The notes under the pieces: generated by a model
The model's database searches: none
Told to the model about the DNA's origin: nothing
Seen by the model: the letters and a program-made list of their open reading frames with translations, nothing else
Translations under genes and position numbers: made by a program
Assembly (NCBI RefSeq): GCF_003334765.1
Contig: NZ_QOWT01000017.1
DNA length: 64,000 nucleotides
DNA from: Escherichia coli
Lineage (GTDB): Bacteria; Pseudomonadota; Gammaproteobacteria; Enterobacterales; Enterobacteriaceae
Reading direction: 5' to 3' (one strand)
Part shown: piece by piece, positions 1 through 64,000 of the stretch
Layout: each line of letters opens with the position of its first letter
Numbering within the stretch: the stretch's first letter is position 1

Positions 1-62
1 AGTGGTGGCGCATTATAGGGAGTTATTCCGGCCTGACAAGAGGAAATTTAAAATAATTTTCT
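1..62 (-). promoter_or_regulatory. rrnAp1: rRNA operon P1 promoter (rrnA by synteny with hemG): -35 TTGTCA, 16-bp spacer, -10 TATAAT, GC-rich discriminator, AT-rich UP element; predicted start near position 3, transcribing out of the window
   Basis: Reverse complement of 1-60 reads AAAATTATTTTAAATTTCCTCTTGTCAGGCCGGAATAACTCCCTATAATGCGCCACCACT, which I recognise as the canonical rrn P1 core plus UP element. Confidence 0.8.
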
Positions 63-88
63 GACCGCGCATTTTTTATTCTTTATGC

Positions 89-634
89 TTATTTCAGCGT
101 CGGTTTGTCGGTTAAATGGGCGATTTCTCGGGCGAAATTCGCCACCTGCTCCCAATCGGTATAGACAACTTCTTTGCGCGTATCCGTTTCACCGCCTGAC
201 ATCTTCATAATCAGCTTGATCATAAAACGGTCGTACCAGCGATAACGTGGGTAACGCAGCGCCCCGGCAATGACCGCGCAGCGATCGGGACGCCATTGCG
301 AGTTCATCAGAAACTTGCGCGCGTAGCTGTTGGTCTGTGGAGTACGCTTCTCCGGTTTGCGCGCCACCAGATTCACGGAGTAAAAGGCGCTCGGCATCGA
401 ATTCAGCCGCGTCGCATGTTTTTTGACAAATTCCTGGAACGCTGAATGGTAGTGACCATAGCGAATAGAAGCACCAATGACCACACGGTCATAGTTTTCC
501 CACTGTGGTTCTTCAATGCGGTGCACATTGGCGACATCCGCCTGGATCCCCAGTTCTTTCAGTTCCGAAGCCAGGTAGGAGGCAATCTCGCGCGTTTGTC
601 CGTCCCTTGTTGAGAAAAGAATTAATGTTTTCAC
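89..634 (-). CDS. hemG: Protoporphyrinogen IX dehydrogenase (menaquinone-dependent), flavodoxin-like
   Basis: 181-aa ORF, recognised HemG sequence; immediately downstream of trkH. Confidence 0.93.
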
Positions 635-645
635 GTATTACTCCA

Positions 646-2097
646 TCATTCACGCCAGAAAGTCGGGGTAAAGAGCACCAGCAATGTAAAGACCTCGAGA
701 CGACCAAACAGCATGTTGGCAATCAGGATCCATTTAGCCACCGGGTTCATACTGGTAAAGTTATCAGCAACCACGCCAAGCCCTGGCCCCAGGTTATTCA
801 ATGTCGCAACAACCGACGCAAAGGCAGAAAAGTCATCCACGCCCGTGGCGATAATCGCCAGCATACTGACAATAAACACCAATGCATAGGCGGAGAAAAA
901 TCCCCAAACGGCTTCGAGGATACGTTCCGGCAGTGCGCGATTCCCCAGCTTAATGCTATAGACGGCGTTCGGATGCACCAGTCGTTTCAGCTCACGGTTC
1001 CCCTGCTTAAACAGCAGCAGGATGCGGATCACCTTCAGGCCACCGCCCGTTGACCCGGCGCAACCGCCGATAAAGGCTGAACATAAAAGCAGTACCGGCA
1101 AAAAGAGCGGCCAGCGGGCAATGCTGTCAGTTGTAAACCCGGCGGTTGTCGCCATCGACACCACCTGGAAAAACGCCTGGTTAATTGTCATCAGCGCCGA
1201 ACTGTAGACATTATGAAACCACAGTACGAGGGTACAAATAACCACCAGCGTAAACTGTACGCCGATAAACATGCGAAATTCCGGATCGCGCCAATAAACC
1301 TTCAGACTACGCCCACTTAACAGTGAAAAGTGCAGACCGTAGTTACAGCCGGAGATCAGCAGGAAGATAGCAATGATAGTGTTAATAGTCGGGCTATCGA
1401 AATAACCGATACTGGCATCATGTGTCGAGAAGCCGCCAATAGCGATAGTCGCAAAGCTATGGCCGATGGCATCAAAGGCATCCATTCCGGCAAACCACAA
1501 CGCCAGCGCACAGGCGACGGTCAGCAAGACATAAATCAACCACAGGGTTTTCGCCGTTTCCGCAATTCGCGGGCGCATTTTGTTATCTTTCAGCGGGCCG
1601 GGCATTTCTGCGCGATAGAGCTGCATCCCACCCACGCCGAGGATAGGCAGTATCGCAACCGCCAACACGATGATCCCCATCCCGCCAAACCATTGCAGCA
1701 TCTGGCGATAAAAGAGGATGGCGTGAGGGAGCGAATCCAGCCCCACCAGCGTAGTGGCTCCCGTAGTGGTCAGGCCAGAGAAAGATTCAAAAAACGCATC
1801 GGTAATCGTGAGGTTCGGGCTTTCCGAGAAGATAAAAGGGAGCGCACCGACGCTACCCAGCACGGTCCAGAACAGCACCACTATCAGAAACCCCTCACGG
1901 GATTTAAGTTCGCCTTTCTCTTTGCGGTTCGGCCACCACAGCATAGAGCCAATGGCGAGGGCGACAAAAAAGGTCTGGGTAAAAGCGCGGCCCGCTCCAT
2001 CCCGGTAGATGAGTGCTACCAGCCCAGGGATAATCATGGTCCCTGAAAATAAGATGACCAGTAGTCCAACGATTCGGGTAATGGCGCGAAAATGCAT
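646..2097 (-). CDS. trkH: Trk system potassium uptake protein TrkH
   Basis: 483-aa polytopic membrane ORF, recognised TrkH. Confidence 0.93.
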   Translation of the reverse strand: MHFRAITRIVGLLVILFSGTMIIPGLVALIYRDGAGRAFTQTFFVALAIGSMLWWPNRKEKGELKSREGFLIVVLFWTVLGSVGALPFIFSESPNLTITDAFFESFSGLTTTGATTLVGLDSLPHAILFYRQMLQWFGGMGIIVLAVAILPILGVGGMQLYRAEMPGPLKDNKMRPRIAETAKTLWLIYVLLTVACALALWFAGMDAFDAIGHSFATIAIGGFSTHDASIGYFDSPTINTIIAIFLLISGCNYGLHFSLLSGRSLKVYWRDPEFRMFIGVQFTLVVICTLVLWFHNVYSSALMTINQAFFQVVSMATTAGFTTDSIARWPLFLPVLLLCSAFIGGCAGSTGGGLKVIRILLLFKQGNRELKRLVHPNAVYSIKLGNRALPERILEAVWGFFSAYALVFIVSMLAIIATGVDDFSAFASVVATLNNLGPGLGVVADNFTSMNPVAKWILIANMLFGRLEVFTLLVLFTPTFWRE

Positions 2098-2135
2098 CTC
2101 TGCCGCTTCCTTAGTTCTGCAAAACGAAGTGGGGA

Positions 2136-2750
2136 TTATTCTTCAATCGCTAACAATTGCAATGAACCACGGCTAAAATCCGCCAGCTTTGCGGAAAATT
2201 CAGCCACTTTCGCCGCCGGAAGCGCCACCCGCAGCAGAACGAATGCCTGATAATCACTGTTGATAATTTTGCCGTCACACTGCCCCAGCAACGCTTCAAT
2301 GCCGGTTAACTGATGATATTCACATTGCAAAGTATATTCGGTTAATGGCGTCTTGCGTTGGGTCGTTAGCTGGCGCAGCGCCTGATTCACGCCGCCGCCA
2401 TACGCTTTCACTAACCCACCGGTGCCAAGCAATATGCCGCCGTAGTAGCGCACTACCACAGCGGTAATTTCCCCGACGCCGCTGCCCATTAGCTGGGCGA
2501 GCATCGGTTTACCTGCCGTTCCCGCCGGCTCCCCGTCGTCAGAGAAACCCAGCTGTTGAGAATCATCCGGCGCACCCGCGACCCACGCCACGCAATGGTG
2601 CCGGGCATCGGGGTGTTCTGCCCGCACCGATTCAACAAACGCTTTCGCCGCCTCAACGCCATCGGTATGCGCCAACATCGTTATGAAGCGGCTCTTTTTG
2701 ATCTCTTCAACGACCGTGACCGGTGCCGCAGGAATTAACCAGCTTTCCAT
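2136..2750 (-). CDS. yigZ: IMPACT-family protein YigZ
   Basis: 204 aa from the ATG at 2750 (track start 2753 is a GTG one codon upstream); ATG overlaps pepQ stop by 1 nt (TGATG). Confidence 0.85.
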   Translation of the reverse strand: MESWLIPAAPVTVVEEIKKSRFITMLAHTDGVEAAKAFVESVRAEHPDARHHCVAWVAGAPDDSQQLGFSDDGEPAGTAGKPMLAQLMGSGVGEITAVVVRYYGGILLGTGGLVKAYGGGVNQALRQLTTQRKTPLTEYTLQCEYHQLTGIEALLGQCDGKIINSDYQAFVLLRVALPAAKVAEFSAKLADFSRGSLQLLAIEE

Positions 2751-4081
2751 CACGCCAGTTTCAGATCCCGGGTCATGTTTTCCACGTTGTTTTCGTGGAT
2801 CACCACGTTGTCTTCGATACGAATGCCGCCGAACGGTTTCAGTGCTTCAATTTTCTGCCAGTTGAAGTGCTTGCTGAACTGCCCTTCACGCCACGGTGCC
2901 AGTAGCGATTCGATGAAGTAGATACCCGGTTCGATGGTTAACACCATGCCCGGCTGGAGAATACGGGTGCAGCGCAGGTACGGATATTTTGCCGGTGCCG
3001 CGAGGTGCGTACCGCTATCATCCTGCATAAAACCAGCGACGTCATGCACCTGCAGGCCCAGCGGATGGCCGATACCATGCGGCATAAACGGCCCGGTAAG
3101 ATCGTTTTCGACCATCGCTTCTTCACTCATATCGGTGATGATTTGATGTTTACGCAGCAGTTTGGCGATGCGCTGATGGAACTGGATGTGGTAATCCACA
3201 TAGCTGACGCCTGCTTTCATGGTGGCGATCAGCGCCAGTTGTTCATCATTAACGTCCTTCACCAGCTGCGCGTAGTCGTTGTCACTTTTTGCCGACCAGG
3301 TACGGGTCAGGTCAGCCGCATAGCCGTTATATTCTGCCCCGGCATCCAGCAGGAAGCTGCGCATCTCTTCCGGTGCCTGATGGTCCAGTTTGGTGTAATG
3401 CAGTACCGCAGCGTGTTCGTTAAGCGCCACAATGTTGCTGTAAGGTACGTCGGTATCACGATGACCGGTCGCGGTCAGATAGGCAATGTTGATATCGAAC
3501 TCGCTCATGCCAGAACGGAACGCTTCTTCTGCCGCGCGGTGACCGTTGACCGCCATTTTCTGCGCTTCACGCATACAGGCCAGTTCGTACTCAGTTTTGA
3601 AGGAGCGATAGTAATGCAGGTAGTCGATAACCCCTTTCGGGTTGATGTTGCTGGCCTCAATACCCAGTTGCAGCGCACGTTCCGGCACCGGACCGATATA
3701 ACCGATATTGCCGCGCGCAGCAGGCAGCAGGCTACCAATGCCATCGGCTTTCGGCAGCGCGATCACTTCCACATCTTCAGTCCAGAAAGAGGTCGGCAGC
3801 GGTTCGACGTTGTGCCAGTAATCAACCGGCAGATAGAACCACAGTTTCGGCTTGTTCACGCCATCCACCAGCAACCAGCAGTTTGGCACCTGAGTTACCG
3901 GCACCCACGCTTTGAATTGCGGGTTCACTTTAAACGGATAGGGATGATCGTCGAGAAAAACATTGAACAGCTCGCCGGAGTGAATAAGTAACGCATCCAG
4001 CTTGAAGCGCGCCAGCGCATCGCGAGTCCGTTCTTGTAAGGTAGCTATATGATTTTTATAGAGCGAGGCCAGTGATTCCAT
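2750..4081 (-). CDS. pepQ: Xaa-Pro dipeptidase (prolidase)
   Basis: 443-aa ORF with M24 metallopeptidase features; divergent from fadB. Confidence 0.92.
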
Positions 4082-4228
4082 TTTTTACCCTTCTGTTTTT
4101 TTGACCTTAAGTCTCCGCATCTTAGCACATCGTTCATCCAGAGCGTGATTTCTGCCGAGCGTGATCAGATCGGCATTTCTTTAATCTTTTGTTTGCATAT
4201 TTTTAACACAAAATACACACTTCGACTC

Positions 4229-4245
4229 ATCTGGTACGACCAGAT
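4229..4245 (+). promoter_or_regulatory. FadR operator of the fadBA promoter
   Basis: Perfect palindrome ATCTGGTACGACCAGAT about 26 bp upstream of the fadB ATG; matches the FadR site as I recall it. Confidence 0.75.
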
Positions 4246-4270
4246 CACCTTGCGGATTCAGGAGACTGAC

Positions 4271-6460
4271 ATGCTTTACAAAGGCGACACCCTGTACCTT
4301 GACTGGCTGGAAGATGGCATTGCCGAACTGGTATTTGATGCCCCAGGTTCAGTTAATAAACTCGACACTGCGACCGTCGCCAGCCTCGGCGAGGCCATCG
4401 GCGTGCTGGAACAGCAATCAGATCTAAAAGGGCTGCTGCTGCGTTCGAACAAAGCAGCCTTTATCGTCGGTGCTGATATCACCGAATTTTTGTCCCTGTT
4501 CCTCGTTCCTGAAGAACAGTTAAGTCAGTGGCTGCACTTTGCCAATAGCGTGTTTAATCGCCTGGAAGATCTGCCGGTGCCGACCATTGCTGCCGTCAAT
4601 GGCTATGCGCTGGGCGGTGGCTGCGAATGCGTGCTGGCGACCGATTATCGTCTGGCGACGCCGGATCTGCGCATCGGTCTGCCGGAAACCAAACTGGGCA
4701 TCATGCCTGGCTTTGGCGGTTCTGTACGTATGCCACGTATGCTGGGCGCTGACAGTGCGCTGGAAATCATTGCCGCCGGTAAAGATGTCGGCGCGGATCA
4801 GGCGCTGAAAATCGGTCTGGTGGATGGCGTAGTCAAAGCAGAAAAACTGGTTGAAGGCGCAAAGGCGGTTTTACGCCAGGCCATTAACGGCGACCTCGAC
4901 TGGAAAGCAAAACGTCAGCCGAAGCTGGAACCACTAAAACTGAGCAAGATTGAAGCCACCATGAGCTTCACCATCGCTAAAGGGATGGTCGCACAAACAG
5001 CGGGGAAACATTATCCGGCCCCCATCACCGCAGTAAAAACCATTGAAGCTGCGGCCCGTTTTGGTCGTGAAGAAGCCTTAAACCTGGAAAACAAAAGTTT
5101 TGTCCCGCTGGCGCATACCAACGAAGCCCGCGCACTGGTCGGCATTTTCCTTAACGATCAATATGTAAAAGGCAAAGCGAAGAAACTCACCAAAGACGTT
5201 GAAAACCCGAAACAGGCCGCGGTGCTGGGTGCAGGCATTATGGGCGGCGGCATCGCTTACCAGTCTGCGTGGAAAGGCGTGCCGGTTGTCATGAAAGATA
5301 TCAACGACAAGTCGTTAACCCTCGGCATGACCGAAGCCGCGAAACTGCTGAACAAGCAGCTTGAGCGCGGCAAGATCGATGGTCTGAAACTGGCTGGCGT
5401 GATCTCCACAATCCACCCAACGCTCGACTACGCCGGATTTGACCGCGTGGATATTGTGGTAGAAGCGGTTGTTGAAAACCCGAAAGTGAAAAAAGCCGTA
5501 CTGGCAGAAACCGAACAAAAAGTACGCCAGGATACCGTGCTGGCGTCTAACACTTCAACCATTCCTATCAGCGAACTGGCCAACGCGCTGGAACGCCCGG
5601 AAAACTTCTGCGGGATGCACTTCTTTAACCCGGTCCACCGAATGCCGTTGGTAGAAATTATTCGCGGCGAGAAAAGCTCCGACGAAACCATCGCGAAAGT
5701 TGTCGCCTGGGCGAGCAAGATGGGCAAGACGCCGATTGTGGTTAACGACTGCCCCGGCTTCTTTGTTAACCGCGTGCTGTTCCCGTATTTCGCCGGTTTC
5801 AGCCAGCTGCTGCGCGACGGCGCGGATTTCCGCAAGATCGACAAAGTGATGGAAAAACAGTTTGGCTGGCCGATGGGCCCGGCATATCTGCTGGACGTTG
5901 TGGGCATTGATACCGCGCATCACGCTCAGGCTGTCATGGCAGCAGGCTTCCCGCAGCGGATGCAGAAAGATTACCGCGATGCCATCGACGCGCTGTTTGA
6001 TGCCAACCGCTTTGGTCAGAAGAACGGCCTCGGTTTCTGGCGTTATAAAGAAGACAGCAAAGGTAAGCCGAAGAAAGAAGAAGACGCCGCCGTTGAAGAC
6101 CTGCTGGCAGAAGTGAGCCAGCCGAAGCGCGATTTCAGCGAAGAAGAGATTATCGCCCGCATGATGATCCCGATGGTCAACGAAGTGGTGCGCTGTCTGG
6201 AGGAAGGCATTATCGCCACTCCGGCGGAAGCGGATATGGCGCTGGTCTACGGCCTGGGCTTCCCTCCGTTCCACGGCGGCGCGTTCCGCTGGCTGGACAC
6301 CCTCGGTAGCGCAAAATACCTCGATATGGCACAGCAATATCAGCACCTCGGCCCGCTGTATGAAGTGCCGGAAGGTCTGCGTAATAAAGCGCGTCATAAC
6401 GAACCGTACTATCCTCCGGTTGAGCCAGCCCGTCCGGTTGGCGACCTGAAAACGGCTTAA
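4271..6460 (+). CDS. fadB: Fatty acid oxidation complex alpha subunit (enoyl-CoA hydratase / 3-hydroxyacyl-CoA dehydrogenase)
   Basis: 729 aa from [12 protein letters not shown] with AGGAG RBS; track ORF starts 42 codons upstream in frame. Confidence 0.95.
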
Positions 6461-7633
<1,173 letters not shown>

Positions 7634-7639
7634 CCACTT

Positions 7640-7826
<187 letters not shown>

Positions 7827-7884
7827 TTTGCCAGATACGTCATAGATCTAAATGCCACTGAATAACAGTTTAGTTGCCGTTCTT

Positions 7885-7910
7885 CCCGCCTGTCAGGGGC
7901 GGGTTTTTTT
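7885..7910 (+). terminator. Rho-independent terminator of fadBA
   Basis: CCCGCCTGTCAGGGGCGGG hairpin followed by TTTTTTT. Confidence 0.8.
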
Positions 7911-7915
7911 ATATC

Positions 7916-8617
7916 TCAGATAAATGCAAACGCATCGCCAAACAGGCGATCTTCCCGCGCATTACGCTCACTGCAAAACAGATCGCGGGCAATTTTCGCC
8001 ATCTCAAAACGTCCGGCAATATAGATATCATGCTCTGCCAGCGTACCGTGATCCTGCAATACCGCCGTTAACACGGTGCCAGTACGCCCACGCCAGCCCG
8101 CTTCCGGTTGTTCAACCACCGGCACCACTTGCAGACCAGGATGCTTCAACGAAAGCGCCTCAAGCTCGCAGAGATCATACAGATGCTGCTCTTCACGCCC
8201 GCCCCAGTAAATGGTGATATCACGGTTTGGGTTACGCGCCAACGCTGTCAGCAAAATCGAGCGGGCATAAGAGAACCCGGTGCCGCCCGCAATCAAAATC
8301 ATCGGACGCTCTTCATCATCGCGCAGCCACGCTTCTCCGTGGGGAATGTCGACCACGATTTGATGATCTTTGAGGATGCGGTCCATGACTGCTTTCGCGT
8401 AAAGGTTGATTTCAGAAGCGCCAATATGCAGCTCGATAAACCCTTTTTCATCCGGCGTCGAAGCCATTGAGAACGGACGTTTGTCGCGCTCATCCATCAC
8501 TACCATCAAATACTGACCAGCACGAAAAGAAAAGGCCGCGTCTGGCACGATGCGGACACGATATACGGTATCCGTGATAGCTTCTACCGAGGTCACTTTA
8601 CAGCTTAAGGTTGTCAT
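7916..8617 (-). CDS. fre: NAD(P)H-flavin reductase
   Basis: 233 aa from [14 protein letters not shown]; track ORF extended 11 codons upstream. Confidence 0.92.
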
Positions 8618-8662
8618 GCGCTTTCTCTGTCGGATCGATAAATAGGGCAAAACAAACGCGCA

Positions 8663-10156
8663 TCAGGCGCTTTTACCGTTGTTAAAAATAGCCAGTTCAT
8701 CCCAGATGGCGTCAATATGCGCGACAACATCTGGATCTTTTTTGATGGGACGTCCCCATTCACGCTGGGTTTCCCCCGGCCATTTATTCGTGGCATCCAG
8801 CCCCATTTTTGAACCCAGCCCGGAGACAGGCGAGGCAAAATCCAGATAATCAATAGGCGTATTTTCTACCAGAACAGTATCCCGCGCCGGGTCCATACGG
8901 GTGGTAATCGCCCAAATCACATCGTTCCAGTCGCGTGCGTTAACGTCATCATCGCAAACGATCACAAATTTAGTGTACATAAACTGGCGTAAGAACGACC
9001 AGACGCCCATCATGACGCGCTTCGCGTGTCCGGCGTACTGTTTTTTGATTGTCACTACCGCCAGGCGATAAGAGCAGCCTTCCGGCGGCAGGTAAAAATC
9101 GACAATTTCCGGGAACTGTTTTTGCAGAATCGGCACAAACACTTCGTTCAGTGCGACACCCAGCACCGCGGGCTCATCTGGCGGACGCCCGGTATAGGTG
9201 GAATGGTAAATCGCATCTTCACGCTGGGTAATATGCGTCACGGTAAATACCGGGAAACTATCGACTTCATTATAGTAACCGGTGTGGTCGCCATACGGCC
9301 CTTCCGGCGCAGTTTCGCCTTGTTCGATATACCCTTCCAGCACAATCTCCGCACTGGCGGGCACTTCAAGATCATTGGAGATACACTTCACCACTTCGGT
9401 CTTGGTGCCACGTAGCAATCCGGCAAACGCATACTCTGAAAGCGTATCCGGAACGGGAGTGACTGCACCGAGAATCGTGGCGGGATCGGCACCCAGCGCC
9501 ACAGAAACCGGGAAACGTTCGCCCGGATGCGCCGCACACCACTCCTGATAATCCAGCGCGCCGCCGCGATGCGACAGCCAGCGCATAATCAGTTTGTTTT
9601 TACCAATCAGCTGCTGGCGATAAATGCCCAGATTCTGCCGCTCTTTATGTGGGCCGCGCGTCACTGTCAGCCCCCAGGTAATCAGCGGCGCGGCATCTTC
9701 CGGCCAGCAGGTCATAATGGGAATGCGATTGAGATCGACGTCATCGCCAGAGACGATTTTTTGTTGGCAGGGCGCACCACGCAGCCGCTTTGTCGGCATG
9801 TTCAATACTTGCTTAAACTGCGGCAGTTTATCAAACAGGTCGCGGAAACCTTTTGGCGGCTCCGGCTCTTTCAGAAACGCCAATAATTTACCAACTTCAC
9901 GCAGCGCCGAAACATCTTCCTGCCCCATGCCCATCGCCACGCGCTTTGGCGTACCGAACAGGTTGCACAGCACCGGCATTGAGTAGCCTTTAGGGTTTTC
10001 GAACAACAGCGCAGGCCCACCGGCACGCAAAGTGCGGTCAGCAATTTCAGTGATTTCCAGATGCGGATCCACCGGGAGCGTGATACGTTTTAGCTCACCC
10101 TGCTGTTCAAGCAGCGTCAAGAAGTCGCGTAAATCGTTATATTTCATGGCGTCCAT
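8663..10156 (-). CDS. ubiD: 3-octaprenyl-4-hydroxybenzoate decarboxylase
   Basis: 497-aa ORF, recognised UbiD. Confidence 0.93.
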
Positions 10157-10277
10157 TGTAGCCTCTTAATCTGCGCCCATTATACGGCGTTCATCTTTGC
10201 GATGCTGTAAATTTGTTAAATTAGCGTGAACTCTGACGGTATAACGCAAACCGGGGAATATAATTAACTTAGCGTAA

Positions 10278-11590
<1,313 letters not shown>

Positions 11591-11631
11591 CCTGTACTCC
11601 ATATGACAACCGCCCTGACGGGCGGTTGAAT

Positions 11632-12408
11632 TTATTCTTCAGTTTTTTCGCTTTCTGCTTCAGCGTCGTTTTCCTCTTCCCGATTTCGCCCTTTACCAAC
11701 GTAAAAGCGTGAGAAGAAGACACCGATTTCAAACAGACAGTACATCGGGATCGCCAACAGCGTTTGCGAGAAGACATCCGGCGGCGTCAGCAACATCCCG
11801 ACAACGAATGCACCAACCAGCACATACGGGCGTTTTTTGCGTAAGTCTTCTGGCGAGGTAATCCCCATCCAGCACAGCAGCACAATTGCTACCGGCACTT
11901 CAAAGGAGACACCAAACGCCATAAACAGCGCCATAACGAAGCTTAAATAGCTGGCGATGTCGGTGGATACCTGCACCCCTTCCGGCGCGGTATTGGCAAG
12001 GAAGCCAAATGCCAGCGGAAAGACCACAAAGTAGGCGAATGCCATGCCGATATAAAACAGCAGAGAGCTGGAAACCAGCAGCGGCACCACCAGGCGACGT
12101 TCATGCTTATACAGCGCTGGGGCGATAAATGCCCACACCTGATAGAGAATCACCGGCGCTGACAGAATCAGCGACACCATAAAGGTCAGCTTGATCGGCG
12201 TAAAGAACGGCGAGGCCACGTCGGTGGCGATCATCGTTGAACCTTGCGGCAACTGCTTGATCAATGGCGCGGATACCAGGTGATAGATGTCATTGGCGAA
12301 ATAGACCAGACACAGGAATATCACGATCACCGCGATAATGCAGTTCAGCAGACGCTTACGCAGCTCAATCAGATGCGTGATAAGCGGTTGAGTATCTTCT
12401 ACAGACAT
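11632..12408 (-). CDS. tatC: Twin-arginine translocase subunit TatC
   Basis: 258-aa polytopic membrane ORF. Confidence 0.95.
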
Positions 12409-12410
12409 GT

Positions 12411-12926
12411 TTACGGTTTATCACTCGACGAAGGGGAAGGTGCAGCGGTTTTCGGTTCAGCGTCCGCAGCAGGTTTTACCACCGGCTCTGGCGTGGTTTC
12501 TGGCTTCTGTTCCGGCGAACTGGCCTGCGTTTGTGCAGCGGCAGGCGTTACGCCCTCATGCGCAGCTTCATTATCTTTCACCACCGGGTTATGGATGGTG
12601 TGCGCTTCATCGCTCGCCTTTTCAGGATCGTTTGCAACGTAGGAACGCTTCATCGACTCCGCGGCCTGGCGTAGTTCATCCATCGACGCTTTCAGTTCGG
12701 GCGTCAGGTTAGTGAGGCTCGCCTTTTCAACCTTTTTCAGACTGTCCTGAAACTCCTGGAGTTTTAACTCCTGGGTCAGTTCGTTCTGCACCGTTGTCGC
12801 CAGTGAACGCAACGCGCGAATCCAGCCCGCTACCGTTTTTACCGCCACAGGCAGTCGTTGCGGCCCCAGAACGACGAGGCCGATGATGAACACCAATAGC
12901 AGTTCGCTAAAACCGATATCAAACAC
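12411..12926 (-). CDS. tatB: Twin-arginine translocase subunit TatB
   Basis: 171-aa ORF with N-terminal TM helix and charged tail. Confidence 0.95.
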
Positions 12927-12929
12927 GGA

Positions 12930-13199
12930 TTACACCTGCTCTTTATCGTGGCGCTTCGCGTCTTCTGTTTTAGCCTGTTCCTGATTCGTATCCGCCTGCT
13001 TATCGGCGATAGTTTTCGCAGTAAAATCAGCATCCTGACTGGTTTTATCCTGCTTTGGTTCATCATCGCTCATTGCTTTTTTAAAGCCTTTGATCGACGC
13101 ACCAAGATCGGAACCGATGGAGCCGAGCTTTTTGGTGCCAAAAAGCAGTACAACGATGACGGCAATAATCAATAACTGCCAAATACTGATACCACCCAT
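12930..13199 (-). CDS. tatA: Twin-arginine translocase subunit TatA
   Basis: 89 aa from [27 protein letters not shown]; track ORF extended upstream. Confidence 0.93.
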
Positions 13200-13277
13200 A
13201 CATGTTCCTCTGTGGTAGATGATGATTAAACAAAGCCGCATTATACGTTACACGGCCCGCCTTGAGCGATGAAAAAA

Positions 13278-15520
<2,243 letters not shown>

Positions 15521-15533
15521 TTCCGGTCTCCTG

Positions 15534-16289
15534 TCAGAACTTATAACCACGATGCAGCGCCACAACCCCTGCCGTCAGATTGTAGTAGTCGACACTTTCG
15601 AATCCGGCATCCTGCATCATGGCTTTCAGGGTATCCTGATCGGGATGCATACGGATGGATTCTGCCAGATAACGGTAGCTGTCGGCGTCGTTCGCGACCA
15701 GTGAGCCAATACGCGGCAGCACATGGAAGGAGTATGCATCATAGGCTTTGCTCAGCGGCTCGATAATTGGCTTCGAGAACTCAAGCACCAGCAGGCGGCC
15801 GCCGGGTTTCAGCACGCGATACATTGAACGCAGTGCTTTATCTTTGTCGGTGACGTTACGCAGACCAAACGAAATGGTGATGCAATCAAAGGTGTTATCC
15901 GGGAACGGCAGCGCCTCAGCGTTCGCCTGAACATACTCAACGTTGCCAATCACACCGATATTACGCAGCTTCTCGCGGCCCATTTTGAGCATGGATTCAT
16001 TGATATCAGCAAGGACCACTTTGCCAGTTTCTCCGACCAGGCGGGAGAATTTCGCTGTCAGGTCGCCGGTGCCACCAGCCAGATCCAGCACGGTCTGCCC
16101 ACGGCGTACGCCGCTGCAATCAATCGTGAATCGCTTCCACAAACGATGAATACCAAATGACATCAAATCATTCATGACATCGTATTTTGATGCCACGGAA
16201 TGGAAAACGTGGGCGACCATATCCGCTTTTTGTTCCTTCGCGACGGTCTGAAAACCAAAGTGCGTCGTTTCTTGTAACTTATCCACCAT
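15534..16289 (-). CDS. ubiE: Ubiquinone/menaquinone C-methyltransferase
   Basis: 251-aa ORF with SAM-binding motif [10 protein letters not shown]. Confidence 0.95.
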
Positions 16290-16383
16290 CTCAATGCCTG
16301 CTCATCAAAAAATTGTTCCAGAAGTGTAACAGATTGGGCGTCGATGCCCTAGATTTCTACCCGGCTTAACTACTCCCAATGGG

Positions 16384-17811
16384 CTAGCGCGACTGCTGAT
16401 TATATTCATCATCGCGTTGATAAGCTTCATCATTCGGCTGCTCCGGAACCGACCGAAGTCGATACTCTTCATCCTGGCTCACCGCCTGTTCAGCCAAATC
16501 CGGATTAATCTCGCGTTTAATTTCTACTCCTAAACCGCGAAACGCTTCTGCCTGCGCCAGCACATTTCCGCGCCCTGAAGAGAGTTTTTTCATTGCCTGC
16601 CGATAATTATCCTGCGCTTTGTCGAGACTTTGACCAATCGCGGACATGTCATCGATGAACAAACGCATCTTGTCGTACAGCTTGCTGGCACGATCGGCGA
16701 TTTGCTGGGCGTTGCGGCTTTGATGCTCATAACGCCACAGGTTGGCGATAGTGCGCAGCGCCACCAGCAGCGTAGTCGGGCTAACCAGCATGATGTTGTT
16801 TTTCAACGCTTCGGTGATCAGCTCCGGCTGGCGGTCAAGCGCCAGTAAAAAAGCGGGTTCAACGGGAATAAACATCAGCACGTAATCCAGAGTTCGCAGC
16901 CCCGGCAGCTGTTGATAATCTTTGCGTCCCAGCAAACGGATATGGTTACGCACCGACGCGATATGTTCCTGTAGCGCGCTTTCGCGGGTGTAGTCGTCTT
17001 CGGCGTTAAAATAGCGTTCATAGGCGACCAGCGTCATTTTGGCGTCGATCACCACATCTTTTCCCTGCGGCAGGCGCACGATGACATCCGGCTGCATCCG
17101 CGAGCGGGCGTCATTTTCGATGCTGACCTGGGTTTCATATTCATACCCTTCACGCAGACCGGAAGCCTCCAGCACCCGCGTCAATACTACCTCGCCCCAG
17201 TTGCCCTGGGTTTTATTGTCGCCTTTCAGCGCGCGCGTCAGGTTGATCGCTTCCTGGGCCATTTGCGCGTTGAGTTGCTGGAGATTGCGAATTTCGTGGG
17301 TCAGGGTATGGCGTTCTTGTGCTTCTTTACCGAAGCTGTCCTGAACCTGACGGCGGAAACCGTCCAGTTGTTCACGTAGCGGCGACAACAGGCTGTTCAG
17401 ACTCTGACGGTTTTGCTCATCAACCCGGCGATTGCTGTGCTCAAAAATACGGTTGGCGAGGTTTTCAAACTGCTCACTGAGGCGCTGCTCGCTGTTAATC
17501 ATCTGGCGAATTTTATCGTCAGCATGTTGCTGTGCGGCTTCCATCCGCGTGGTTACTTCACGCAGATCGGCCTCCAGAGAGGTGTTAATACTTTGCAGGC
17601 TGCGCACTTCGTTATTGAGTAACTCGCACTCTGCACGCCAGTGCTCGCTTTGGGTAATTTGTTGTTTTGCCGCGCTTAACTCCGCGACCATCTCTTCACG
17701 TTCAGCTAATTGCTCGGCTTTTTGCTGCGCATGTTGATAACTGGCAAACAGCCAGCCAATTGCCACACCCACCAACGCAATAACTGCGTAAACCATGATT
17801 GAGAAATCCAC
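16384..17811 (-). CDS. rmuC: DNA recombination protein RmuC
   Basis: 475-aa ORF with N-terminal TM helix and long coiled-coil region. Confidence 0.9.
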   Translation of the reverse strand: MDFSIMVYAVIALVGVAIGWLFASYQHAQQKAEQLAEREEMVAELSAAKQQITQSEHWRAECELLNNEVRSLQSINTSLEADLREVTTRMEAAQQHADDKIRQMINSEQRLSEQFENLANRIFEHSNRRVDEQNRQSLNSLLSPLREQLDGFRRQVQDSFGKEAQERHTLTHEIRNLQQLNAQMAQEAINLTRALKGDNKTQGNWGEVVLTRVLEASGLREGYEYETQVSIENDARSRMQPDVIVRLPQGKDVVIDAKMTLVAYERYFNAEDDYTRESALQEHIASVRNHIRLLGRKDYQQLPGLRTLDYVLMFIPVEPAFLLALDRQPELITEALKNNIMLVSPTTLLVALRTIANLWRYEHQSRNAQQIADRASKLYDKMRLFIDDMSAIGQSLDKAQDNYRQAMKKLSSGRGNVLAQAEAFRGLGVEIKREINPDLAEQAVSQDEEYRLRSVPEQPNDEAYQRDDEYNQQSR

Positions 17812-17902
17812 AACGCCTCCTGACGCAACAACTTACCCGCACAAAATAGAATTGTGCTGTACAAACGTCCAGTTGGAAAGGCATTTCCTGCGAGGCGCTA
17901 CG

Positions 17903-17935
17903 CAAAAATACAAAAGGCCGAACGCGTCGGCCTTC
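17903..17935 (-). terminator. Rho-independent terminator downstream of udp
   Basis: GGCCGAACGCGTCGGCC hairpin followed on the minus strand by TTTTGTATTTTT. Confidence 0.7.
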
Positions 17936-17951
17936 AGACAGGAGAAGAGAA

Positions 17952-18713
17952 TTACAGCAGACGACGCGCCGCTTCCACCACGATTTTCACCGCATGGCTT
18001 TCGGTTTGTTTCATCGTCTCAGCATTCGGGATCTCTTGCTGGGTGCGGTTAACGATAACACCCGCTACCATACCGGCACGCAGGCCCTGACTTGCACACA
18101 TGGTCAGCAGGGTTGCAGATTCCATTTCATAGTTCATTACGCCCATCGCCTGCCACTCTTCCATAGAACCTTTAAAGTGACGAACTACGCGACCAGAGTA
18201 AGTATCGTAACGTTCCTGACCTGGGTAGAAGGTATCAGAAGAAGCTGTCACGCCAACGTGAGTTGTCGCGCCAATGGATTTCGCAGCTTCAACCAGCGCA
18301 GTCGTACATTCGAAATCAGCGACAGCCGGGAATTCCAGCGGTGCGAAGTGCAGGCTCGCGCCATCCAGACGGACAGACGCCGTGGTAACCAGGACATCAC
18401 CCACATTAATATGCGGCTGAATAGCGCCCGTTGTACCGATACGCAGGAAGGTGCGAATGCCCAGCTGTGCCAGCTCTTCAACAGCAATAGAGGTAGACGG
18501 GCCGCCGATACCGGTAGAGCAGACGATAACAGGTTTACCATCCAGCTCTGCACGCCAGGTAGTGAATTCGCGGTGAGATGCCAGCTTAACCGGCTTATCC
18601 ATCAGCGCGGCGATCTTTTCCACACGATCCGGGTCGCCAGGGACGATGGCAAGCGTAGCCCCTTGTAAATCGTTTTTAGTGAGGCCGAGATGAAAAACAT
18701 CAGACTTGGACAT
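17952..18713 (-). CDS. udp: Uridine phosphorylase
   Basis: 253 aa from [13 protein letters not shown] with AGGAG RBS; track start is a TTG two codons upstream. Confidence 0.95.
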
Positions 18714-18786
18714 ATACAACTCCTCTGTGAATCGGTTTAGTCAGAAGAAGCAAAAAGACACTTTACCGAAGGGTTTAACATTTTTT

Positions 18787-18854
18787 CGTGATACTCATCA
18801 CCATGACGCAAATGCGTTGCATAAATTTACCCACCAAAAGTGATGCAAATCACA
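18787..18854 (-). promoter_or_regulatory. udp promoter region with two CRP-type sites
   Basis: cGTGA-N6-TCACc at 18787-18802 and aGTGA-N6-TCACA at 18839-18854, about 52 bp apart, upstream of udp. Confidence 0.65.
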
Positions 18855-18974
18855 TAAATCACCCTTCATTCTGCAGGACTGCATAAAAGATGAGCCGATT
18901 CAGGCAATGTGATTTGTTGCATGCTGACTATAGTTAACATTGCGCAACATTTTTATAAGGGTACGGAGAATACC

Positions 18975-19790
18975 ATGGCAACAACACAACAATCTGGATT
19001 TGCACCTGCTGCATCGCCTCTCGCTTCGACCATCGTTCAGACCCCGGACGACGCGATTGTGGCGGGCTTCACCTCTATCCCTTCACAAGGGGATAACATG
19101 CCTGCTTACCATGCCAGACCAAAGCAAAGCGATGGCCCACTGCCAGTGGTCATTGTAGTGCAGGAAATTTTTGGCGTGCATGAACATATCCGCGACATTT
19201 GTCGCCGTCTGGCGCTGGAGGGGTATCTGGCTATCGCACCTGAACTTTACTTCCGCGAAGGCGATCCGAATGATTTTGCCGATATCCCCACGTTGCTTAG
19301 CGGTCTGGTAGCAAAAGTGCCTGACTCGCAGGTGCTGGCCGATCTCGATCATGTCGCCAGTTGGGCTTCCCGCAACGGCGGCGATGTTCATCGTTTAATG
19401 ATCACCGGATTCTGCTGGGGTGGACGTATCACCTGGCTGTATGCCGCGCATAATCCACAGCTAAAAGCCGCAGTGGCGTGGTACGGCAAACTGACGGGCG
19501 ACAAGTCGCTGAATTCACCGAAACAACCTGTTGATATCGCAACCGATCTTAACGCGCCGATTCTCGGCTTATATGGTGGTCAGGATAACAGCATTCCGCA
19601 GGAGAGCGTTGAAACCATGCGCCAGGCGCTGCGGGCTGCTAATGCGAAAGCAGAGATTATCGTGTACCCGGACGCCGGGCATGCATTCAACGCTGATTAT
19701 CGCCCGAGCTATCATGCCGCATCTGCAGAAGATGGCTGGCAGCGTATGCTGGAATGGTTTAAGCAGTATGGTGGGAAGAAGTCGCTGTAA
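18975..19790 (+). CDS. dlhH: Putative dienelactone hydrolase-family carboxymethylenebutenolidase
   Basis: 271 aa from [14 protein letters not shown] with GGAG RBS; alpha/beta-hydrolase features. Confidence 0.85.
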
Positions 19791-19795
19791 TGAGA

Positions 19796-19826
19796 AAAGA
19801 CCGGGTGGTATTACCACCCGGTTTGG
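19796..19826. terminator. Bidirectional terminator between convergent dlhH and metE
   Basis: ACCGGGTGGTATTACCACCCGGT hairpin flanked by AAAAGA on one side and TTTGGATTTT on the other. Confidence 0.7.
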
Positions 19827-19829
19827 ATT

Positions 19830-22091
19830 TTACCCCCGACGCAAGTTCTGCGCCGCCTGCACCATGTTCGCCAGTGCCGCGCGGGTTTCTGGCCAGCCGC
19901 GCGTTTTCAGGCCACAGTCCGGGTTGACCCACAGGCGCTCTGCCGGAATGCGTTTTGCCGCTTTCTTCAGCAAGGCTTCAATCCATTCCACGCTCGGTAC
20001 GTTTGGCGAGTGAATGTCATAGACGCCAGGACCGATTTCATTTGGATAATCAAACTCTTCAAACGACTCCAGCAACTCCATGTCGGAACGCGAGGTTTCG
20101 ATGGTGATGACGTCTGCGTCCAGCGCCGCAATCGAATCCATGATGTCGTTGAACTCGCAATAACACATGTGAGTGTGGATTTGTGTGTCATCTTTCGCCA
20201 CGGCGGCGTTGATACGGAAGGCCTCTACGCCCCACTGGAGATACGCATCCCAGTCGCTACGACGCAGCGGTAAACCTTCGCGCAGCGCCGGTTCGTCAAT
20301 CTGGATGATGCCAATTCCAGCGGCTTCCAGATCGGCCACTTCATCACGCAGCGCCAGCGCAATCTGTTTGGCGATGGTTTCACGGCTGACATCTTCACGC
20401 GGGAACGACCAGCAGAGTATGGTCACCGGCCCCGTCAGCATCCCTTTCACCGGTTTGTCGGTCAGCGATTGCGCATACTTCGCCCACTCCACGGTAATCG
20501 GTGCCGGGCGGCTAATGTCACCAATGACAATCGGTGGCTTCACGCAGCGGGAACCGTAGCTCTGTACCCAACCGTTTTGCGTAAAGACAAATCCGTCGAG
20601 GTGCTCGCCAAAGTATTCCACCATGTCATTACGCTCGGCCTCGCCATGTACCAGCACATCCAGTCCCAAACGTTCCTGCTCAACAATGGCCTGCTTGATA
20701 TGTTCCGCAATGCCCGTGCGGTAGTTGTTGGCGTCGAGATTGCCCTTTTTGAAATCCAGACGCAGGGTACGAATTTCCGTGGTTTGCGGGAAGGAACCAA
20801 TCGTGGTGGTCGGCCACGCTGGCAGTTTAAAACGCGCACGCTGGGCTTCAGCACGCACTTCATAGACATTCGCACGCTGGCTGTCCTGGGCGGTGATCGC
20901 CGCCAGACGCTTTTCTACCGCCGGATTATGTACGCGGGTAGAGTGACGACGTGCCTGAATCGGGGCGCTCCACTCTGCCAGAGCTGCCGTGTCACCACTG
21001 TTCAGCGCATCGCGCAGCAGTGCCAGTTCATGGCATTTTTGTAGGGCGAAGGCAAACCAGCTTTTCACTTCTGCATCAAGACGCGTTTCCACGCTCAGGT
21101 CGATGGGGCTGTGCAGCAACGAGCAGGAAGATGCCACCCACAAATCACGTTTGCCGACAATGTCCTTAATTTGCGCATATTTCTCGGTAAGATCGGCGCG
21201 CCAGACGTTACGACCATTGATCAGACCCGCAGACAGCAACCAGTCAGAAGGCAGGCGCTTGTGCAGTTCAGCAACGTCATCTTTACCATGTACGAGGTCA
21301 ACATGCAGACCCTGAACAGGCAGCGCAGTAATCGTGTCGAGATTTGGCGTTACGCCTTCAAAATAGGTGGTCAGCAGCAGTTTCACCTGTCCCTGGAGCG
21401 CGTCGTAAGCGGGTTTGTATGCGTCCAGCCACGCCTGTGGTAGTTCCAGTACCAGCGCGGGTTCATCAATCTGTACCCACTCGATGCCGCGTTTCGCCAG
21501 TTCTGCCAGCACTTGCTGATAAACCGGCAGAATGTCGTTCAGCAGGCTCAGGCGGTCAAATTGTTCACCTTTCACTTTCCCCAGCCACAGCCAGGTAACC
21601 GGCCCCAGCAGCACAGGTTTCACCTTGTGGCCCAGCGCCAGCGCCTCGTCCACTTCGTCCAGCAGCTGCGTCCAGGTCAGTTTGAACTGTTGGCCTTTAA
21701 CGAACTCCGGCACCATGTAGTGATAGTTGGTGTTAAACCATTTGGTCATTTCCGCTGCCGCCGCAGGTTCGCCAGTCGGCGCACGTCCACGACCAATACG
21801 GAACAGGGTGTCGATATCTACCGAACCATCTTTGTTCTGATGACGCGCCGGAACGTTACCCAGCAGCAGACTGGTGGTCAGTACATGATCGTACCAGGCA
21901 AAATCGCCCACCGGCAGCAGGTCGATACCCGCTTGCTTTTGTTGATCCCAGTGACGAGCACGCAATTCACGCCCTACCGCCAGCAGTTCTTCACGCGTGG
22001 AGTTCCCCGCCCAATAACTTTCTTGCGCTTTTTTCAGCTCGCGACGCAGGCCAACGCGAGGGAAACCGAGGGTGTGATTCAATATTGTCAT
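19830..22091 (-). CDS. metE: Cobalamin-independent methionine synthase
   Basis: 753-aa ORF, recognised MetE. Confidence 0.96.
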
Positions 22092-22240
22092 TTTTTCTTC
22101 CTCTAATTATATGTAAATCCTATGGATTTTGAATTTAGGGAAGGCGGCAAGTTTATTCATCCCCGGGAGCTTACTGAAGTAAGTGACCGGGGTGGAGAAA
22201 CGCAGCCAACGCACCATAAATTTAAAAGACGAAGGATTTT

Positions 22241-22264
22241 AGCCGTCCAGATGTTTACACATCC
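22241..22264. promoter_or_regulatory. Candidate MetJ operator (three tandem degenerate met boxes) in the metE-metR divergent promoter region
   Basis: Tandem 8-mers AGCCGTCC AGATGTTT ACACATCC, each 5-6/8 matches to AGACGTCT. Confidence 0.45.
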
Positions 22265-22327
22265 ATAATTGGCGGTTACTGTATATTCCTCAAGCGCAAA
22301 TTATTCATGCCGAAGTGAAGGACTTTC

Positions 22328-23281
22328 ATGATCGAAGTAAAACACCTGAAAACGCTACAAGCGTTGCGGAACTGCGGCTCGCTCGCAGCCGCTGCGGCGA
22401 CGTTGCATCAGACGCAATCCGCCCTGTCTCACCAGTTTAGCGATCTGGAACAACGCCTTGGCTTCCGGCTATTTGTGCGTAAGAGCCAGCCGCTACGCTT
22501 TACACCGCAGGGAGAAATCCTGTTGCAACTGGCAAACCAGGTACTGCCGCAAATTAGCCAGGCCCTGCAAGCCTGCAATGAACCGCAGCAGACGCGTCTG
22601 CGCATTGCCATTGAGTGCCATAGCTGTATTCAGTGGCTGACACCCGCGTTAGAAAATTTCCATAAGAACTGGCCGCAGGTAGAGATGGATTTTAAATCGG
22701 GCGTGACATTTGACCCGCAGCCCGCCTTGCAACAGGGAGAGCTGGATCTGGTAATGACGTCCGATATTCTGCCGCGCAGTGGCCTGCATTATTCGCCGAT
22801 GTTCGACTATGAAGTGCGTCTGGTGTTAGCACCTGACCATCCACTGGCGGCGAAAACGCGAATTACACCGGAAGATCTCGCCAGCGAGACGCTATTAATT
22901 TATCCGGTGCAGCGTAGTCGACTGGATGTCTGGCGGCATTTTCTTCAGCCGGCAGGCGTCAGCCCGTCACTGAAAAGCGTCGATAACACCTTATTGTTGA
23001 TTCAGATGGTTGCCGCGCGGATGGGTATTGCCGCGCTACCGCATTGGGTAGTAGAGAGTTTTGAGCGCCAGGGTCTGGTGGTGACCAAAACCCTGGGCGA
23101 AGGCTTGTGGAGCCGACTGTACGCCGCCGTGCGCGATGGCGAGCAGCGTCAGCCAGTTACGGAAGCGTTTATTCGCTCAGCGCGCAATCACGCCTGCGAT
23201 CATCTGCCGTTTGTGAAGAGCGCGGAGCGACCCACTTACGATGCACCCACAGTGAGGCCAGGATCACCAGCGCGCCTGTAA
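22328..23281 (+). CDS. metR: LysR-family transcriptional activator MetR
   Basis: 317-aa ORF with N-terminal HTH, divergent from metE. Confidence 0.95.
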
Positions 23282-24068
23282 TAAACGTTGGCCAGTGCGG
23301 CTGTTGGTGCCAGATAGCCAGGTTTACCAGCAGCCCTGCCGGAACGTGCATATTATTCATAATGCCCAGCGTTCCGGCGTCCACCTGCGTCGCGCCGTAG
23401 TTCCACATAAAGTAGCCAATCCCGGAAGCCACCACGCCAAGAAACACCAGAATGCCCCATTGCAGCGTGGTTTGCGGCATTTTCTGCGCATTTCCCAGCA
23501 AGAACCATGCAATCACTGCCACCAGAAACGCGCCAAGATAGAACCACGCAAAGGCGTTATGCTGTGGCATCGGGCGAGTTTCCATCAGGCGTTTGTAACC
23601 CACCATGCCAATGGCAAAAGTGATATTGGAGAGTTGCACCAGCAGCAAGCCAGTCCAGAAATGGTCGGTGACCTGATCATAGCGAATAATCCCGGCACCA
23701 ATCACCGCCAGCAAGGCGCTAAAGGCATAGCCCCAGCGCAGACGGCGCTTACTCATGATGTCATAAATCAGCGTGATGTAGAGCGGCGTCAGCACGGTGA
23801 ACAGCAGCAGCTCGGAAACCGTCAGGTAGAGATAAGCGCGGAAACTCAGCATATACATCACGCCAAGCTGCATCGCGCCCACCAGCATATACAGGCCGAC
23901 CGTTTTCAGGCTATTGCCACGGGTACGCAGAAACGGCAGAAAAACGAGTGCCGCCAGGCCAACGCGCACCAGCACCGCAAAATAGCTATCGACGTGCCCC
24001 GCAAGGTACTCGCCATAAAAGCTAAAGGAGAAGGCCCACAGAATCGTGGTGATGATAAGTAGCGCCAC
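23169..24068 (-). CDS. yigM: EamA/DMT-family inner membrane transporter (biotin transporter YigM/BioP)
   Basis: 299-aa 10-TM ORF; 3' end overlaps metR 3' end by 113 nt on the opposite strand. Confidence 0.85.
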
Positions 24069-24143
24069 AATGGAAAACTCTTTGATTAACGGGTATCCAT
24101 TGTAGCGAAGTATCAGGTTGACAACTGACCAAATAAAGAACGA

Positions 24144-24944
24144 TTACGATAAATAGAGTTTACGCAGATAATGCGGCACCGCGTCGTCGGCATTAGTACC
24201 AATCACTTCCAGCTCGGGATGAAGGTCTTTCAGACGCTGGTGCGCACTGCCCATAATGCAGCCTTTCCCCGCCATCGACAGCATTTCGGCGTCGTTCATC
24301 CCGTCACCAAACGCAATACAATCCTTCAGGCTGTAGCCCAGTTTCTTCGCCACCGCTTCCAGCGCATGGCCTTTTGAAACGCCGCCCGCCATCACTTCCA
24401 GACAGGTTAAGGTAGAGAAACTGACGTTGACGCGATCGCCCCAACGAGCGTTAATCGCCTGCTCCAGCGGCAGCAGTTGTTCATGGGAATCGCAGGTGAA
24501 GAACACTTTGCTGACGCCTTCCGGCTCCAGTAATCCAGGCTCATACAGCGCATATTGGAACACCGCTTCTTTAAAAAAGCGCATCTCTTCCGGGCGATGG
24601 CGATTCATAAACCATTCGTCGTCGCGATAAACGTTAGTAATGATGTCCGGATTGTCGTTGACTACGCCAAACAGATCGCTGGCAATGTCGCGATCCAGGT
24701 TATGAGCAAAAATCAGATTACCATCCAGATCGTGAACGCGCGCACCATTGGAGGTAATCATGTAAGACTTAATCTCCAGATTATCGCGAATTTGCCCCAC
24801 ATCAACGTGGTGACGACCGGTCGCAAACACAAAGTTGATGCCGCGCGCGGTGAGCAGCTTCAGAGTTTCTTTGGCGTAAGGGGATAACGTATGGTCGGGA
24901 GAAAGTAACGTGCCATCTAAATCAGACGCAACAACCTGGTACAT
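24144..24944 (-). CDS. yigL: HAD-family sugar/pyridoxal phosphate phosphatase
   Basis: 266 aa from MYQVVASDLDGTLL (HAD motif I); track ORF extended 42 codons upstream. Confidence 0.88.
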   Translation of the reverse strand: MYQVVASDLDGTLLSPDHTLSPYAKETLKLLTARGINFVFATGRHHVDVGQIRDNLEIKSYMITSNGARVHDLDGNLIFAHNLDRDIASDLFGVVNDNPDIITNVYRDDEWFMNRHRPEEMRFFKEAVFQYALYEPGLLEPEGVSKVFFTCDSHEQLLPLEQAINARWGDRVNVSFSTLTCLEVMAGGVSKGHALEAVAKKLGYSLKDCIAFGDGMNDAEMLSMAGKGCIMGSAHQRLKDLHPELEVIGTNADDAVPHYLRKLYLS

Positions 24945-24951
24945 AAGAAAT

Positions 24952-25974
24952 TTAAACCTCTGTAGAGCGGTTTCCGCTGGGTGAGTTATGCCTGTTGAAA
25001 AAATCAACGATGGCGTGGAGCGCGACTGAGCGCATTGCGTCCTTTTCAAAAAGGATCTCATGGTAAGCACCTTTAATTACCAACGGCCGTCCTCCTTCGA
25101 CAGGATGGCCCGCGGCGGTGCGGAGTTCACAAAAACGGTCATGCATGCGGTTATCCACCACGCGTTCCTCTTCAGCCTGCAAGAGAAGCGTTGGCGTGGC
25201 GTCATCACCCGCACCGGCTAACACCTGTTCGCCAGCCAGAATACTTTCGCGTACCCAATGGTAGGTCGGCCCACCGACGCGAATCGTTGGGTCATCAGCA
25301 TAGAAGCGTAAGTTACGTCGATATCGCTGTCTGCTGTGGGTCAGTACGTTGATAGCAAACGGCAACGCGCGCCAGCGCCCGGTGCCTATTGCATAGCCAT
25401 CACGGAAACGTGGATGCGCTTCGGCCCAGTTGAGGATCTGCCGTGCCATAAATGACGGCATACGAATCACGATCCCAAACATTGGCGCAGTTAGCGCAAT
25501 GGCGTCACATACACCTGGATGGCGTTGCAGAAATAATGTGGAGATCGCACCGCCCATCGAATGTGCCAGTATATAGCGTTTACGCCACGGACCGGGCTGA
25601 ACCTCCTGCTGCCAGAATGCCGCCAGATCATCAACATAATCATTAAAGCGATTAACATGCCCGAGATGCGGATCGGCTAACAGGCGACCGGAACGTCCCT
25701 GCCCGCGATGGTCGATGATTAAGACATCAAACCCCAAATGGAACAGGTCATAGGCCAGTTCCGCATATTTTACGTAGCTCTCAATACGCCCCGGGCAGAT
25801 GACTACCACCCGGTCATGGTGCTGTGCGCGAAAACGGACAAAGCGCACCGGAATGTCATCCACACCAGTAAACTCTGCTTCATCACGCTGACGCCAGAAA
25901 TCAGTCAGCGGTCCCATGGTAAAAGCAGCAAACGCGTTTTCTCTTGTTTCCCAGTCTTTTTGCTGCTGAAACAT
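24952..25974 (-). CDS. pldB: Lysophospholipase L2
   Basis: 340-aa alpha/beta hydrolase with HSMGG nucleophile motif. Confidence 0.92.
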   Translation of the reverse strand: MFQQQKDWETRENAFAAFTMGPLTDFWRQRDEAEFTGVDDIPVRFVRFRAQHHDRVVVICPGRIESYVKYAELAYDLFHLGFDVLIIDHRGQGRSGRLLADPHLGHVNRFNDYVDDLAAFWQQEVQPGPWRKRYILAHSMGGAISTLFLQRHPGVCDAIALTAPMFGIVIRMPSFMARQILNWAEAHPRFRDGYAIGTGRWRALPFAINVLTHSRQRYRRNLRFYADDPTIRVGGPTYHWVRESILAGEQVLAGAGDDATPTLLLQAEEERVVDNRMHDRFCELRTAAGHPVEGGRPLVIKGAYHEILFEKDAMRSVALHAIVDFFNRHNSPSGNRSTEV

Positions 25975-26084
25975 CGGGTAATCTGCCTCTTAAACCACGT
26001 AAAATCGTTTTTTTTAGCGTGCCTGACACAACGCTGCGACAGTAGCGTATTGTGGCACAAAAATAGACACACCGGGAGTTCATC

Positions 26085-26705
26085 ATGACCTTAGAATGGT
26101 GGTTTGCCTACCTGCTGACATCGATCATTTTAAGCCTGTCGCCAGGCTCTGGTGCAATCAACACTATGACCACCTCGCTCAACCACGGTTATCGCGGCGC
26201 GGTGGCGTCTATTGCTGGGCTTCAGACCGGACTGGCGATTCATATTGTGCTGGTTGGCGTGGGGTTGGGGACGCTATTTTCCCGCTCAGTGATTGCGTTT
26301 GAAGTGTTGAAGTGGGCAGGCGCGGCTTACTTGATTTGGCTGGGAATCCAGCAGTGGCGCGCCGCTGGTGCAATTGACCTTAAATCGCTGGCCTCTACTC
26401 AATCGCGTCGACATTTGTTCCAGCGCGCAGTTTTTGTGAATCTCACCAATCCCAAAAGTATTGTGTTTCTGGCGGCGCTATTTCCGCAATTCATCATGCC
26501 GCAACAGCCGCAACTGATGCAGTATATCGTGCTCGGCGTCACCACTATTGTGGTCGATATTATTGTGATGATCGGTTACGCCACCCTTGCTCAACGGATT
26601 GCTCTATGGATTAAAGGACCAAAGCAGATGAAGGCGCTGAATAAGATTTTCGGCTCGTTGTTTATGCTGGTGGGAGCGCTGTTAGCATCGGCGAGGCATG
26701 CGTGA
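26085..26705 (+). CDS. rhtB: Homoserine/homoserine lactone efflux protein (LysE family)
   Basis: 206-aa 6-TM ORF. Confidence 0.92.
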
Positions 26706-26713
26706 AAAATAAT

Positions 26714-26743
26714 GTCGGATGCGGCGTAAACGCCTTATCCGAC
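26714..26743. repeat. Single REP element between convergent rhtB and rhtC
   Basis: GTCGGATGCGGCGTAAACGCCTTATCCGAC palindromic unit. Confidence 0.8.
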
Positions 26744-26766
26744 TTACTCTGAAGACGCGTCTGGCA

Positions 26767-27387
26767 TCACCGCGAAATAATCAAATGAATGCCAAATCCG
26801 GCAAATAACGCCCCGGCAAAACCATCAATCCACTTCGCCAGACGTTGATAACCACGGCGCATTTGCGGCAGGGCAAACAGGCTGGCAACGACGGTAAACC
26901 ACGCCAGCGTTTCGACAATGATCAGCGCAAAAATGCCCCAGCGCGCGGTAGTGCCAACGTTATCACCGACAAACAATGAGAACACCGAGCCAAAGTAGAT
27001 AATCGCTTTCGGATTAGCGAGATTGGTCAGTAAACCTTTCAGGAAACTGCGCCCACTTTTCGCCAGCTCGACCTGTGGCGCAGGTGCAGAAACCGCCTCT
27101 TTTTTCAGTGCACCACGTAGCATCTGGTAACCCATCCAGCAGAGATACAGGCCACCGCCCACCATAATCAGCGTATGCAGCCAGGCCATTTTTTCGATAA
27201 TCAAATGCAGGCCAAGCAGCGCAATCCCAGCCCAAACCATTACGCCGCAGGTAATGCCCAGCACGCCCATCATCGCTTCTTTACGGGAACGACTGACAGC
27301 GGTCTGAGAGACAAAAAAGAAATCGGGACCGGGGCTCATAAGCGCCACAATGTGCACCATGGCGACGGTGAGAAATAACATCAACAT
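26767..27387 (-). CDS. rhtC: Threonine efflux protein (LysE family)
   Basis: 206-aa 6-TM ORF, paralogue of rhtB. Confidence 0.92.
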   Translation of the reverse strand: MLMLFLTVAMVHIVALMSPGPDFFFVSQTAVSRSRKEAMMGVLGITCGVMVWAGIALLGLHLIIEKMAWLHTLIMVGGGLYLCWMGYQMLRGALKKEAVSAPAPQVELAKSGRSFLKGLLTNLANPKAIIYFGSVFSLFVGDNVGTTARWGIFALIIVETLAWFTVVASLFALPQMRRGYQRLAKWIDGFAGALFAGFGIHLIISR

Positions 27388-27450
27388 ACATTTGACTCGC
27401 GGGGGAAACGTTTACGGAGTCTTCATACTGGCACTTTTTTATGCTGCTGA

Positions 27451-29280
27451 CTACTCTTCGTCATCGCCATCAACATGCGCACGAATCAGCGCCATAAACG
27501 GTTTGCCAAAGCGTTCCAGCTTGCGCATCCCAACGCCGTTAACGCTGAGCATTTCGCTGGCGGTGATCGGCATCTGTTCAGCCATCTCAATCAAGGTTGC
27601 GTCGTTAAACACCACGTACGGCGGGACATTACTTTCATCGGCTATCGATTTACGCAGTTTGCGTAATTTGGCGAACAGTTTGCGATCATAGTTGCCGCCG
27701 AACGATTTCTGCATCGCTTTCGGTTTGAGCGCCACGATACGCGGCACGGCAAGTTGCAAAGAGGATTCGCCGCGCAGCACCGGGCGCGCGGCCTCTGTCA
27801 GTTGTAGGGCAGAATGCTGGGCAATATTTTGCGTCACCAGGCCGAGGTGAATCAGCTGGCGGATCACGCTCACCCAATGTTCATGGCTTTTATCACGGCC
27901 CATGCCATAGACTTTCAGTTTGTCATGACCATAGTCGCGGATACGCTGGTTATTAGCACCACGAATCACTTCCACCACATAACCCATCCCAAACCGCTGA
28001 TTCACACGACCAATGGTGGAAAGGGCAATCTGAGCATCGGTTGAACCGTCGTACTGTTTCGGCGGATCGAGGCAGATATCGCAGTTCCCGCACGGCTCCT
28101 GACGCCCTTCGCCAAAATAGTTCAGCAATACCAGACGACGGCAAGTTTGCGCTTCGGCAAACGCGCCCATCGCATTGAGTTTGTGGCGCTCGATATCCTG
28201 CAACTGCCCCTGCGGCTTCTCTTCCAGACAACGGCGCAGCCACGCCATATCAGCCGGATCGTAAAACAGCATCGCTTCCGCGGGCAGGCCATCACGCCCG
28301 GCGCGTCCGGTTTCCTGATAATAGGATTCGATATTGCGCGGAATATCAAAGTGGACCACGAAGCGAACGTTTGGTTTATTGATGCCCATGCCGAACGCCA
28401 CCGTCGCCACCACAATTTGCAGGTCATCGCGCTGGAATTTTTCCTGCACATCGGCGCGAACATTATTTTCCAGCCCGGCATGATAGGCCGCCGCGCTAAT
28501 TCCCTTGCTTTGCAGGCGCGCAGCGGTGTCTTCTACTTTCGCGCGGCTGTTGCAGTAGATAATGCCTGACTTACCGCGCTGTTCCTGCACGTAGCGCATC
28601 AACTGATCGAGCGGTTTGAACTTCTCCATCAGCATGTAGCGAATATTCGGACGGTCAAAACTGCTGATTTGAATCAGCGGATCGTTCAGCCCCAGCAGGC
28701 GCACGATATCCTGGCGCGTGGTGTCGTCGGCTGTGGCGGTCAGCGCCATAAACGGCAGCGTCGGGAACCGCTGGCGCAACTGACCGAGCGCGGCATATTC
28801 CGGGCGGAAATCGTGGCCCCATTGGGAGATACAGTGCGCTTCATCAACGGCTAATAACACCGGATTCCAGTGCGCCAGATGCTCAAGAAAGTTATCCAGC
28901 ATCAGGCGTTCCGGGGCGATATAAAGCAGACGAATTTGCCCGGTGCGGCAGCCTGTCATCACTTCAAGTTGCTGTTCGCGGGTTTGCGTCGAGTTAAGGC
29001 ACGCCGCCGCCACGCCGTTGGCTTGCAGTTGATCCACCTGATCTTTCATCAACGAAATCAGCGGTGAAACAACCACGGTAAGGCCGTTTAGCAATAAGGC
29101 AGGGATTTGATAGCAAAGGGATTTTCCGCCACCAGTGGGCATGACGACGAGGCAATCGCGGCCGGAAAGCACAGTGTCGATAATTTCTTCCTGGCCGGGG
29201 CGAAACTGTTGGTAGCCAAAGGTTTCTTGTAAAACCTGTTTAGCTCCGGACTCCAGATTCAACACTTCCGCCTGCGCCAC
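27451..29280 (-). CDS. recQ: ATP-dependent DNA helicase RecQ
   Basis: 609 aa from a GTG start ([15 protein letters not shown]); DEAH helicase motifs, zinc-binding CxxC region, HRDC tail. Confidence 0.95.
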
Positions 29281-29302
29281 ATTCACCCCGATTGCCTGAA
29301 AT

Positions 29303-29329
29303 AAAAACAGGCGCTATTTTCAGCGCCTG
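29303..29329 (-). terminator. Rho-independent terminator downstream of pldA
   Basis: CAGGCGCT-ATTTTC-AGCGCCTG hairpin with A-run on plus (T-run on the minus-strand transcript). Confidence 0.7.
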
Positions 29330-29412
29330 CGCGAGAAACTGCAATGCTTTTAGTCTCTGAGAGGGTAATCCTGGATGCTGGATTCCAGATTTGCCAACCA
29401 CTCAACCGTTCA

Positions 29413-30282
29413 TCAAAACAAATCGTTTAGCATAACCCCCACACCGACACGGGTCTGGTTGAAGTTATAGTCGATGAGCGATTCGCCATAGCCGCTGTAA
29501 ACCTGAGTATAAAGGCGCACATGTTTGGTGATCGGGTAACTTAAGCCTAACTCCGCGCCGCCGTAGCCGGTGTTCCAGTTGTACTGTCCTTTCGCACTGA
29601 GCACCGCATCACCGAGGTGATAGCCGATTTTAAGCTGGTAGTAACCCATATATTTGGTGATATCCGGGTTATCGTCAGTATTACCCACCACATACCACGG
29701 CTTCACTTCTACCAGCCAGTTACCGTTTTCTGCCATCAGGCGAGTATAAAGGCGGTTCCAGCTGCGGGAGGTCGGGTCGGAACGCCCGTTAGAGTCGTGG
29801 TTATACCCCATCTCCACATCGCGCAGCGTCCAACCTGCAAAACGGTAATCGGTGGCAAAACCGAGGAACAATTGCGGTTCGTAGTTGGTTTCACGAAACG
29901 GTGAAGACTCTTCGCTATTGGACAGTTGCCACCAGGATTTTTGCGTATAAGACGCACCCAACACCGAGTTCGGGCCTAAAATCCCACGCCACAGCGGAAA
30001 TGCCAGGCTCAACTGAAACTTTACTTCATCCTTACGCGCATTTTCCGCCCAGTCGTAACTGGCAATCGCTTCTTTATTCAGATCGCTGGTTTGGGTGTAA
30101 ATGAGGTAGTTGGTGTCATAAGGATAGAGCGTGAACGGATTGTCATGCTCCTGCAGCATATTGGCGATAATACTGCCACGCACCGCTGGCGCGTCATGCA
30201 CCTCTTTCACCGTTGCCTCTTGTGCATATACTGCCATAGGCAACATAAACACCGGCAACAACCAGCCCTGCAGAGTCCGCAT
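29413..30282 (-). CDS. pldA: Outer membrane phospholipase A
   Basis: 289-aa ORF with signal peptide and beta-barrel-like sequence. Confidence 0.94.
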   Translation of the reverse strand: MRTLQGWLLPVFMLPMAVYAQEATVKEVHDAPAVRGSIIANMLQEHDNPFTLYPYDTNYLIYTQTSDLNKEAIASYDWAENARKDEVKFQLSLAFPLWRGILGPNSVLGASYTQKSWWQLSNSEESSPFRETNYEPQLFLGFATDYRFAGWTLRDVEMGYNHDSNGRSDPTSRSWNRLYTRLMAENGNWLVEVKPWYVVGNTDDNPDITKYMGYYQLKIGYHLGDAVLSAKGQYNWNTGYGGAELGLSYPITKHVRLYTQVYSGYGESLIDYNFNQTRVGVGVMLNDLF

Positions 30283-30446
30283 CGGTCGTGTTCTCCGTAA
30301 CGAATTATTGATAAGGTGAATATTTTTCTGCGGGCTATTTTACATACTTAACTCCATAGCCGTTAGTTATCCCTTCCTAAAGTAGAAACCAACAACAAAG
30401 AAGCATAAAATCAACATTTCATTAACCAATGAAGTGTAAGGATGAT

Positions 30447-30914
30447 ATGTCTGCCGTACTGACCGCTGAACAAGCCCTGAAATTAGTGGGTGAGATGTTT
30501 GTTTATCACATGCCATTTAACCGCGCATTGGGGATGGAACTGGAGCGTTACGAAAAAGAGTTCGCACAGCTGGCCTTTAAAAATCAGCCAATGATGGTGG
30601 GCAACTGGGCGCAAAGCATTTTGCACGGCGGGGTCATTGCGTCGGCGCTGGATGTCGCCGCCGGTCTGGTGTGCGTGGGAAGTACCTTAACCCGCCACGA
30701 AACCATCAGTGAAGATGAACTACGCCAGCGGCTATCGCGGATGGGGACCATTGATCTTCGCGTTGATTATCTGCGCCCAGGCAGGGGCGAGCGTTTTACT
30801 GCTACTAGTAGCCTGTTGCGTGCAGGCAATAAAGTCGCCGTCGCCCGCGTTGAATTACACAATGAAGAACAGCTTTATATTGCCAGTGCCACCGCCACCT
30901 ATATGGTAGGTTGA
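30447..30914 (+). CDS. yigI: Hotdog-fold (4HBT-like) thioesterase YigI
   Basis: 155 aa from [17 protein letters not shown]; track ORF extended 6 codons. Confidence 0.85.
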
Positions 30915-30965
30915 AGACATAAAAGCAGGTAAACTGCTGTTACCAATTAAAAATGAGTATTCCCG

Positions 30966-31856
30966 ATGGATGCAAAACAAACGCGGCAGGGCGTATTACT
31001 CGCTCTTGCCGCTTATTTTATTTGGGGTATAGCGCCAGCGTACTTCAAGTTGATTTACTACGTGCCCGCCGATGAAATCCTGACGCATCGCGTGATCTGG
31101 TCGTTTTTCTTTATGGTGGTGCTGATGAGCATTTGCCGCCAGTGGTCCTATTTAAAAACGCTGATTCAGACGCCACAGAAAATTTTTATGCTGGCAGTCT
31201 CTGCCGTGCTGATTGGTGGCAACTGGCTACTGTTTATCTGGGCGGTGAACAATCACCATATGCTGGAAGCGAGCCTTGGTTACTTTATTAACCCGCTGGT
31301 GAACATTGTGCTGGGGATGATTTTCCTCGGCGAGCGATTCCGCCGGATGCAATGGCTGGCGGTGATTCTGGCGATATGTGGCGTGTTAGTCCAGCTGTGG
31401 ACTTTTGGTTCGCTACCTATTATCGCGCTGGGACTGGCATTTAGTTTTGCCTTCTACGGTCTGGTACGCAAGAAGATTGCCGTTGAAGCGCAAACCGGCA
31501 TGTTAATCGAAACCATGTGGCTGCTGCCCGTGGCGGCAATTTACCTGTTTGCTATTGCCGACAGCTCAACCAGCCATATGGGGCAAAACCCGATGTCGCT
31601 GAATTTACTGCTGATCGCCGCCGGTATTGTCACTACCGTACCGCTGTTGTGTTTTACCGCCGCTGCCACGCGCTTGCGTCTCTCAACGTTAGGCTTTTTC
31701 CAGTACATTGGCCCGACGCTGATGTTCCTGCTGGCTGTGACGTTTTATGGTGAAAAACCGGGTGCCGATAAGATGGTGACTTTCGCCTTTATTTGGGTGG
31801 CGCTGGCAATTTTTGTGATGGATGCGATTTATACGCAGCGTAGAACGTCCAAATAA
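30966..31856 (+). CDS. rarD: EamA/DMT-family transporter RarD
   Basis: 296-aa 10-TM ORF. Confidence 0.9.
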   Translation: MDAKQTRQGVLLALAAYFIWGIAPAYFKLIYYVPADEILTHRVIWSFFFMVVLMSICRQWSYLKTLIQTPQKIFMLAVSAVLIGGNWLLFIWAVNNHHMLEASLGYFINPLVNIVLGMIFLGERFRRMQWLAVILAICGVLVQLWTFGSLPIIALGLAFSFAFYGLVRKKIAVEAQTGMLIETMWLLPVAAIYLFAIADSSTSHMGQNPMSLNLLLIAAGIVTTVPLLCFTAAATRLRLSTLGFFQYIGPTLMFLLAVTFYGEKPGADKMVTFAFIWVALAIFVMDAIYTQRRTSK

Positions 31857-31950
31857 AAAATAAATATATTCTGAAAAAATATGCCGACTCTTGCATGAGA
31901 GTGGGCATATTGCCATGCTGACCGGAGACTCATACAAGGATGTAAAATTT

Positions 31951-32331
31951 ATGTTACGTATATTTATCCCAACATCTAACGGTAAGATTTCCAGACGTCG
32001 TTATATATTTTCATTTATTTTAATAAATTTCATTTTTGCCTTTCTTATTATCTTTTTTAACGATGGAGAAGCAGGCTTTCTTGTTATAGTCTCTACCATC
32101 GTACTCCATTATCTCGTCATCAACATGAATTGCCAGCGACTCCGTGATAGTGGTTTCATCTATATAAAAACTTATGTTTTTGGTACATTAGCAGTATATA
32201 TCATCTCTATCATCACAATGATAGCCGAAGATTTTGCCTGTTCAGGCAATGGTTCGATGATTTTTTTGATTTGTTATTTTTCCACTTTCAGTATGCTAAT
32301 GCTTGCACCTACTGATTCATCAAAACAATAG
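31951..32331 (+). CDS. yigF: Small inner membrane protein YigF (DUF805-like)
   Basis: 126 aa from [18 protein letters not shown]; markedly AT-rich coding sequence; track ORF extended 20 codons. Confidence 0.8.
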
Positions 32332-32344
32332 TTATGGAGTATTT

Positions 32345-32725
32345 ATGAGTAAGGAATATATGAACGATGGTTCATTAAGTGAAAAATGGAAATACCGATT
32401 TAATTTTTATGATCAACATGGTTTTCCTGGATTCTGGGGGGCAACACCAGAATATAAAGCAGCATTTAAAGCATTAAAAGTAAGACAACGCTTAACTATT
32501 CAAATGAATTTCATTGCTTTCTTCTGTTCCTGGATATATTTATTTGTCCTGGGGTTATGGAAAAAAGCAATTATAGTTCTATTACTTGGTATTCTATCTC
32601 TATTTGTTGGTGCACTAATTGGCGTTAACATTCTGGGAATTGCCGTAGCAGCCTATGTTGCTGTTAACACGAACAAATGGTTCTATGAGAAAGAGGTAAA
32701 AGGGTTAAATACCTGGAGCCTTTGA
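32345..32725 (+). CDS. yigG: Small inner membrane protein YigG (function unknown)
   Basis: 126 aa from MSKEYMNDGSL with GGAG RBS; AT-rich; 13 bp after yigF stop. Confidence 0.8.
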   Translation: MSKEYMNDGSLSEKWKYRFNFYDQHGFPGFWGATPEYKAAFKALKVRQRLTIQMNFIAFFCSWIYLFVLGLWKKAIIVLLLGILSLFVGALIGVNILGIAVAAYVAVNTNKWFYEKEVKGLNTWSL

Positions 32726-32733
32726 ATAACAGG

Positions 32734-32770
32734 TGGCTTAGCCAGACTAAGCCACCGCTCTCGTTTTTTA
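32734..32770 (+). terminator. Rho-independent terminator of yigF-yigG
   Basis: GGTGGCTTAG-CCAGA-CTAAGCCACC hairpin followed by CGTTTTTT; T-run overlaps the corA stop codon. Confidence 0.7.
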
Positions 32771-33718
32771 CAACCAGTTCTTCCGCTTAAAGTACAGATA
32801 CGGTGCCAGGCCCGCGAGGATCATAAAGATAATCGCGCCAGGGTAGCCGAAGCTCCACTTCAGTTCTGGCATAAACTCAAAGTTCATGCCATAGCTGGAA
32901 GCAACGAGCGTCGGCGGCAGGAATACCACGGATACCACCGAGAAGATTTTGATGATGCGGTTCTGCTCGATGTTGATAAAACCCATTGCCGCCTGCATCA
33001 GGAAGTTCACCTTCTGGAACAGGGATTCGTTATGCGGCAGCAGGGATTCGATATCTCGCAGGATTTCACGCGCCTGCTCCAGTTGCCCACCCGGTAAACG
33101 CGCTTTACGCACCAGGAAGTTGAGCGCGCGCTGGGTATCCATCAGACACAGGCGAACTTTCCAGCCGATATCTTCCAGTTCCGCCAGAGTGGAGAGCGCC
33201 TCGTCGTACTCATCGCCCTGATGCCCTTCCATAATCACCCGGCTCAACTGCTCCAGGTCGCTATAGATATTTTCAATTTCATCTGCCAACTGTTCGATTT
33301 TGGTTTCGAACAGATCCAGCAGCAACTCGTAGGCGTTACCGTCTACCATCGACTGGCTACGGGCACGCATACGATACAGACGAAAAGCGGGCAGTTCACG
33401 CTCACGCAGAGTAAACAGACGACCATCACGGATGGTAAATGCCACAGTGGAGTTACCGGCGTGATCTTCCGCATCTTCAAAGAAGAAGAAGGAGTGAATA
33501 TGCAGGCCGTCGTCGTCTTCAAAGAAACGTGCCGATGCTTCGATGTCTTCCAGTTCCGGGCGGGTTGCCAGGCTCTGGCCAAGTTCAGATTGTACGCGCA
33601 GTCGCTCGTCGTCGTCCGGTTCGACAAGATCAATCCATACTGCATTTACAAGGGGTTGTGACTCTTCGACTTCCAGCCGGGTCAGTCGGTTATTTTCCAG
33701 TTGAAATGCGCTCAGCAT
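32768..33718 (-). CDS. corA: Magnesium/cobalt transport protein CorA
   Basis: 316 aa from [16 protein letters not shown]; C-terminal TM pair with YGMNF motif. Confidence 0.95.
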
Positions 33719-34087
33719 GACCGGGACTCCCAATGCTTAAAATATCGGACAGTTCGGTGGGCACACAGAAACAAATTGGGTTTCAGACCATTAAACAGCC
33801 TGACTCAGCGCGACGGGAAAAATTGAGGTCGCTGACAACCGCTAAGGCTATCAGCAAAAAGGGATAGCCTTAGGAGTTGATCCTGGATGACAGGATAGTG
33901 AGCCAGTATCTACTGGGTGTGTCCAAGGCGAATGTCCTCTTAGAGTGATCGTGCGCGCATGTTACGCCAGCAAAATTTTGCCGTCAACACGCAACAGAAC
34001 ACCACAGAACAATAGTTGAACTTCGCGCTTTTTGGTACTCGTCAAGGTCGCTAACAGGATAAAAAAATCCCACATCCAGGACCTATA

Positions 34088-34852
34088 ATGGCGCATCAGC
34101 TACTCATTGGTAAAGGAATGATCACCTTGAATCTCAAACGGATTTTTCTCGCCCTCACCTTACTTCCCTTGTTTGCTGTTGCCGCTGATGATTGCGCACT
34201 CTCAGATCCGACGCTGACCGTACAGGCGTATACCGTTAATCCTCAAACAGAGCGGGTGAAAATGTACTGGCAAAAAGCCAATGGCGAAGCGTGGGGAACG
34301 TTACATGCTCTGCTGGCGGATATTAATAGTCAGGGTCAGGTGCAGATGGCGATGAACGGCGGCATCTATGATGAAAGCTATGCGCCGCTCGGTTTGTACA
34401 TCGAAAACGGTCAGCAGAAGGTGGCGTTAAATCTCGCTTCAGGTGAAGGGAATTTCTTTATCCGTCCTGGCGGCGTGTTTTATGTCGCGGGAGATAAAGT
34501 CGGCATCGTTCGTCTGGATGCCTTCAAAACCAGTAAAGAGATTCAGTTTGCGGTGCAGTCAGGGCCAATGTTGATGGAAAACGGTGTAATTAATCCGCGT
34601 ATTCATCCCAACGTCGCCTCAAGCAAAATTCGTAACGGTGTTGGGATTAATAAACATGGGAACGCCGTGTTTTTGTTGAGCCAGCAGGCAACAAATTTTT
34701 ATGATTTTGCCTGTTATGCCAAAGCGAAACTGAACGTTGAGCAGCTGCTTTATCTTGATGGCACGATTTCACATATGTATATGAAAGGCGGGGCAATCCC
34801 GTGGCAACGCTATCCTTTTGTCACCATGATTTCCGTCGAGCGGAAAGGTTAA
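34088..34852 (+). CDS. yigE: Exported protein YigE (function unknown)
   Basis: 254-aa ORF with signal-peptide-like N-terminus; start codon choice uncertain. Confidence 0.75.
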   Translation: MAHQLLIGKGMITLNLKRIFLALTLLPLFAVAADDCALSDPTLTVQAYTVNPQTERVKMYWQKANGEAWGTLHALLADINSQGQVQMAMNGGIYDESYAPLGLYIENGQQKVALNLASGEGNFFIRPGGVFYVAGDKVGIVRLDAFKTSKEIQFAVQSGPMLMENGVINPRIHPNVASSKIRNGVGINKHGNAVFLLSQQATNFYDFACYAKAKLNVEQLLYLDGTISHMYMKGGAIPWQRYPFVTMISVERKG

Positions 34853-34884
34853 AACGATAGTTTTGTGTCAGATACTGAAGATGG

Positions 34885-34995
34885 CGCAGATGCCGGATGC
34901 GGCGTAAACGCCCTATCCGGCCTACATGACGTTGCAATTTATTGAATCTGAATGATTTTTTAGGCCAAATAAGGTGCGCAGCACCGCATCCGGCA
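34885..34995. repeat. BIME/RIP-like element: two inverted REP units flanking a conserved central segment
   Basis: GCCGGATGCGGCGTAAACGCCCTATCCGGCCTAC ... TTGCAATTTATTGAAT ... TAGGCC...CACCGCATCCGGC between convergent yigE and uvrD. Confidence 0.8.
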
Positions 34996-34998
34996 ACG

Positions 34999-37161
34999 TT
35001 ACACCGACTCCAGCCGGGCGTATGCCGCCACCAGCCATTTAATACCCTGGCCCTGAAATGCCACCTGCAAACGGCTATGCTCACCGCTGCCTTCCATATT
35101 GACAATGGTGCCTTCACCAAACTTAGCGTGGCGTACGCGCTGGCCGAGCTTGTAGCCGCTGTCGTTCTCGACCATCGGCGTACCCATCCGCTGATGGCTG
35201 ACCGGGCGGCTTACCGTGGCGCGCAGGCGCACCTCTTCCACACACTCTTCCGGCAGCTCGCCGATAAAGCGCGACGGGCGATGGTAAACCTCTTTACCAT
35301 ACAGACGGCGGGTTTCCGCGTAGGTCAGCGTCAGTTTCTGCATCGCGCGGGTTACGCCAACGTAGGCCAGACGGCGTTCTTCTTCCAGACGCCCGCCTTC
35401 ATCCAGCGACATCTGGCTTGGGAACATGCCCTCTTCCATACCAACGATAAACACCTGCGGGAACTCCAGGCCTTTCGCCGAGTGTAGCGTCATCAACTGC
35501 ACCGCATCCTGCCAGGTATCCGCCTGCCCTTCACCTGCTTCCAGTGCCGCATGGGAGAGGAACGCCTGCAGCGGCATTAAATCTTCGTCTTCTTCGTTGT
35601 AGCTGAACTGGCGCGTTGCCGTCACCAGTTCCTCTAAGTTTTCGATACGCGTCTGACCTTTTTCGCCCTTCTCCTGCTCATACATGGTACGCAGGCCGGA
35701 GTCTTTAATTACCCGGTCAGTCTGTACATGCAGCGGCATATCGGCAGTTTCCTGCGCTAAGGCGTCGATTAATTCCATAAATCGCTGCAAGGCGCTGGCA
35801 GCTCGCCCGGCGAGGGCTTTTTCCTGCAACAGCTCACGACATGCCTGCCAGAGTGTTAACTGGCGATCGCGCGATGTCTGACGTACCACGTCCAGCGTCC
35901 GGTCACCAATACCCCGCGTTGGCGTATTCACCACACGCTCAAAGGCCGCGTCGTCGTTGCGGTTGGCAATCAGGCGCAGATACGAGAGCGCATCTTTGAT
36001 TTCCTGGCGTTCGAAGAAGCGCATCCCGCCGTAAATACGGTACGGCATACTGGCCTGCAATAACGCCTCTTCGAGCACCCGCGACTGGGCGTTGCTGCGG
36101 TAGAGAATGGCGCACTCGGCAAGCGCTCCGCCGTTGTCCTGCCAGGTTTTGATGCGGTTAACCACAAAACGCGCTTCATCGAGTTCGTTAAAAGCGCAAT
36201 AGAGGGAAATAGGCTCACCGTCCGCGCCATCGGTCCACAGTTTTTTACCCAGACGCCCGTTATTGTTTTCAATCAGGGCGTTAGCGGCGCTCAGAATATT
36301 GCTGGTAGAGCGGTAGTTTTGCTCCAGACGAATAGTTTCGGCACCGGGGAAATCATTAAGGAAACGCTGAATATTCTCCACCTGCGCCCCGCGCCAGCCG
36401 TAGATTGACTGGTCGTCATCACCGACGATCATCACTTTGCCGGTGTCGCCCGCCAGCAGGCGGATCCACGCGTACTGAATGTTGTTGGTATCCTGGAATT
36501 CGTCCACCAGGATATTGGTAAAACGTTCGCGGTAGTGTTGCAGGATATGCGGCTTGTTAAGCCACAACTCGTGAGCGCGCAGCAGCAGCTCGGCGAAGTC
36601 CACCAGGCCCGCGCGGTCACACGCTTCCTGATACGCCTGATACACCTTCTGCCAGGTCTGCTCCACCGGATTACCGTAGCTTTGAATATGATGCGGACGC
36701 AGGCCTTCATCTTTCTGGCTGTTGATGTACCACATTGCCTGCCGCGGCGGCCACTGCTTCTCGTCGAGGTTCATGGCTTTGATCAGACGCTTAAGCAGGC
36801 GTAGCTGGTCTTCACTGTCGAGGATCTGGAAATCCTGCGGCAGATTGGCGTCCATATGGTGCGCACGCAGCAAACGGTGCGCCAGCCCGTGGAAGGTGCC
36901 GACCCACATACCGCCCTGGCTCGTGCCCATCAGTTGCCCGATACGATGACGCATCTCCGCCGCCGCTTTGTTGGTAAACGTCACCGCCATAATCGAGTAT
37001 GGCGAGCAGTTTTCCACGCTCATCAACCAGGCGATACGATGCACCAGTACGCGCGTCTTACCACTGCCCGCGCCCGCCAGCACCAGAAGGTTGCTGCGTG
37101 GCGCGGCCACCGCTTCGCGCTGTTTGTCATTAAGGCTGTCGAGCAGGTAAGAAACGTCCAT
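34999..37161 (-). CDS. uvrD: DNA helicase II (UvrD)
   Basis: 720 aa from MDVSYLLDSLNDKQREAV with Walker A GAGSGKT; track ORF extended 63 codons upstream. Confidence 0.95.
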   Translation of the reverse strand: MDVSYLLDSLNDKQREAVAAPRSNLLVLAGAGSGKTRVLVHRIAWLMSVENCSPYSIMAVTFTNKAAAEMRHRIGQLMGTSQGGMWVGTFHGLAHRLLRAHHMDANLPQDFQILDSEDQLRLLKRLIKAMNLDEKQWPPRQAMWYINSQKDEGLRPHHIQSYGNPVEQTWQKVYQAYQEACDRAGLVDFAELLLRAHELWLNKPHILQHYRERFTNILVDEFQDTNNIQYAWIRLLAGDTGKVMIVGDDDQSIYGWRGAQVENIQRFLNDFPGAETIRLEQNYRSTSNILSAANALIENNNGRLGKKLWTDGADGEPISLYCAFNELDEARFVVNRIKTWQDNGGALAECAILYRSNAQSRVLEEALLQASMPYRIYGGMRFFERQEIKDALSYLRLIANRNDDAAFERVVNTPTRGIGDRTLDVVRQTSRDRQLTLWQACRELLQEKALAGRAASALQRFMELIDALAQETADMPLHVQTDRVIKDSGLRTMYEQEKGEKGQTRIENLEELVTATRQFSYNEEDEDLMPLQAFLSHAALEAGEGQADTWQDAVQLMTLHSAKGLEFPQVFIVGMEEGMFPSQMSLDEGGRLEEERRLAYVGVTRAMQKLTLTYAETRRLYGKEVYHRPSRFIGELPEECVEEVRLRATVSRPVSHQRMGTPMVENDSGYKLGQRVRHAKFGEGTIVNMEGSGEHSRLQVAFQGQGIKWLVAAYARLESV

Positions 37162-37219
37162 TGGCACCGCCGCGTAAAAATAGGTTGGGCGGAGAAGCGC
37201 AACGCCCTCCGCCAAAAAG

Positions 37220-37235
37220 CTGGGTATATATACAG
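37220..37235 (-). promoter_or_regulatory. LexA (SOS) box in the uvrD promoter
   Basis: CTGGGTATATATACAG = CTG-N10-CAG with central TATATATA, about 60 bp upstream of the uvrD ATG. Confidence 0.8.
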
Positions 37236-37244
37236 ATTTGCTGA

Positions 37245-37961
37245 TTATATCAGCGAGGTCAGAGATGCCAACCGGGAAATTTCCAGATGCGGCAGTAAAC
37301 GGCTGTCCCAGGTTTGCATCAGATCGCCATTTTCCGGTCTGATCCAACAAGCCTGCATTCCGCTGCGAATTGCCCCACCCACGTCAGTGGTGAGATCGTC
37401 CCCAACATGTAAGATCTCGCCGATCGGCACGTTGAGTTTTTCCGCAGCCAAAAAGTACATATCGCTGAACGGTTTTGAGCGCCCGTGCGGGCCAGCGCGC
37501 AGCACAAACTCAAAATAATCCCCCAAACCAAACAGCTCCGGCTGGGCGTTACCGTTGGTGATCGCCACCAGCGGCCATTTCTTCGCCAGCTGTTTTAAGG
37601 TGTCGTGAGTTTGCTGCGGGACGTCGATTCGGCTGCGCCATTTGGCAAAGTTGATCATTGCTGCGTGTGCGCCTGCACTGGCTTCTTCGGCACTCAGCCC
37701 GGCGTCGAGCATCGCTTGTTCAATCGAACGAAAACGCCAGCGCGTCACGTCGTGATAAATCTCGGGTTCCGCTTCCCGTACCGCCTGGCGCAGGCGTTGC
37801 AGATCTTCATTCTGGAAGCTGCGCAGCGCCGGATGATAATTTTGCACAAAGGTAAGCGCCTCTCGCTCGGTGCGCAAAATCACCGGACGGTTATCGTAAA
37901 GGGTATCATCCAGGTCAAAGGTGAGCGCCGAGATGCGCCCCAAAGGCCGGTAAAAACGCAT
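37245..37961 (-). CDS. yigB: HAD-family phosphatase YigB
   Basis: 238-aa ORF with HAD motif I ([12 protein letters not shown]). Confidence 0.88.
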
Positions 37962-38857
37962 TATTTCCCCCGTTTGGCGCGTGGATGCGCCGCATCGTAC
38001 ACCGAGGCAAGGTGTTGAAAATCAAGATGAGTATAGATTTGCGTGGTGGAGAGGTTGGCATGACCCAGCAGCTCCTGCACACCACGAAGATCGCCGCTCG
38101 ACTCCAGCATATGCGTGGCGAACGAGTGACGTAATTTATGCGGATGAACGTGATTATTCAGCCCTTGTTTTATGCCCCATTCGGCAAAGCGTTTCTGCAC
38201 ATTACGCGCGGAGATACGCTTGCCCAGTTTCGACAGAAAAAGCGCGTCGTCTTCGCTACCAAACAGGTCGCGCAAATCAAGCCAGTGCTCAATCCACGCC
38301 ACAGCGTTGCGACCAATCGGCAGGCGGCGCTCTTTGCTGCCTTTCCCCATAACCCACACTTCACCAGACTCCAGGTCGAGGTGTTTAATATCCAGCCCCA
38401 CCAGCTCAGAAAGACGCAGACCCGCGCCGTACATCACTTCCAGCATTGCACGGTCGCGTACAGCGAGGGGATCATTGATATCAATATCCAGCAGCCGATT
38501 CATATCGTCGACGTCGATGTTTTTCGGCAGATGACGCGGCGCTTTCGGTGCCGAAACACCTTTCGCCGGGTTAGCTTTGAGTTCGTTCTGGCTGACCAGC
38601 CAGTCAAAAAAGCTACGTAGCGCAGAAAGCCGTAACGCCAGACTTGCTGCTCCCAGCCCTTTACGGCGACTGCGTACAGCAAAATTGCGCACCATCGTCA
38701 CATCACATTGCTGCCAGCTTTGCAGGCCGTTTTCGCTGGCAAAATTGATGATCGCCTCAAGCTGACGCTGGTAGTTAAGCAGGGTTATCGGGCTAAGCTG
38801 GCGCTCCACGCTCAGATAACGTAGGTAGCGTTCTACATCGGTGTGTAAATCGGTCAT
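37961..38857 (-). CDS. xerC: Tyrosine site-specific recombinase XerC
   Basis: 298-aa ORF with R..HxxR..Y catalytic residues ([10 protein letters not shown] ... IYTHL). Confidence 0.95.
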
Positions 38858-39561
38858 ACGCGTTCAATCCAACGCTCCAGAAGCTCCGGCAACATCAGCG
38901 CAATTTCATGAAGTAACTGCGTTCCTTGCCCTTGTTGATAGTGACTGGCATCGCGACTGGTAAACAGCACGACACCCAAATCAGCATCGCTTCCCAGCAT
39001 CGACATCGCCACCGATCCCACCGCTTTCGCTTCCGGTAGCACCACCAGCAGCTCTGGTCCGTTAAGCGGCCCAAGATAGTGCTGTTCCTGCCCCAAACGC
39101 TGAATACGCAGCGGTTCGAAAGACTGACGGCTTAATGCCAGATGAGTGTGGTTCGACGGCGCACCTAAGCGCCAGCGATCCGGAAACAGGCGCAGACTCG
39201 CACCTGCCAGGCCGAGATCGCGCGCCCAGCGGTGAAAGCGCATCAGCATATCGTCGAGACTGCTGGCGGCGGTGAGACTGCGCTGCAGGTAGAGTAGGCG
39301 ATAAAACAGGCCTTCGTTGGCGATAGCCTGTTCCATCAACAGCGCCATGTTCTCTTCCAGAACATGAATATGATTACGTGCGCGGGCCATGTGCCACTCG
39401 ACCAACGAAACGGTGCCGCGTACCGGATGCGGCACACGTATCGCTTCTACTGCGCGCGCATTACGGATAAAAAACTCAGGATTTTTAATCAGATAATCGA
39501 CAACCGCCCGGTCATCAAGCTCCGTGAGTGTTTCCTGCAGTTCTTCCCCTGGTTGCTTCAT
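38854..39561 (-). CDS. yigA: DUF484-family protein YigA
   Basis: 235-aa ORF between dapF and xerC with 4-nt overlaps at both ends. Confidence 0.82.
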
Positions 39562-40382
39562 AGATGAATAAATCCGTCGTAGACATGTACCGCCGGGCCA
39601 GTCATATATAACGGGTGACCCGGACCTTTCCAGGCGATATCAAGACGACCGCCGGGGAGTTCCACGCGTACTTCTTCGGCCAGCAAACCTTGCTGAATCC
39701 CTACTGCAACCGCCGCACACGCGCCGCTGCCGCAGGCCTGGGTTTCTCCTGCCCCACGCTCATAAACGCGTAAACGAATATGCTCGCGCTTAACCACTTG
39801 CATAAAACCGATATTGGCGCGCTCCGGAAAACGCTCGTGGCTTTCCAGAACAGGACCAAGCGTTTCTACCGCCGCGGTATCGACATCATCGACCTGAATC
39901 ACGCAATGCGGATTTCCCATCGACACCACGCCGCATAAGATTGTCTGCTCGGCGGCGCGCATAATATAGGTCTTTTCCGCTTTGTTAGCGCGAAACGGCA
40001 CGGCGGAAGGTTCGAAGTTGGGTTCGCCCATATTTACGCGGACCAGATCATCATCGGTGACGGTCAGAACCATCCGCCCGTTGGCGGTGCTGACGCGGAT
40101 ATCACGCTTATTGGTCAGTCCTTTCAGACGCACAAAACGGGCAAAGCAGCGCGCACCGTTGCCGCACTGCGCCACTTCACTGCCATCAGCATTGAAAATG
40201 CGATAGTGAAAATCCAGTTCAGGATCATACGGCGGCTCAACCACCAGCAGTTGGTCAAACCCTACCCCCAGGTGCCGATCAGCCAGGCGACGAATCAGCT
40301 CCGGTGAAAAAAAGACATTCTGCGTTACCGCGTCGACGACCATAAAATCGTTGCCAAGGCCATGCATTTTCGAGAACTGCAT
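39558..40382 (-). CDS. dapF: Diaminopimelate epimerase
   Basis: 274 aa from [17 protein letters not shown]; catalytic Cys motifs. Confidence 0.95.
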
Positions 40383-40418
40383 CATTTACTCCAATCACGC
40401 GGGTACAGAAACTGACTT

Positions 40419-40622
40419 TTAGTAATTCACCTGGGATGGACCATCGCCAGTGGCGCGATCGTTTTTATCCGGCACCGTGGATTGCGTTTGCGTCTCTACC
40501 GGTTTGGTCGGCGGCGGTGCGTTTTTATCTGCAGGCGGGAAATAGAGCGGACCTTTCAGACCGCAGCCCGTCAGGCTGAAGAGAGTAAGTAATACAGTGA
40601 GTGCCTTAAACACGTTTTTCAT
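40419..40622 (-). CDS. yifL: Small lipoprotein YifL
   Basis: 67-aa ORF with lipobox LTGC and Pro-rich tail. Confidence 0.85.
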   Translation of the reverse strand: MKNVFKALTVLLTLFSLTGCGLKGPLYFPPADKNAPPPTKPVETQTQSTVPDKNDRATGDGPSQVNY

Positions 40623-41084
40623 TATGGATTGCCTGTAAAGTTCATCGCTTTCTGCTTTCTATCATCGCAGGAGAAGACGTAAAAGCAAGCGTTTAGCGAC
40701 TCTTTATGAAGTCTGAAAAGTGAGGAAATGCTGCGAGTATAACGCTTACTCGTGGGGATTTATGTTTTGCTGGTAGTTTCGTGATCGGCACCTCGCGCCA
40801 GGATGGCTTTATGCACTATCGCAATGTGGTTTGTTTGTTGTCTTTTTTAGTTCCGTCAGCGTGAGGATGCTCGCTCGGTAAACCTGATCATAATGTTTAC
40901 CAGAAACAGGGAAAGACGTGGTGTAACTGCGCCCTAATGAAGAGACAAATCTTTCGCTACACAGAGACATCATTATTCCGGTGACGGATGAATCGTGCCG
41001 GAACGCAGCCGCAGAGGTGCAAACTTTGAAGCCCTGACCCCATGCCGCTATACTGCCGCCATCACTTAAAAACAGGATACAACA

Positions 41085-41405
41085 ATGAACGACAGTGAAT
41101 TTCATCGCCTGGCTGATCAACTCTGGCTGACCATTGAAGAACGCCTGGACGACTGGGATGGCGACAGCGATATCGACTGCGAAATCAACGGCGGCGTACT
41201 GACCATTACCTTTGAGAATGGCAGCAAAATCATTATCAACCGCCAGGAGCCGCTGCACCAGGTATGGCTGGCAACCAAACAGGGCGGCTACCATTTTGAC
41301 CTGAAAGGCGATGAGTGGATTTGTGATCGCAGCGGCGAAACCTTCTGGGATTTGCTGGAACAGGCGGCGACGCAGCAGGCGGGTGAAACAGTCAGTTTCC
41401 GCTAA
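41085..41405 (+). CDS. cyaY: Frataxin homologue CyaY (iron-sulfur cluster assembly)
   Basis: 106-aa acidic ORF, recognised CyaY. Confidence 0.93.
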
Positions 41406-41444
41406 GATTGCATGCCGGATAAGCCTCGCTTTCCGGCACGTTCA

Positions 41445-43991
41445 TCACGAAAAATATTGCTGTAATAGCGGCGTATCGTGATCCTGATTGGCAGGCGGCA
41501 TGTTACCGATAGATTTTGTGCGGAACGGAATCACCTGTTCACGACCATCAACCTTCACAATCTGATAGAACTGCGGCAGGTTGAAGTTGATGAAGCTTGA
41601 GCCGTAGGTAAAACGGTCATGCGATGACGAGTAGAAGCGACTGACGTCACGTACCAGCTCCTCTTTGCTGCCTTCGCAGTGGTGATATACCTCAACCCGG
41701 TTGCTTTCGTCGAGAATGTAGATATTAAAGCCATTCTCGTCTTGCGTTTCTTCGAAAAAGAACTGGATGATCCCTTCGCTGGCAAAGCCGTCCACCACCG
41801 CCGGTAATTTGACGTGATTGGTTTCAACCTGCACTGACAGGCCGTGCAGTTTGTTATGCGAAATCGCGCCATAAAACTCGATGGCGTTTTCCAGTTTCTG
41901 TACCGATACATTCAGGCGTTCGAAGAACAACCCCCAGGTTTGACCAGAAACGCGCAGCGCCTTGAAACGCCCGGTTTCCTGGCGGGTGCTGGAAAGACGC
42001 AATTCAATACACTCAGAAACCAGTTGCTGCACGCGAGTACGAATTAAGCCGCGCAGATGCTGGCTATAACAGAAGACTTCCACGCTATCTGGCGGTGCGG
42101 CGTCCTGATGCATTTTGCCGAGAATAGTTTTCAGGGCTTCGATCATCGATTGCTCGCCGTTGAAGTGCAGCGTACGCACTTCGTTCCACGAGTTGCGGTA
42201 CAGCAGGTCAACGCTACCTACCAGGCAATTTTGATTCTCGCCAAAGCTGAAGACATCCAGCTTACGGAAATCGAAATGCACCACCTGATTGCGGAACGCC
42301 GCTGTCGGGTCATATTCCAGGTTAACGATAATCGCCAGATGGCGGATCTCACACGGGCTGTAGAGCGCCTTCGGTGTCGGTGCAGGTAAGCGCAGCGGGA
42401 AATGGTGCGACACGTCGGCGACCATCTCCTGCAACTTAGGCAAATCGACAATGCCGTTACCTTTAATATACAAACGGGTGCGCGAGGTCAGCAGGCCGTT
42501 AAACCATGCCCACGCCACCAGTTTATTCAGGTAACGGTTATATTCCAGCGGCTGATGGCTGATGATCGACTCAATATTTGGCGCGCGGTTATACAGATAC
42601 CAACCTGAACGGTTAGCCCGGCCCGGCGGCACATAAATAAAGGTCAGATTCGGTTCCGAGAGATCGGGTGAAATCTGCGGGTTTACCAGCGTCACTTTAC
42701 CTGGTAATGCTTCAAACGCGGCATACAGCTTACGCGTCAGCACGCCGATATCCTGCGGACTGGCGGAGACGCTAAGGTTATTGCGACGCGCAAAGCGGAT
42801 CAGATTACGGTAGCTCTGCATCATCGCGTCGAGCAACTCGTTGTGCGCCTCACGCACCTGATCAATCTTCCAGTTAGCGCGGTTATCGAGCATTGCCAGA
42901 CGAGCTTCGTCCCAACCCCACTCGCTCACTAACTGGCTCAACACTGCGCGACGCCAGCCTACGCAGGCGCGTTCACGGCTGAGCTTTTCGCACACTTTTA
43001 AATAGAAGCAGCGACGTACTAAATCCAGACGGGTAAAATCTTCAATCGCCGTCAGGTATTCAGTAACACGCTCCAGCATCATGCAGTATGGATCGAGACC
43101 AAACGATACAATCTCGCCGTCGTGCAAACGCTGTTTGATATCTTTCGCCAGCAGACGTGGGTTCGGGTATTCCCAGGAATAGGCTTCCAGCAGCAGTGTT
43201 TTCAGTACCGCTTTGTATGGGGAATCGATACTCTTGTAGAGCTGCCAAAGGCTGGCACCAAAGTACTCTTCAGCAGAAAGCGAGCTTAAGCCACCGAGAT
43301 CCAGCCATTCATTTGGCGTCAGCACGCCCTGCGCGTAAAGCGTCATCACATAGTCGTCGTAATGCTCTTCTTCGTCGCACGGCACCATATTCCACAGAAT
43401 ACGCTTACCGGCGAGACGCACGGCGGTACGATAAAATTCGTCAAGCAGCAGTATATGCTGGGTGGAGCCACAATCTTCGCCCCCCAGGCTGCCGCTTTCA
43501 TTATGACGGAAGCGGTTTTCATCAATCAGGAAGAAGCTGACTTCCACACCCAGCGAGGCGGCCCAGTTTTCCAGCAGGCTACATTTACGTTGTAGCAATT
43601 GGCGCTCTTCGCTATCGAGCCAGGATTGATGACAGACCCAGATATCCAGGTCAGAGGAACAACTTTGCCCTACGGACGAGGTGCTGCCCATGGTGTATAC
43701 ACCAGTAATTGGAAGCTCACCTTTCGGCGGATCCTGTACTGACATTCCACGATACAGTTCAAGCTCGTTCAGGTAGTGGCGTTGAGTTTCATCAGGCGTG
43801 TAAAGGCAAATGCCTTTGGGAACGTTACCATCAAGGTAACCCGGCATTAGCGGATGGTGATAGTGCAACAATGTCGGCAGTAGACTGTAGACCTGTTGGA
43901 ATGCAGGCCCCATAGCAGCAAGCGCGCGATCCACACGCAATTGATTTATGGCATCCAGTCTCTGTTTCAGAGTCTCAATATAGAGGTACAA
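41445..43991 (-). CDS. cyaA: Adenylate cyclase, class I
   Basis: 848-aa ORF; initiation codon is TTG (plus-strand CAA at 43989-43991). Confidence 0.95.
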
Positions 43992-44145
43992 GACGTATCG
44001 CCTGATTTGCTACCCGTCATGACTGTGATTCCGCCAACATCAACGGTAACACGCGGCATTCGGGATATTTCGTATGTCAAAGGTAACCGTTACCACTTTT
44101 CGCGCCTGGTTTTTTTAGTTTCACGACGAAAAAATGGTCTAAAAC

Positions 44146-44161
44146 GTGATCAATTTAACAC
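44146..44161. promoter_or_regulatory. CRP-binding site in the cyaA promoter region
   Basis: GTGATCAATTTAACAC (TGTGA-N6-TCACA class) about 155 bp upstream of the cyaA start. Confidence 0.6.
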
Positions 44162-44377
44162 CTTGCTGATTGACCGTAAAGAAAGATGCGCTACATACAA
44201 GTGTAGCACCGTTTATTCTCTGTAAATTCCTTATTACAACGGCGTGAAACGCCTGTCAGGATCCACTGCCAGACCTCATTTTACGGTTTGCGCAGGCGTC
44301 TACGTTTCACCACAACACTGACATCACTCTGGCAAGGATGTTAGGATGGACCACGGATGATAATGACGGTAACAAGC

Positions 44378-45319
44378 ATGTTAGACAATGTTTTAAGAAT
44401 TGCCACACGCCAAAGCCCACTTGCACTCTGGCAGGCACACTATGTCAAAGACAAGTTGATGGCGAGCCATCCGGGCCTGGTCGTTGAACTGGTACCGATG
44501 GTGACGCGCGGCGATGTGATTCTTGATACGCCGCTGGCGAAAGTAGGCGGAAAAGGCTTATTTGTAAAAGAGCTGGAAGTCGCGCTCCTCGAAAATCGCG
44601 CCGATATCGCCGTACACTCAATGAAAGATGTGCCGGTTGAATTCCCGCAAGGTCTGGGACTGGTCACTATTTGTGAGCGTGAAGATCCTCGCGATGCCTT
44701 TGTGTCCAATAACTATGACAGTCTGGATGCGTTACCGGCAGGCAGTATCGTCGGGACGTCCAGTTTACGTCGCCAGTGCCAACTGGCTGAACGCCGTCCG
44801 GATCTGATTATCCGCTCCCTGCGCGGCAACGTCGGCACTCGCCTGAGCAAACTGGATAACGGCGAATACGATGCCATCATTCTTGCCGTAGCCGGACTAA
44901 AACGTTTAGGTCTGGAGTCACGTATTCGCGCCGCGTTGCCACCCGAGATTTCTCTTCCGGCGGTAGGACAAGGTGCGGTGGGTATTGAATGCCGCCTTGA
45001 TGATTCACGCACTCGCGAGCTGCTTGCCGCGCTGAATCACCACGAAACTGCACTGCGCGTTACCGCAGAACGCGCCATGAATACCCGTCTCGAAGGCGGA
45101 TGTCAGGTGCCAATTGGTAGCTACGCCGAGCTTATTGATGGCGAAATCTGGCTGCGTGCGCTGGTCGGCGCGCCGGACGGTTCGCAGATTATTCGCGGTG
45201 AACGCCGCGGTGCGCCGCAAGATGCCGAACAAATGGGGATTTCGCTGGCAGAAGAGCTACTGAATAACGGCGCGCGCGAGATCCTCGCTGAAGTCTATAA
45301 CGGAGACGCCCCGGCATGA
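44378..45319 (+). CDS. hemC: Porphobilinogen deaminase (hydroxymethylbilane synthase)
   Basis: 313 aa from [20 protein letters not shown]; track ORF extended 7 codons. Confidence 0.95.
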
Positions 45320-46056
45320 GTATCCTTGTCACCCGCCCGTCTCCCGCTGGAGAAGAGTTAGTGAGCCGTCTGCGCACACTGGGGCAGGTGGCCTGGCATT
45401 TTCCGCTGATTGAGTTTTCTCCGGGTCAACAATTACCGCAACTTGCTGATCAACTGGCAGCGCTGGGGGAGAGCGATCTGTTGTTTGCCCTCTCGCAACA
45501 CGCGGTTGCTTTTGCCCAATCACAGCTGCATCAGCAAGATCGTAAATGGCCCCGACTACCTGATTATTTCGCCATTGGACGCACCACCGCACTGGCACTA
45601 CATACCGTAAGCGGACAGAAGATTCTCTACCCGCAGGATCGGGAAATCAGCGAAGTCTTGCTACAATTACCTGAATTACAAAATATTGCGGGCAAACGTG
45701 CGCTGATATTACGTGGCAATGGTGGTCGTGAGCTAATTGGGGATACCCTGACGGCGCGCGGTGCTGAGGTCACTTTTTGTGAATGTTATCAACGATGCGC
45801 AATCCATTACGATGGTGCAGAAGAAGCGATGCGCTGGCAAGCCCGCGAGGTGACGATGGTCGTTGTTACCAGCGGTGAAATGTTGCAGCAACTCTGGTCG
45901 CTGATCCCACAATGGTATCGTGAGCACTGGTTACTACACTGTCGACTATTGGTCGTCAGTGAGCGTTTGGCGAAACTCGCCCGGGAACTGGGCTGGCAAG
46001 ACATTAAGGTCGCCGATAACGCTGACAACGATGCGCTTTTACGGGCATTACAATAA
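45316..46056 (+). CDS. hemD: Uroporphyrinogen-III synthase
   Basis: 246-aa ORF overlapping hemC stop by 4 nt. Confidence 0.93.
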
Positions 46057-46077
46057 CTCTCATAACAGGAAGCCATA

Positions 46078-47277
46078 ATGACGGAACAAGAAAAAACCTC
46101 CGCCGTGGTTGAAGAGACCAGGGAGGCCGTGGACACCACGTCACAACCTGTCGCAACAGAAAAAAAGAGTAAGAACAATACCGCATTGATTCTCAGCGCG
46201 GTGGCTATCGCTATTGCTCTGGCGGCGGGCATCGGTTTGTATGGCTGGGGTAAACAACAGGCCGTCAATCAGACCGCCACCAGCGATGCCCTGGCTAACC
46301 AACTGACGGCATTGCAAAAAGCCCAGGAGAGCCAAAAAGCCGAGCTGGAAGGCATTATTAAGCAACAAGCTGCACAACTTAAGCAGGCGAATCGTCAGCA
46401 AGAAACGCTGGCAAAACAGTTGGATGAAGTCCAACAAAAGGTCGCCACCATTTCCGGCAGCGATGCTAAAACCTGGCTGCTGGCTCAGGCCGATTTTCTG
46501 GTGAAACTCGCCGGACGGAAGCTGTGGAGCGATCAGGACGTCACGACCGCTGCAGCGTTGCTGAAAAGTGCAGACGCCAGCCTGGCGGATATGAATGACC
46601 CGAGTCTGATTACCGTTCGTCGGGCAATTACCGATGATATCGCCAGCCTTTCTGCAGTATCGCAGGTGGATTATGACGGCATCATCCTTAAGCTTAATCA
46701 GCTTTCAAATCAGGTAGATAACCTGCGTCTGGCCGATAATGACAGCGATGGTTCGCCGATGGATTCAGACGGTGAAGAGCTTTCCAGTTCCATCAGCGAA
46801 TGGCGTATCAATCTGCAAAAAAGCTGGCAGAACTTTATGGACAACTTCATTACGATTCGCCGTCGTGATGACACCGCCGTACCGCTGTTAGCGCCAAATC
46901 AGGATATCTATCTGCGCGAAAATATTCGCTCTCGCCTGCTGGTCGCAGCACAAGCTGTACCGCGTCACCAGGAAGAGACTTATCGCCAGGCGCTGGAGAA
47001 CGTCTCCACCTGGGTACGTGCTTACTACGATACTGATGATGCCACCACCAAAGCGTTCCTCGACGAGGTGGACCAGTTAAGCCAGCAAAATATCTCGATG
47101 GATCTTCCGGAAACCCTGCAAAGCCAGGCGATGCTGGAAAAACTGATGCAGACTCGCGTGCGTAACCTGCTGGCACAACCGGCAGCGGGGACAACGGAAG
47201 CTAAACCTGCACCTGCACCTGCACCTGCACCTGCACCGCAAGCTGATACTCCGGCAGCCGCGCCGCAAGGAGAATAA
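46078..47277 (+). CDS. hemX: HemX (putative uroporphyrinogen-III C-methyltransferase-like membrane protein)
   Basis: 399-aa ORF with N-terminal TM helix, coiled-coil region and Pro-Ala repeat near the C terminus. Confidence 0.88.
47206..47235 (+). repeat. Perfect tandem hexanucleotide repeat (CCTGCA)x5 encoding (Pro-Ala)5 within hemX
   Basis: Five contiguous identical CCTGCA units read directly from the sequence. Confidence 0.9.
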
Positions 47278-47279
47278 CC

Positions 47280-48476
47280 ATGCTAAAAGTGTTATTGCTC
47301 TTTGTGTTGCTGATTGCGGGGATCGTGGTTGGCCCGATGATTGCCGGCCATCAGGGTTATGTGCTGATCCAGACCGACAACTACAATATCGAAACCAGCG
47401 TCACGGGCCTGGCGATCATATTGATTCTGGCGATGGTAGTGCTGTTTGCCATTGAGTGGCTACTGCGGCGGATCTTCCGCACTGGCGCGCACACCCGTGG
47501 GTGGTTTGTCGGACGTAAGCGTCGCCGTGCACGTAAGCAGACCGAACAGGCGCTGCTGAAACTGGCGGAAGGCGATTATCAGCAAGTTGAAAAGCTGATG
47601 GCGAAAAATGCCGATCACGCGGAACAACCGGTGGTGAACTATCTACTGGCTGCCGAAGCCGCGCAACAACGTGGTGATGAAGCACGCGCCAACCAACATC
47701 TGGAACGCGCAGCGGAGCTGGCCGGCAACGACACCATTCCGGTAGAAATCACCCGCGTACGTCTGCAACTGGCCCGTAATGAAAACCATGCTGCACGCCA
47801 CGGCGTGGATAAGCTGCTGGAAGTTACGCCACGCCATCCGGAAGTATTACGTCTGGCGGAACAGGCGTATATCCGCACAGGTGCATGGAGTTCGCTGCTG
47901 GATATTATCCCATCAATGGCGAAAGCCCATGTTGGTGATGAAGAACATCGTGCAATGCTGGAACAACAGGCATGGATTGGCCTGATGGATCAGGCGCGTG
48001 CCGATAACGGTAGCGAAGGTTTGCGTAACTGGTGGAAAAACCAAAGCCGGAAAACGCGTCATCAGGTAGCGTTGCAGGTGGCAATGGCGGAACATCTTAT
48101 TGAATGTGACGATCATGATACTGCCCAGCAAATTATCATCGATGGCCTGAAACGCCAGTACGACGATCGCCTACTGCTGCCGATTCCTCGACTGAAAACA
48201 AACAATCCGGAACAGCTGGAAAAAGTGCTGCGCCAGCAAATCAAAAACGTCGGCGATCGCCCGCTGTTGTGGAGCACACTGGGCCAGTCACTGATGAAGC
48301 ACGGAGAATGGCAGGAAGCATCGCTCGCCTTCCGCGCAGCGCTGAAACAACGTCCGGACGCCTACGATTACGCATGGCTTGCCGACGCGCTGGACAGACT
48401 GCACAAGCCGGAAGAAGCTGCAGCGATGCGTCGCGACGGTTTGATGTTAACGTTGCAGAATAACCCGCCACAGTAG
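47280..48476 (+). CDS. hemY: HemY (TPR-like membrane protein of the hem operon)
   Basis: 398-aa ORF with two N-terminal TM helices, 2 bp after hemX stop. Confidence 0.92.
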   Translation: MLKVLLLFVLLIAGIVVGPMIAGHQGYVLIQTDNYNIETSVTGLAIILILAMVVLFAIEWLLRRIFRTGAHTRGWFVGRKRRRARKQTEQALLKLAEGDYQQVEKLMAKNADHAEQPVVNYLLAAEAAQQRGDEARANQHLERAAELAGNDTIPVEITRVRLQLARNENHAARHGVDKLLEVTPRHPEVLRLAEQAYIRTGAWSSLLDIIPSMAKAHVGDEEHRAMLEQQAWIGLMDQARADNGSEGLRNWWKNQSRKTRHQVALQVAMAEHLIECDDHDTAQQIIIDGLKRQYDDRLLLPIPRLKTNNPEQLEKVLRQQIKNVGDRPLLWSTLGQSLMKHGEWQEASLAFRAALKQRPDAYDYAWLADALDRLHKPEEAAAMRRDGLMLTLQNNPPQ

Positions 48477-48523
48477 TTCCTTCTCACCCGGAGGCAAGCA
48501 CCTCCGGGGCCTTCCTGATACAT

Positions 48524-48730
48524 AAAAAAACGCCTGCTCTTATTACGGAGCAGGCGTTAAAACAGGTCTGTATGACAACAAGTGGGTGCTTCACTCAACG
48601 TTGTGTCCATGGTGTCTGATGAGGCATAAGCGACATCTGTCAGTGGACGATAAGCACCGTAAACGGCTCTGCGTCATTCCGGAGTTTATGAGGCACTAAG
48701 GCGAACATAAGAGATGGAATGAGCATCTAC
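48524..48730 (-). ncRNA. glmZ: GlmZ small regulatory RNA (activator of glmS translation)
   Basis: Minus-strand sequence from 48730 reads GTAGATGCTCATTCCATCTCTTATGTTCGCC... and ends in hairpin AACGCCTGCTC-CGTAATAAG-AGCAGGCGTT plus TTTTTTT; matches GlmZ (207 nt) as I recall it; no ORF. Confidence 0.85.
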
Positions 48731-49154
48731 TCGTTTATTATGCCACAGAGAATCGGGAAATAACATCCCTTAACACTTGTTATGAGATAATTCTGTAATC
48801 CTCTTTGCTTCCTGAGTAATAACTTCCTGAGTGAATATTTAACCTGAGCTTGATCCTACACATACTTATTATGAATGATAAAATTCATTCAATTAATAAC
48901 ACATATATTAATTGCCGTTAAAACTAAAAACAGCATCAATAATCAACGCGATATAATAAACCTGCCTTACATATCAACTGCGCCAGAGGTAGGATTGAAA
49001 ACGCTCTCCTGATTTTCCAATTCATTTTCTGGATAAATAAATAATTTATTTTTGTCACTATTATTTATGTAATCATCCTGTCAGGGAGAGGGATCTCAAT
49101 TATCAATGCTTAATTACGTCATCATTTTGATGACATGAAACCGGAGCATTTTGC

Positions 49155-50810
49155 ATGGAATTTTCGTTTTCACCCAAACGTCTTGTTGTTGCTGTCGCCG
49201 CCGCTCTTCCTCTCATGGCCAGCGCAGCAGATACCCCGTCAACTGCCACCGCACGCAAAGGCTTTGCCGGATACGATCACCCAAACCAGTATCTGGTTAA
49301 ACCGGCGACCACTATTGCCGACAATATGATGCCAGTAATGCAGCATCCGGCGCAGGATAAAGAAACCCAGCAGAAGCTGGCAGAACTTGAGAAAAAAACC
49401 GGTAAGAAACCGAATGTGGTTGTTTTCTTGCTGGACGATGTGGGCTGGATGGACGTCGGTTTTAACGGTGGCGGCGTGGCGGTGGGTAACCCTACACCAG
49501 ATATCGACGCCGTTGCCAGCCAGGGGCTGATTTTAACTTCGGCGTATTCTCAACCAAGCTCTTCCCCAACCCGCGCCACCATTCTCACCGGACAATACTC
49601 CATCCACCACGGCATTCTGATGCCGCCAATGTACGGGCAACCGGGCGGGCTGCAAGGGTTAACCACGCTGCCGCAGTTGCTGCACGATCAGGGCTACGTC
49701 ACTCAGGCCATCGGAAAATGGCATATGGGGGAAAACAAAGAGTCGCAGCCGCAGAACGTTGGCTTTGATGATTTCCGTGGCTTTAACTCGGTGTCTGATA
49801 TGTACACCGAATGGCGCGACGTTCACGTCAATCCGGAAGTGGCCCTGAGTCCGGACCGTTCTGAATACATCAAGCAATTACCGTTCAGCAAAGATGACGT
49901 TCATGCGGTGCGCGGCGGCGAACAACAGGCCATTGCCGACATTACGCCGAAATATATGGAAGATCTGGATCAACGCTGGATGGACTATGGCGTTAAGTTC
50001 CTCGACAAGATGGCGAAGAGCGATAAACCATTCTTCCTCTACTACGGCACTCGTGGCTGCCACTTCGATAACTACCCAAATGCGAAATATGCGGGTAGCT
50101 CTCCGGCACGCACCTCGTATGGCGACTGCATGGTGGAGATGAACGATGTGTTCGCTAATCTGTATAAAACACTGGAGAAAAACGGTCAGCTTGATAACAC
50201 GCTGATCGTCTTTACCTCCGATAACGGACCGGAAGCCGAAGTACCGCCGCACGGACGCACCCCGTTCCGTGGTGCGAAAGGTTCGACCTGGGAAGGCGGC
50301 GTTCGCGTACCGACTTTCGTTTACTGGAAAGGGATGATCCAACCGCGTAAATCTGACGGTATTGTCGATCTGGCAGATCTCTTCCCTACCGCGCTGGATC
50401 TGGCAGGGCATCCTGGAGCGAAAGTGGCGAATTTAGTGCCGAAAACCACCTTTATCGATGGTGTGGACCAGACATCCTTCTTCCTGGGAACAAATGGTCA
50501 GTCTAACCGTAAGGCCGAGCACTACTTCCTCAACGGTAAACTCGCTGCTGTGCGTATGGATGAGTTCAAGTATCACGTCCTGATTCAGCAACCTTACGCT
50601 TATACCCAGAGCGGATATCAGGGTGGATTCACCGGCACAGTAATGCAAACGGCGGGATCGTCGGTGTTTAACCTCTACACCGATCCGCAGGAAAGCGACT
50701 CCATCGGCGTGCGCCATATTCCGATGGGTGTACCGCTACAGACCGAAATGCACGCGTATATGGAGATCCTGAAAAAATATCCACCACGCGCGCAGATTAA
50801 ATCTGACTAA
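49155..50810 (+). CDS. aslA: Arylsulfatase-like protein AslA
   Basis: 551-aa ORF with signal peptide and sulfatase signature [12 protein letters not shown]. Confidence 0.92.
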
Positions 50811-50837
50811 GCCGGCGCTATCGCTGAGATCTGCCTT

Positions 50838-50945
<108 letters not shown>

Positions 50946-50968
50946 CAACCGCAGGCGGCCGCCGATTT

Positions 50969-52204
50969 CTACTTACTCACCACCAGCAAATGCGCATGCA
51001 TAATGTCGCTGGCCGGGCGACCGTGCGCCAGCAAATCAGCCATTGCTTTAAGATATGGCGGTAGATGGCGGAAATAACGCTGATACCCGGCACACAAATA
51101 ATTCAGTCCCGGTTTGCCGCTGGCATCGAGCATGAAGCGGTGTTTCGGGCAGCCTCCCCAGCACGCTTTTAACACGTTACAACTGCGACACTGCGCCGGT
51201 AACTGCTTAAATTTATCTTCACCAAACGCCTGCTGTTGCGGGGAATCGATCATTTCTGCAATTGTTTGCTGGTGCATATTCCCCAGCCGATATTGCGGAT
51301 AAACATAGTGATCACAGGCGTAAACGTCGCCGTTGTGCTCAACAATCACCGAGCGCCCACAGGTTGGCTGATGATGGCAAACCGCACCCGGCGCACCGAC
51401 AAAATTGGCAAACGCCCATTCGATATTCATCACGAAAATCTTGCCGACGTCGCGTTTGATCCAGTGGTCGAATATCGCCACCAGAAACTCACCGAACTCC
51501 TCGGGGCGCACCGACCATTCCGTTAGCTCACCCTGAATATCACCAGGCGCATGTAACTTAAGTCCATCGCGGGCAGTTGTTTCATCAGCCAGGCGCTCGA
51601 CCACCGGAATAAACTGGATGAATTCGACTCCCGCATCGCACAAAAAATCATATACCTGCAACGGTTGCTGCGCGCTGGTGCGATTAACGCAGACCAGCAC
51701 GTTATAGTCGACATGATGTTTTTGCAGGAGCGTCAGGGCACGCATCACCAGCTTATGCGTGGGTCTGCCACCTTTAGTCACGCGATATTGATTGTGGATC
51801 TCAGGCGGGCCATCCAGCGATAAACCAACAAGAAAATGATGCTCCGCGAGAAACGCGCACCATTCGTCATCCAGCAGCACGCCGTTAGTCTGGAAGCTGT
51901 TACTTATCTTCCTGCCAGCACCATATTTCGCCTGTAGCGCTACGGCACGGCGGTAAAACGCCAGCCCGAGTAGCGTTGGTTCGCCGCCCTGCCAGGTAAA
52001 AGCCACTTCGTTTTGCGGTTCGCTGGCAGCGATATAGTGACGGACATACGCTTCCAGCGTGTCATCGTCCATATGCGTGACTGGCTTTTCGCGGTAAAGG
52101 GATTGTTTTTCGAGATAAAAACAGTAGTCACAGTTCAGATTACAATCGGAACCGCTCGGTTTCGCCATCACATGAAAAGCACGCGTTGGAACCTGTTGCA
52201 GCAT
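50969..52204 (-). CDS. aslB: Radical SAM anaerobic sulfatase-maturating enzyme homologue
   Basis: 411 aa from MLQQVPTRAFHVMAKPSG; CX3CX2C motif (CNLNCDYC) and C-terminal Cys-rich SPASM-like region; track ORF extended 10 codons. Confidence 0.9.
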   Translation of the reverse strand: MLQQVPTRAFHVMAKPSGSDCNLNCDYCFYLEKQSLYREKPVTHMDDDTLEAYVRHYIAASEPQNEVAFTWQGGEPTLLGLAFYRRAVALQAKYGAGRKISNSFQTNGVLLDDEWCAFLAEHHFLVGLSLDGPPEIHNQYRVTKGGRPTHKLVMRALTLLQKHHVDYNVLVCVNRTSAQQPLQVYDFLCDAGVEFIQFIPVVERLADETTARDGLKLHAPGDIQGELTEWSVRPEEFGEFLVAIFDHWIKRDVGKIFVMNIEWAFANFVGAPGAVCHHQPTCGRSVIVEHNGDVYACDHYVYPQYRLGNMHQQTIAEMIDSPQQQAFGEDKFKQLPAQCRSCNVLKACWGGCPKHRFMLDASGKPGLNYLCAGYQRYFRHLPPYLKAMADLLAHGRPASDIMHAHLLVVSK

Positions 52205-52314
52205 GGTCGCTCCTTGCCTGAAGTCATCCTTCAATACGTTAAGGGCGAAATCATACCGTGGGGCAATGAGTTATTACGGGCGTTTATTGCGAAGGGAGGG
52301 TGACGAAATGCACA

Positions 52315-52344
52315 GAAAACAAAAAACCCCGCCGAAGCGGGGTT
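52315..52344 (-). terminator. Rho-independent terminator of the argX-hisR-leuT-proM tRNA operon
   Basis: CCCCGC-CGAA-GCGGGG hairpin followed by a T-run on the minus strand, directly after tRNA-Pro. Confidence 0.8.
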
Positions 52345-52350
52345 CAAAAT

Positions 52351-52427
52351 TGGTCGGCGAGAGAGGATTCGAACCTCCGACCCACTGGTCCCAAACCAGT
52401 TGCGCTACCAAGCTGCGCTACTCGCCG
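52351..52427 (-). tRNA. proM: tRNA-Pro (CGG)
   Basis: 77-nt match to tRNA-Pro; reverse complement reads CGGCGAGTAGCGCAGCTTGGTAGCGCAACTGGTTTGGGACCAGTGGGTCGGAGGTTCGAATCCTCTCTCGCCGACCA. Confidence 0.93.
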
Positions 52428-52469
52428 AAATACTGCTTTTTGAATTTTTAGTTCAATTCTTTAAAGTCG

Positions 52470-52556
52470 TGGTGCGAGGGGGGGGACTTGAACCCCCACG
52501 TCCGTAAGGACACTAACACCTGAAGCTAGCGCGTCTACCAATTCCGCCACCTTCGC
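52470..52556 (-). tRNA. leuT: tRNA-Leu (CAG), long variable arm
   Basis: 87-nt tRNA; reverse complement begins GCGAAGGTGGCGGAATTGGTAGACGCGCTAGCTTCAGGTG and ends ...GGGGGTTCAAGTCCCCCCCCTCGCACCA. Confidence 0.93.
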
Positions 52557-52576
52557 ATTGTCACAACTTCTAATAA

Positions 52577-52653
52577 TGGGGTGGCTAATGGGATTCGAAC
52601 CCACGACAACTGGAATCACAATCCAGGGCTCTACCAACTGAGCTATAGCCACC
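52577..52653 (-). tRNA. hisR: tRNA-His (GUG) with extra 5' G(-1)
   Basis: Reverse complement reads GGTGGCTATAGCTCAGTTGGTAGAGCCCTGGATTGTGATTCCAGTTGTCGTGGGTTCGAATCCCATTAGCCACCCCA. Confidence 0.93.
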
Positions 52654-52710
52654 ACTACAAATCTTGTTACGCGGTATTACTACCACCGCAGCTCAAGCGC
52701 CGGGACTAAA

Positions 52711-52787
<77 letters not shown>

Positions 52788-52808
52788 TTAGCGCCGTTTC
52801 GGGGGTGG

Positions 52809-52837
52809 ATAATACGGACTTCCCACCCCTCTGTCTA
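52809..52837 (-). promoter_or_regulatory. Promoter of the tRNA operon: -35 TAGACA, 17-bp spacer, -10 TATTAT, GC-rich discriminator
   Basis: Minus strand reads TAGACA-N17-TATTAT-CCACCCCCG immediately upstream of tRNA-Arg, preceded by an AT-rich tract. Confidence 0.7.
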
Positions 52838-52889
52838 GTCCCTTTTTAAATAAATTGCGCGTTTGGTTACGGTTTGTGCGTTTTGCTGC

Positions 52890-54275
52890 TTATTCCTCCA
52901 GTTTATGCGCTTTCCCGTGGCGATTAAGGCCAAAAACTTTATAAATCGCCGTCACCGCCAGCATAAAGATGATGCCAACAAACAGCGACATACGCGTATC
53001 TTCATTAAAGTACATGCCGATCAAAACGCAAATCAGGAATGCCATTGTTACGTAATTGGCCCACGGGAACAGGATTGAGCGGAACGGATGGCTGGCAATC
53101 GCCGCTTTATGTGCACGCCGAAAACGCAGCTGGCTTATCAATATCACAAACCATGGCACCATCCCCGGAAGCACGCTGGCACTGTAGACGTAGACAAACA
53201 CACGCTGCGGATTGGGAATGATGTAGTTCAGGCATGAGCCAATTAGCAGAATAGCAATAGATACTGCCACACCCGCAACCGGTACGCCGTGACGGGAAAC
53301 TTTCGCCATTGCCGCCGGTAACTGACGGTTTTTCGCCAGTGCGTAGAGCATACGTCCGCAACTGTACATGCCGCTGTTACAGCCAGAGAGCGCAGCCGTC
53401 AGCACCACAAAGTTGATAATGCCCGCCGCTGCGGTAATACCGATTTTGGCAAAAGTCAGTACGAACGGGCTGCCGTTGCTGCCTATTTCATTCCACGGGA
53501 AGATGGTGACGATAACGAAAATCGCGCCTACGTAGAAAATCAGGATCCGCCACAGCACCTTGCCTACGGCACTGCGCAGCGTCACCTGCGGATTCTTCGC
53601 TTCACCGGCAGTAATGCCAATCAGCTCCACGCCCTGGTAGGACGCCACCACAATACACAGAGCGGTCAGGAACCCTTTCCAGCCACCCGCAAAGAAACCG
53701 CCATGCTCTGTGAGATTGCTAAAACCAATCGACTGCCCGCCATTGCCAAAGCCAAAGAAAATCACGCCCAGGCCAATGACAATCATCACGATAATCGTGG
53801 TGACTTTGATCATCGCGAACCAGAACTCGATTTCGCCGTACAACCGCACCGCCGCCAGATTCGCCAACGCCACCAGCGCCACTGCGATCAATGCGGGTAT
53901 CCACTGCGCCATCTCCGGGAACCAGAACTGGACATAAACGCCAATGGCGGTGATTTCAGAGATCCCCACCGCCATCCACATAAACCAGTAAGACCAGGCG
54001 GTGAGATAGCCAAAGAACGGGCTCATATAACGATGCGCATAAACGGCGAACGAACCGGTAACCGGTTCGAGGAACAACATTTCGCCCATTGAACGCATGA
54101 TGAAAAAGACGAACAGCCCGGCGATGATATAGGCCAACAATACGGATGGCCCGGCCCATTTCAGGGTACTGGCGGCCCCCATAAACAGGCCGACGCCAAT
54201 GGTGCCCCCCAGGGCGATGAGTTCGATATGTCGAGCTTCCAGCCCACGCTGTAGCTCTGGTTTGTTATCTGCCAT
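52890..54275 (-). CDS. yifK: APC-family amino acid permease YifK
   Basis: 461-aa 12-TM ORF. Confidence 0.9.
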
Positions 54276-54465
54276 AAATCCTCGTGTTGTGTTTGCATGC
54301 TTTCCGGTGTTACCGGTTATCGTTATGGGTACATCGAGTGTTGCAAATGTTTTCGTAATTCAGGAGAAATGGCAAATAAAGCATTAAAAATTTGAATGCT
54401 TTGTGTAATAAAAAAGCAGACAGGCGACGGAGTGACCACTCCGTCGCTTTACAAAGAGAGGAAAA

Positions 54466-55206
54466 TCATAGGTTGCCGGTGTAGTGCCAGCGTAAATAAC
54501 GCAGCAAACGAAGCTGACGCTTAATGCGGCTCGGCTGCGAAAGCAGGCGGTAGAGCCACTCCAGCCCCAGCGTTTGCCAGATTTTCGGTGCGCGTTTTAC
54601 GTGACCGGTGAAAACATCGTAAGTCCCGCCAACGCCCATATACAGCGCATCTGGATGTACCAGACGGCAGTCGCGCATGATGATCTCCTGCTTTGGCGAT
54701 CCCATCGCAACGGTGACGATTTGCGCACCGCTGGCATGAATGCGTTCAAACAGCGCCTGACGCTGCTCGGGTTTAAAATAACCATCCTGACTGCCAACGA
54801 TATTCACATTCCACTGGTTGCGCAGTTTAGCTTCAGTTTGCGCCAGCACTTCAGGTTTACCGCCCACAAGAAATACCGGCGTCCCTTCTTTGCCTGCGCG
54901 CGCCATCAGCTCTTCCCAGAGATCGGCACCGGCAACGCGGGAAACCTGCGCCTGCGGGTACTTTTTACGTACTGAACGTACAACGCTGATGCCATCCGCA
55001 TATTTAAATTCGGCAGCGTTAATTAACTCCCTGACCTCGGCGTTATCTTCAATAGTCAGCATTTTTTCAGCATTAATGGCAACCAGCGTTCCCTGCTTAA
55101 GCTGCCCGTCAGCAAACAGATAATCGAGGGCGTGCTGCATATCACGCCAACCAATCAACTGTAAGCCACGCAGCGTATAGGTTGGTGCCGTGGTGTTGTT
55201 ATTCAT
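54466..55206 (-). CDS. wecG: UDP-N-acetyl-D-mannosaminuronic acid transferase (ECA synthesis)
   Basis: 246-aa ORF at the distal end of the wec cluster. Confidence 0.9.
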
Positions 55207-55208
55207 TG

Positions 55209-56561
55209 TTATCCTTCAACCTGCGTCCGGAGCGATGATTTTGTACGTTTATGAATGAGTCCGGCGCTTTCAAAAAGCCAGTACAACAGTTTTGCGATCA
55301 TCAGACATGCGCCGAAGACCACGATAAAAAAGACCACGCGTGAGACAAACGAATCCAGCCCTTCACGCGCCAGCACGATCATATTGAAGATCGCCCCAAA
55401 GCAGAAACTGTGCAATATCGCAGCTTTATAGCGATTAGGCTCGCGGTTGCCCAGCTCATACAGCCAGTCGAACCATTTGATGATCAGACCAACCACGATC
55501 GCCCCGAGCGGGATGAACAACGCGCCGCCCATCACCACCAGTGAGCCTATAAGCGTAGGCGAGATCGCCAGTCCGGAGTGGTTATTCAGCACTTCCCAGG
55601 TAAAGTAGTTGGCTGAGTTCAGCACCATACTCGGGCGACCCGGCCACAGCCAGGAAGGGATAAAGACATAGAAATCGCGGACAATTGGAGCCAGGCCCTG
55701 GAAGTCGATGTTGTCGTAGTTCTGCAACAGCAACGCCAGATTCTCCCACGGCGAGAAGGTGTCGCGAGTGAGATAGAGAAACGTATAGAACGCTTCATCG
55801 CCGCTCACATTCATTCCATAGCGTTTTAGTGCCAGCCAGAACATGCCAACAATCCCCAGCACGCCCGCCGCCGCCAGCATCCACAACGAAATCCAGCCGC
55901 GAATAATGCCAATAAACAGGAAGATAGCGAATGCGATGATGATATTGGCGCGAGTGCCGCCGACAATCATATAAGTCAGCAAGCCAAAGGCGACCGTGCT
56001 GACGAGGAAAAACAGCCACGCTTTGCTGTCCTGGCGCAGAAAGTAGACCACCAGCATCGCCGGGATGAAAAAGTAAAAGAAGCGTTTTAACGCCACGCCG
56101 GAGACTTCACTGGAAAAGATCTGACTGTAGGAGTTAAGCCGGAACAGCAAAAAGCCGTTGTGCATGAAGAAGATGCCGACGCTTACCAGCGCGATACCCA
56201 TCAGGATCACCCACGTAAGATTGGTCTCCACGCGGTTCATGGTAAACAGCGGACGGCGCGGTACATCAGCAACGCGTTTGCGTAGGCGGGTTTTGTAGGT
56301 GACATAGTAAACCGCGTAGAAGCAGCCCGCAGAAAGCAACGCCTGCAACAAGATTTCTGGCGGCGCGACACCAACATCAAAGCGAAATACCAGCACGCTG
56401 GTCAGCGGGAAGCCGAAGAAAAAGGTGAGCAAAAACAGCAATGAAAAGAAGACATTGAAGTTAAAGCGCACACGGCGAAACTCAAACCAGGTCAGCGTGG
56501 CAATAAACAGCGTGCAGAGCAGCCAGACAACAAACAGGCCACTGAATTGCAGCAGACTCAT
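55209..56561 (-). CDS. wzyE: ECA polymerase WzyE
   Basis: 450-aa polytopic membrane ORF. Confidence 0.9.
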
Positions 56562-57637
56562 GCGACCTCCCCGGCGGCAATCGCCAACGCCCGCTGCCAG
56601 CCTTGTAGATAGTTAGGGCTAAAGAAGGCAATGGTGTTTTTATCCACCGACGCCAACTGGCGCTGCGCTTCACGCACAATATCCTCGTTGAGATCGTCGG
56701 TAGTAAACAGCACCGGCAAATGTTGTTCCGTCATATCCTGCCAGAACGGATTTTCCCGGTTAAGCACACAAGGAATGCCCGCCTGAATCAGTAAGCACAG
56801 CGTACCAATGCCCTGCTGGCGGGCAAAAATAAAGTAACCAAGATCGCACTGACGAAGTAGCGCCAGATAGGCGTCAAATTCCAGTTTTTCGCTCAGAATT
56901 TGTAGATTTTCTTCGCTGAATAACTCCAGCCCCGCCTGACGAACTTCCTCAATGTACGCTTCGTTATTAGGCGGATATCCCATCGGCACCACCACTTTTA
57001 CCGTATCGCCAAATTGCTGATGAACGGCGCGCAAGGCAGCAATATGCTCATTGCTGCGGTCGCCGGAGTTCCCCACCAGAATGGTCATTTTCCCTTCACG
57101 TTGCCGATCGTTCGCCATCGTATTGAGCGAAGGGTCCATCCGCGTCGGGAAGAACAGCAGTTCGCCCCGCACCTTTGGGTGCGTTTTGGCAAAAAAGCTC
57201 AAATCGCCGCGGGTGGCAAATACACAGCCGACTCGCTTTTGCGCCAGGCGACGTAGTGGGTAAAAAAGCTTATATCTCAAGCCACTGGAAAGCTCATACA
57301 GGTCTGCCCCCCAGATATGCCAGAAAAACTGGCTGGGCTTAATGCCACCACTCAGCAGAGCCAGCCACAGTGTGGGATTGAACTGACCGTGGAAGAAAAA
57401 ACGCTGCTGACGGTTAGCTTTTGCTTTCGCGATGACCGCTTCCGCCAGCGATTTTTTCCCAGGGAAAAATTGCACAGAAAGCGCCGGACAGCTATCACTT
57501 AAGCCGTCGTCCTTGCCAACAACCATAAACTCGCGCGCGTGCTCGCTCGTCGCGGCCAGCGCGTCATTGAAAAACCGCAAAACGGTTCGGTTATGGTGAG
57601 GGATATCCGATCCCAGTACGTGAATCAGTACAGTCAT
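56558..57637 (-). CDS. wecF: TDP-N-acetylfucosamine:lipid II N-acetylfucosaminyltransferase
   Basis: 359-aa ORF, 4-nt overlaps with both neighbours. Confidence 0.9.
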
Positions 57638-58884
57638 GCCCGCCTACGCCAGAGTAAAAACACGCCACAACAAAGAGAAAAATAGACGATATAAGTTGCC
57701 ATATATGCCTGCGCCGCGCCCAGTGCACCATGCGCAGGGATTAGCCAGTGGGCAAATACCATCAATAAAGTGAACTGGCTGACTTCCGCCAGAATATAAA
57801 ACCGCAGTGACGCTTTGGCGATCACCAGATAACCAAAGACATAAGCGCCCACTTTTAACACATCACCCACTAACTGCCAGGCAAAGAGATCGCGCATAGC
57901 GGTAAATTTATTCGACAACAGCAGCCAGATAGCAAAATCACGCAGCAGCCAGACGGTAAAACTCGCCGCCGCCACTGCCGGTAAGACGAATTTCAGCGAT
58001 TTAACCACTTCCCGGGTGATATCGCGCTTTTCCGTTAGCCGCGACAACGTGGGCAGCAAATATACGCTGAACGATGCCGTAATAAATTGCAGGTAGGCAT
58101 CGGAAATACTGCTCACCCCTTGCCAGATCCCCACCTCATCCCAGCTATACTGCGCCGCCAGCAGTTTACGCATCATGATGTAAGCAACAGGCAAGGTCAC
58201 CGACGTAATCAACGCCATGAGCGTAAATTTGCTCAACTGCCCTGCCAGACCGTTATCCCAGCTGGGTTTCAGATAGCTTAACGGGATGACACCACGTTTG
58301 ATCAACATGATGGCGGCAGGAATTACCACCAGCGCGGGAATCAGCGCCAGACCCAGCAACGCCCCTTCATAACCGCCCAAACGGTAACTGACGTAGTACG
58401 CGAGAACGCCAATCAAGCTGCCGACAATCAGCGATAACGCATTACCTGCGGCATCGCGAAAGCCTTTCATCAGCGCCAGTAACAGGTTGCCCCAGGCGAT
58501 CCCCATTTGCACCAGCGCCACTAAACGCACCAGCCCCTGATAGTCGGTATTACCAAACAATCCCTGGCTGATTGGCGCAGCTGCCAGCACAAAAACCAGC
58601 GCCATCAGCGTAGAGAAACCAAGTACCATCGCTGATGAAGTGCCGACCACGCGGCGCAGCTGTTGCGGATTATCATGGTACTGGGCAACGTATTTGGTTA
58701 CACCGTTAAAGATGCCAGCCCCGGCAAGCACGCCGAGCACGGTAATCAACTGGCGGAAATTTGCCGCCAGCCCAAGCCCCGCCGGACCAAATGACACCGC
58801 CAGCAACTTACCGACCAGTAACCCGGCACCAATCTTGACCAGTGTACTGGCCGCCGTCCACAAGGACGCTTTTGCCAACGACAT
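57634..58884 (-). CDS. wzxE: ECA lipid III flippase WzxE
   Basis: 416-aa polytopic (MOP-type) membrane ORF. Confidence 0.9.
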
Positions 58885-58885
58885 A

Positions 58886-60016
58886 TCAGGAAAAGTAGTT
58901 CAACAAAGTCGCAATTACCGTACGCTGATTGACGGGCGACAGGTTGTAGAACAGCGGCAGGCGCAGCAGGCGCTCGCTCTCTTTGGTGGTGTAGCGATCT
59001 TCACCGTGGAACTCACCAAAGTGTTCCCCCGCAGGGCAACCGTGCAGCGGAATGTAATGAAACACCGCCATGATTTCCGCTTCTTTCAGAAAGTTAATCA
59101 ACGCGCTCCGGTCATCAATATCCCGCAGTTTAATGTAGAACATATGCGCGTTCTGCACGCAGCCATCGGGAATCGACGGCAGCTCGATACGCCCGGCTTT
59201 CGCCAGAGGCGCTAACGCATCGTAGTAGTTTTGCCACAGCGCCAGACGTTGCTGGTTGATACGATCCGCTGCTTCCAGTTGCGCCCACAGGTATGCAGCT
59301 TGCAGATCGGACATCAAATAGCTGGAGCCAATATCGCGCCAGGTATATTTATCGACCTGACCACGGAAGAACTGGCTGCGGTTAGTGCCCTTTTCACGGA
59401 TGATCTCGGCTCGTTCGATTAACGCTTTATCGTTAATCAGCGTCGCGCCGCCTTCACCGCCCGCCGTGTAGTTTTTGGTTTCATGGAAGCTAAAGCAGCC
59501 AATATGACCAATGGTTCCCAGTGCACGCCCTTTGTAAGTGGACATCACGCCCTGAGCGGCATCTTCTACCACAAACAAATTATGCTTTTTCGCCAACGCC
59601 ATAATGGTGTCCATTTCGCAGGCCACACCCGCGTAATGGACCGGCACGATAACGCGCGTTTTGTCGGTGATCGCCGCTTCAATCAGCGTTTCGTCGATGT
59701 TCATGGTGTCCGGGCGAACATCCACAAAAACGATTTTTGCGCCACGCAGCACAAAGGCATTGGCGGTGGAGACAAAGGTGTAGCTCGGCATGATCACTTC
59801 ATCGCCAGGCTGGATATCGAGCAGCAGCGCCGCCATCTCCAGCGAAGCGGTGCAGGACGGCGTCAGTAACACTTTGGCGCTGCCAAAACGTTGCTCCAGC
59901 CACTGCTGGCAGCGACGGGTAAAACCGCCATCGCCACACAGTTTGCCGCTACCCATTGCCGACTGCATATAGTCGAGTTCGGTTCCCACCACCGGCGGTG
60001 CGTTAAATGGAATCAT
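58886..60016 (-). CDS. wecE: TDP-4-keto-6-deoxy-D-glucose transaminase
   Basis: 376-aa DegT/aminotransferase-like ORF. Confidence 0.92.
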   Translation of the reverse strand: MIPFNAPPVVGTELDYMQSAMGSGKLCGDGGFTRRCQQWLEQRFGSAKVLLTPSCTASLEMAALLLDIQPGDEVIMPSYTFVSTANAFVLRGAKIVFVDVRPDTMNIDETLIEAAITDKTRVIVPVHYAGVACEMDTIMALAKKHNLFVVEDAAQGVMSTYKGRALGTIGHIGCFSFHETKNYTAGGEGGATLINDKALIERAEIIREKGTNRSQFFRGQVDKYTWRDIGSSYLMSDLQAAYLWAQLEAADRINQQRLALWQNYYDALAPLAKAGRIELPSIPDGCVQNAHMFYIKLRDIDDRSALINFLKEAEIMAVFHYIPLHGCPAGEHFGEFHGEDRYTTKESERLLRLPLFYNLSPVNQRTVIATLLNYFS

Positions 60017-60020
60017 GTGA

Positions 60021-60695
60021 TCACCTGTATAACCAGTACGCGGTGCTTTCTACATTCGCACCACTTTGTATGTATCGTTTAAGCGCGGCGGTGTTGCCCA
60101 TTTGGGTCGCCACCCGCAAAGTTGTTTTACCGCGAGCATACGCCCAGTTTAGCGCCGTTTGCATCAGCTCAGCACCTGCACCGCGTCCAGCCAGCAGGCC
60201 AATTCGCGCATCTGTCGCATTGAGTTCCCGTAAAGAGACATAGCCGCGAATATCGCCGGACGCCGCACGTAAAATCAGACATTGATGATCAAAGGTGCCG
60301 CGCACGGCATTTTCAATCCACTGTGCATAAAAGCGACTGCTGGCGTCAGGCGCATACCACGGCGCACGAAAACGGCTTTGCGCAAATGCGGCGCTGGCTA
60401 ACTGACGTAATGCGGGAATATCGGTCTCTTGTGCCACTACAGCACCGCTATCACTGGCATTGTTCACGGGTAGCGCCAAATCAACTTCACCTTCTACCAG
60501 GGAGAATCCCAGCTGTTGCAGGGCATCCAGTTCACCCGTATTTGATGCCGCAATTTTGGCCTGCACCCGTGACCACGGCGCTAACGCGTCTGGCGTCAGG
60601 AGCGGTGCTTCAGACGTAATGCGCACGATGGCGCTGTTAACACCAAAGAAGGCGTTTTCCCAGGTTAGTGGCTCAATACTGGCGCGGACGGGCAC
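60021..60695 (-). CDS. wecD: TDP-fucosamine acetyltransferase
   Basis: 224-aa GNAT-like ORF from a GTG start; 5' end overlaps rffH 3' end by 23 nt. Confidence 0.85.
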
Positions 60696-61554
60696 GAAGT
60701 AACTCCTGCAGATATTGGCCGTAGCCAGTTTTCGCTAATGAACTGGCAGCACGCTTCACACCCTCGTCATCGAGCCAGCCGTTACGCCAGGCAATCTCTT
60801 CCAGGCAGGCAATCTTAAAGCCCTGGCGTTTTTCCACCGTCTGTACAAAGGTGCTGGCTTCAATCAGGCTGTCGTGAGTGCCGGTATCCAGCCAGGCAAA
60901 TCCGCGCCCGAGCAGTTCAACGGTCAGGTTGCCCGCCTCGAGGTACATCTGGTTGATGGAGGTAATCTCCAGTTCACCACGCTCCGACGGCTTCACCTGC
61001 TTTGCGTACTCCACGACTTTACTGTCGTAGAAATAAAGCCCGGTCACCGCCCAGTTTGACTTCGGCTGTTTTGGCTTTTCTTCCAGCGAGATAGCGCGGA
61101 AATTGTCGTCAAACTCCACCACGCCAAAGCGTTCCGGGTCCATCACCTGATAGCCAAAAACCGTCGCCCCTTCGGTGCGCGCCGCAACATGACGCAGCTT
61201 CGGACTGAAGCCCTGACCGAAGAAGATGTTATCGCCCAGCACCAGACAAGAAGGTTCACCATTAAGGAAGGTTTCACCGATGATAAAGGCCTGCGCCAGA
61301 CCGTCCGGGCTGGGCTGTTCGGCATATTCCAGCTGGATACCGAACTCACTACCATCGCCCAGCAGGCGCTGGAAATAACCTTTATCTTCCGGCGTAGTGA
61401 TGATGAGAATTTCGCGGATACCGGCCAGCATCAGCACCGACAGCGGATAGTAAATCATTGGCTTATCGTAAATCGGCAACAGTTGCTTCGATACGCCGCG
61501 CGTAATCGGATGCAATCGGGTGCCGGAACCGCCCGCCAGGATAATACCTTTCAT
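60673..61554 (-). CDS. rffH: Glucose-1-phosphate thymidylyltransferase
   Basis: 293-aa ORF with GGSGTRL nucleotidyltransferase motif. Confidence 0.93.
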
Positions 61555-61572
61555 GTTTGCCTCCGCTGAAAA

Positions 61573-62640
61573 TTAGCCTTTCAGACCTAAACGCTCGCCC
61601 TGATAGCTGCCGTCCTGCACCTGCTTCCACCAGCTTTCATTAGCCAGATACCACTGAACCGTTTTACGCATTCCACTTTCAAAGGTTTCCTGCGGCAGCC
61701 AGCCAAGTTCACGGGCAATTTTCGAAGCATCAATGGCATAACGCAGATCATGCCCCGGACGGTCAGCGACAAAGGTGATCAGGTCACGATAGTGCGCCAC
61801 GCCGTGCGGCTTGTTCGGAGCCAGTTCTTCCAGCAGCTCGCAAATGGTTTCCACAACATCGAGATTCTTACGCTCGTTGTGACCACCAATATTATAGGTT
61901 TCACCGACTTTCCCGGTGGTCGCCACGCAATACAGCGCGCGGGCGTGATCTTCCACATACAGCCAGTCACGGATTTGCTGCCCGTTGCCATATACCGGCA
62001 GCGATTTACCCGCCAGCGCGTTGAGGATCATCAGCGGGATCAGTTTTTCCGGAAAGTGGTAAGGGCCGTAGTTATTCGAGCAGTTGGTGATAAGCGTCGG
62101 CAGACCATAGGTCCGCAGCCAGGCGCGCACCAGATGGTCGCTGCTGGCTTTTGACGCGGAATAAGGGCTGCTCGGCGCATACGGCGTGGTTTCGGTGAAG
62201 AAATCATCCGTCGAGTGCAGGTCACCATATACTTCGTCAGTGGAGATATGATGAAAACGGAACGCTGATTTTTTATCTTCCGTCAGCGCATTCCAGTAAG
62301 CCCGCGCCGCTTCAAGCAATGTATAAGTCCCGACAATGTTGGTTTCAATAAACGCTGCCGGGCCGTCAATAGAACGGTCAACATGGCTTTCGGCTGCCAG
62401 ATGCATGACACAGTCTGGCTGATGCTCAGTGAATACGCGTGCCAGTTCTGCCCGATCGCAGATATCAACTTTCTCAAAGGCAAAGCGCTCGCTTTGCGCG
62501 ACCGGTGCCAGCGACATCAGGTTTCCGGCGTAGGTCAGCTTATCGACCACTACCACCGCGTCGCTCGTTTCGTTGATGATATAACGCACCAGCGCCGAGC
62601 CAATAAACCCGGCACCACCTGTTATCAGAATTTTTCTCAT
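61573..62640 (-). CDS. rffG: dTDP-glucose 4,6-dehydratase
   Basis: 355-aa SDR-type ORF with GGAGFIG Rossmann motif. Confidence 0.93.
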
Positions 62641-63902
62641 CAGCGCCAGACTCCTTTGGCATCGACGACATACTGCTGATGGACATTGTCGCCATTGATA
62701 ACTTTGAACTGACTATGATCGACCAGCATCACCAGCACGTCTGCCGTTGCCAGCGCCTCGTCAAGCTGCGCCAGAGTACAAAGCCCGGTCAGTTTTTTCG
62801 GCAACTGGTGGATGTTAGGCTCAACAACCAGAGTTTCGCCGCTATGCCACTGGGCGATCAGTTCAGCGATTTCCATCGCCGGGCTTTCGCGCAGGTCATC
62901 AATATTCGGTTTAAACGCCAGACCAAAGCAGGCGATTTTCAGTTCACTGGCGCGTTTATCGGTAGCCGCCAGGCAATCAGCCACCGCCGCTTTCACCTGA
63001 TCGATAACCCAGAACGGTTTGTGATCGTTCACTTCGCGCGCGGTACGGATAAGCCGCGCCTGCTGGGGGTTCTGTGCCACGATAAACCACGGATCAACAG
63101 CAATGCAGTGACCGCCCACGCCAGGGCCAGGCTGAAGAATATTAACGCGAGGGTGACGATTCGCCAGGCGAATCAGTTCCCAGACGTTAATCCCCTGATC
63201 GGCACAAATCAGCGACAATTCATTAGCAAAAGCGATATTCACATCGCGGAAGCTGTTTTCGGTGAGCTTACACATTTCCGCCGTCCGCGAGTTAGTGACG
63301 ACACACTCACCTTCGAGGAAAATTTTGTACAGTTCGCTGGCGCGGGCCGAACAAACCGGCGTCATACCACCAATCACGCGATCGTTTTTAATCAGCTCGA
63401 CCATTACCTGTCCTGGTAACACGCGTTCCGGGCAGTAAGCAATGTTGACGTCCGCCTGCTCGCCCACCTGCTGCGGGAAAGTGAGATCCGGACGCATCTC
63501 TGCTAACCATTCTGCCATCTTCTCGGTTGACCCCACCGGCGAGGTGGATTCAAGGATCACCAGCGCGCCTTTTTTCAGCACTGGCGCAATGGAGCGAGCA
63601 GCCGATTCAACGTAGGTCATATCTGGCTCATGATCGCCCTTAAACGGCGTGGGTACAGCAATCAGCCAGGCATCCGCTTCAACTGGCGTCGTGCTCGCTC
63701 GTAAAAAACCGCCTTCTACGGCAGTTTTTACTACACTCGCCAAATCAGGTTCGACGATATGGATTTCGCCACGATTGATGGTATCAACCGCATGTTGGTT
63801 GATATCGACACCAATTACCTGTTTTTGCCGTGAGGCAAACGCTGCTGCCGTTGGCAGCCCGATATAACCCAGTCCGATAACAGAAATGGTCGCAAAACTC
63901 AT
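62640..63902 (-). CDS. wecC: UDP-N-acetyl-D-mannosamine dehydrogenase
   Basis: 420-aa ORF with N-terminal GxGxxG motif. Confidence 0.93.
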
Positions 63903-64000
63903 AGTGATATCCGATTATTTTTTAACGCTTCCAGAATGCGAGAGCATGCCTGACCATCACCATACGGGTTATGGGCGCGGCTCATAGCTTGATATTCGTT
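63899..64000 (-). CDS. wecB: UDP-N-acetylglucosamine 2-epimerase, 3' fragment (5' part lies beyond the window)
   Basis: Minus-strand frame ends ...[23 protein letters not shown]-stop; stop overlaps wecC ATG (ATGA). Confidence 0.85.

Follow-up and report, generated by a model that had tools for sequence, protein, structure and literature searches.

The 16-mer at positions 37220-37235 is, with very high confidence, the core of the LexA operator of the Escherichia coli uvrD promoter, with the promoter-operator layout and mode of action described below. A second palindrome lying just upstream is the extended -10 element (TGnTATAAT) of the same promoter, overlapping the yigB stop codon, and is not a separate operator.

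The window, meaning the whole 64,000-nucleotide stretch of DNA that was analysed, is from Escherichia coli, and the 1 kb around the site is 100% identical to many RefSeq chromosomes, where it is annotated as yigB-uvrD. The 16-mer reads CTGGGTATATATACAG on the plus strand (37220-37235) and CTGTATATATACCCAG on the minus, or coding, strand (37235..37220). As the initial annotation had stated, it lies in an 83-bp spacer between yigB and uvrD, which spans 37162..37244. The second palindrome reads GCTGATTATATCAGC on the plus strand, at exactly 37240-37254, and GCTGATATAATCAGC on the minus strand. It had been described as directly abutting the LexA box, but 4 bp (37236-37239) separate it from the 16-bp core, and 10 of its 15 bp (37245-37254) fall within yigB, stop codon included. 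The features of the region are as follows.

37961..37245, minus strand: yigB coding sequence, from the open reading frame and the RefSeq annotation of identical sequence, with its TAA stop codon at 37247..37245
37266..37271, minus strand: -35 hexamer TTGGCA, inside the yigB coding sequence at Leu-Ala codons
37240..37254, no strand assigned: second palindrome, GCTGATTATATCAGC / GCTGATATAATCAGC, which arises from the extended -10 together with the bases flanking it
37244..37252, minus strand: extended -10 element TG-A-TATAAT, with TG at 37252..37251 and TATAAT at 37249..37244 (TG plus a 6/6 hexamer)
37237, minus strand: predicted start of uvrD transcription, at an A lying 7 nt past the -10 and placed by the usual -10 to +1 spacing
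37218..37237, minus strand: LexA operator (SOS box) 20-mer ATCTGTATATATACCCAGCT, with the 16-bp core CTG-N10-CAG at 37235..37220, a heterology index of 7.82 and conservation in other species
37188..37213, minus strand: leader hairpin GGCGGAG-GGCGTTGCGCTT-CTCCGCC in the uvrD 5' UTR, -17.9 kcal/mol when folded on its own
37176..37180, minus strand: run of five T, 7 nt downstream of the leader hairpin
37159..37171, minus strand: conserved block GGCGGTGCCAATG, comprising the Shine-Dalgarno (SD)-like GGCGGTG and the uvrD start codon
34999..37161, minus strand: coding sequence of uvrD (DNA helicase II), from the RefSeq annotation of identical sequence, with its ATG at 37161

On the minus strand, CTGTATATATACCCAG contains the invariant CTG-N10-CAG of the E. 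coli-type LexA operator, and its 10-bp centre, TATATATACC, is A or T at 8 of 10 positions. The 16-mer thus has the consensus fit and the AT-rich centre that had been attributed to it. The bare pattern is a poor guide, occurring 29 times in the window against a mean of 13.8 expected from dinucleotide shuffles, with none of 100 shuffles reaching 29. The excess probably arises because both trinucleotides, CTG and CAG, are frequent in E. coli coding DNA and their frequency is lost on dinucleotide shuffling. Because the bare count does not discriminate, it was set aside in favour of a Berg-von Hippel heterology-index (HI) matrix for the full 20-mer, built from 17 E. coli LexA boxes in Table 4 of PMC3009722, with uvrD left out.

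With this leave-uvrD-out matrix, ATCTGTATATATACCCAGCT (37237..37218, minus strand) reaches HI 7.82, better than any other of the 127,962 positions in the window. Under an exact null with the base composition of the window, 0.028 sites as good as this are expected per window, or about 2 per genome, and such a score arose in 3 of 200 Markov-1 random windows. Of the 29 CTG-N10-CAG matches, the uvrD box alone has an HI below 10. The initial annotation had proposed scoring with a LexA matrix, taking a high HI as grounds for rejection; the value is low both here and in the literature, where it is 8.5 (Courcelle 2001, as quoted in PMC11228462). Validated boxes scored by leave-one-out range from 0.6 (umuD and sbmC) to 12.8 (dinG), which places uvrD in mid-range, within the HI below 15 that is quoted in PMC11002266 as the criterion for functional LexA sites.

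The proposal of a LexA box at uvrD is also borne out by identity with a known site. Table 4 of PMC3009722 gives AAATCTGTATATATACCCAGCTTTT as the uvrD box, upstream of the UV-induced uvrD gene, and the box in the window is the same letter for letter. The locus has a single box: between 36900 and 37520 there is no second LexA box with HI below 18, the next best 20-mer scoring 18.1.

The operator adjoins the promoter of the gene it would regulate, with 6 nt between the 6/6 -10 hexamer and the start of the 20-mer. In the promoter scan, TTGGCA-16-TATAAT with TG is a near-consensus sigma-70 promoter matching at 11 of 12 positions (5/6 at -35 and 6/6 at -10). Only two 11/12 matches occur in the 64 kb, counting both strands, and the uvrD promoter is the only one of them with a TG. 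The other, TTGTCA-16-TATAAT, lacks TG and begins at position 39, minus strand, at the window edge (about 1-39). Given the predicted start at 37237, the LexA 20-mer would span approximately +1 to +20 of the uvrD transcript.

The promoter forms part of the 3' end of yigB, an arrangement that holds throughout Enterobacterales. The yigB stop codon TAA (37247..37245) forms the middle of the uvrD -10 hexamer (TA-TAA-T). This gives the second palindrome, whose role the initial annotation had left open, an ordinary identity: it is the extended -10 together with flanking bases. The earlier remark that its spacing is wrong for LexA is correct, since it has the form CTG-N7-CAG and the best overlapping 20-mer has an HI of 21.3. 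On this basis it was rejected as a LexA site.

Comparison across species separates the promoter element from the symmetry around it. In 39 Enterobacterales loci aligned on the -10, the T, the G and all six TATAAT columns are 100% conserved, while the outer arm columns that make the palindrome are only 59-79% conserved. Pairing of all six arm positions is found only in E. coli and E. albertii, with five of six in many Enterobacteriaceae. In Erwinia, Pantoea, Yersinia and Serratia the -10 persists although no more than 1-3 of the 6 arm positions pair. Because TGnTATAAT is invariant and the arms are variable, it is the extended -10 that selection maintains, with the dyad symmetry incidental.

The same alignment bears on the idea that GCTGATATAATCAGC, besides being the -10, also serves a second dimeric regulator as its operator or binds LexA as a non-canonical site. 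Several features would suit such an operator: all 6+6 arm positions are symmetric in E. coli and E. albertii, five of six pair in many Enterobacteriaceae, and the palindrome overlaps the -10, a classic position for a repressor. Conservation that follows TGnTATAAT rather than the arms, the persistence of the -10 in Erwinia, Pantoea and Yersinia after most arm pairs are gone, and an HI of at least 21 as a LexA site speak against it. In addition, the Reg-Seq mutagenesis study has one repressor site at uvrD, that of LexA. A second operator is consequently very improbable, and the reading of the palindrome as an extended -10 is retained.

The LexA box itself is conserved well beyond E. coli. We fetched 80 uvrD loci from other species of Gammaproteobacteria, covering Enterobacterales, Vibrionales, Alteromonadales and others, and scanned the 300 bp upstream of uvrD. 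A LexA-like 20-mer with HI of 10 or less is present in 58 of the 80 loci, and with HI of 12 or less in 67, against a chance expectation of about 10^-3 per locus derived from per-position probabilities. In the boxes, conservation reaches 100% for the CAG and 99% for the TG of CTG. The relation to the promoter is kept too: of the 70 loci that have a box, 60 show a TATAAT-like hexamer, exactly TATAAT in 57 cases, that lies upstream of the 20-mer with a gap of 0-12 nt, compared with 6 nt in E. coli. At the -35 position, TTGGCA, TTGGAT or TTGGCT is found in most Enterobacterales loci.

Some lineages depart from this pattern. Among the 70 loci that have a box, 23, many of them from Vibrio and Photobacterium, combine a perfect right half (CAG) with a left half that reads ATG or TTG. 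Most Shewanella loci (among L048, L051, L054, L058-L060, L064, L074 and L075) have no low-HI 20-mer in the 300 bp upstream of uvrD, their best values being 12.9-21.5. Within E. coli the region is almost invariant. Of 5,426 complete genomes, 5,411 carry an identical copy of the 61 bp reaching from the -35 through the box, and 5,372 an identical 61-bp leader, whereas the surrounding 1 kb is at least 99% identical in only 1,860.

These data also dispose of the suggestion that CTG-N10-CAG is here a chance palindrome in an AT-rich promoter region, with no LexA function. The bare pattern is indeed common in the window, exceeding the shuffles, and alternating AT-rich runs of TA are frequent near promoters. 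The full 20-mer is a different matter, with only 0.028 sites of its quality expected per window. Orthologous boxes stand in the same place relative to the -10 in 67 of 80 species, the sequence equals the published uvrD box, and uvrD is damage-inducible. Conservation effectively refutes a chance origin, which we consider extremely unlikely.

Downstream of the operator, the leader contains a GC-rich hairpin followed by the run of five T. The gap of 7 nt between them shortens to 4 nt if two A-U pairs are added to the stem with a bulge. No U-tract occurs at 0-2 nt after the stem, and because of the 7-nt gap the terminator scan made no call at the hairpin. An Rfam scan of the yigB-uvrD spacer gave no family at E<=1, and neither an alternative antiterminator structure nor a leader peptide was identified in the uvrD leader. 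The fold of the whole 89-nt E. coli leader is not significant (z +0.55). The box-to-SD segment folded alone has a z of -2.05 (locus L002).

Hairpins recur in other genera without homology between them. Box-to-SD segments of other Enterobacterales fold better than dinucleotide shuffles, with a median z of -2.2 and 18 of 28 loci below -2. The leader from box to ATG ranges from 12 to 134 nt and differs in sequence, and non-homologous hairpins occupy the same place (loci L003-L044, upstream of position 1201), with T-runs after only some of them. The title of a 1983 paper by Easton and Kushner names both the lexA repressor and attenuation, and the E. coli leader hairpin fits the attenuator reported at uvrD. 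The hairpin is probably this poorly studied attenuator, a terminator of yigB read-through, or both. A broader proposal, in which it is a maintained regulatory element that ends yigB read-through and attenuates uvrD, possibly under regulation, is unlikely, and the alternative that an extra factor binds the perfect palindrome around the -10 of E. coli and E. albertii is less likely still.

The remaining alternative, in which the second palindrome acts at the RNA level, as a hairpin terminating or stabilising the yigB message, is scarcely credible. It spans the yigB stop and could form a 6-bp stem with a 3-nt loop, but the structure is weak (-5.2 kcal/mol) and AU-rich, has no T-run after it and no conserved stem, and was not called by the terminator scan; it was rejected as a terminator. 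As the place where yigB transcripts end, the stronger leader hairpin (-17.9 kcal/mol), 30 nt further downstream, is the better candidate.

The start region shows its own pattern of conservation. Nearly all Enterobacterales leaders carry (G)GCGGTGCC(A/T)ATG or ACGGTGCCTATG, with unrelated sequence upstream. The GGCGGTGCC(A/T)ATG block, which includes the uvrD start codon, is thus conserved across the order while the rest of the leader is not. Its GGCGGTG is presumably an SD-like element with unusually short spacing to the start codon.

Together, these elements suggest a simple regulatory scheme. A strong sigma-70 promoter, TTGGCA-16-TGaTATAAT, sits in the last codons and stop of yigB, followed downstream of the -10 by the LexA 20-mer, the GC-rich hairpin, the T-run, the SD-like block and the uvrD ATG. 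In undamaged cells, we infer, a bound LexA dimer would impede RNA polymerase, either in forming the open complex or in escaping the promoter. Once DNA is damaged, LexA would cleave itself under stimulation by RecA and free the promoter, a step well established for the SOS response (PMC11228462). A middling operator (HI about 8-9) combined with a near-consensus core promoter would be expected to give leaky repression, with substantial basal expression, and a modest, early induction. Partial termination at the leader hairpin, in other words attenuation, probably lowers expression further.

The sequence, its score, the promoter match and the conservation come from the present analysis; the damage inducibility and lexA control in this scheme are taken from the literature, which lists uvrD as an SOS gene and agrees with the expected expression pattern. 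Its induction is about 2-fold with AZT (PMC11228462), reaches a log2 fold change of up to 2.2 with ciprofloxacin (PMC11002266) and also follows UV (PMC3009722), with uvrD described as an 'early' UV promoter that peaks at 35-38 min at all doses. PMC3738151 contains no uvrD data. Reg-Seq mutagenesis classes uvrD as simple repression, with a single repressor site matched by motif to LexA. In Salmonella, nalidixic acid induces uvrD, and the box there has an HI of 11.48, higher than that of E. coli. Basal heterogeneity of uvrD expression in Salmonella is LexA-independent, which suits substantial basal expression but, like the higher HI there, also counts against the scheme. So do a remark in Reg-Seq that the database evidence for the uvrD LexA site had been graded 'low-evidence', the modest size of the induction in E. 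coli and the non-canonical form of the leader hairpin as a terminator.

The uvrD SOS box is already known, and the central points made here are not new. The box reportedly appears in the compilations of Lewis 1994, Fernandez de Henestrosa 2000 and Courcelle 2001, and the promoter is said to have been described in 1983 by Easton and Kushner. What is gained is an ordinary explanation for the second palindrome, as an extended -10 lying over the yigB stop. Together with the rmuC box 19 kb away, the uvrD box also serves as a positive control for LexA-matrix scanning of the window.

The second-best LexA match in the window is AACTGGACGTTTGTACAGCA (minus strand, 17855-17874), in the udp-rmuC spacer upstream of rmuC (yigN). 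It scores HI 10.3 on the plus strand and 11.8 on the minus strand. rmuC/yigN is a listed SOS gene with a published HI of 8.8, and the match is its known SOS box, which provides an internal positive control for the matrix. A further candidate, TACTGTATATTCCTCAAGCG (22277-22296), has a perfect LexA left half-site and lies between the divergent metE and metR genes, with about 30 nt separating its end from the metR ATG. It carries CAA for CAG and has an HI of 10.87, a score expected about 0.3-0.4 times per window, and was treated as chance.

The uvrD leader shares with intrinsic terminators and leader attenuators a 5' UTR stem-loop that is GC-rich and has a T-run after it, but unlike a canonical intrinsic terminator its T-run starts 7 nt past the stem. 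As an extended -10 (TGn-TATAAT) sigma-70 promoter, the uvrD promoter has the expected TG at -15/-14, a 6/6 -10, a 5/6 -35 and 16-bp spacing. It differs from other promoters of this class only in lying in the 3' end of the upstream gene with a stop codon inside the -10.

Comparison with the recA (TACTGTATGAGCATACAGTA) and sulA (TACTGTACATCCATACAGTA) boxes, as the initial annotation had suggested, shows a common CTG-N10-CAG core and AT-rich centre, and each of the three boxes overlaps its own promoter. Unlike uvrD, the recA and sulA boxes keep the flanking TA...TA and an ATACAG right half. The uvrD box departs at positions 1-2 (AT), 14-15 (CC) and 19-20 (CT), and these deviations make it the weaker operator. 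Its HI is correspondingly higher: leave-one-out values are 7.44 for recA and 6.05 for sulA against 7.82 for uvrD, and published values are 5.0, 5.4 and 8.5, respectively (quoted in PMC11228462). The uvrD-less matrix gives recA 4.86 and sulA 3.94, although it contains those two sites themselves. A mid-to-weak operator, weaker than those of recA and sulA, is consistent with leaky, modestly induced, 'early' expression of uvrD.

The second lexA box (AACTGTATATACACCCAGGG; PMC3009722, Table 7) has the same CTGTATATA left half and CCCAG right half as uvrD. The flanks of the two differ, and lexA has two tandem boxes where uvrD has one. The closest counterpart is the published E. coli uvrD SOS box and promoter, which has the same sequence, the same gene and the same position. 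There is no difference between them, and the site described here is that same site in another E. coli genome.

What the first reader, a model, noticed from the sequence alone, without database searches (positions are those of the whole stretch)
43989..43991. cyaA initiates at a TTG codon
The 848-aa adenylate cyclase frame begins at TTG (plus-strand CAA). A weak start codon on the cAMP-synthesising enzyme is a known way of holding translation low; changing it to ATG would be expected to raise cyclase levels.
Basis: partly seen in the sequence, partly recalled or inferred. Interest (0 to 1): 0.35.

Follow-up and report, generated by a model that had tools for sequence, protein, structure and literature searches.

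The report
cyaA's known TTG start codon
The E. coli adenylate cyclase gene really does begin at a weak TTG start codon that is kept in almost every related species, but this has been textbook knowledge since the 1980s.

Summary
Confirmed, and already known. Window 41445..43991 (minus strand) is E. coli cyaA, a class I adenylate cyclase of 848 aa. Its first codon is TTG at 43991..43989 (plus-strand CAA), the same start RefSeq annotates. An in-frame TAG lies 7 codons upstream, with no ATG/GTG/TTG in between. The nearest downstream in-frame candidates (TTG18, GTG20, ATG27) have no better Shine-Dalgarno sequence, and using them would delete 17-26 residues that are almost unchanged in 80 species. 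TTG occupies the homologous codon in 79 of 80 Enterobacterales species. It is also there in two Vibrio species and several more distant gammaproteobacteria. The 63-mer around it is identical in 5419 of 5426 complete E. coli genomes, and none carries the otherwise identical ATG or GTG version. The family profiles start at this N terminus. The same paper already notes that the UUG is phylogenetically conserved. There is a tightly conserved block around the start (-15..+30). A possible small hairpin pairs the AGG of the Shine-Dalgarno sequence with the first U of the UUG, but support for it is weak. Interest is low.

The parts
41445..43991 (-). cyaA coding sequence: class I adenylate cyclase, 848 aa plus stop codon
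   Evidence: ORF list and translation. The 701 bases around the start are 100% identical to MG1655, with the same RefSeq CDS start. NCBIfam equivalog NF006977 matches residues 1-848 to profile 1-848/848 at 2048 bits, against a cutoff of 1761. Pfam PF12633 covers residues 5-200 and PF01295 covers 228-825.
43989..43991 (-). TTG (UUG) translation initiation codon of cyaA
   Evidence: It is conserved in 79 of 80 Enterobacterales species, in 2 Vibrio species and in other gammaproteobacteria. The surrounding 63-mer is identical in 5419 of 5426 E. coli genomes, and 0 genomes carry the exact ATG or GTG version. Published mutagenesis is cited in PMC5499595.
44010..44012 (-). In-frame TAG stop, 7 codons upstream of the TTG; it closes the frame so that no upstream start is possible
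   Evidence: In other species the upstream stop lies 7-98 codons away, and upstream ATG/GTG/TTG codons are not conserved.
44001..44003 (-). Weak Shine-Dalgarno core, AGG within UCAGGCGA, with 9 nt between it and the UUG
   Evidence: The best duplex with the 16S 3' end is only -2.9 kcal/mol. The CAGGCGA sequence is invariant across the Enterobacterales loci.
43962..44006 (-). Conserved translation-initiation block, -15 to +30 relative to the T of the TTG
   Evidence: Mean column entropy is 0.13 bits for -15..-1, against 1.5 for -30..-16 and about 1.8-1.9 further upstream. Third-codon-position entropy is 0.38 in nt 1-30, against 0.86 from nt 61. The neighbouring hemC start is less conserved, at 0.59.
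43911..43940 (-). Downstream in-frame alternative starts, rejected: TTG codon 18 (43940..43938), GTG codon 20 (43934..43932), ATG codon 27 (43913..43911)
   Evidence: None has a better anti-Shine-Dalgarno duplex at a workable spacing. They lie inside residues 1-30, which are nearly invariant in 80 species with variation concentrated at third codon positions.
44145..44160 (-). CRP-type site TGTTAAATTGATCACG in the cyaA promoter region. Context only: it is the transcriptional feedback element that sits alongside the translational brake.
   Evidence: Read directly from the sequence. TGTTA[A/G]ATTGATCACG occurs exactly once in the upstream region of all 79 loci checked, 108-201 nt before the TTG. 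Its assignment as the cAMP-CRP repression site is from my memory of the literature and was not tested here.

Best explanation
This is the native initiation site of E. coli cyaA. Ribosomes start at the UUG at window 43991..43989, helped only by a weak AGG Shine-Dalgarno sequence 9 nt upstream, and make the full 848-aa class I adenylate cyclase. UUG pairs less well than AUG with the initiator tRNA anticodon. Together with the weak Shine-Dalgarno sequence, this caps CyaA synthesis per mRNA. It acts alongside cAMP-CRP repression of the promoter to keep cyclase levels low. Shown here: the position of the start, the absence of any alternative, and strong purifying selection for TTG specifically. Taken from the literature: the quantitative effect on expression. 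Inferred: that low CyaA level is the selected trait.
For: The frame is closed by a TAG 7 codons upstream with no canonical start between. The RefSeq CDS start coincides with the TTG. Homologue N termini from Enterobacterales to Vibrio begin at this codon. TTG is at the homologous codon in 79 of 80 species, whereas the upstream frame has stops at variable places and no conservation. Codon-periodic variation begins at the TTG, with entropies by codon position of 0.045, 0.0 and 0.38 in nt 1-30, while the sequence upstream of -16 is unconserved. TTG is also present in two Vibrio species, an endosymbiont and three further gammaproteobacterial contigs. The 63-mer is identical in 5419 of 5426 E. coli genomes, and no genome has the exact ATG or GTG variant. 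NCBIfam NF006977 aligns 1-848 to 1-848, and Pfam Adenyl_cycl_N starts at residue 5. The Shine-Dalgarno duplex is weak at -2.9 kcal/mol, and nothing better precedes TTG18, GTG20 or ATG27. Literature: UUG:GUG:AUG gave 1:2:6 in the cyaA context, and the UUG is conserved in Enterobacterales and other gammaproteobacteria (PMC5499595).
Against: One metagenome-assembled genome (L065) has TTT at this codon; this may be an assembly error or a real loss. Conservation of TTG shows selection on the codon, but it does not show that low expression is the reason. Genome-wide, UUG-to-AUG switches are generally favoured (PMC5622118), so the retention here needs a specific cause that has not been proven.
Confidence: 0.95

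Rival explanations
1. CyaA really starts at a downstream in-frame codon (ATG codon 27, or TTG18 or GTG20), and the TTG only marks the 5' limit of the open frame.
For: These codons exist in frame. ORF finders pick the most upstream candidate by construction.
Against: Residues 1-30 are nearly invariant in 80 species. Variation there falls mainly at third codon positions, which is the signature of translated sequence. Pfam Adenyl_cycl_N aligns from residue 5, and the NCBIfam equivalog aligns from residue 1. None of the three candidates has a usable Shine-Dalgarno sequence; the best duplexes sit 12-15 nt away or are absent. Mutating the UUG changes cyclase output (cited in PMC5499595).
Confidence: 0.02
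2. The start lies upstream of the TTG, giving a longer N terminus, as some automated annotations in other genomes have it.
For: Gene callers extended the protein to upstream ATGs in a few relatives: P0009 and P0029 and L084. Many species have upstream in-frame ATG, GTG or TTG codons before the first stop.
Against: In this window a TAG closes the frame 7 codons upstream, and no canonical start lies between it and the TTG. The upstream candidates in other species are at inconsistent positions, and the sequence upstream of -16 is unconserved at 1.5-1.9 bits.
Confidence: 0.01
3. The start is the UUG, but it is conserved for a reason other than simply being weak. One possibility is that UUG initiation is less sensitive to ppGpp, cold and nutritional state. 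Another is that U+1 is part of a local RNA structure that pairs with the Shine-Dalgarno AGG.
For: PMC5499595 proposes the stress-robustness idea for cyaA and spoT. The whole block from -15 to +30, not just the codon, is unusually conserved, more so than the neighbouring hemC start. AGGCG/CGUCU can form a 5-bp hairpin whose last pair is A(-12) with U(+1). Every variant seen in Enterobacterales falls in the loop or keeps the pairing (G-C to G-U to A-U). The Vibrio sequences can pair CAAGG with CCUUG, which includes the whole UUG.
Against: The covariation is not significant: 194 of 500 shuffles do as well, and there is one double-sided change among 9 distinct sequences. The 81-nt region is no more structured than shuffled sequence, z = -1.05. 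The hairpin's predicted pair probability swings from 0.06 to 0.83 with the flanks included. Reduced synonymous change in the first 10 codons is also seen in hemC and is a general feature of gene starts.
Confidence: 0.12

Closest known systems
E. coli K-12 cyaA UUG initiation codon (Roy, Haziza and Danchin, EMBO J 1983; Reddy, Peterkofsky and McKenney, PNAS 1985; both as cited in PMC5499595)
   Same: It is the same gene, the same codon and the same 63-nt context; the 701 bases around it are 100% identical to MG1655. The functional claim is also the same: a weak start limits cyclase synthesis, and AUG raises it about 6-fold.
   Different: Nothing differs. The window is a K-12-like E. coli chromosome segment, about 99.93% identical to an MG1655 record over 56 kb, with small indels elsewhere.
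Other conserved non-AUG starts used as translational brakes or regulatory targets in gammaproteobacteria (infC AUU, spoT UUG, tufA/fus GUG, hupB GUG; PMC5499595 Table 1)
   Same: A phylogenetically conserved non-AUG start on a regulatory or dosage-sensitive gene.
   Different: For infC the rare codon is the sensor of an IF3 autoregulatory loop. No such discriminating factor is known for cyaA, and none was tested here.
Salmonella and other enterobacterial cya genes (Thorner, Fandl and Artz, Genetics 1990, cited in PMC5499595)
   Same: The same TTG, the same CAGGCGA...GTC context and the same upstream CRP-type site in all Enterobacterales loci sampled.
   Different: The length and sequence of the leader between the CRP site and the initiation block vary, from 108 to 201 nt.

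Membership tests
Class I adenylate cyclase (CyaA; NCBIfam NF006977, Pfam PF12633 + PF01295) | Full-length match to the curated equivalog model above its cutoff | tested here: met
   NF006977: 2048.3 bits against a cutoff of 1761, residues 1-848 on profile 1-848/848.
Class I adenylate cyclase (CyaA; NCBIfam NF006977, Pfam PF12633 + PF01295) | N-terminal Adenyl_cycl_N domain followed by the class-I Adenylate_cycl domain | tested here: met
   PF12633 at residues 5-200 (E = 6.7e-79) and PF01295 at residues 228-825 (E = 3.8e-258).
Class I adenylate cyclase (CyaA; NCBIfam NF006977, Pfam PF12633 + PF01295) | Conserved genomic context: divergent from hemC, next to cyaY | tested here: met
   hemC-cyaA-cyaY in the MG1655 annotation. 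hemC is divergent in 73 of 78 Enterobacterales loci by motif search and in the Vibrio and other loci.
Class I adenylate cyclase (CyaA; NCBIfam NF006977, Pfam PF12633 + PF01295) | ATP-to-cAMP catalytic activity | not testable with these tools
   Established for E. coli CyaA in the literature. The 701 bases around the start are identical to K-12, and the 848-aa product matches the equivalog model end to end.
Genuine non-AUG (UUG) initiation site | No canonical start codon between the nearest upstream in-frame stop and the proposed codon | tested here: met
   TAG at 44012..44010; the codons in between are CAA ATC AGG CGA TAC GTC.
Genuine non-AUG (UUG) initiation site | Homologue N termini and coding-type conservation begin at the codon | tested here: met
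Genuine non-AUG (UUG) initiation site | Shine-Dalgarno element at a workable distance | tested here: met
   An AGG core 9 nt upstream; weak at -2.9 kcal/mol, but invariant across Enterobacterales.
Genuine non-AUG (UUG) initiation site | The codon itself is conserved across species and strains | tested here: met
   79 of 80 species. 5419 of 5426 E. coli genomes have the identical 63-mer, and 0 have the exact ATG or GTG variant.
Genuine non-AUG (UUG) initiation site | Direct experimental proof: N-terminal sequence, or mutagenesis of the codon changing output | not testable with these tools
   Known only through citation: a 1:2:6 ratio for UUG:GUG:AUG (PMC5499595). The primary papers are not held.

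The most novel reading that the evidence does not exclude
The UUG may be kept not only because it is weak. Its first U may close a small conserved hairpin with the A of the Shine-Dalgarno AGG: AGGCG-AUA-CGUCU in Enterobacterales, and CAAGG-N6-CCUUG in Vibrio. On this reading the Shine-Dalgarno sequence and the start codon mask each other, and the whole -15..+30 block acts as one tuned or regulated initiation module. That could explain why AUG gave 6-fold more expression in the native context but only 3-fold in a lacZ context.
Probability: 0.1. Interest if true: 0.35.

Novelty: already known. Interest (0 to 1): 0.08.

Why it matters
CyaA sets cellular cAMP and therefore the whole CRP regulon, so its dosage matters. 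The UUG start is one of the classic examples of a weak start codon used as a translational brake. It opens no new question. The only loose end is why UUG is retained rather than GUG or AUG, when genome-wide trends favour switches to AUG.

Tried and rejected
1. I tried to read the primary papers (PMC390610, PMC555187, PMC1204097). None is held, so the experimental claims are cited through PMC5499595.

2. An Rfam scan of the cyaA leader and start region at E <= 1 found no known RNA family.

3. I tested a hairpin that would sequester the Shine-Dalgarno sequence. All pairs are kept, but the covariation is no better than shuffles (194 of 500). The region's folding z-score is -1.05. The pair probabilities depend heavily on the flanks, from 0.06 to 0.83. 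RNAfold also predicts that AUG or GUG variants would bury the start in a 7-bp helix with an upstream CAUGACG. That prediction runs against the published rise in expression, and the upstream partner is not conserved. I therefore treat structure predictions here as unreliable.

4. I considered downstream starts (TTG18, GTG20, ATG27) and upstream extensions, and rejected both.

5. I looked for literature on sRNA control of E. coli cyaA. I found only the Vibrio cholerae Qrr1-4 regulation of cyaA (PMC9732341) and a note on the poor Shine-Dalgarno sequence of P. putida cyaA (PMC11139211).

6. Two encoding-contig look-ups (P0047, P0072) returned nothing.

7. A PDB sequence search found no solved homologue, so the structural role of residues 1-26 could not be judged.

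8. The genome-contig scan kept only the best 80 loci, all Enterobacterales. The more distant taxa therefore rest on a handful of contigs.

Full report
**Observation.** The minus strand of the window reads ...AAAUCAGGCGAUACGUC UUG UAC CUC UAU AUU GAG..., with the TTG at 43991..43989, which is CAA on the plus strand. The mechanical ORF list gives 41445..43991 (-), 848 aa, starting at TTG. The translation is the E. coli CyaA sequence. In frame, a TAG sits at 44012..44010. The six codons between it and the TTG (CAA ATC AGG CGA TAC GTC) contain no ATG, GTG or TTG. The TTG is therefore the first possible canonical start.

**Identity.** A 701-nt segment spanning the start is 100% identical to E. coli K-12 MG1655 and is present in all 5426 complete E. 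coli genomes, under the annotations cyaA and hemC. RefSeq places the cyaA CDS start on exactly this base: locus position 3910 corresponds to window 43991. The protein matches the NCBIfam equivalog NF006977 for class I adenylate cyclase end to end, 1-848 on 1-848, at 2048 bits against a cutoff of 1761. It also has Pfam Adenyl_cycl_N at residues 5-200 and Adenylate_cycl at residues 228-825.

**Whether the TTG is really the start.** Four independent lines of evidence agree.

- Homologue N termini from Salmonella, Klebsiella, Serratia, Sodalis, Photobacterium and Vibrio begin at the same position: [13 protein letters not shown]... in enterobacteria and MQAYTQKLIQRLD... in Vibrio.
- In 80 species-representative genomes recovered from the GTDB collection, the homologous codon is TTG in 79. 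In the same loci the nearest upstream in-frame stop lies anywhere from 7 to 98 codons away, and upstream ATG, GTG or TTG codons are not conserved in position.
- Column entropy changes sharply at the start. It is 1.8-1.9 bits upstream of -31, 1.5 bits for -30..-16, and 0.13 bits for -15..-1. From +1 the pattern becomes codon-periodic, with entropies by codon position of 0.045, 0.0 and 0.38 in nt 1-30, and 0.056, 0.015 and 0.86 in nt 61-120. Residues 1-30 are nearly invariant at the protein level and vary mainly at third codon positions, so they are translated.
- The downstream in-frame candidates (TTG18 at 43940, GTG20 at 43934, ATG27 at 43913) have no anti-Shine-Dalgarno complementarity at a workable spacing. 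The TTG has a weak AGG core 9 nt upstream, with a duplex of -2.9 kcal/mol. Starting at Met27 would also remove the first 22 matched residues (5-26) of the Pfam N-terminal domain.

**Conservation beyond chance.**

- Within E. coli, the 63-mer centred on the TTG is identical in 5419 of 5426 complete genomes. The same 63-mer with ATG or GTG substituted is found exactly in none. One of the seven variant genomes was inspected, and its change is at -25, not in the codon.
- Beyond Enterobacterales, TTG is the called start in Vibrio owensii and V. ponticus, in an endosymbiont genome, and in two metagenomic gammaproteobacterial contigs (L083 and L092).
- Two further contigs keep TTG at the homologous codon but have an ATG 10 codons upstream (L084) or 1 codon upstream (L091).
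- Pseudomonas syringae has a different, longer N terminus that starts at ATG.
- In the part of the window that is collinear with the MG1655 record, annotated starts are 33 ATG, 4 GTG and 2 TTG, so TTG is the rare choice.

**Mechanism and what is already known.** PMC5499595 (Nucleic Acids Res 2017) states that mutagenesis of the cyaA UUG showed UUG, GUG and AUG directing adenylate cyclase synthesis at 1:2:6. It cites Reddy, Peterkofsky and McKenney, PNAS 1985, and gives 1:2:3 for a lacZ fusion context. It also states that cyaA begins with UUG in many Enterobacterales and other gammaproteobacteria, and it cites Roy et al., EMBO J 1983, for the control region. The primary papers are not held in the library.

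The promoter-side feedback element also appears to be present. A CRP-type site, TGTTAAATTGATCACG, lies at 44160..44145. It occurs exactly once in the upstream region of all 79 loci checked, 108-201 nt before the TTG. Its role as the cAMP-CRP repression site is from my own knowledge and was not tested here.

**What is slightly beyond the textbook.** The whole block from -15 to +30 is very tightly conserved. The neighbouring hemC start, in the same genomes, has an entropy of 0.59 over -15..-1, against 0.13 for cyaA. However, hemC also shows reduced third-position variation in its first ten codons, so that part of the pattern is generic.

The sequence AGGCG-AUA-CGUCU can form a 5-bp hairpin that pairs the Shine-Dalgarno AGG with the spacer and with the first U of the UUG. 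All variants seen in Enterobacterales fall in the loop or preserve the pairing. The Vibrio sequences can pair CAAGG with CCUUG. The support is weak for three reasons:
- The covariation is no better than shuffles, 194 of 500.
- The region is no more structured than shuffled sequence, z = -1.05.
- The hairpin's predicted probability ranges from 0.06 to 0.83 depending on the flanks.

I keep this only as a low-probability reading. Genome-wide, UUG-to-AUG switches are favoured (PMC5622118). The persistence of UUG here therefore does imply gene-specific selection, but the selected property has not been settled. It could be low dosage, robustness to stress as proposed in PMC5499595, or local structure.

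**Verdict.** The finding is already known, and its interest is low.

Noticed in passing
window 43962..44006 (-): The cyaA initiation block (-15..+30) is far more conserved than the rest of the leader (0.13 against 1.5-1.9 bits) and more than the neighbouring hemC start (0.59). A possible AGGCG/CGUCU mini-hairpin joins the Shine-Dalgarno AGG to U+1 of the UUG, but it is not statistically supported.
   Followed up: partly
window 44145..44160 (-): A CRP-type site, TGTTAAATTGATCACG, occurs exactly once upstream of cyaA in all 79 Enterobacterales loci checked. Its distance from the TTG varies from 108 to 201 nt, so the promoter element and the initiation block are two conserved islands separated by a variable leader.
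   Followed up: partly
L065:1501-1503 (MAG, Enterobacteriaceae bacterium bran_bin.7): This is the only locus of 80 without TTG. It has TTT at the start position in an otherwise intact frame, with no stops in the available 730 codons. It may be an assembly error, or a cyaA that must start elsewhere.
   Followed up: partly
E. coli genome collection: 5429 places were found in 5426 genomes. A few genomes carry a second copy of the cyaA-hemC segment, and one copy lies on a plasmid.
   Followed up: no
P0009, P0029; L084:601-630; L091:401-406: Where no stop intervenes, gene callers extend CyaA to an upstream ATG, and the conserved TTG then appears as an internal Leu. These are probably N-terminal mis-annotations in public databases.
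   Followed up: partly
L084:601-2508, L085:601-2454, L092:401-2675: In several non-enterobacterial contigs, including Vibrio ponticus, cyaA is called as two consecutive ORFs, with the N-terminal and catalytic part separated from the C-terminal domains. These may be frameshifts, pseudogenes or assembly errors.
   Followed up: no
window 44188..44209 (both strands): A terminator-like palindrome (GTGCTACACTTGTATGTAGCGC followed by a T-rich run) lies in the hemC-cyaA intergenic region, upstream of the CRP-type site.
   Followed up: no
window 33870..33926 (-): The small protein gene ysgD (18 aa) is the only other annotated TTG start in the part of the window that is collinear with the MG1655 record.
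   Followed up: no
window 7633..7824: The window differs from the MG1655 record NZ_CP032667.1 by an indel or duplication of about 98 bp in the repeat region after fadA, where Rfam finds naRNA4 at 7692..7769. There are also 16 mismatches and 4 gaps over the remaining 56 kb, so the source is K-12-like but not this record.
   Followed up: partly
window 48524..48730 (-), 14915..15166 (-), 52354..52787 (-): Rfam gathering-level matches were found to the GlmZ sRNA, to the 'Erse' sRNA (which overlaps the 3' part of ubiJ and the ubiJ/ubiB junction), and to a cluster of four tRNAs (annotated Pro, Leu, His and Arg in the MG1655 record).
   Followed up: no
window 41448..43991 (-): A sequence search found no Protein Data Bank chain matching class I adenylate cyclase (E <= 0.001).
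   Followed up: no
window approx. 40781..40959 (+): RefSeq annotates a frameshifted fragment of a DKNYY-family pseudogene between lptM and cyaY.
   Followed up: no

Follow-up and report, generated by a model that had tools for sequence, protein, structure and literature searches.

The known cAMP–CRP operator of cyaA lies over the predicted core promoter and is conserved across Enterobacterales

The analysed DNA (hereafter the window, a single stretch of 64,000 nucleotides) belongs to the E. coli chromosome. A 451-bp query around the site described here is 100% identical in many RefSeq E. coli genomes and is contained in all 5426 complete E. coli genomes, with cyaA and hemC as the annotated genes. 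The two genes diverge (Table 1) from a 386-bp spacer at 43992-44377, taking the hemC start as placed by RefSeq, and this length agrees with that given by a first-pass annotation made from the sequence. The divergent order is kept in 100/100 loci examined, that of the window included. The TTG start codon of cyaA (43989-43991 in the window) is shared by 118 of 119 recovered cyaA loci and is preceded by a CAGGCGA motif that does not vary; the UUG start and the low efficiency of UUG are known (PMC5499595).

Some peculiarities of individual genomes were seen along the way. In E. coli ER1709 (NZ_CP030240.1), RefSeq gives cyaA and hemX as frameshifted pseudogenes, and the promoter region is identical to that of the window. 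In a few E. coli genomes these stretches of chromosome are present twice (5429-5430 places in 5426 genomes), and four E. coli genome searches with segments of the window each returned exactly one match on a plasmid-typed record.

Table 1. Positions of the genes, promoter elements and leader features around the cyaA–hemC spacer
Feature	Coordinates	Strand	Basis or position
cyaA, class I adenylate cyclase, 848 aa, TTG start	41445-43991	-	ORF list and RefSeq annotation of 100% identical DNA
SL3, possible hairpin AGGCG-AUA-CGUCU	43991-44003	-	RNAalifold prediction
Palindrome 1, GGTAAC-G-GTTACC (cyaA sense)	44082-44094	-	In the transcribed leader, ~+52 to +64
SL1, stem-loop of the cyaA 5′ leader, E. 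coli ACCAUUUUUUCGUC...GGCGCGAAAAGUGGU	44092-44138	-	E. coli MFE and centroid fold, covariation
CRP operator, 16-bp core (22-bp site, 44142-44163)	44145-44160	-	Matrix score, ChIP-seq identity, conservation
Predicted cyaA transcription start, G, 7 nt past the −10 hexamer (154-nt leader)	44145	-	−10 spacing only
Inferred extended −10, TGtTAAATT (hexamer TAAATT, 44152-44157), main cyaA promoter	44152-44160	-	Sequence, invariant in 18-genus alignment
Inferred −35 hexamer, TTTACG, 17 bp upstream of the −10	44175-44180	-	CTTTAC invariant in 18 genera and in anchored profile
Palindrome 2, GCTACA-N6-TGTAGC	44190-44207	.	Immediately upstream of the cyaA −35
hemC, divergent neighbour of cyaA	44378-45319	+	ORF list, RefSeq placement

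The first-pass annotation had placed a CRP-type site in the cyaA promoter region at 44146-44161, quoting the 16-mer GTGATCAATTTAACAC. This 16-mer is present at that position, 155 bp from the cyaA TTG start at 43991. A CRP site does lie here, one base further left than proposed: the TGTGA-N6-TCACA core occupies 44145-44160. The GTG...CAC symmetry that had drawn attention has a 10-base gap, while a CRP site has a gap of 8. Both registers were scored with a symmetrised 16-bp CRP matrix. It was trained on the ChIP-seq sites that Haycocks et al. 2015 list in their Table 1 (PMC4287617), 106 in number once the cya entry is excluded. The register 44146-44161 scores -28 bits, corresponding to no CRP site, while 44145-44160 scores 11.24 bits, which ranks fourth in the 64-kb window and falls at the 28th percentile of the 106 in vivo sites. 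By chance, 64 kb would contain 3.2 matches of at least 11.24 bits, and one spacer 0.019.

The operator core reads CGTGATCAATTTAACA (CGTGA-TCAATT-TAACA) on the plus strand and TGTTAAATTGATCACG (TGTTA-AATTGA-TCACG) in the cyaA sense. Its two halves differ in quality, with a strong right half (TCACG and a TTT flank, near consensus) and a weak left half (TGTTA, without the critical G). We take 44145-44160 to be the classic 'cya' or 'ecocya' entry of early CRP motif-finding sets, with the sequence AAGGTGTTAAATTGATCACGTTTT.

Three positions in the window match the matrix better. Those at 18787-18802 and 18839-18854 are tandem sites of the udp/ysgA promoter, and that at 55131-55146 lies inside wecG (rffM). 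The udp pair and the wecG site are themselves published CRP ChIP-seq peaks of E. coli H10407 (PMC4287617) and belonged to the training set of the matrix, so that only the cya score is independent. A search with the bare consensus TGTGA-N6-TCACA, allowing up to 2 mismatches, found no enrichment in the window (12 matches against 23.8 expected) and was dropped as useless for judging significance. A second CRP-like match at 44024-44039 (TGTGATTCCGCCAACA, 8.8 bits) is likely due to chance; conservation is limited to E. coli and E. albertii, and the match sits in a 55-60-nt leader insertion that is present, in the 18-genus alignment, only in some genera (Escherichia, Citrobacter, Enterobacter and Pluralibacter). 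An FNR site was rejected on inspection, as TTGAT-N4-ATCAA fits in one half-site only. From its sequence alone, 44145-44160 would be a plausible, unproven site. This being only suggestive, the case for the operator is carried by its position, its conservation and published ChIP-seq data.

Read in the cyaA sense, the region takes the form cTTTACG-17 bp-TGtTAAATT-GATCAC-G, which we interpret, from spacing and conservation, as the −35 and extended −10 elements of the main cyaA promoter (Table 1). A consensus promoter scan did not list this promoter, owing to its having only 8/12 hexamer matches, and listed only hemC-proximal candidates. The putative extended −10 falls within the weaker, left half-site of the operator, where TGTTA would double as the TG and the first TA of TGtTAAATT. 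This would account for the weakness of that half, since the −10 hexamer has its first T where the G is absent. The CRP core as a whole covers the TG motif, the presumed −10 hexamer, the discriminator and the predicted +1.

To follow the site through the order, we searched a collection of species-representative genomes with a degenerate pattern for CyaA residues 2-10 and obtained 120 loci. All except one, a chance match in a Saprospiraceae genome, are cyaA, from genera across Enterobacterales (119/120; Escherichia to Photorhabdus, Proteus, Arsenophonus, Edwardsiella, Pantoea and Dickeya). The operator was counted in those loci, 111 in all, whose upstream sequence reaches 300 bp or more. It is conserved at the orthologous position in related genomes, with TGTTA[A/G]ATTGATCACG found in 104/111 Enterobacterales cyaA upstream regions; variation is confined to the third base of the −10 hexamer. 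In an alignment of 18 genera with a mean column identity of 41%, the only invariant blocks are CTTTAC, which corresponds to the predicted −35 region, TGTTA-ATTGATCACGTTT, which comprises the operator and its flank, and the ribosome-binding and start-codon region. Within E. coli, a 60-bp core is identical in 5418 of the 5426 genomes; one of the 8 exceptions was looked at and carries a one-base deletion in an A-run outside the operator.

The site is also lost in places. Both Rosenbergiella loci keep CTTTAC and TGtTAGATT and have CCGGC or CCGAC in place of TCACG, and both Tatumella loci have a different promoter, with TGaTAAAAT. cyaA is full length in the two Rosenbergiella loci and in one of the Tatumella loci (L060); the other (L077) leaves its locus after 76 aa. 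The operator is lost or weakened also in Pantoea stewartii and in a Pantoea symbiont, each with a full-length cyaA.

A GATC sequence, the target of Dam methylation, lies at 44148-44151, within the palindrome TGATCA and inside both operator and discriminator. It is found in all 104 loci with the conserved operator.

Binding of CRP at this position in vivo is on record, as CGTGATCAATTTAACA is a high-confidence ChIP-seq peak, entered under hemC/cyaA, of E. coli H10407 (PMC4287617). The same sequence in the cyaA sense, TGTTA-AATTGA-TCACG, was given by Lin et al. 2013 as the upstream CRP box of cyaA in K. pneumoniae; they state, as data not shown, that cyaA mRNA rises more than 16-fold in a crp deletion mutant (PMC3569464). 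cyaA is under negative regulation by Crp in P. mirabilis (PMC5544767), and in Y. pestis RNA polymerase is blocked by CRP bound to a region that overlaps the cyaA −10 (PMC3050693). In all three genera, then, loss of crp is described as de-repressing cyaA (PMC3569464, PMC5544767, PMC3050693). For E. coli, the studies above refer negative control of cya by cAMP–CRP to Aiba 1985 (J Biol Chem 260:3063) or to Mori & Aiba 1985, and citing papers attribute the classical footprinting of the cya CRP site to Aiba 1985. The operator is absent from the supplementary list of PredCRP and is not discussed in the Shimada SELEX paper or in the ChIP-exo paper.

On this evidence, 44145-44160 is very probably the established cAMP–CRP operator of cyaA, an interpretation already known (Aiba 1985). 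The first-pass annotation had proposed a candidate autoregulatory loop in which cAMP–CRP represses cyaA. The literature supports that repression, and the word candidate is what does not hold, the loop being established already.

Could the conserved block instead be the core cyaA promoter only, that is, extended −10, discriminator and start, with an incidental resemblance to a CRP site? The exact coincidence of the left half-site with TGnTAAATT would fit such a reading, as would the moderate matrix score, which chance reaches about 3 times per 64 kb, and the fact that non-consensus positions of the operator are conserved too, as they would be in a promoter. Against this stand the published ChIP-seq occupancy of this very 16-mer (PMC4287617) and the de-repression of cyaA in the crp mutants of three genera. 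Invariance across the order is also unusual for discriminator and start regions. Moreover, the putative promoter does not need the TCACG half, because Rosenbergiella keeps the promoter elements without it. That TCACG is invariant elsewhere argues for a constraint of its own, and CRP binding is the simplest candidate. We consider it extremely improbable that the block is promoter alone.

Alternatively, the main target of the operator could be the divergent hemCDXY operon and not cyaA, in which case it would serve as an upstream activator site of class I type. In favour of this, hemC and cyaA are both named for the peak in the ChIP-seq table (PMC4287617), and the plus strand carries a −10-like TAAATT at 44224-44229, relative to which the operator would lie near −83. 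However, the operator stands at a constant spacing from the cyaA −35 and −10, and its distance from the hemC start codon varies between 163 and 886 bp over 100 loci. The sequence between operator and hemC is poorly conserved in the 18-genus alignment, and CRP control of hemC is not reported in the accessible literature. Action mainly on hemC is thus very unlikely. Owing to the fixed spacing on the cyaA side and the variable distance to hemC, we assign the operator to the cyaA promoter.

As the CRP operator of cyaA, 44145-44160 would be the cAMP–CRP site of the main cyaA promoter, the P2 of older literature. When cAMP rises, a cAMP–CRP dimer would occupy the operator and RNA polymerase would be excluded, presumably by occlusion. 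Less adenylate cyclase mRNA would then be made, resulting in negative feedback on cAMP synthesis. Repression by occlusion is suggested by the geometry, since the operator overlaps the putative −10, the discriminator and the predicted +1; the mechanism and the exact start point are deduced from this arrangement. A start at 44145 would be consistent with the binding of CRP over the cyaA −10 region in Y. pestis (PMC3050693).

The site corresponds to the E. coli cya P2 CRP site as it is cited from Aiba 1985 and Mori & Aiba 1985, with the same locus and the same negative control by cAMP–CRP. We find no substantive difference from it, the footprint limits and the start point given here being predicted ones. 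The boxes of K. pneumoniae (PMC3569464), Y. pestis (Qu et al. 2013; PMC3050693) and P. mirabilis (PMC5544767) are orthologous, with a 16-mer that is identical or a one-base variant. As predicted for E. coli cyaA, the operator overlaps the −10 in these species, and cyaA is de-repressed in crp mutants; the effect of crp loss reported for K. pneumoniae cyaA is larger. Negative autoregulation of crp by cAMP–CRP (Aiba 1983), as summarized in PMC3050693, forms the second arm of the same homeostatic circuit, which likewise lowers the synthesis of its own components. The two arms differ in geometry, with the repressing site of crp placed by the same source ~40 bp downstream of the start and that of cyaA on the −10 and the predicted start.

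Work of Aiba's and Danchin's groups in the 1990s reportedly suggested that E. coli cya is only modestly repressed at the level of transcription, cAMP being down-regulated mostly after translation, through EIIA-Glc. The negative feedback loop may therefore be quantitatively minor in E. coli compared with phosphotransferase-system control of cyclase activity.

Downstream of the predicted start, the transcribed leader varies in length, being ~95-125 nt in most genera and ~130-170 nt in Escherichia, Citrobacter, Enterobacter and their relatives. When all 42 leaders were given to RNAalifold, the variable stems had been misaligned by MAFFT and no structure resulted; a structure was obtained from a subset of equal-length leaders. 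One of its elements, the stem-loop SL1 (Table 1), whose arms include 44097-44102 and 44127-44132 in the window, has arms that are wholly different between genera yet complementary: CUUAUCAG/CUGAUAAG in Symbiopectobacterium, UACCGGCCG/CGGCCGGGUA in Acerihabitans and GUCUACC/GGUAGAC in Shimwellia. In the MAFFT alignment of 23 genera, 7/8 pairs of SL1 show double-sided changes, a level of covariation that none of 500 shuffles reached and that exceeds that of slid controls. A covariance model built from the 23-genus sequences picked out 67 further leaders, that of the window included. Here, 8/8 pairs of SL1 show double changes and 86.8% of cells are paired. Covariation over the whole structure is 0.403 in these 67 leaders, against at most 0.133 in slid controls, in an alignment that was fitted to the model and so favours the structure.

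The predicted hairpin SL3 (AGGCG-ANA-CGUCU, five pairs), at the start codon, would tie up the Shine-Dalgarno-like AGG in one arm and the first U of UUG in the other. SL3 is paired in 100% of cells in the 23 genera and in 99.7% in the 67 leaders, with sequences so nearly invariant that covariation is uninformative. A long-range helix, P0, in which the leader's 5′ end would pair with the stretch preceding the ribosome-binding site, seemed good by eye in some genera and is not claimed here; in a swap test its outcome was equivocal, with the leader's own 5′ end beating a foreign one in 43/76 and 11/30 cases. The fold of the whole E. coli leader is no more stable than that of shuffled sequence (z = +0.85), and a search of 43900-44450 against Rfam (4227 families) gave no match at E-values up to 1.

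The first-pass annotation had also pointed to two short palindromes near the operator. Both are present, 1-2 bases from the approximate positions given, and their number is no more than chance would provide. Perfect inverted repeats with 6-bp arms and gaps of 0-8 occur at a simulated mean of 0.95 per 386 bp, and 26.5% of simulated spacers contain at least two. Palindrome 1 aligns with a weak hairpin of other genera, GGAAAC-NGG-GUUUUU, in which 74-78% of cells are paired, mostly as G-U and A-U; palindrome 1 itself does not form in the E. coli MFE fold. Palindrome 2 is partly conserved in Escherichia, Citrobacter, Enterobacter, Pluralibacter and Pantoea, that is, in Enterobacteriaceae and some Erwiniaceae only, and in the 18-genus alignment it is absent from Yersinia, Proteus and Photorhabdus.

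Together, SL1, the weaker hairpin and SL3 could constitute a cis-acting RNA element that sets the translation of adenylate cyclase or the stability of its mRNA, a proposal that we put forward tentatively and regard as possible rather than probable. We found no description of a cyaA leader structure in the searchable literature, and the covarying stem-loop SL1 may be undescribed so far. It is of interest in that cyaA is known to be translated poorly from its UUG codon. If the proposal is true, the leader element would add a post-transcriptional layer to cAMP homeostasis.

As to the operator itself, the biology is that of textbooks, and the first-pass annotation recovered a real operator from raw sequence without adding new biology to it. 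The comparison across genomes adds the view of an operator that is embedded, letter for letter, in a predicted extended −10, that is nearly invariant across the order and that has natural losses in Rosenbergiella and Tatumella. Through it, cAMP–CRP would limit synthesis of the enzyme that makes cAMP, closing a loop within one of the best-studied bacterial signalling circuits.

Follow-up and report, generated by a model that had tools for sequence, protein, structure and literature searches.

Near the 3′ end of hemX, in the 64-kb stretch of Escherichia coli DNA analysed here (hereafter the window), five identical copies of the hexamer CCTGCA stand head to tail within the reading frame. What is such an array doing in a protein-coding gene? 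Specifically, we ask whether the locus is already known, whether its unit number differs among strains and by what route, and whether the length of the encoded Pro-Ala run matters to HemX or to its downstream neighbor hemY.

A perfect CCTGCA array inside hemX

Direct reading and Tandem Repeats Finder (TRF) agree on a perfect tract in frame within hemX (Table 1), with the coordinates, unit, count and reading frame given by the original prediction. The period-6 register is extended by an A before and a CC after the five CCTGCA units. TRF finds no second perfect multi-copy array of a short unit in the window, and the chance expectation for such a tract is about 5e-10 per 64 kb. The CCT-GCA codon pair is identical in every unit, which is a signature of duplication at the DNA level rather than of selection for a Pro-Ala peptide.

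Table 1. Features of the hemX-hemY region, in coordinates of the window.
Feature	Position	Strand	Basis and remarks
hemX CDS, 399 aa	46078..47277	+	ORF, Pfam, RefSeq annotation
C-terminal tail codons, residues 367-399	47176..47274	+	Ala/Pro-rich, low-complexity; AlphaFold2 coil; family comparison
CVN014-R primer site (GCAGCRGGGACAACGGAAGC)	47182..47201	+	0 mismatches, single match in window
Complete period-6 register, 5.5 copies including partial units	47205..47237	+	TRF: 100% matches, score 66
Perfect hexanucleotide tract (CCTGCA)x5	47206..47235	+	direct reading and TRF; encodes (Pro-Ala)5, HemX residues 377-386
AAGGAG, Shine-Dalgarno of hemY	47267..47272	+	within the final hemX codons (PQGE, stop); sequence and inference
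hemY CDS	47280..48476	+	ORF, RefSeq; start 2 nt past hemX stop, 44 nt past tract
CVN014-F primer site (TCCCCGCAATCAGCAAMACAAAGA)	47299..47322	-	0 mismatches, single match, inside hemY

The identity of the array is best demonstrated with the primer sequences of the generic E. coli MLVA scheme (Lindstedt 2007), taken as reproduced in Table 1 of PMC8143711. Primers CVN014-R and CVN014-F face each other across the tract, and the number of such matches expected by chance is 0. The degenerate R of CVN014-R coincides with a G/A SNP between strains. The resulting amplicon, 47182-47322, is 141 bp long, or 111 + 5x6, and the published sizing rule for this locus is (PS-111)/6 with a 6-bp unit (PMC8143711). 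Since (141-111)/6 equals 5, the number of units counted, and since both primers match, the CCTGCA tract is the variable core of the VNTR CVN014 and is present here as allele 5. Thus the hemX tract was already known as a catalogued typing locus for E. coli and Shigella, and at the DNA level nothing distinguishes the two. The generic E. coli/Shigella scheme is said to have been set out as GECM-7 by Lindstedt et al. in 2007, and Lobersli et al. reportedly extended it to GECM-10 in 2012.

Earlier surveys leave little doubt about the variability of CVN014. It has been called the 'most polymorphic locus', with 9 alleles in the range 4-15 and D=0.83 (PMC3519732), is credited with the largest variation in its scheme (PMC5217547), and is likewise described as the most variable or polymorphic member of its scheme (PMC3877011). 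In the literature searched, the CVN014 papers do not name hemX, and a search on hemX together with repeat typing returned no paper naming this gene as the host of a VNTR in E. coli. The mention of hemX in one VNTR paper (PMC5183578) concerns an unrelated Salmonella SNP.

The MLVA loci of O157:H7 (TR1-TR7 / O157-3, -9, -10, -17, -19, -25, -37) resemble the hemX tract in that they have 6-bp units and several are intragenic. They serve outbreak typing and change by whole units, but they are distinct loci. TR7 (O157-19) was considered as the hemX site and rejected because its unit is GACCAC. The units of TR1 through TR7 are AAATAG, TGGCTC, TATCTT, TGCAAA, AAGGTG, an 18-mer and GACCAC; these were the units compared, and rotating CCTGCA reproduces none of them. 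The TR7 value of 6 for strain EDL933 is a coincidence.

Copy number among strains and within clones

When 241 bp around the tract were used to search 5,426 complete-level E. coli genomes, the locus was found in 5426 of 5426, with match lengths of 217-319 bp in 6-bp steps. Twenty-two loci were then chosen to span this size range, and their sequences carry 1-13, 15, 16, 17, 18, 22 and 23 units. Across these loci the length differences are confined to the tract and amount to whole CCTGCA units, with two strains to be noted as exceptions. The allele of strain 90-3040 is CCTGCA apart from one CCTGTA interruption and is the sole impure tract among the 22, and in strain NCTC11023 an in-frame deletion of 45 bp, located at a CC microhomology, removes the entire tract and five codons. 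The gene is open in all fetched alleles and is annotated as intact at 384-435 aa. Genome N62, in which the right flank alone was matched, had been a candidate for a disrupted allele. Its sequence is an ordinary 3-unit allele, and its left flank went unmatched because SNPs there blocked the megablast seed.

A synthetic 30-unit query, used to rank genomes by tract length, places at least 60 genomes at 15 or more units, with a maximum of 23, and also detects alleles of 19, 20 and 21 units. By exact threshold count, 1228 of the 5426 genomes (22.6%) have at least 9 units. Overall, the alleles seen comprise 1-13 and 15-23 units, plus the single whole-tract deletion (0 units).

Allele frequencies were taken from two systematic 60-row samples (n=120), and counts by BLAST identity band were avoided because flank SNPs confound them. 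The sample contains 17 alleles; the median tract has 6 units, and Nei's D comes to 0.887 (units:genomes, 0:1, 1:1, 2:20, 3:6, 4:7, 5:20, 6:20, 7:11, 8:10, 9:8, 10:5, 11:4, 12:2, 13:1, 15:1, 16:1 and 18:2). Complete genomes form a non-random sample of E. coli, in which K-12 laboratory derivatives swell the 2-unit class. Indeed, all sampled rows bearing a recognizable K-12 or laboratory strain name have 2 units, and the 2-unit peak is largely a sampling artefact of such derivatives (C600, MG1655, MC4100, J53, Origami and others). The value of D, 0.89 in complete genomes, agrees with the literature ranking of CVN014 as most polymorphic, and the range of 0-23 units is wider than those of PCR surveys (4-15; 2-12). 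The distribution has an apparent upper bound near 23 and a mode of 5-6, a shape for which biased mutation or weak selection acting on the length of the tail could be responsible.

These counts bear directly on the original prediction, which had called the array variable without loss of frame and had proposed that a survey of strains would find more than one repeat number. Both expectations held, with whole-unit differences over 0-23 units and 17 alleles in the 120 sampled genomes. It had also put forward a 393-aa reference form of HemX, three units shorter than the 399-aa ORF of the window. This figure is correct, as hemX of K-12 MG1655 has 2 units and 1182 bp (393 aa).

Might assembly or sequencing errors in low-complexity sequence mimic such variation? 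Short repeats are prone to mis-assembly in draft genomes, and one protein in ENA (P0001, 485 aa) contains an odd duplication joined at the tract. However, the source here is a set of complete-level assemblies, the tracts are at most 138 bp and thus under the length of a single read, the recognizable K-12 derivatives in the sample agree with one another, and independent MLVA sizing by PCR shows like variation (PMC3877011, PMC5217547, PMC3519732). We therefore regard artefact as an extremely improbable source of the allele differences.

The speed at which the tract changes is most apparent when the surrounding sequence is held constant. For this comparison, the flanks were taken as the 1100 bp to either side of the array (2200 bp in total). 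With zero flank SNPs among them, the window has 5 units, K-12 MG1655 has 2, HH35 has 4 and Z1323CEC0013 has 13. Similarly, five O157:H7 genomes with identical 2200-bp flanks carry 5, 6, 7, 15 and 17 units, and strains 2014EL-1343-2 and 2017.20.01CC, again with identical flanks, carry 18 versus 23. Pairs that are 1-2 flank SNPs apart have 11 versus 16 and 8 versus 18 units. Among the closest genomes, the 2440-bp haplotype of the window is found with four copy numbers: 16 genomes at 100% identity have 5 units and one genome has 13, and there are 9 rows with 6 units and 29 rows with 4. Differing copy numbers on SNP-identical flanks mean that turnover of the tract far outpaces the accumulation of point substitutions. 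Copy number is homoplastic. In O157:H7, the alleles seen fall into two groups, of 5-7 and of 15-17 units, a pattern that needs either multi-unit jumps or lineage-specific drift.

Gaps of this size raise the possibility that the same VNTR owes most of its changes to unequal, RecA-dependent recombination of sister chromosomes, or to horizontal import of alleles, rather than to replication slippage. Large differences on identical or near-identical backgrounds (5 versus 15-17, 8 versus 18 and 5 versus 13) make multi-unit events possible. Moreover, E. coli recombines, and hemX flank haplotypes cross serotypes, the window, K-12 and Z1323CEC0013 sharing one. Against this, the tracts are 12-138 bp long, and most of them do not exceed the length that efficient exchange by RecA usually needs. 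Imports would have to be free of SNPs, given that 2.2-kb flanks are identical between differing alleles. When comparable 6-bp VNTRs were passaged clonally, most changes added or removed one unit, and some involved several (PMC3777172). On balance we consider recombination or import unlikely as the main cause, and replication slippage is the mechanism carried forward below.

The HemX tail and the start of hemY

In the ORF that holds the tract, residues 130-363 match positions 2-235 of the 236-position Pfam PF04375 model (E=3.8e-108), and by this sequence match the ORF is assigned to the HemX family. The gene order hemC-hemD-hemX-hemY is seen in both the window ORFs and the RefSeq annotation, and all matching RefSeq genomes annotate this ORF as hemX. 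The product name that RefSeq attaches to it, 'uroporphyrinogen-III C-methyltransferase', is a legacy designation for an activity that Pfam treats as putative.

An AlphaFold2 model built from a 90-sequence alignment (mean pLDDT 83.5) has a single long helix at residues 36-126, predicted to combine a membrane anchor with a coiled coil. Next comes a helical domain, which closes with a final helix at residues 348-366. Residues 367-399 are modelled as coil with a pLDDT of 53-62, versus 96-98 in the domain. The tract is thus predicted to sit in a 33-residue unstructured terminal tail past the Pfam domain. After the tract come just 15 residues, all of them coil, with no folded element beyond. A Pro-Ala linker between domains was considered and ruled out, since the Pfam HemX domain stops at 363 and the last modelled helix at 366; the 'C-terminal linker' of the original prediction is instead a disordered terminal tail. 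A hydrophobic segment at about residues 36-57, which follows the motif KKSK, suggests that the protein is oriented N-in, C-out and that the tail is probably periplasmic.

Comparison within the family indicates how freely this tail may vary. Among 129 diverse representatives of the HemX family, the post-domain tails have a median length of 13 aa, with extremes of 0 and 383 aa, and their composition is not conserved. In close genera the tails are rich in Ala, Pro and Thr, yet their sequence and length differ. In this comparison the PA run is absent from the HemX tail of Salmonella, some Citrobacter species have short (AP)n runs, and the tail of C. sedlakii varies in AAP units. The two ends of the tail are fixed in close genera, with LAQP at the start and APQGE at the end. 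From these sequences the tail appears to be weakly constrained, a condition that would allow a microsatellite to expand and contract there.

Why, then, should the last residues be invariant? The Shine-Dalgarno sequence of hemY overlaps the C-terminal end of hemX, which would hold that end constant and leave the tract upstream free to vary. Conservation of APQGE is most simply a constraint at the DNA level.

The same proximity suggests a regulatory reading, in which tract length alters mRNA structure or ribosome traffic ahead of the hemY start and thereby sets the hemX:hemY ratio. A gap of 31 nt separates the tract from the Shine-Dalgarno sequence of hemY downstream, the close spacing of the two genes makes translational coupling plausible, and the repeat RNA pairs with itself, such that the minimum free energy drops by about 2.5 kcal/mol per unit. 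However, partition-function folds of alleles from 0 to 24 units give the same unpaired probability in all cases (0.00 for the Shine-Dalgarno sequence and 0.29 for the initiation region), and the added pairing stays within the repeat itself. Ribosomes translating hemX would unwind the region anyway, and copy number does not alter how far the Shine-Dalgarno sequence and stop codon lie from the ATG of hemY. Copy number is consequently predicted from these folds to be without effect on hemY translation, and we judge the regulatory reading very unlikely.

A second possibility is adaptive tuning, in which (Pro-Ala)n acts as a semi-rigid spacer that sets the reach of the HemX C terminus in the envelope or its contact with a partner, so that variation is selected. 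HemX belongs to the cell envelope; its two-hybrid interaction with YhcB/ZapG is conserved, and it also co-purifies with YciS (PMC8163987). It has been described as a remote Mic60 homologue without the mitofilin domain (bioRxiv 10.1101/2022.06.14.496148). The Ala/Pro-rich character of HemX tails is consistent across enterobacteria, and the apparently bounded allele sizes and their mode would fit an optimum. A precedent exists in tolA, where in-frame repeat variation is reported to modulate stress tolerance in E. coli (PMC3477136). The tolA repeat resembles the hemX tract in being in frame, variable among strains and part of an extended stretch in an envelope protein that is anchored in the inner membrane (PMC3477136). 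The tolA repeat nevertheless lies in the long domain II that joins functional domains, and an effect on stress tolerance is reported for it, whereas the hemX tract lies in a terminal tail.

Several observations weigh against adaptive tuning. Nothing folded lies beyond the tract that a spacer could position, and neither length nor composition is conserved in tails across the family. Salmonella does without the PA run, and one E. coli strain does without the tract altogether. The spread from 5 to 17 units in near-clonal strains resembles drift rather than an optimum, and the uniform CCT-GCA codons point to duplication of DNA. No link between the hemX repeat and a phenotype was found in the literature searched. 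Adaptive tuning is therefore quite unlikely as the explanation for the variation. The more specific proposition that HemX tail length is non-neutral, tuning periplasmic reach or contact with a partner such as YhcB/ZapG or LapA/YciS, is in our estimation slightly less probable again. If it were true, then CVN014 would be a rapidly evolving 'tuning knob' of the envelope, comparable to the tolA repeat.

Pro-Ala segments are familiar from other proteins, including the OmpA hinge, the linkers between lipoyl domains in the E2 component of 2-oxo acid dehydrogenase and the Pro-rich spacer of TonB, and their composition is like that of the HemX tract. The conformation of these segments is probably extended and flexible, as for the HemX tract. 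The difference lies in position, in that the OmpA, E2 and TonB segments join two folded or functional modules, whereas the HemX tract is followed by unstructured residues alone.

Probable slippage in a tail that appears to tolerate change

The reading that we favor, and hold to be very probably correct, is that the array is a coding microsatellite (VNTR), identical with CVN014, that is driven by slippage and lies as a near-neutral element in the unstructured tail of HemX. The array shows perfect head-to-tail units, allele differences of whole units and variation within clones, as is characteristic of VNTRs. As the CCTGCA array is replicated, its template and the newly made strand would at times pair again out of register, and such misalignment would lead to gain or loss of whole 6-bp units. 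As one unit comprises two codons (Pro-Ala), the frame of hemX would be kept in every slippage product. Since the units lie beyond the folded HemX domain and ahead of the ribosome-binding site of hemY, the resulting changes in length should be tolerated and would accumulate almost neutrally, which would yield the broad range of about 0-23 units around a mode of 5-6.

The original prediction had named slipped-strand replication as the likely cause. We infer the same mechanism from the pattern of the alleles, namely unit-wise change, purity of the tract, variation on SNP-identical backgrounds and the stable 2-unit allele of K-12, and the prediction is supported to that extent. The stability of the K-12 alleles fits the usual rise in slippage rate with tract length. 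Each unit also contains the palindrome TGCA, and single strands of the array are predicted to form imperfect hairpins (-14 kcal/mol for 12 units, z=-5.2). These predicted hairpins could stabilize slipped-out loops. For other 6-bp VNTRs of O157:H7, passage experiments have yielded whole-unit changes at 4e-5 to 1.8e-3 per generation (PMC3777172).

The hemX array is thereby set apart from the contingency loci of Haemophilus, Neisseria and Campylobacter, with which it shares slippage in a perfect short repeat within a gene. In contingency loci the unit is not a multiple of 3, or the repeat lies in a promoter spacer, and the outcome is on/off switching, whereas the hemX unit of 6 bp preserves the frame. 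Since the unit equals two codons, on/off switching of hemX is impossible. A phase-variable contingency locus is thus excluded: hemX is intact in the fetched alleles, and the tract is internal to the coding sequence rather than in a promoter.

As noted above, the tract is an established epidemiological marker, and the complete genomes surveyed here bear out its very high diversity and extend the known allele range to 0-23. Its homoplasy, together with change on SNP-identical backgrounds, calls for caution when the marker is used for deep phylogeny and explains its value for fine-scale discrimination of outbreaks. The gene and protein context provided here, in which the variable tail lies outside the domain and is bounded by the ribosome-binding site of hemY, is a small addition to the annotation of CVN014 and not a discovery.

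Regardless of its usefulness for typing, the hemX tract is to all appearances an ordinary in-frame microsatellite whose length is apparently near-neutral and which matters little beyond bookkeeping. HemX lengths of 384-435 aa among E. coli strains are accordingly best read as benign allelic variation and not as annotation errors. The extreme C-terminal tail of HemX tolerates large changes in length, save in the last codons that carry the ribosome-binding site of hemY.

Loss and interruption of the CCTGCA tract

The hemX gene of strain NCTC11023 (NZ_LS483297.1) carries a 45-bp in-frame deletion that takes the whole CCTGCA tract together with the five codons that follow it. The junction, AAACC|GGCAGCC, has 2 bp of CC microhomology. 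Because the resulting tract-less protein of 384 amino acids is still annotated as intact, the tract is dispensable for an open hemX. In strain 90-3040 (NZ_CP027459.1), the tract has three units and the final one reads CCTGTA, converting Ala to Val. No other tract in the 22 alleles read has an interruption, a kind of change that usually makes microsatellites more stable.

Possible duplications

The ENA metagenome protein P0001 (485 aa), a variant of HemX, contains an internal duplication of approximately 86 amino acids, the junction of which falls exactly within the Pro-Ala tract (..TEAKPA|HQEETYRQ..). Its second Pro-Ala tract is imperfect, PAPAPAPTPAPAPAP. This duplication could be genuine or could be an assembly artefact.

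Our search of complete E. coli genomes returned one hemX-hemY match on a plasmid record, and in a few genomes (e.g. strain I3, NZ_CP195969.1) the segment matched at two places. These matches suggest that this chromosomal segment is on rare occasions duplicated or mobilised, or that a replicon has been misassigned.

Annotation of the window

All RefSeq matches to HemX bear the product name 'uroporphyrinogen-III C-methyltransferase'. The AF2 model is membrane-anchored and all-helical, with one helix of 90 residues, and its secondary structure shows no resemblance to a methyltransferase fold. Pfam rates the HemX domain only as 'putative'. The product name looks like a legacy misannotation. For hemC, the mechanical ORF begins at an upstream ATG and yields 320 amino acids, whereas the RefSeq start lies 21 nt (7 codons) further downstream and yields 313, a trivial ambiguity of the start codon. 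Elsewhere, TRF reports a 98-bp unit (1.9 copies, 85% matches) whose consensus includes the REP-like palindromic sequence GCCGGATGCGGCGTAAACGCCTTATCCGGCCTAC, and this repeat is probably a BIME/REP cluster.

Features discussed, with their positions
Feature	Window position	Remarks
98-bp repeat	7633-7824	
hemC mechanical ORF	44357-45319	
hemX	46078-47277	
45-bp deletion, strain NCTC11023	47208-47252 (equivalent)	~1200-1233 in fetched hemX locus L014
hemY Shine-Dalgarno AAGGAG	within 47267-47277	inside final hemX codons (PQGE*)

The variable tail and its fixed end

In Citrobacter sedlakii, the C-terminal tail of HemX differs by whole AAP units, giving proteins of 394, 397 and 400 amino acids (P0015/P0016, P0026/P0027 and P0030, among others). 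This variation is an independent 9-bp VNTR in another genus, at a position equivalent to that of the E. coli tract. The terminal 'QGE' is invariant in Escherichia, Citrobacter and Salmonella, and the tail upstream of it is free to vary. Conservation of 'QGE' is probably imposed by the ribosome-binding site of the downstream gene hemY, rather than by HemX function.

Follow-up and report, generated by a model that had tools for sequence, protein, structure and literature searches.

The glmZ locus and other RNA genes of the window

The window, by which we mean the whole 64,000-nt stretch of Escherichia coli DNA that was analysed, carries on the minus strand at 48524-48730 an RNA gene situated in the spacer between hemY and aslA. 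The features of this locus are as follows.

47280-48476, plus strand: hemY (398 aa), convergent downstream neighbour (open reading frame; RefSeq annotation of identical DNA)
48487-48508, plus strand: 8-bp hairpin behind the hemY stop codon, lacking a U-tract and lying tail-to-tail with the glmZ terminator
48524-48730, minus strand: glmZ primary transcript, 207 nt, +1 being the G at 48730 (cmscan, K-12 identity, literature)
48524-48558, minus strand: intrinsic terminator, stem-loop 3, with an 11-bp stem, an 8-nt loop and seven U (terminator scan)
48561-48582, minus strand: predicted single-stranded glmS-pairing region, nt 149-170, GUUGUC ... ACCUGU (accessibility-aware duplex scan)
48578-48580, minus strand: approximate RapZ/RNase E cleavage, nt ~151-153, placed from the literature; stem-loop 2 ends at nt 146 and the cut would yield GlmZ*
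48585-48658, minus strand: central stem-loop 2 (nt 73-146), RapZ-binding according to the literature
48666-48730, minus strand: stem-loop 1, nt 1-65 (Rfam consensus; basal helix 91-100% paired across 116 sequences)
48737-48745, minus strand: extended -10 element, TG (48745-48744), one base and CATAAT (48742-48737), read from sequence
48761-48766, minus strand: -35 hexamer ATGTTA, three of six matches to TTGACA, 18-nt spacer, read from sequence
49155-50810, plus strand: aslA (551 aa), divergent upstream neighbour (open reading frame; RefSeq annotation)

In a cmscan search against Rfam 15 the minus strand matched RF00083 (GlmZ_SraJ) from 48730 to 48524 exactly; the match scored 218.4 bits (E-value 3.4e-56), where the gathering score is 60. 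The match spans model positions 1-214 of 214, that is, the full model, and was recovered again in a permissive Rfam scan of the 1-kb sub-window 48300-49300, where the two further matches were at chance level (E 0.5-0.6, far below gathering scores). The RNA is identical in all 207 nt to K-12 glmZ (3,986,432-3,986,638), and glmZ (b4456) in NC_000913.3 starts at the same base. The initial annotation had read the minus strand from 48730 as GlmZ, beginning with GUAGAUGCUCAUUCCAUCUC, and had proposed a covariance-model search for the family; the 5' end was given correctly, the search was positive, and the identification is upheld by the full-length match, the complete K-12 identity, the glmS site and the hemY-convergent synteny. 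Compared with GlmZ of K-12 (also SraJ or RyiA), the RNA in the window shares the neighbours aslA and hemY, the sigma-70 promoter, the terminator and the glmS-pairing site, and there is no difference within the RNA itself. The 711-bp hemY-aslA spacer was found in all of the 5,426 complete E. coli genomes searched, and in that search it was 100% identical to K-12 strains. On a larger scale, positions 14145-64000 of the window are collinear with MG1655 3,971,162-4,020,999 and share 99.95% identity with it. The 49,856 aligned bases contain 6 mismatches and one gap, the window being very close to the reference but not identical to it.

The 3' boundary is drawn differently in different sources. The primary transcript of GlmZ has been reported as 207 nt and the processed form as ~151 nt (PMC4152352), while the glmZ feature of NC_000913.3 ends at 3,986,603, the first base of the terminator stem, and with 172 nt is 35 nt shorter than the RNA. 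Because the literature gives a 207-nt primary transcript, we prefer the 3' end of the initial annotation, which includes the terminator, and the 172-nt feature looks like an annotation cut off where the terminator stem begins. In the MG1655 record annotated by PGAP the glmZ position carries no feature, nor did any record among the matches listed from the complete E. coli genomes have one beneath the spacer match. Correct placement of glmZ therefore matters for annotation, since it is missed by tracks based on open reading frames and is drawn 35 nt short in the K-12 reference.

GlmZ had also been taken to be the window's sole clear RNA gene other than tRNAs. This part of the initial annotation has to be withdrawn, as Rfam matches esrE and naRNA4 too, and esrE is also annotated. 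The Erse model (RF02757) was matched over its full length at 14915-15166 on the minus strand with 319.5 bits; in the K-12 reference the same positions correspond to the ncRNA esrE (b4707), which overlaps ubiJ at the 3' end of its coding sequence. The naRNA4 model (nucleoid-associated ncRNA 4, CssrE) was likewise matched in full, at 7692-7769 on the minus strand with 92 bits, by a sequence which looks like a pair of REP-type palindromes. Four consecutive tRNA genes on the minus strand at 52354-52787, just past aslB, are the K-12 cluster argX-hisR-leuT-proM.

Fold, terminator and coding potential

The fold predicted for GlmZ is stable (z -3.3). To examine its conservation we searched one genome from each species with a sequence pattern, which gave at least 120 loci across Enterobacterales, the genera including Citrobacter, Enterobacter, Salmonella, Serratia, Yersinia, Pectobacterium, Photorhabdus, Proteus and Providencia. 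The RNA of the window and 115 distinct orthologues were aligned (116 distinct Enterobacterales sequences among the matches listed), and the Rfam consensus structure was projected onto this alignment via the window sequence. Across these 116 sequences among the matches listed, 88.0% of cells in the Rfam structure form standard pairs, while slid controls, in which partners were moved by 1-3 columns, are paired in 34-44%. Compensatory changes on both sides were seen, in the same sequences among the matches listed, in 17 pairs of the Rfam structure (17-20 overall), and the observed covariation was reached by none of 500 shuffles. The signal is concentrated in stem-loop 2, where helices 5-7 are 93-100% paired and nine pairs show compensatory changes, and in the terminator, where this is the case for eight of the 11 pairs (116 sequences among the matches listed). 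The architecture of three stem-loops (stem-loop 1, central stem-loop 2 and terminator stem-loop 3) is thus conserved with covariation, while loops vary across genera, among the matches listed, by indels of many different lengths.

Support is poor for the Rfam drawing of the stem-loop 1 apex, whose helices are 25% and 67% paired in the 116 sequences among the matches listed. The region under comparison is window 48686-48710, corresponding to GlmZ nt 21-45 and alignment columns 19-59. A shifted register taken from the minimum-free-energy fold, with nt 21-25 paired to 41-45 and nt 29-31 to 36-38, is 98.6% and 87.6% paired and lifts overall pairing to 94.9%. The shifted pairs are mostly invariant, therefore this is consistency and neither proof nor covariation.

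At the 3' end a terminator scan found an 11-bp stem with seven G-C pairs at 48558-48529 followed by a T-rich tail. The hairpin, AACGCCUGCUC-CGUAAUAA-GAGCAGGCGUU, is followed by seven U and ends at 48524; it folds at -19.8 kcal/mol (z -5.8). The strong intrinsic terminator with seven Ts described in the initial annotation is accordingly present, and so is the weaker hairpin it placed after hemY, tail-to-tail with the glmZ terminator. The hemY stop codon is at 48476, 47 nt from the glmZ 3' end, and in the hairpin behind it 48487-48494 pairs with 48501-48508 (8 bp, -17.4 kcal/mol, z -2.3). This hairpin was not called as a terminator by the terminator scan, and "weaker" is a fair description because no U-tract follows it. 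In other Escherichia loci the hemY tblastn match begins 51-52 nt past the glmZ 3' end, while in Escherichia whittamii it begins 316 nt past it, which suggests an insertion of ~265 bp between the convergent genes in that species.

This arrangement raises the question of whether the stretch is no independent RNA gene but just a conserved element between genes, such as a terminator region of hemCDXY that is shared or bidirectional. The glmZ terminator hairpin does fold on the plus strand as well, at -21.6 kcal/mol, and the region could help to end transcripts of the hem operon because the hairpin of hemY itself is not followed by a U-tract. However, what follows the hairpin on the plus strand is UUAAAACAGG, not a U-tract, and a terminator accounts for ~35 nt, not for a covariance match of 207 nt in which stem-loops 1 and 2 show compensatory changes, while a dedicated promoter would be left unexplained. 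We consider it extremely improbable that the region is nothing else than a terminator, although a secondary role in ending hem transcripts could exist in addition to the RNA gene.

The same pattern of conservation bears on whether the locus could be a gene for a small protein or an RNA of dual function. At a cut-off of 20 aa solely mechanical open reading frames of 26-37 aa overlap glmZ, on both strands, which is all that speaks for such a gene. None of at least 40 aa overlaps 48524-48730 on either strand, so that the RNA is indeed invisible to the open-reading-frame track, as had been claimed. Conservation follows base-pairing, with compensatory changes in the stems, and not a reading frame; the many lengths of the loop indels across genera point the same way, and K-12 annotates no small protein at glmZ. 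A coding function has hardly any probability in our judgement.

Pairing with glmS and the proposed mechanism

The glmS leader lies outside the window and for this reason was taken from K-12, and K-12 glmY was used as a control. With opening energies included, the best predicted interaction joins GlmZ nt 149-170 (CUUGUUGUCAUACAGACCUGUU) to glmS -41 to -21, with a duplex energy of -19.2 kcal/mol and a total of -11.6 kcal/mol, a value reached by none of 40 shuffles. In the same accessibility-aware scan the best interactions with glmS were -4.4 kcal/mol for GlmY and -4.7 for the GlmZ form of nt 1-151. The published site comprises 15 nt that lie between stem-loop 2 and stem-loop 3, and on the mRNA -41 to -19 (PMC4152352), which matches the predicted position. 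Simpler scans were uninformative. RNAduplex, run on full-length GlmZ and the glmS leader, produced a duplex over the whole length that 484 of 500 shuffles equalled or bettered, and in sliding windows of 26 nt without accessibility G+C-rich stems dominated, GlmY beat GlmZ and 132 of 200 shuffles were as good. The published site was recovered when opening energies were added to the duplex scan.

The glmS site, as predicted by this model of accessibility, is what separates GlmZ from its paralogue. GlmY (Tke1/SroF, RF00128, clan CL00011) is a homologous RNA of three stem-loops, the central one binding RapZ, and belongs to the same glmS circuit; it lacks the glmS-pairing site and acts as a decoy, whereas GlmZ acts by base-pairing. 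The window RNA could be GlmY, a decoy for the protein RapZ without glmS pairing, only in so far as both families share a clan and a similar fold and a lower-scoring overlapping match of the same clan is suppressed in the Rfam scan. Nevertheless, GlmZ is the best clan member at 218 bits over the full length, the window RNA has the pairing site, its position convergent with hemY is typical of glmZ, and it is 100% identical to the annotated glmZ, while K-12 glmY is located elsewhere, at 2,691,157-2,691,340, adjoining glrK and purL. By model score, location, pairing site and sequence identity we rejected GlmY_tke1 as the identity of this RNA, an assignment of negligible probability.

We conclude, with a probability of about 0.97, that the glmZ gene of an Escherichia coli resembling K-12 lies at 48524-48730 and is transcribed and acts as follows. 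Transcription would start at G48730 from a sigma-70 promoter with a weak -35 and a TG-extended -10 element and would stop at the intrinsic terminator at 48524; the product would be an RNA of 207 nt that has three stem-loops. Aided by Hfq, the single-stranded nt ~149-170 between stem-loop 2 and the terminator would pair with the glmS leader at about -41 to -21 and open the hairpin that masks the glmS ribosome-binding site, so that translation of glucosamine-6-phosphate synthase would rise and the mRNA would be stabilised. When glucosamine-6-phosphate is plentiful, the adaptor RapZ is expected to bind the two 5' stem-loops and to recruit RNase E, which would cleave within the pairing site, 6-7 nt past stem-loop 2, and leave behind an inactive product of ~151 nt; cleavage by RapZ/RNase E 6-7 nt downstream of stem-loop 2 has been reported (PMC6602413). 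When glucosamine-6-phosphate is scarce, the decoy GlmY would sequester RapZ and full-length GlmZ would accumulate.

Family membership, exact boundaries, the fold with its covariation, the pairing site, the promoter and terminator sequences and synteny were established here; the lengths of the transcripts, the activity of the promoter and the dependence on Hfq, RapZ, RNase E and GlmY come from literature on the identical sequence. GlmZ is a model regulatory RNA that links the supply of glucosamine-6-phosphate, a precursor of the cell envelope, to synthesis of GlmS, in a circuit where two homologous RNAs and an adaptor protein for an RNase form an unusual hierarchy. The glmZ found here is already known and adds nothing for discovery: for exactly this sequence the literature already contains the sequence itself, the boundaries, the promoter, the target site and the mechanism.

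Promoter type and upstream neighbours of glmZ

Because the -35 hexamer has three of six matches only, a simple sigma-70 scan missed the glmZ promoter. Among the matches listed, other Escherichia loci carry the same extended -10, TGGCATAAT. In E. coli glmZ is known to have a single constitutive sigma-70 promoter within -40 to +1, mapped by deletion and mutation; a mutation of the -10 abolished expression in K-12, where the promoter is sigma-54-independent and not bound by GlrR (PMC3045617). The promoter sequence in the window equals this experimentally mapped one. No GlrR-type site (TGTCN10GACA) with at most one mismatch is present in the 424-bp glmZ-aslA spacer (48731-49154), and no sigma-54 consensus was found near the glmZ start, the best match in the spacer having three mismatches and lying far from the start. 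Over the whole window the sigma-54 consensus at three mismatches gave 283 matches, below the counts in shuffles, hence a query that is too lax. The spacer has a G+C content of 32.5%, compared with 52.8% for the window. According to deletion analysis glmZ expression depends only on the last 40 bp of it (PMC3045617), and the remainder is perhaps concerned with aslA regulation.

Two E. coli strains, L126 (NZ_CP068041.1) and H2 (NZ_AP027818.1), carry IS1 in the glmZ-aslA spacer. In L126 the element corresponds to window position ~49069-49081. It is upstream of both genes, by ~340-350 bp for the glmZ start and by ~75-85 bp for the aslA start codon; this strain retains an intact core glmZ promoter, but aslA may be separated from its own promoter.

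hemY lies convergent downstream in 101 of the 106 loci with enough flank among the matches listed, in agreement with the description of glmZ as convergent with the 3' end of hemCDXY (PMC3045617), while aslA is upstream in only 6/77 orthologous loci among the matches listed, namely those of E. albertii, two species representatives named E. coli, E. whittamii, Superficieibacter electus and a Kluyvera. The glmZ of Salmonella, Yersinia and most other Enterobacterales has the same fold, terminator, convergent hemY and core of the pairing site (GUUGUC...GACCUG) as that of the window. Upstream, however, it has a sigma-54-type element (TGGCAC-N5-TGCA) and two to three GlrR-type TGTCN10GACA sites, whereas the window and other Escherichia loci have neither and have aslA in this place instead.

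Among the matches listed, 118 loci could be scored, and 103 of them have a sigma-54-type GG-N10-GC element at -26/-14; GlrR-like sites within 300 nt upstream average 2.4 in loci with the element and 0.4 in those without. Where at least 1.5 kb upstream was available, aslA adjoins glmZ in none of 68 sigma-54-type loci and in six of the nine loci without the element among the matches listed; all six loci with aslA upstream among the matches listed lack both the sigma-54 -24 element and the GlrR-like sites. Other sigma-70-only loci lost the sigma-54 element by point changes, for example two of Citrobacter (L033 and L063), with CCGCAT replacing TGGCAT.

Loss of sigma-54 control over glmZ in Escherichia has already been published (PMC3045617). 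The only element of our results that might be new is the link of this loss to the aslA junction, a modest observation based on few independent lineages. In the lineage of Escherichia and in a few other genera the ancestral GlrR/IHF enhancer would have given way, together with the sigma-54 -24 element, to aslA (with aslB) arriving immediately upstream, a scenario to which we give slightly less than even odds. Only the -12/-10 region may then have been left, as a constitutive sigma-70 promoter, and glmZ uncoupled from the envelope signalling of GlrK/GlrR (QseE/QseF). The basis for this reading is correlation, with the six loci representing perhaps three independent lineages, and Klebsiella, described in the literature as sigma-70-only, lies outside the promoter-type sample.

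A promoter of the E. coli type together with the 5' part of glmZ was also met in a 279-bp contig of 1.5x coverage (NZ_VLXZ01000176.1) from the assembly of Alkalicoccobacillus porphyridii (Bacillota), where it is almost certainly E. coli contamination.
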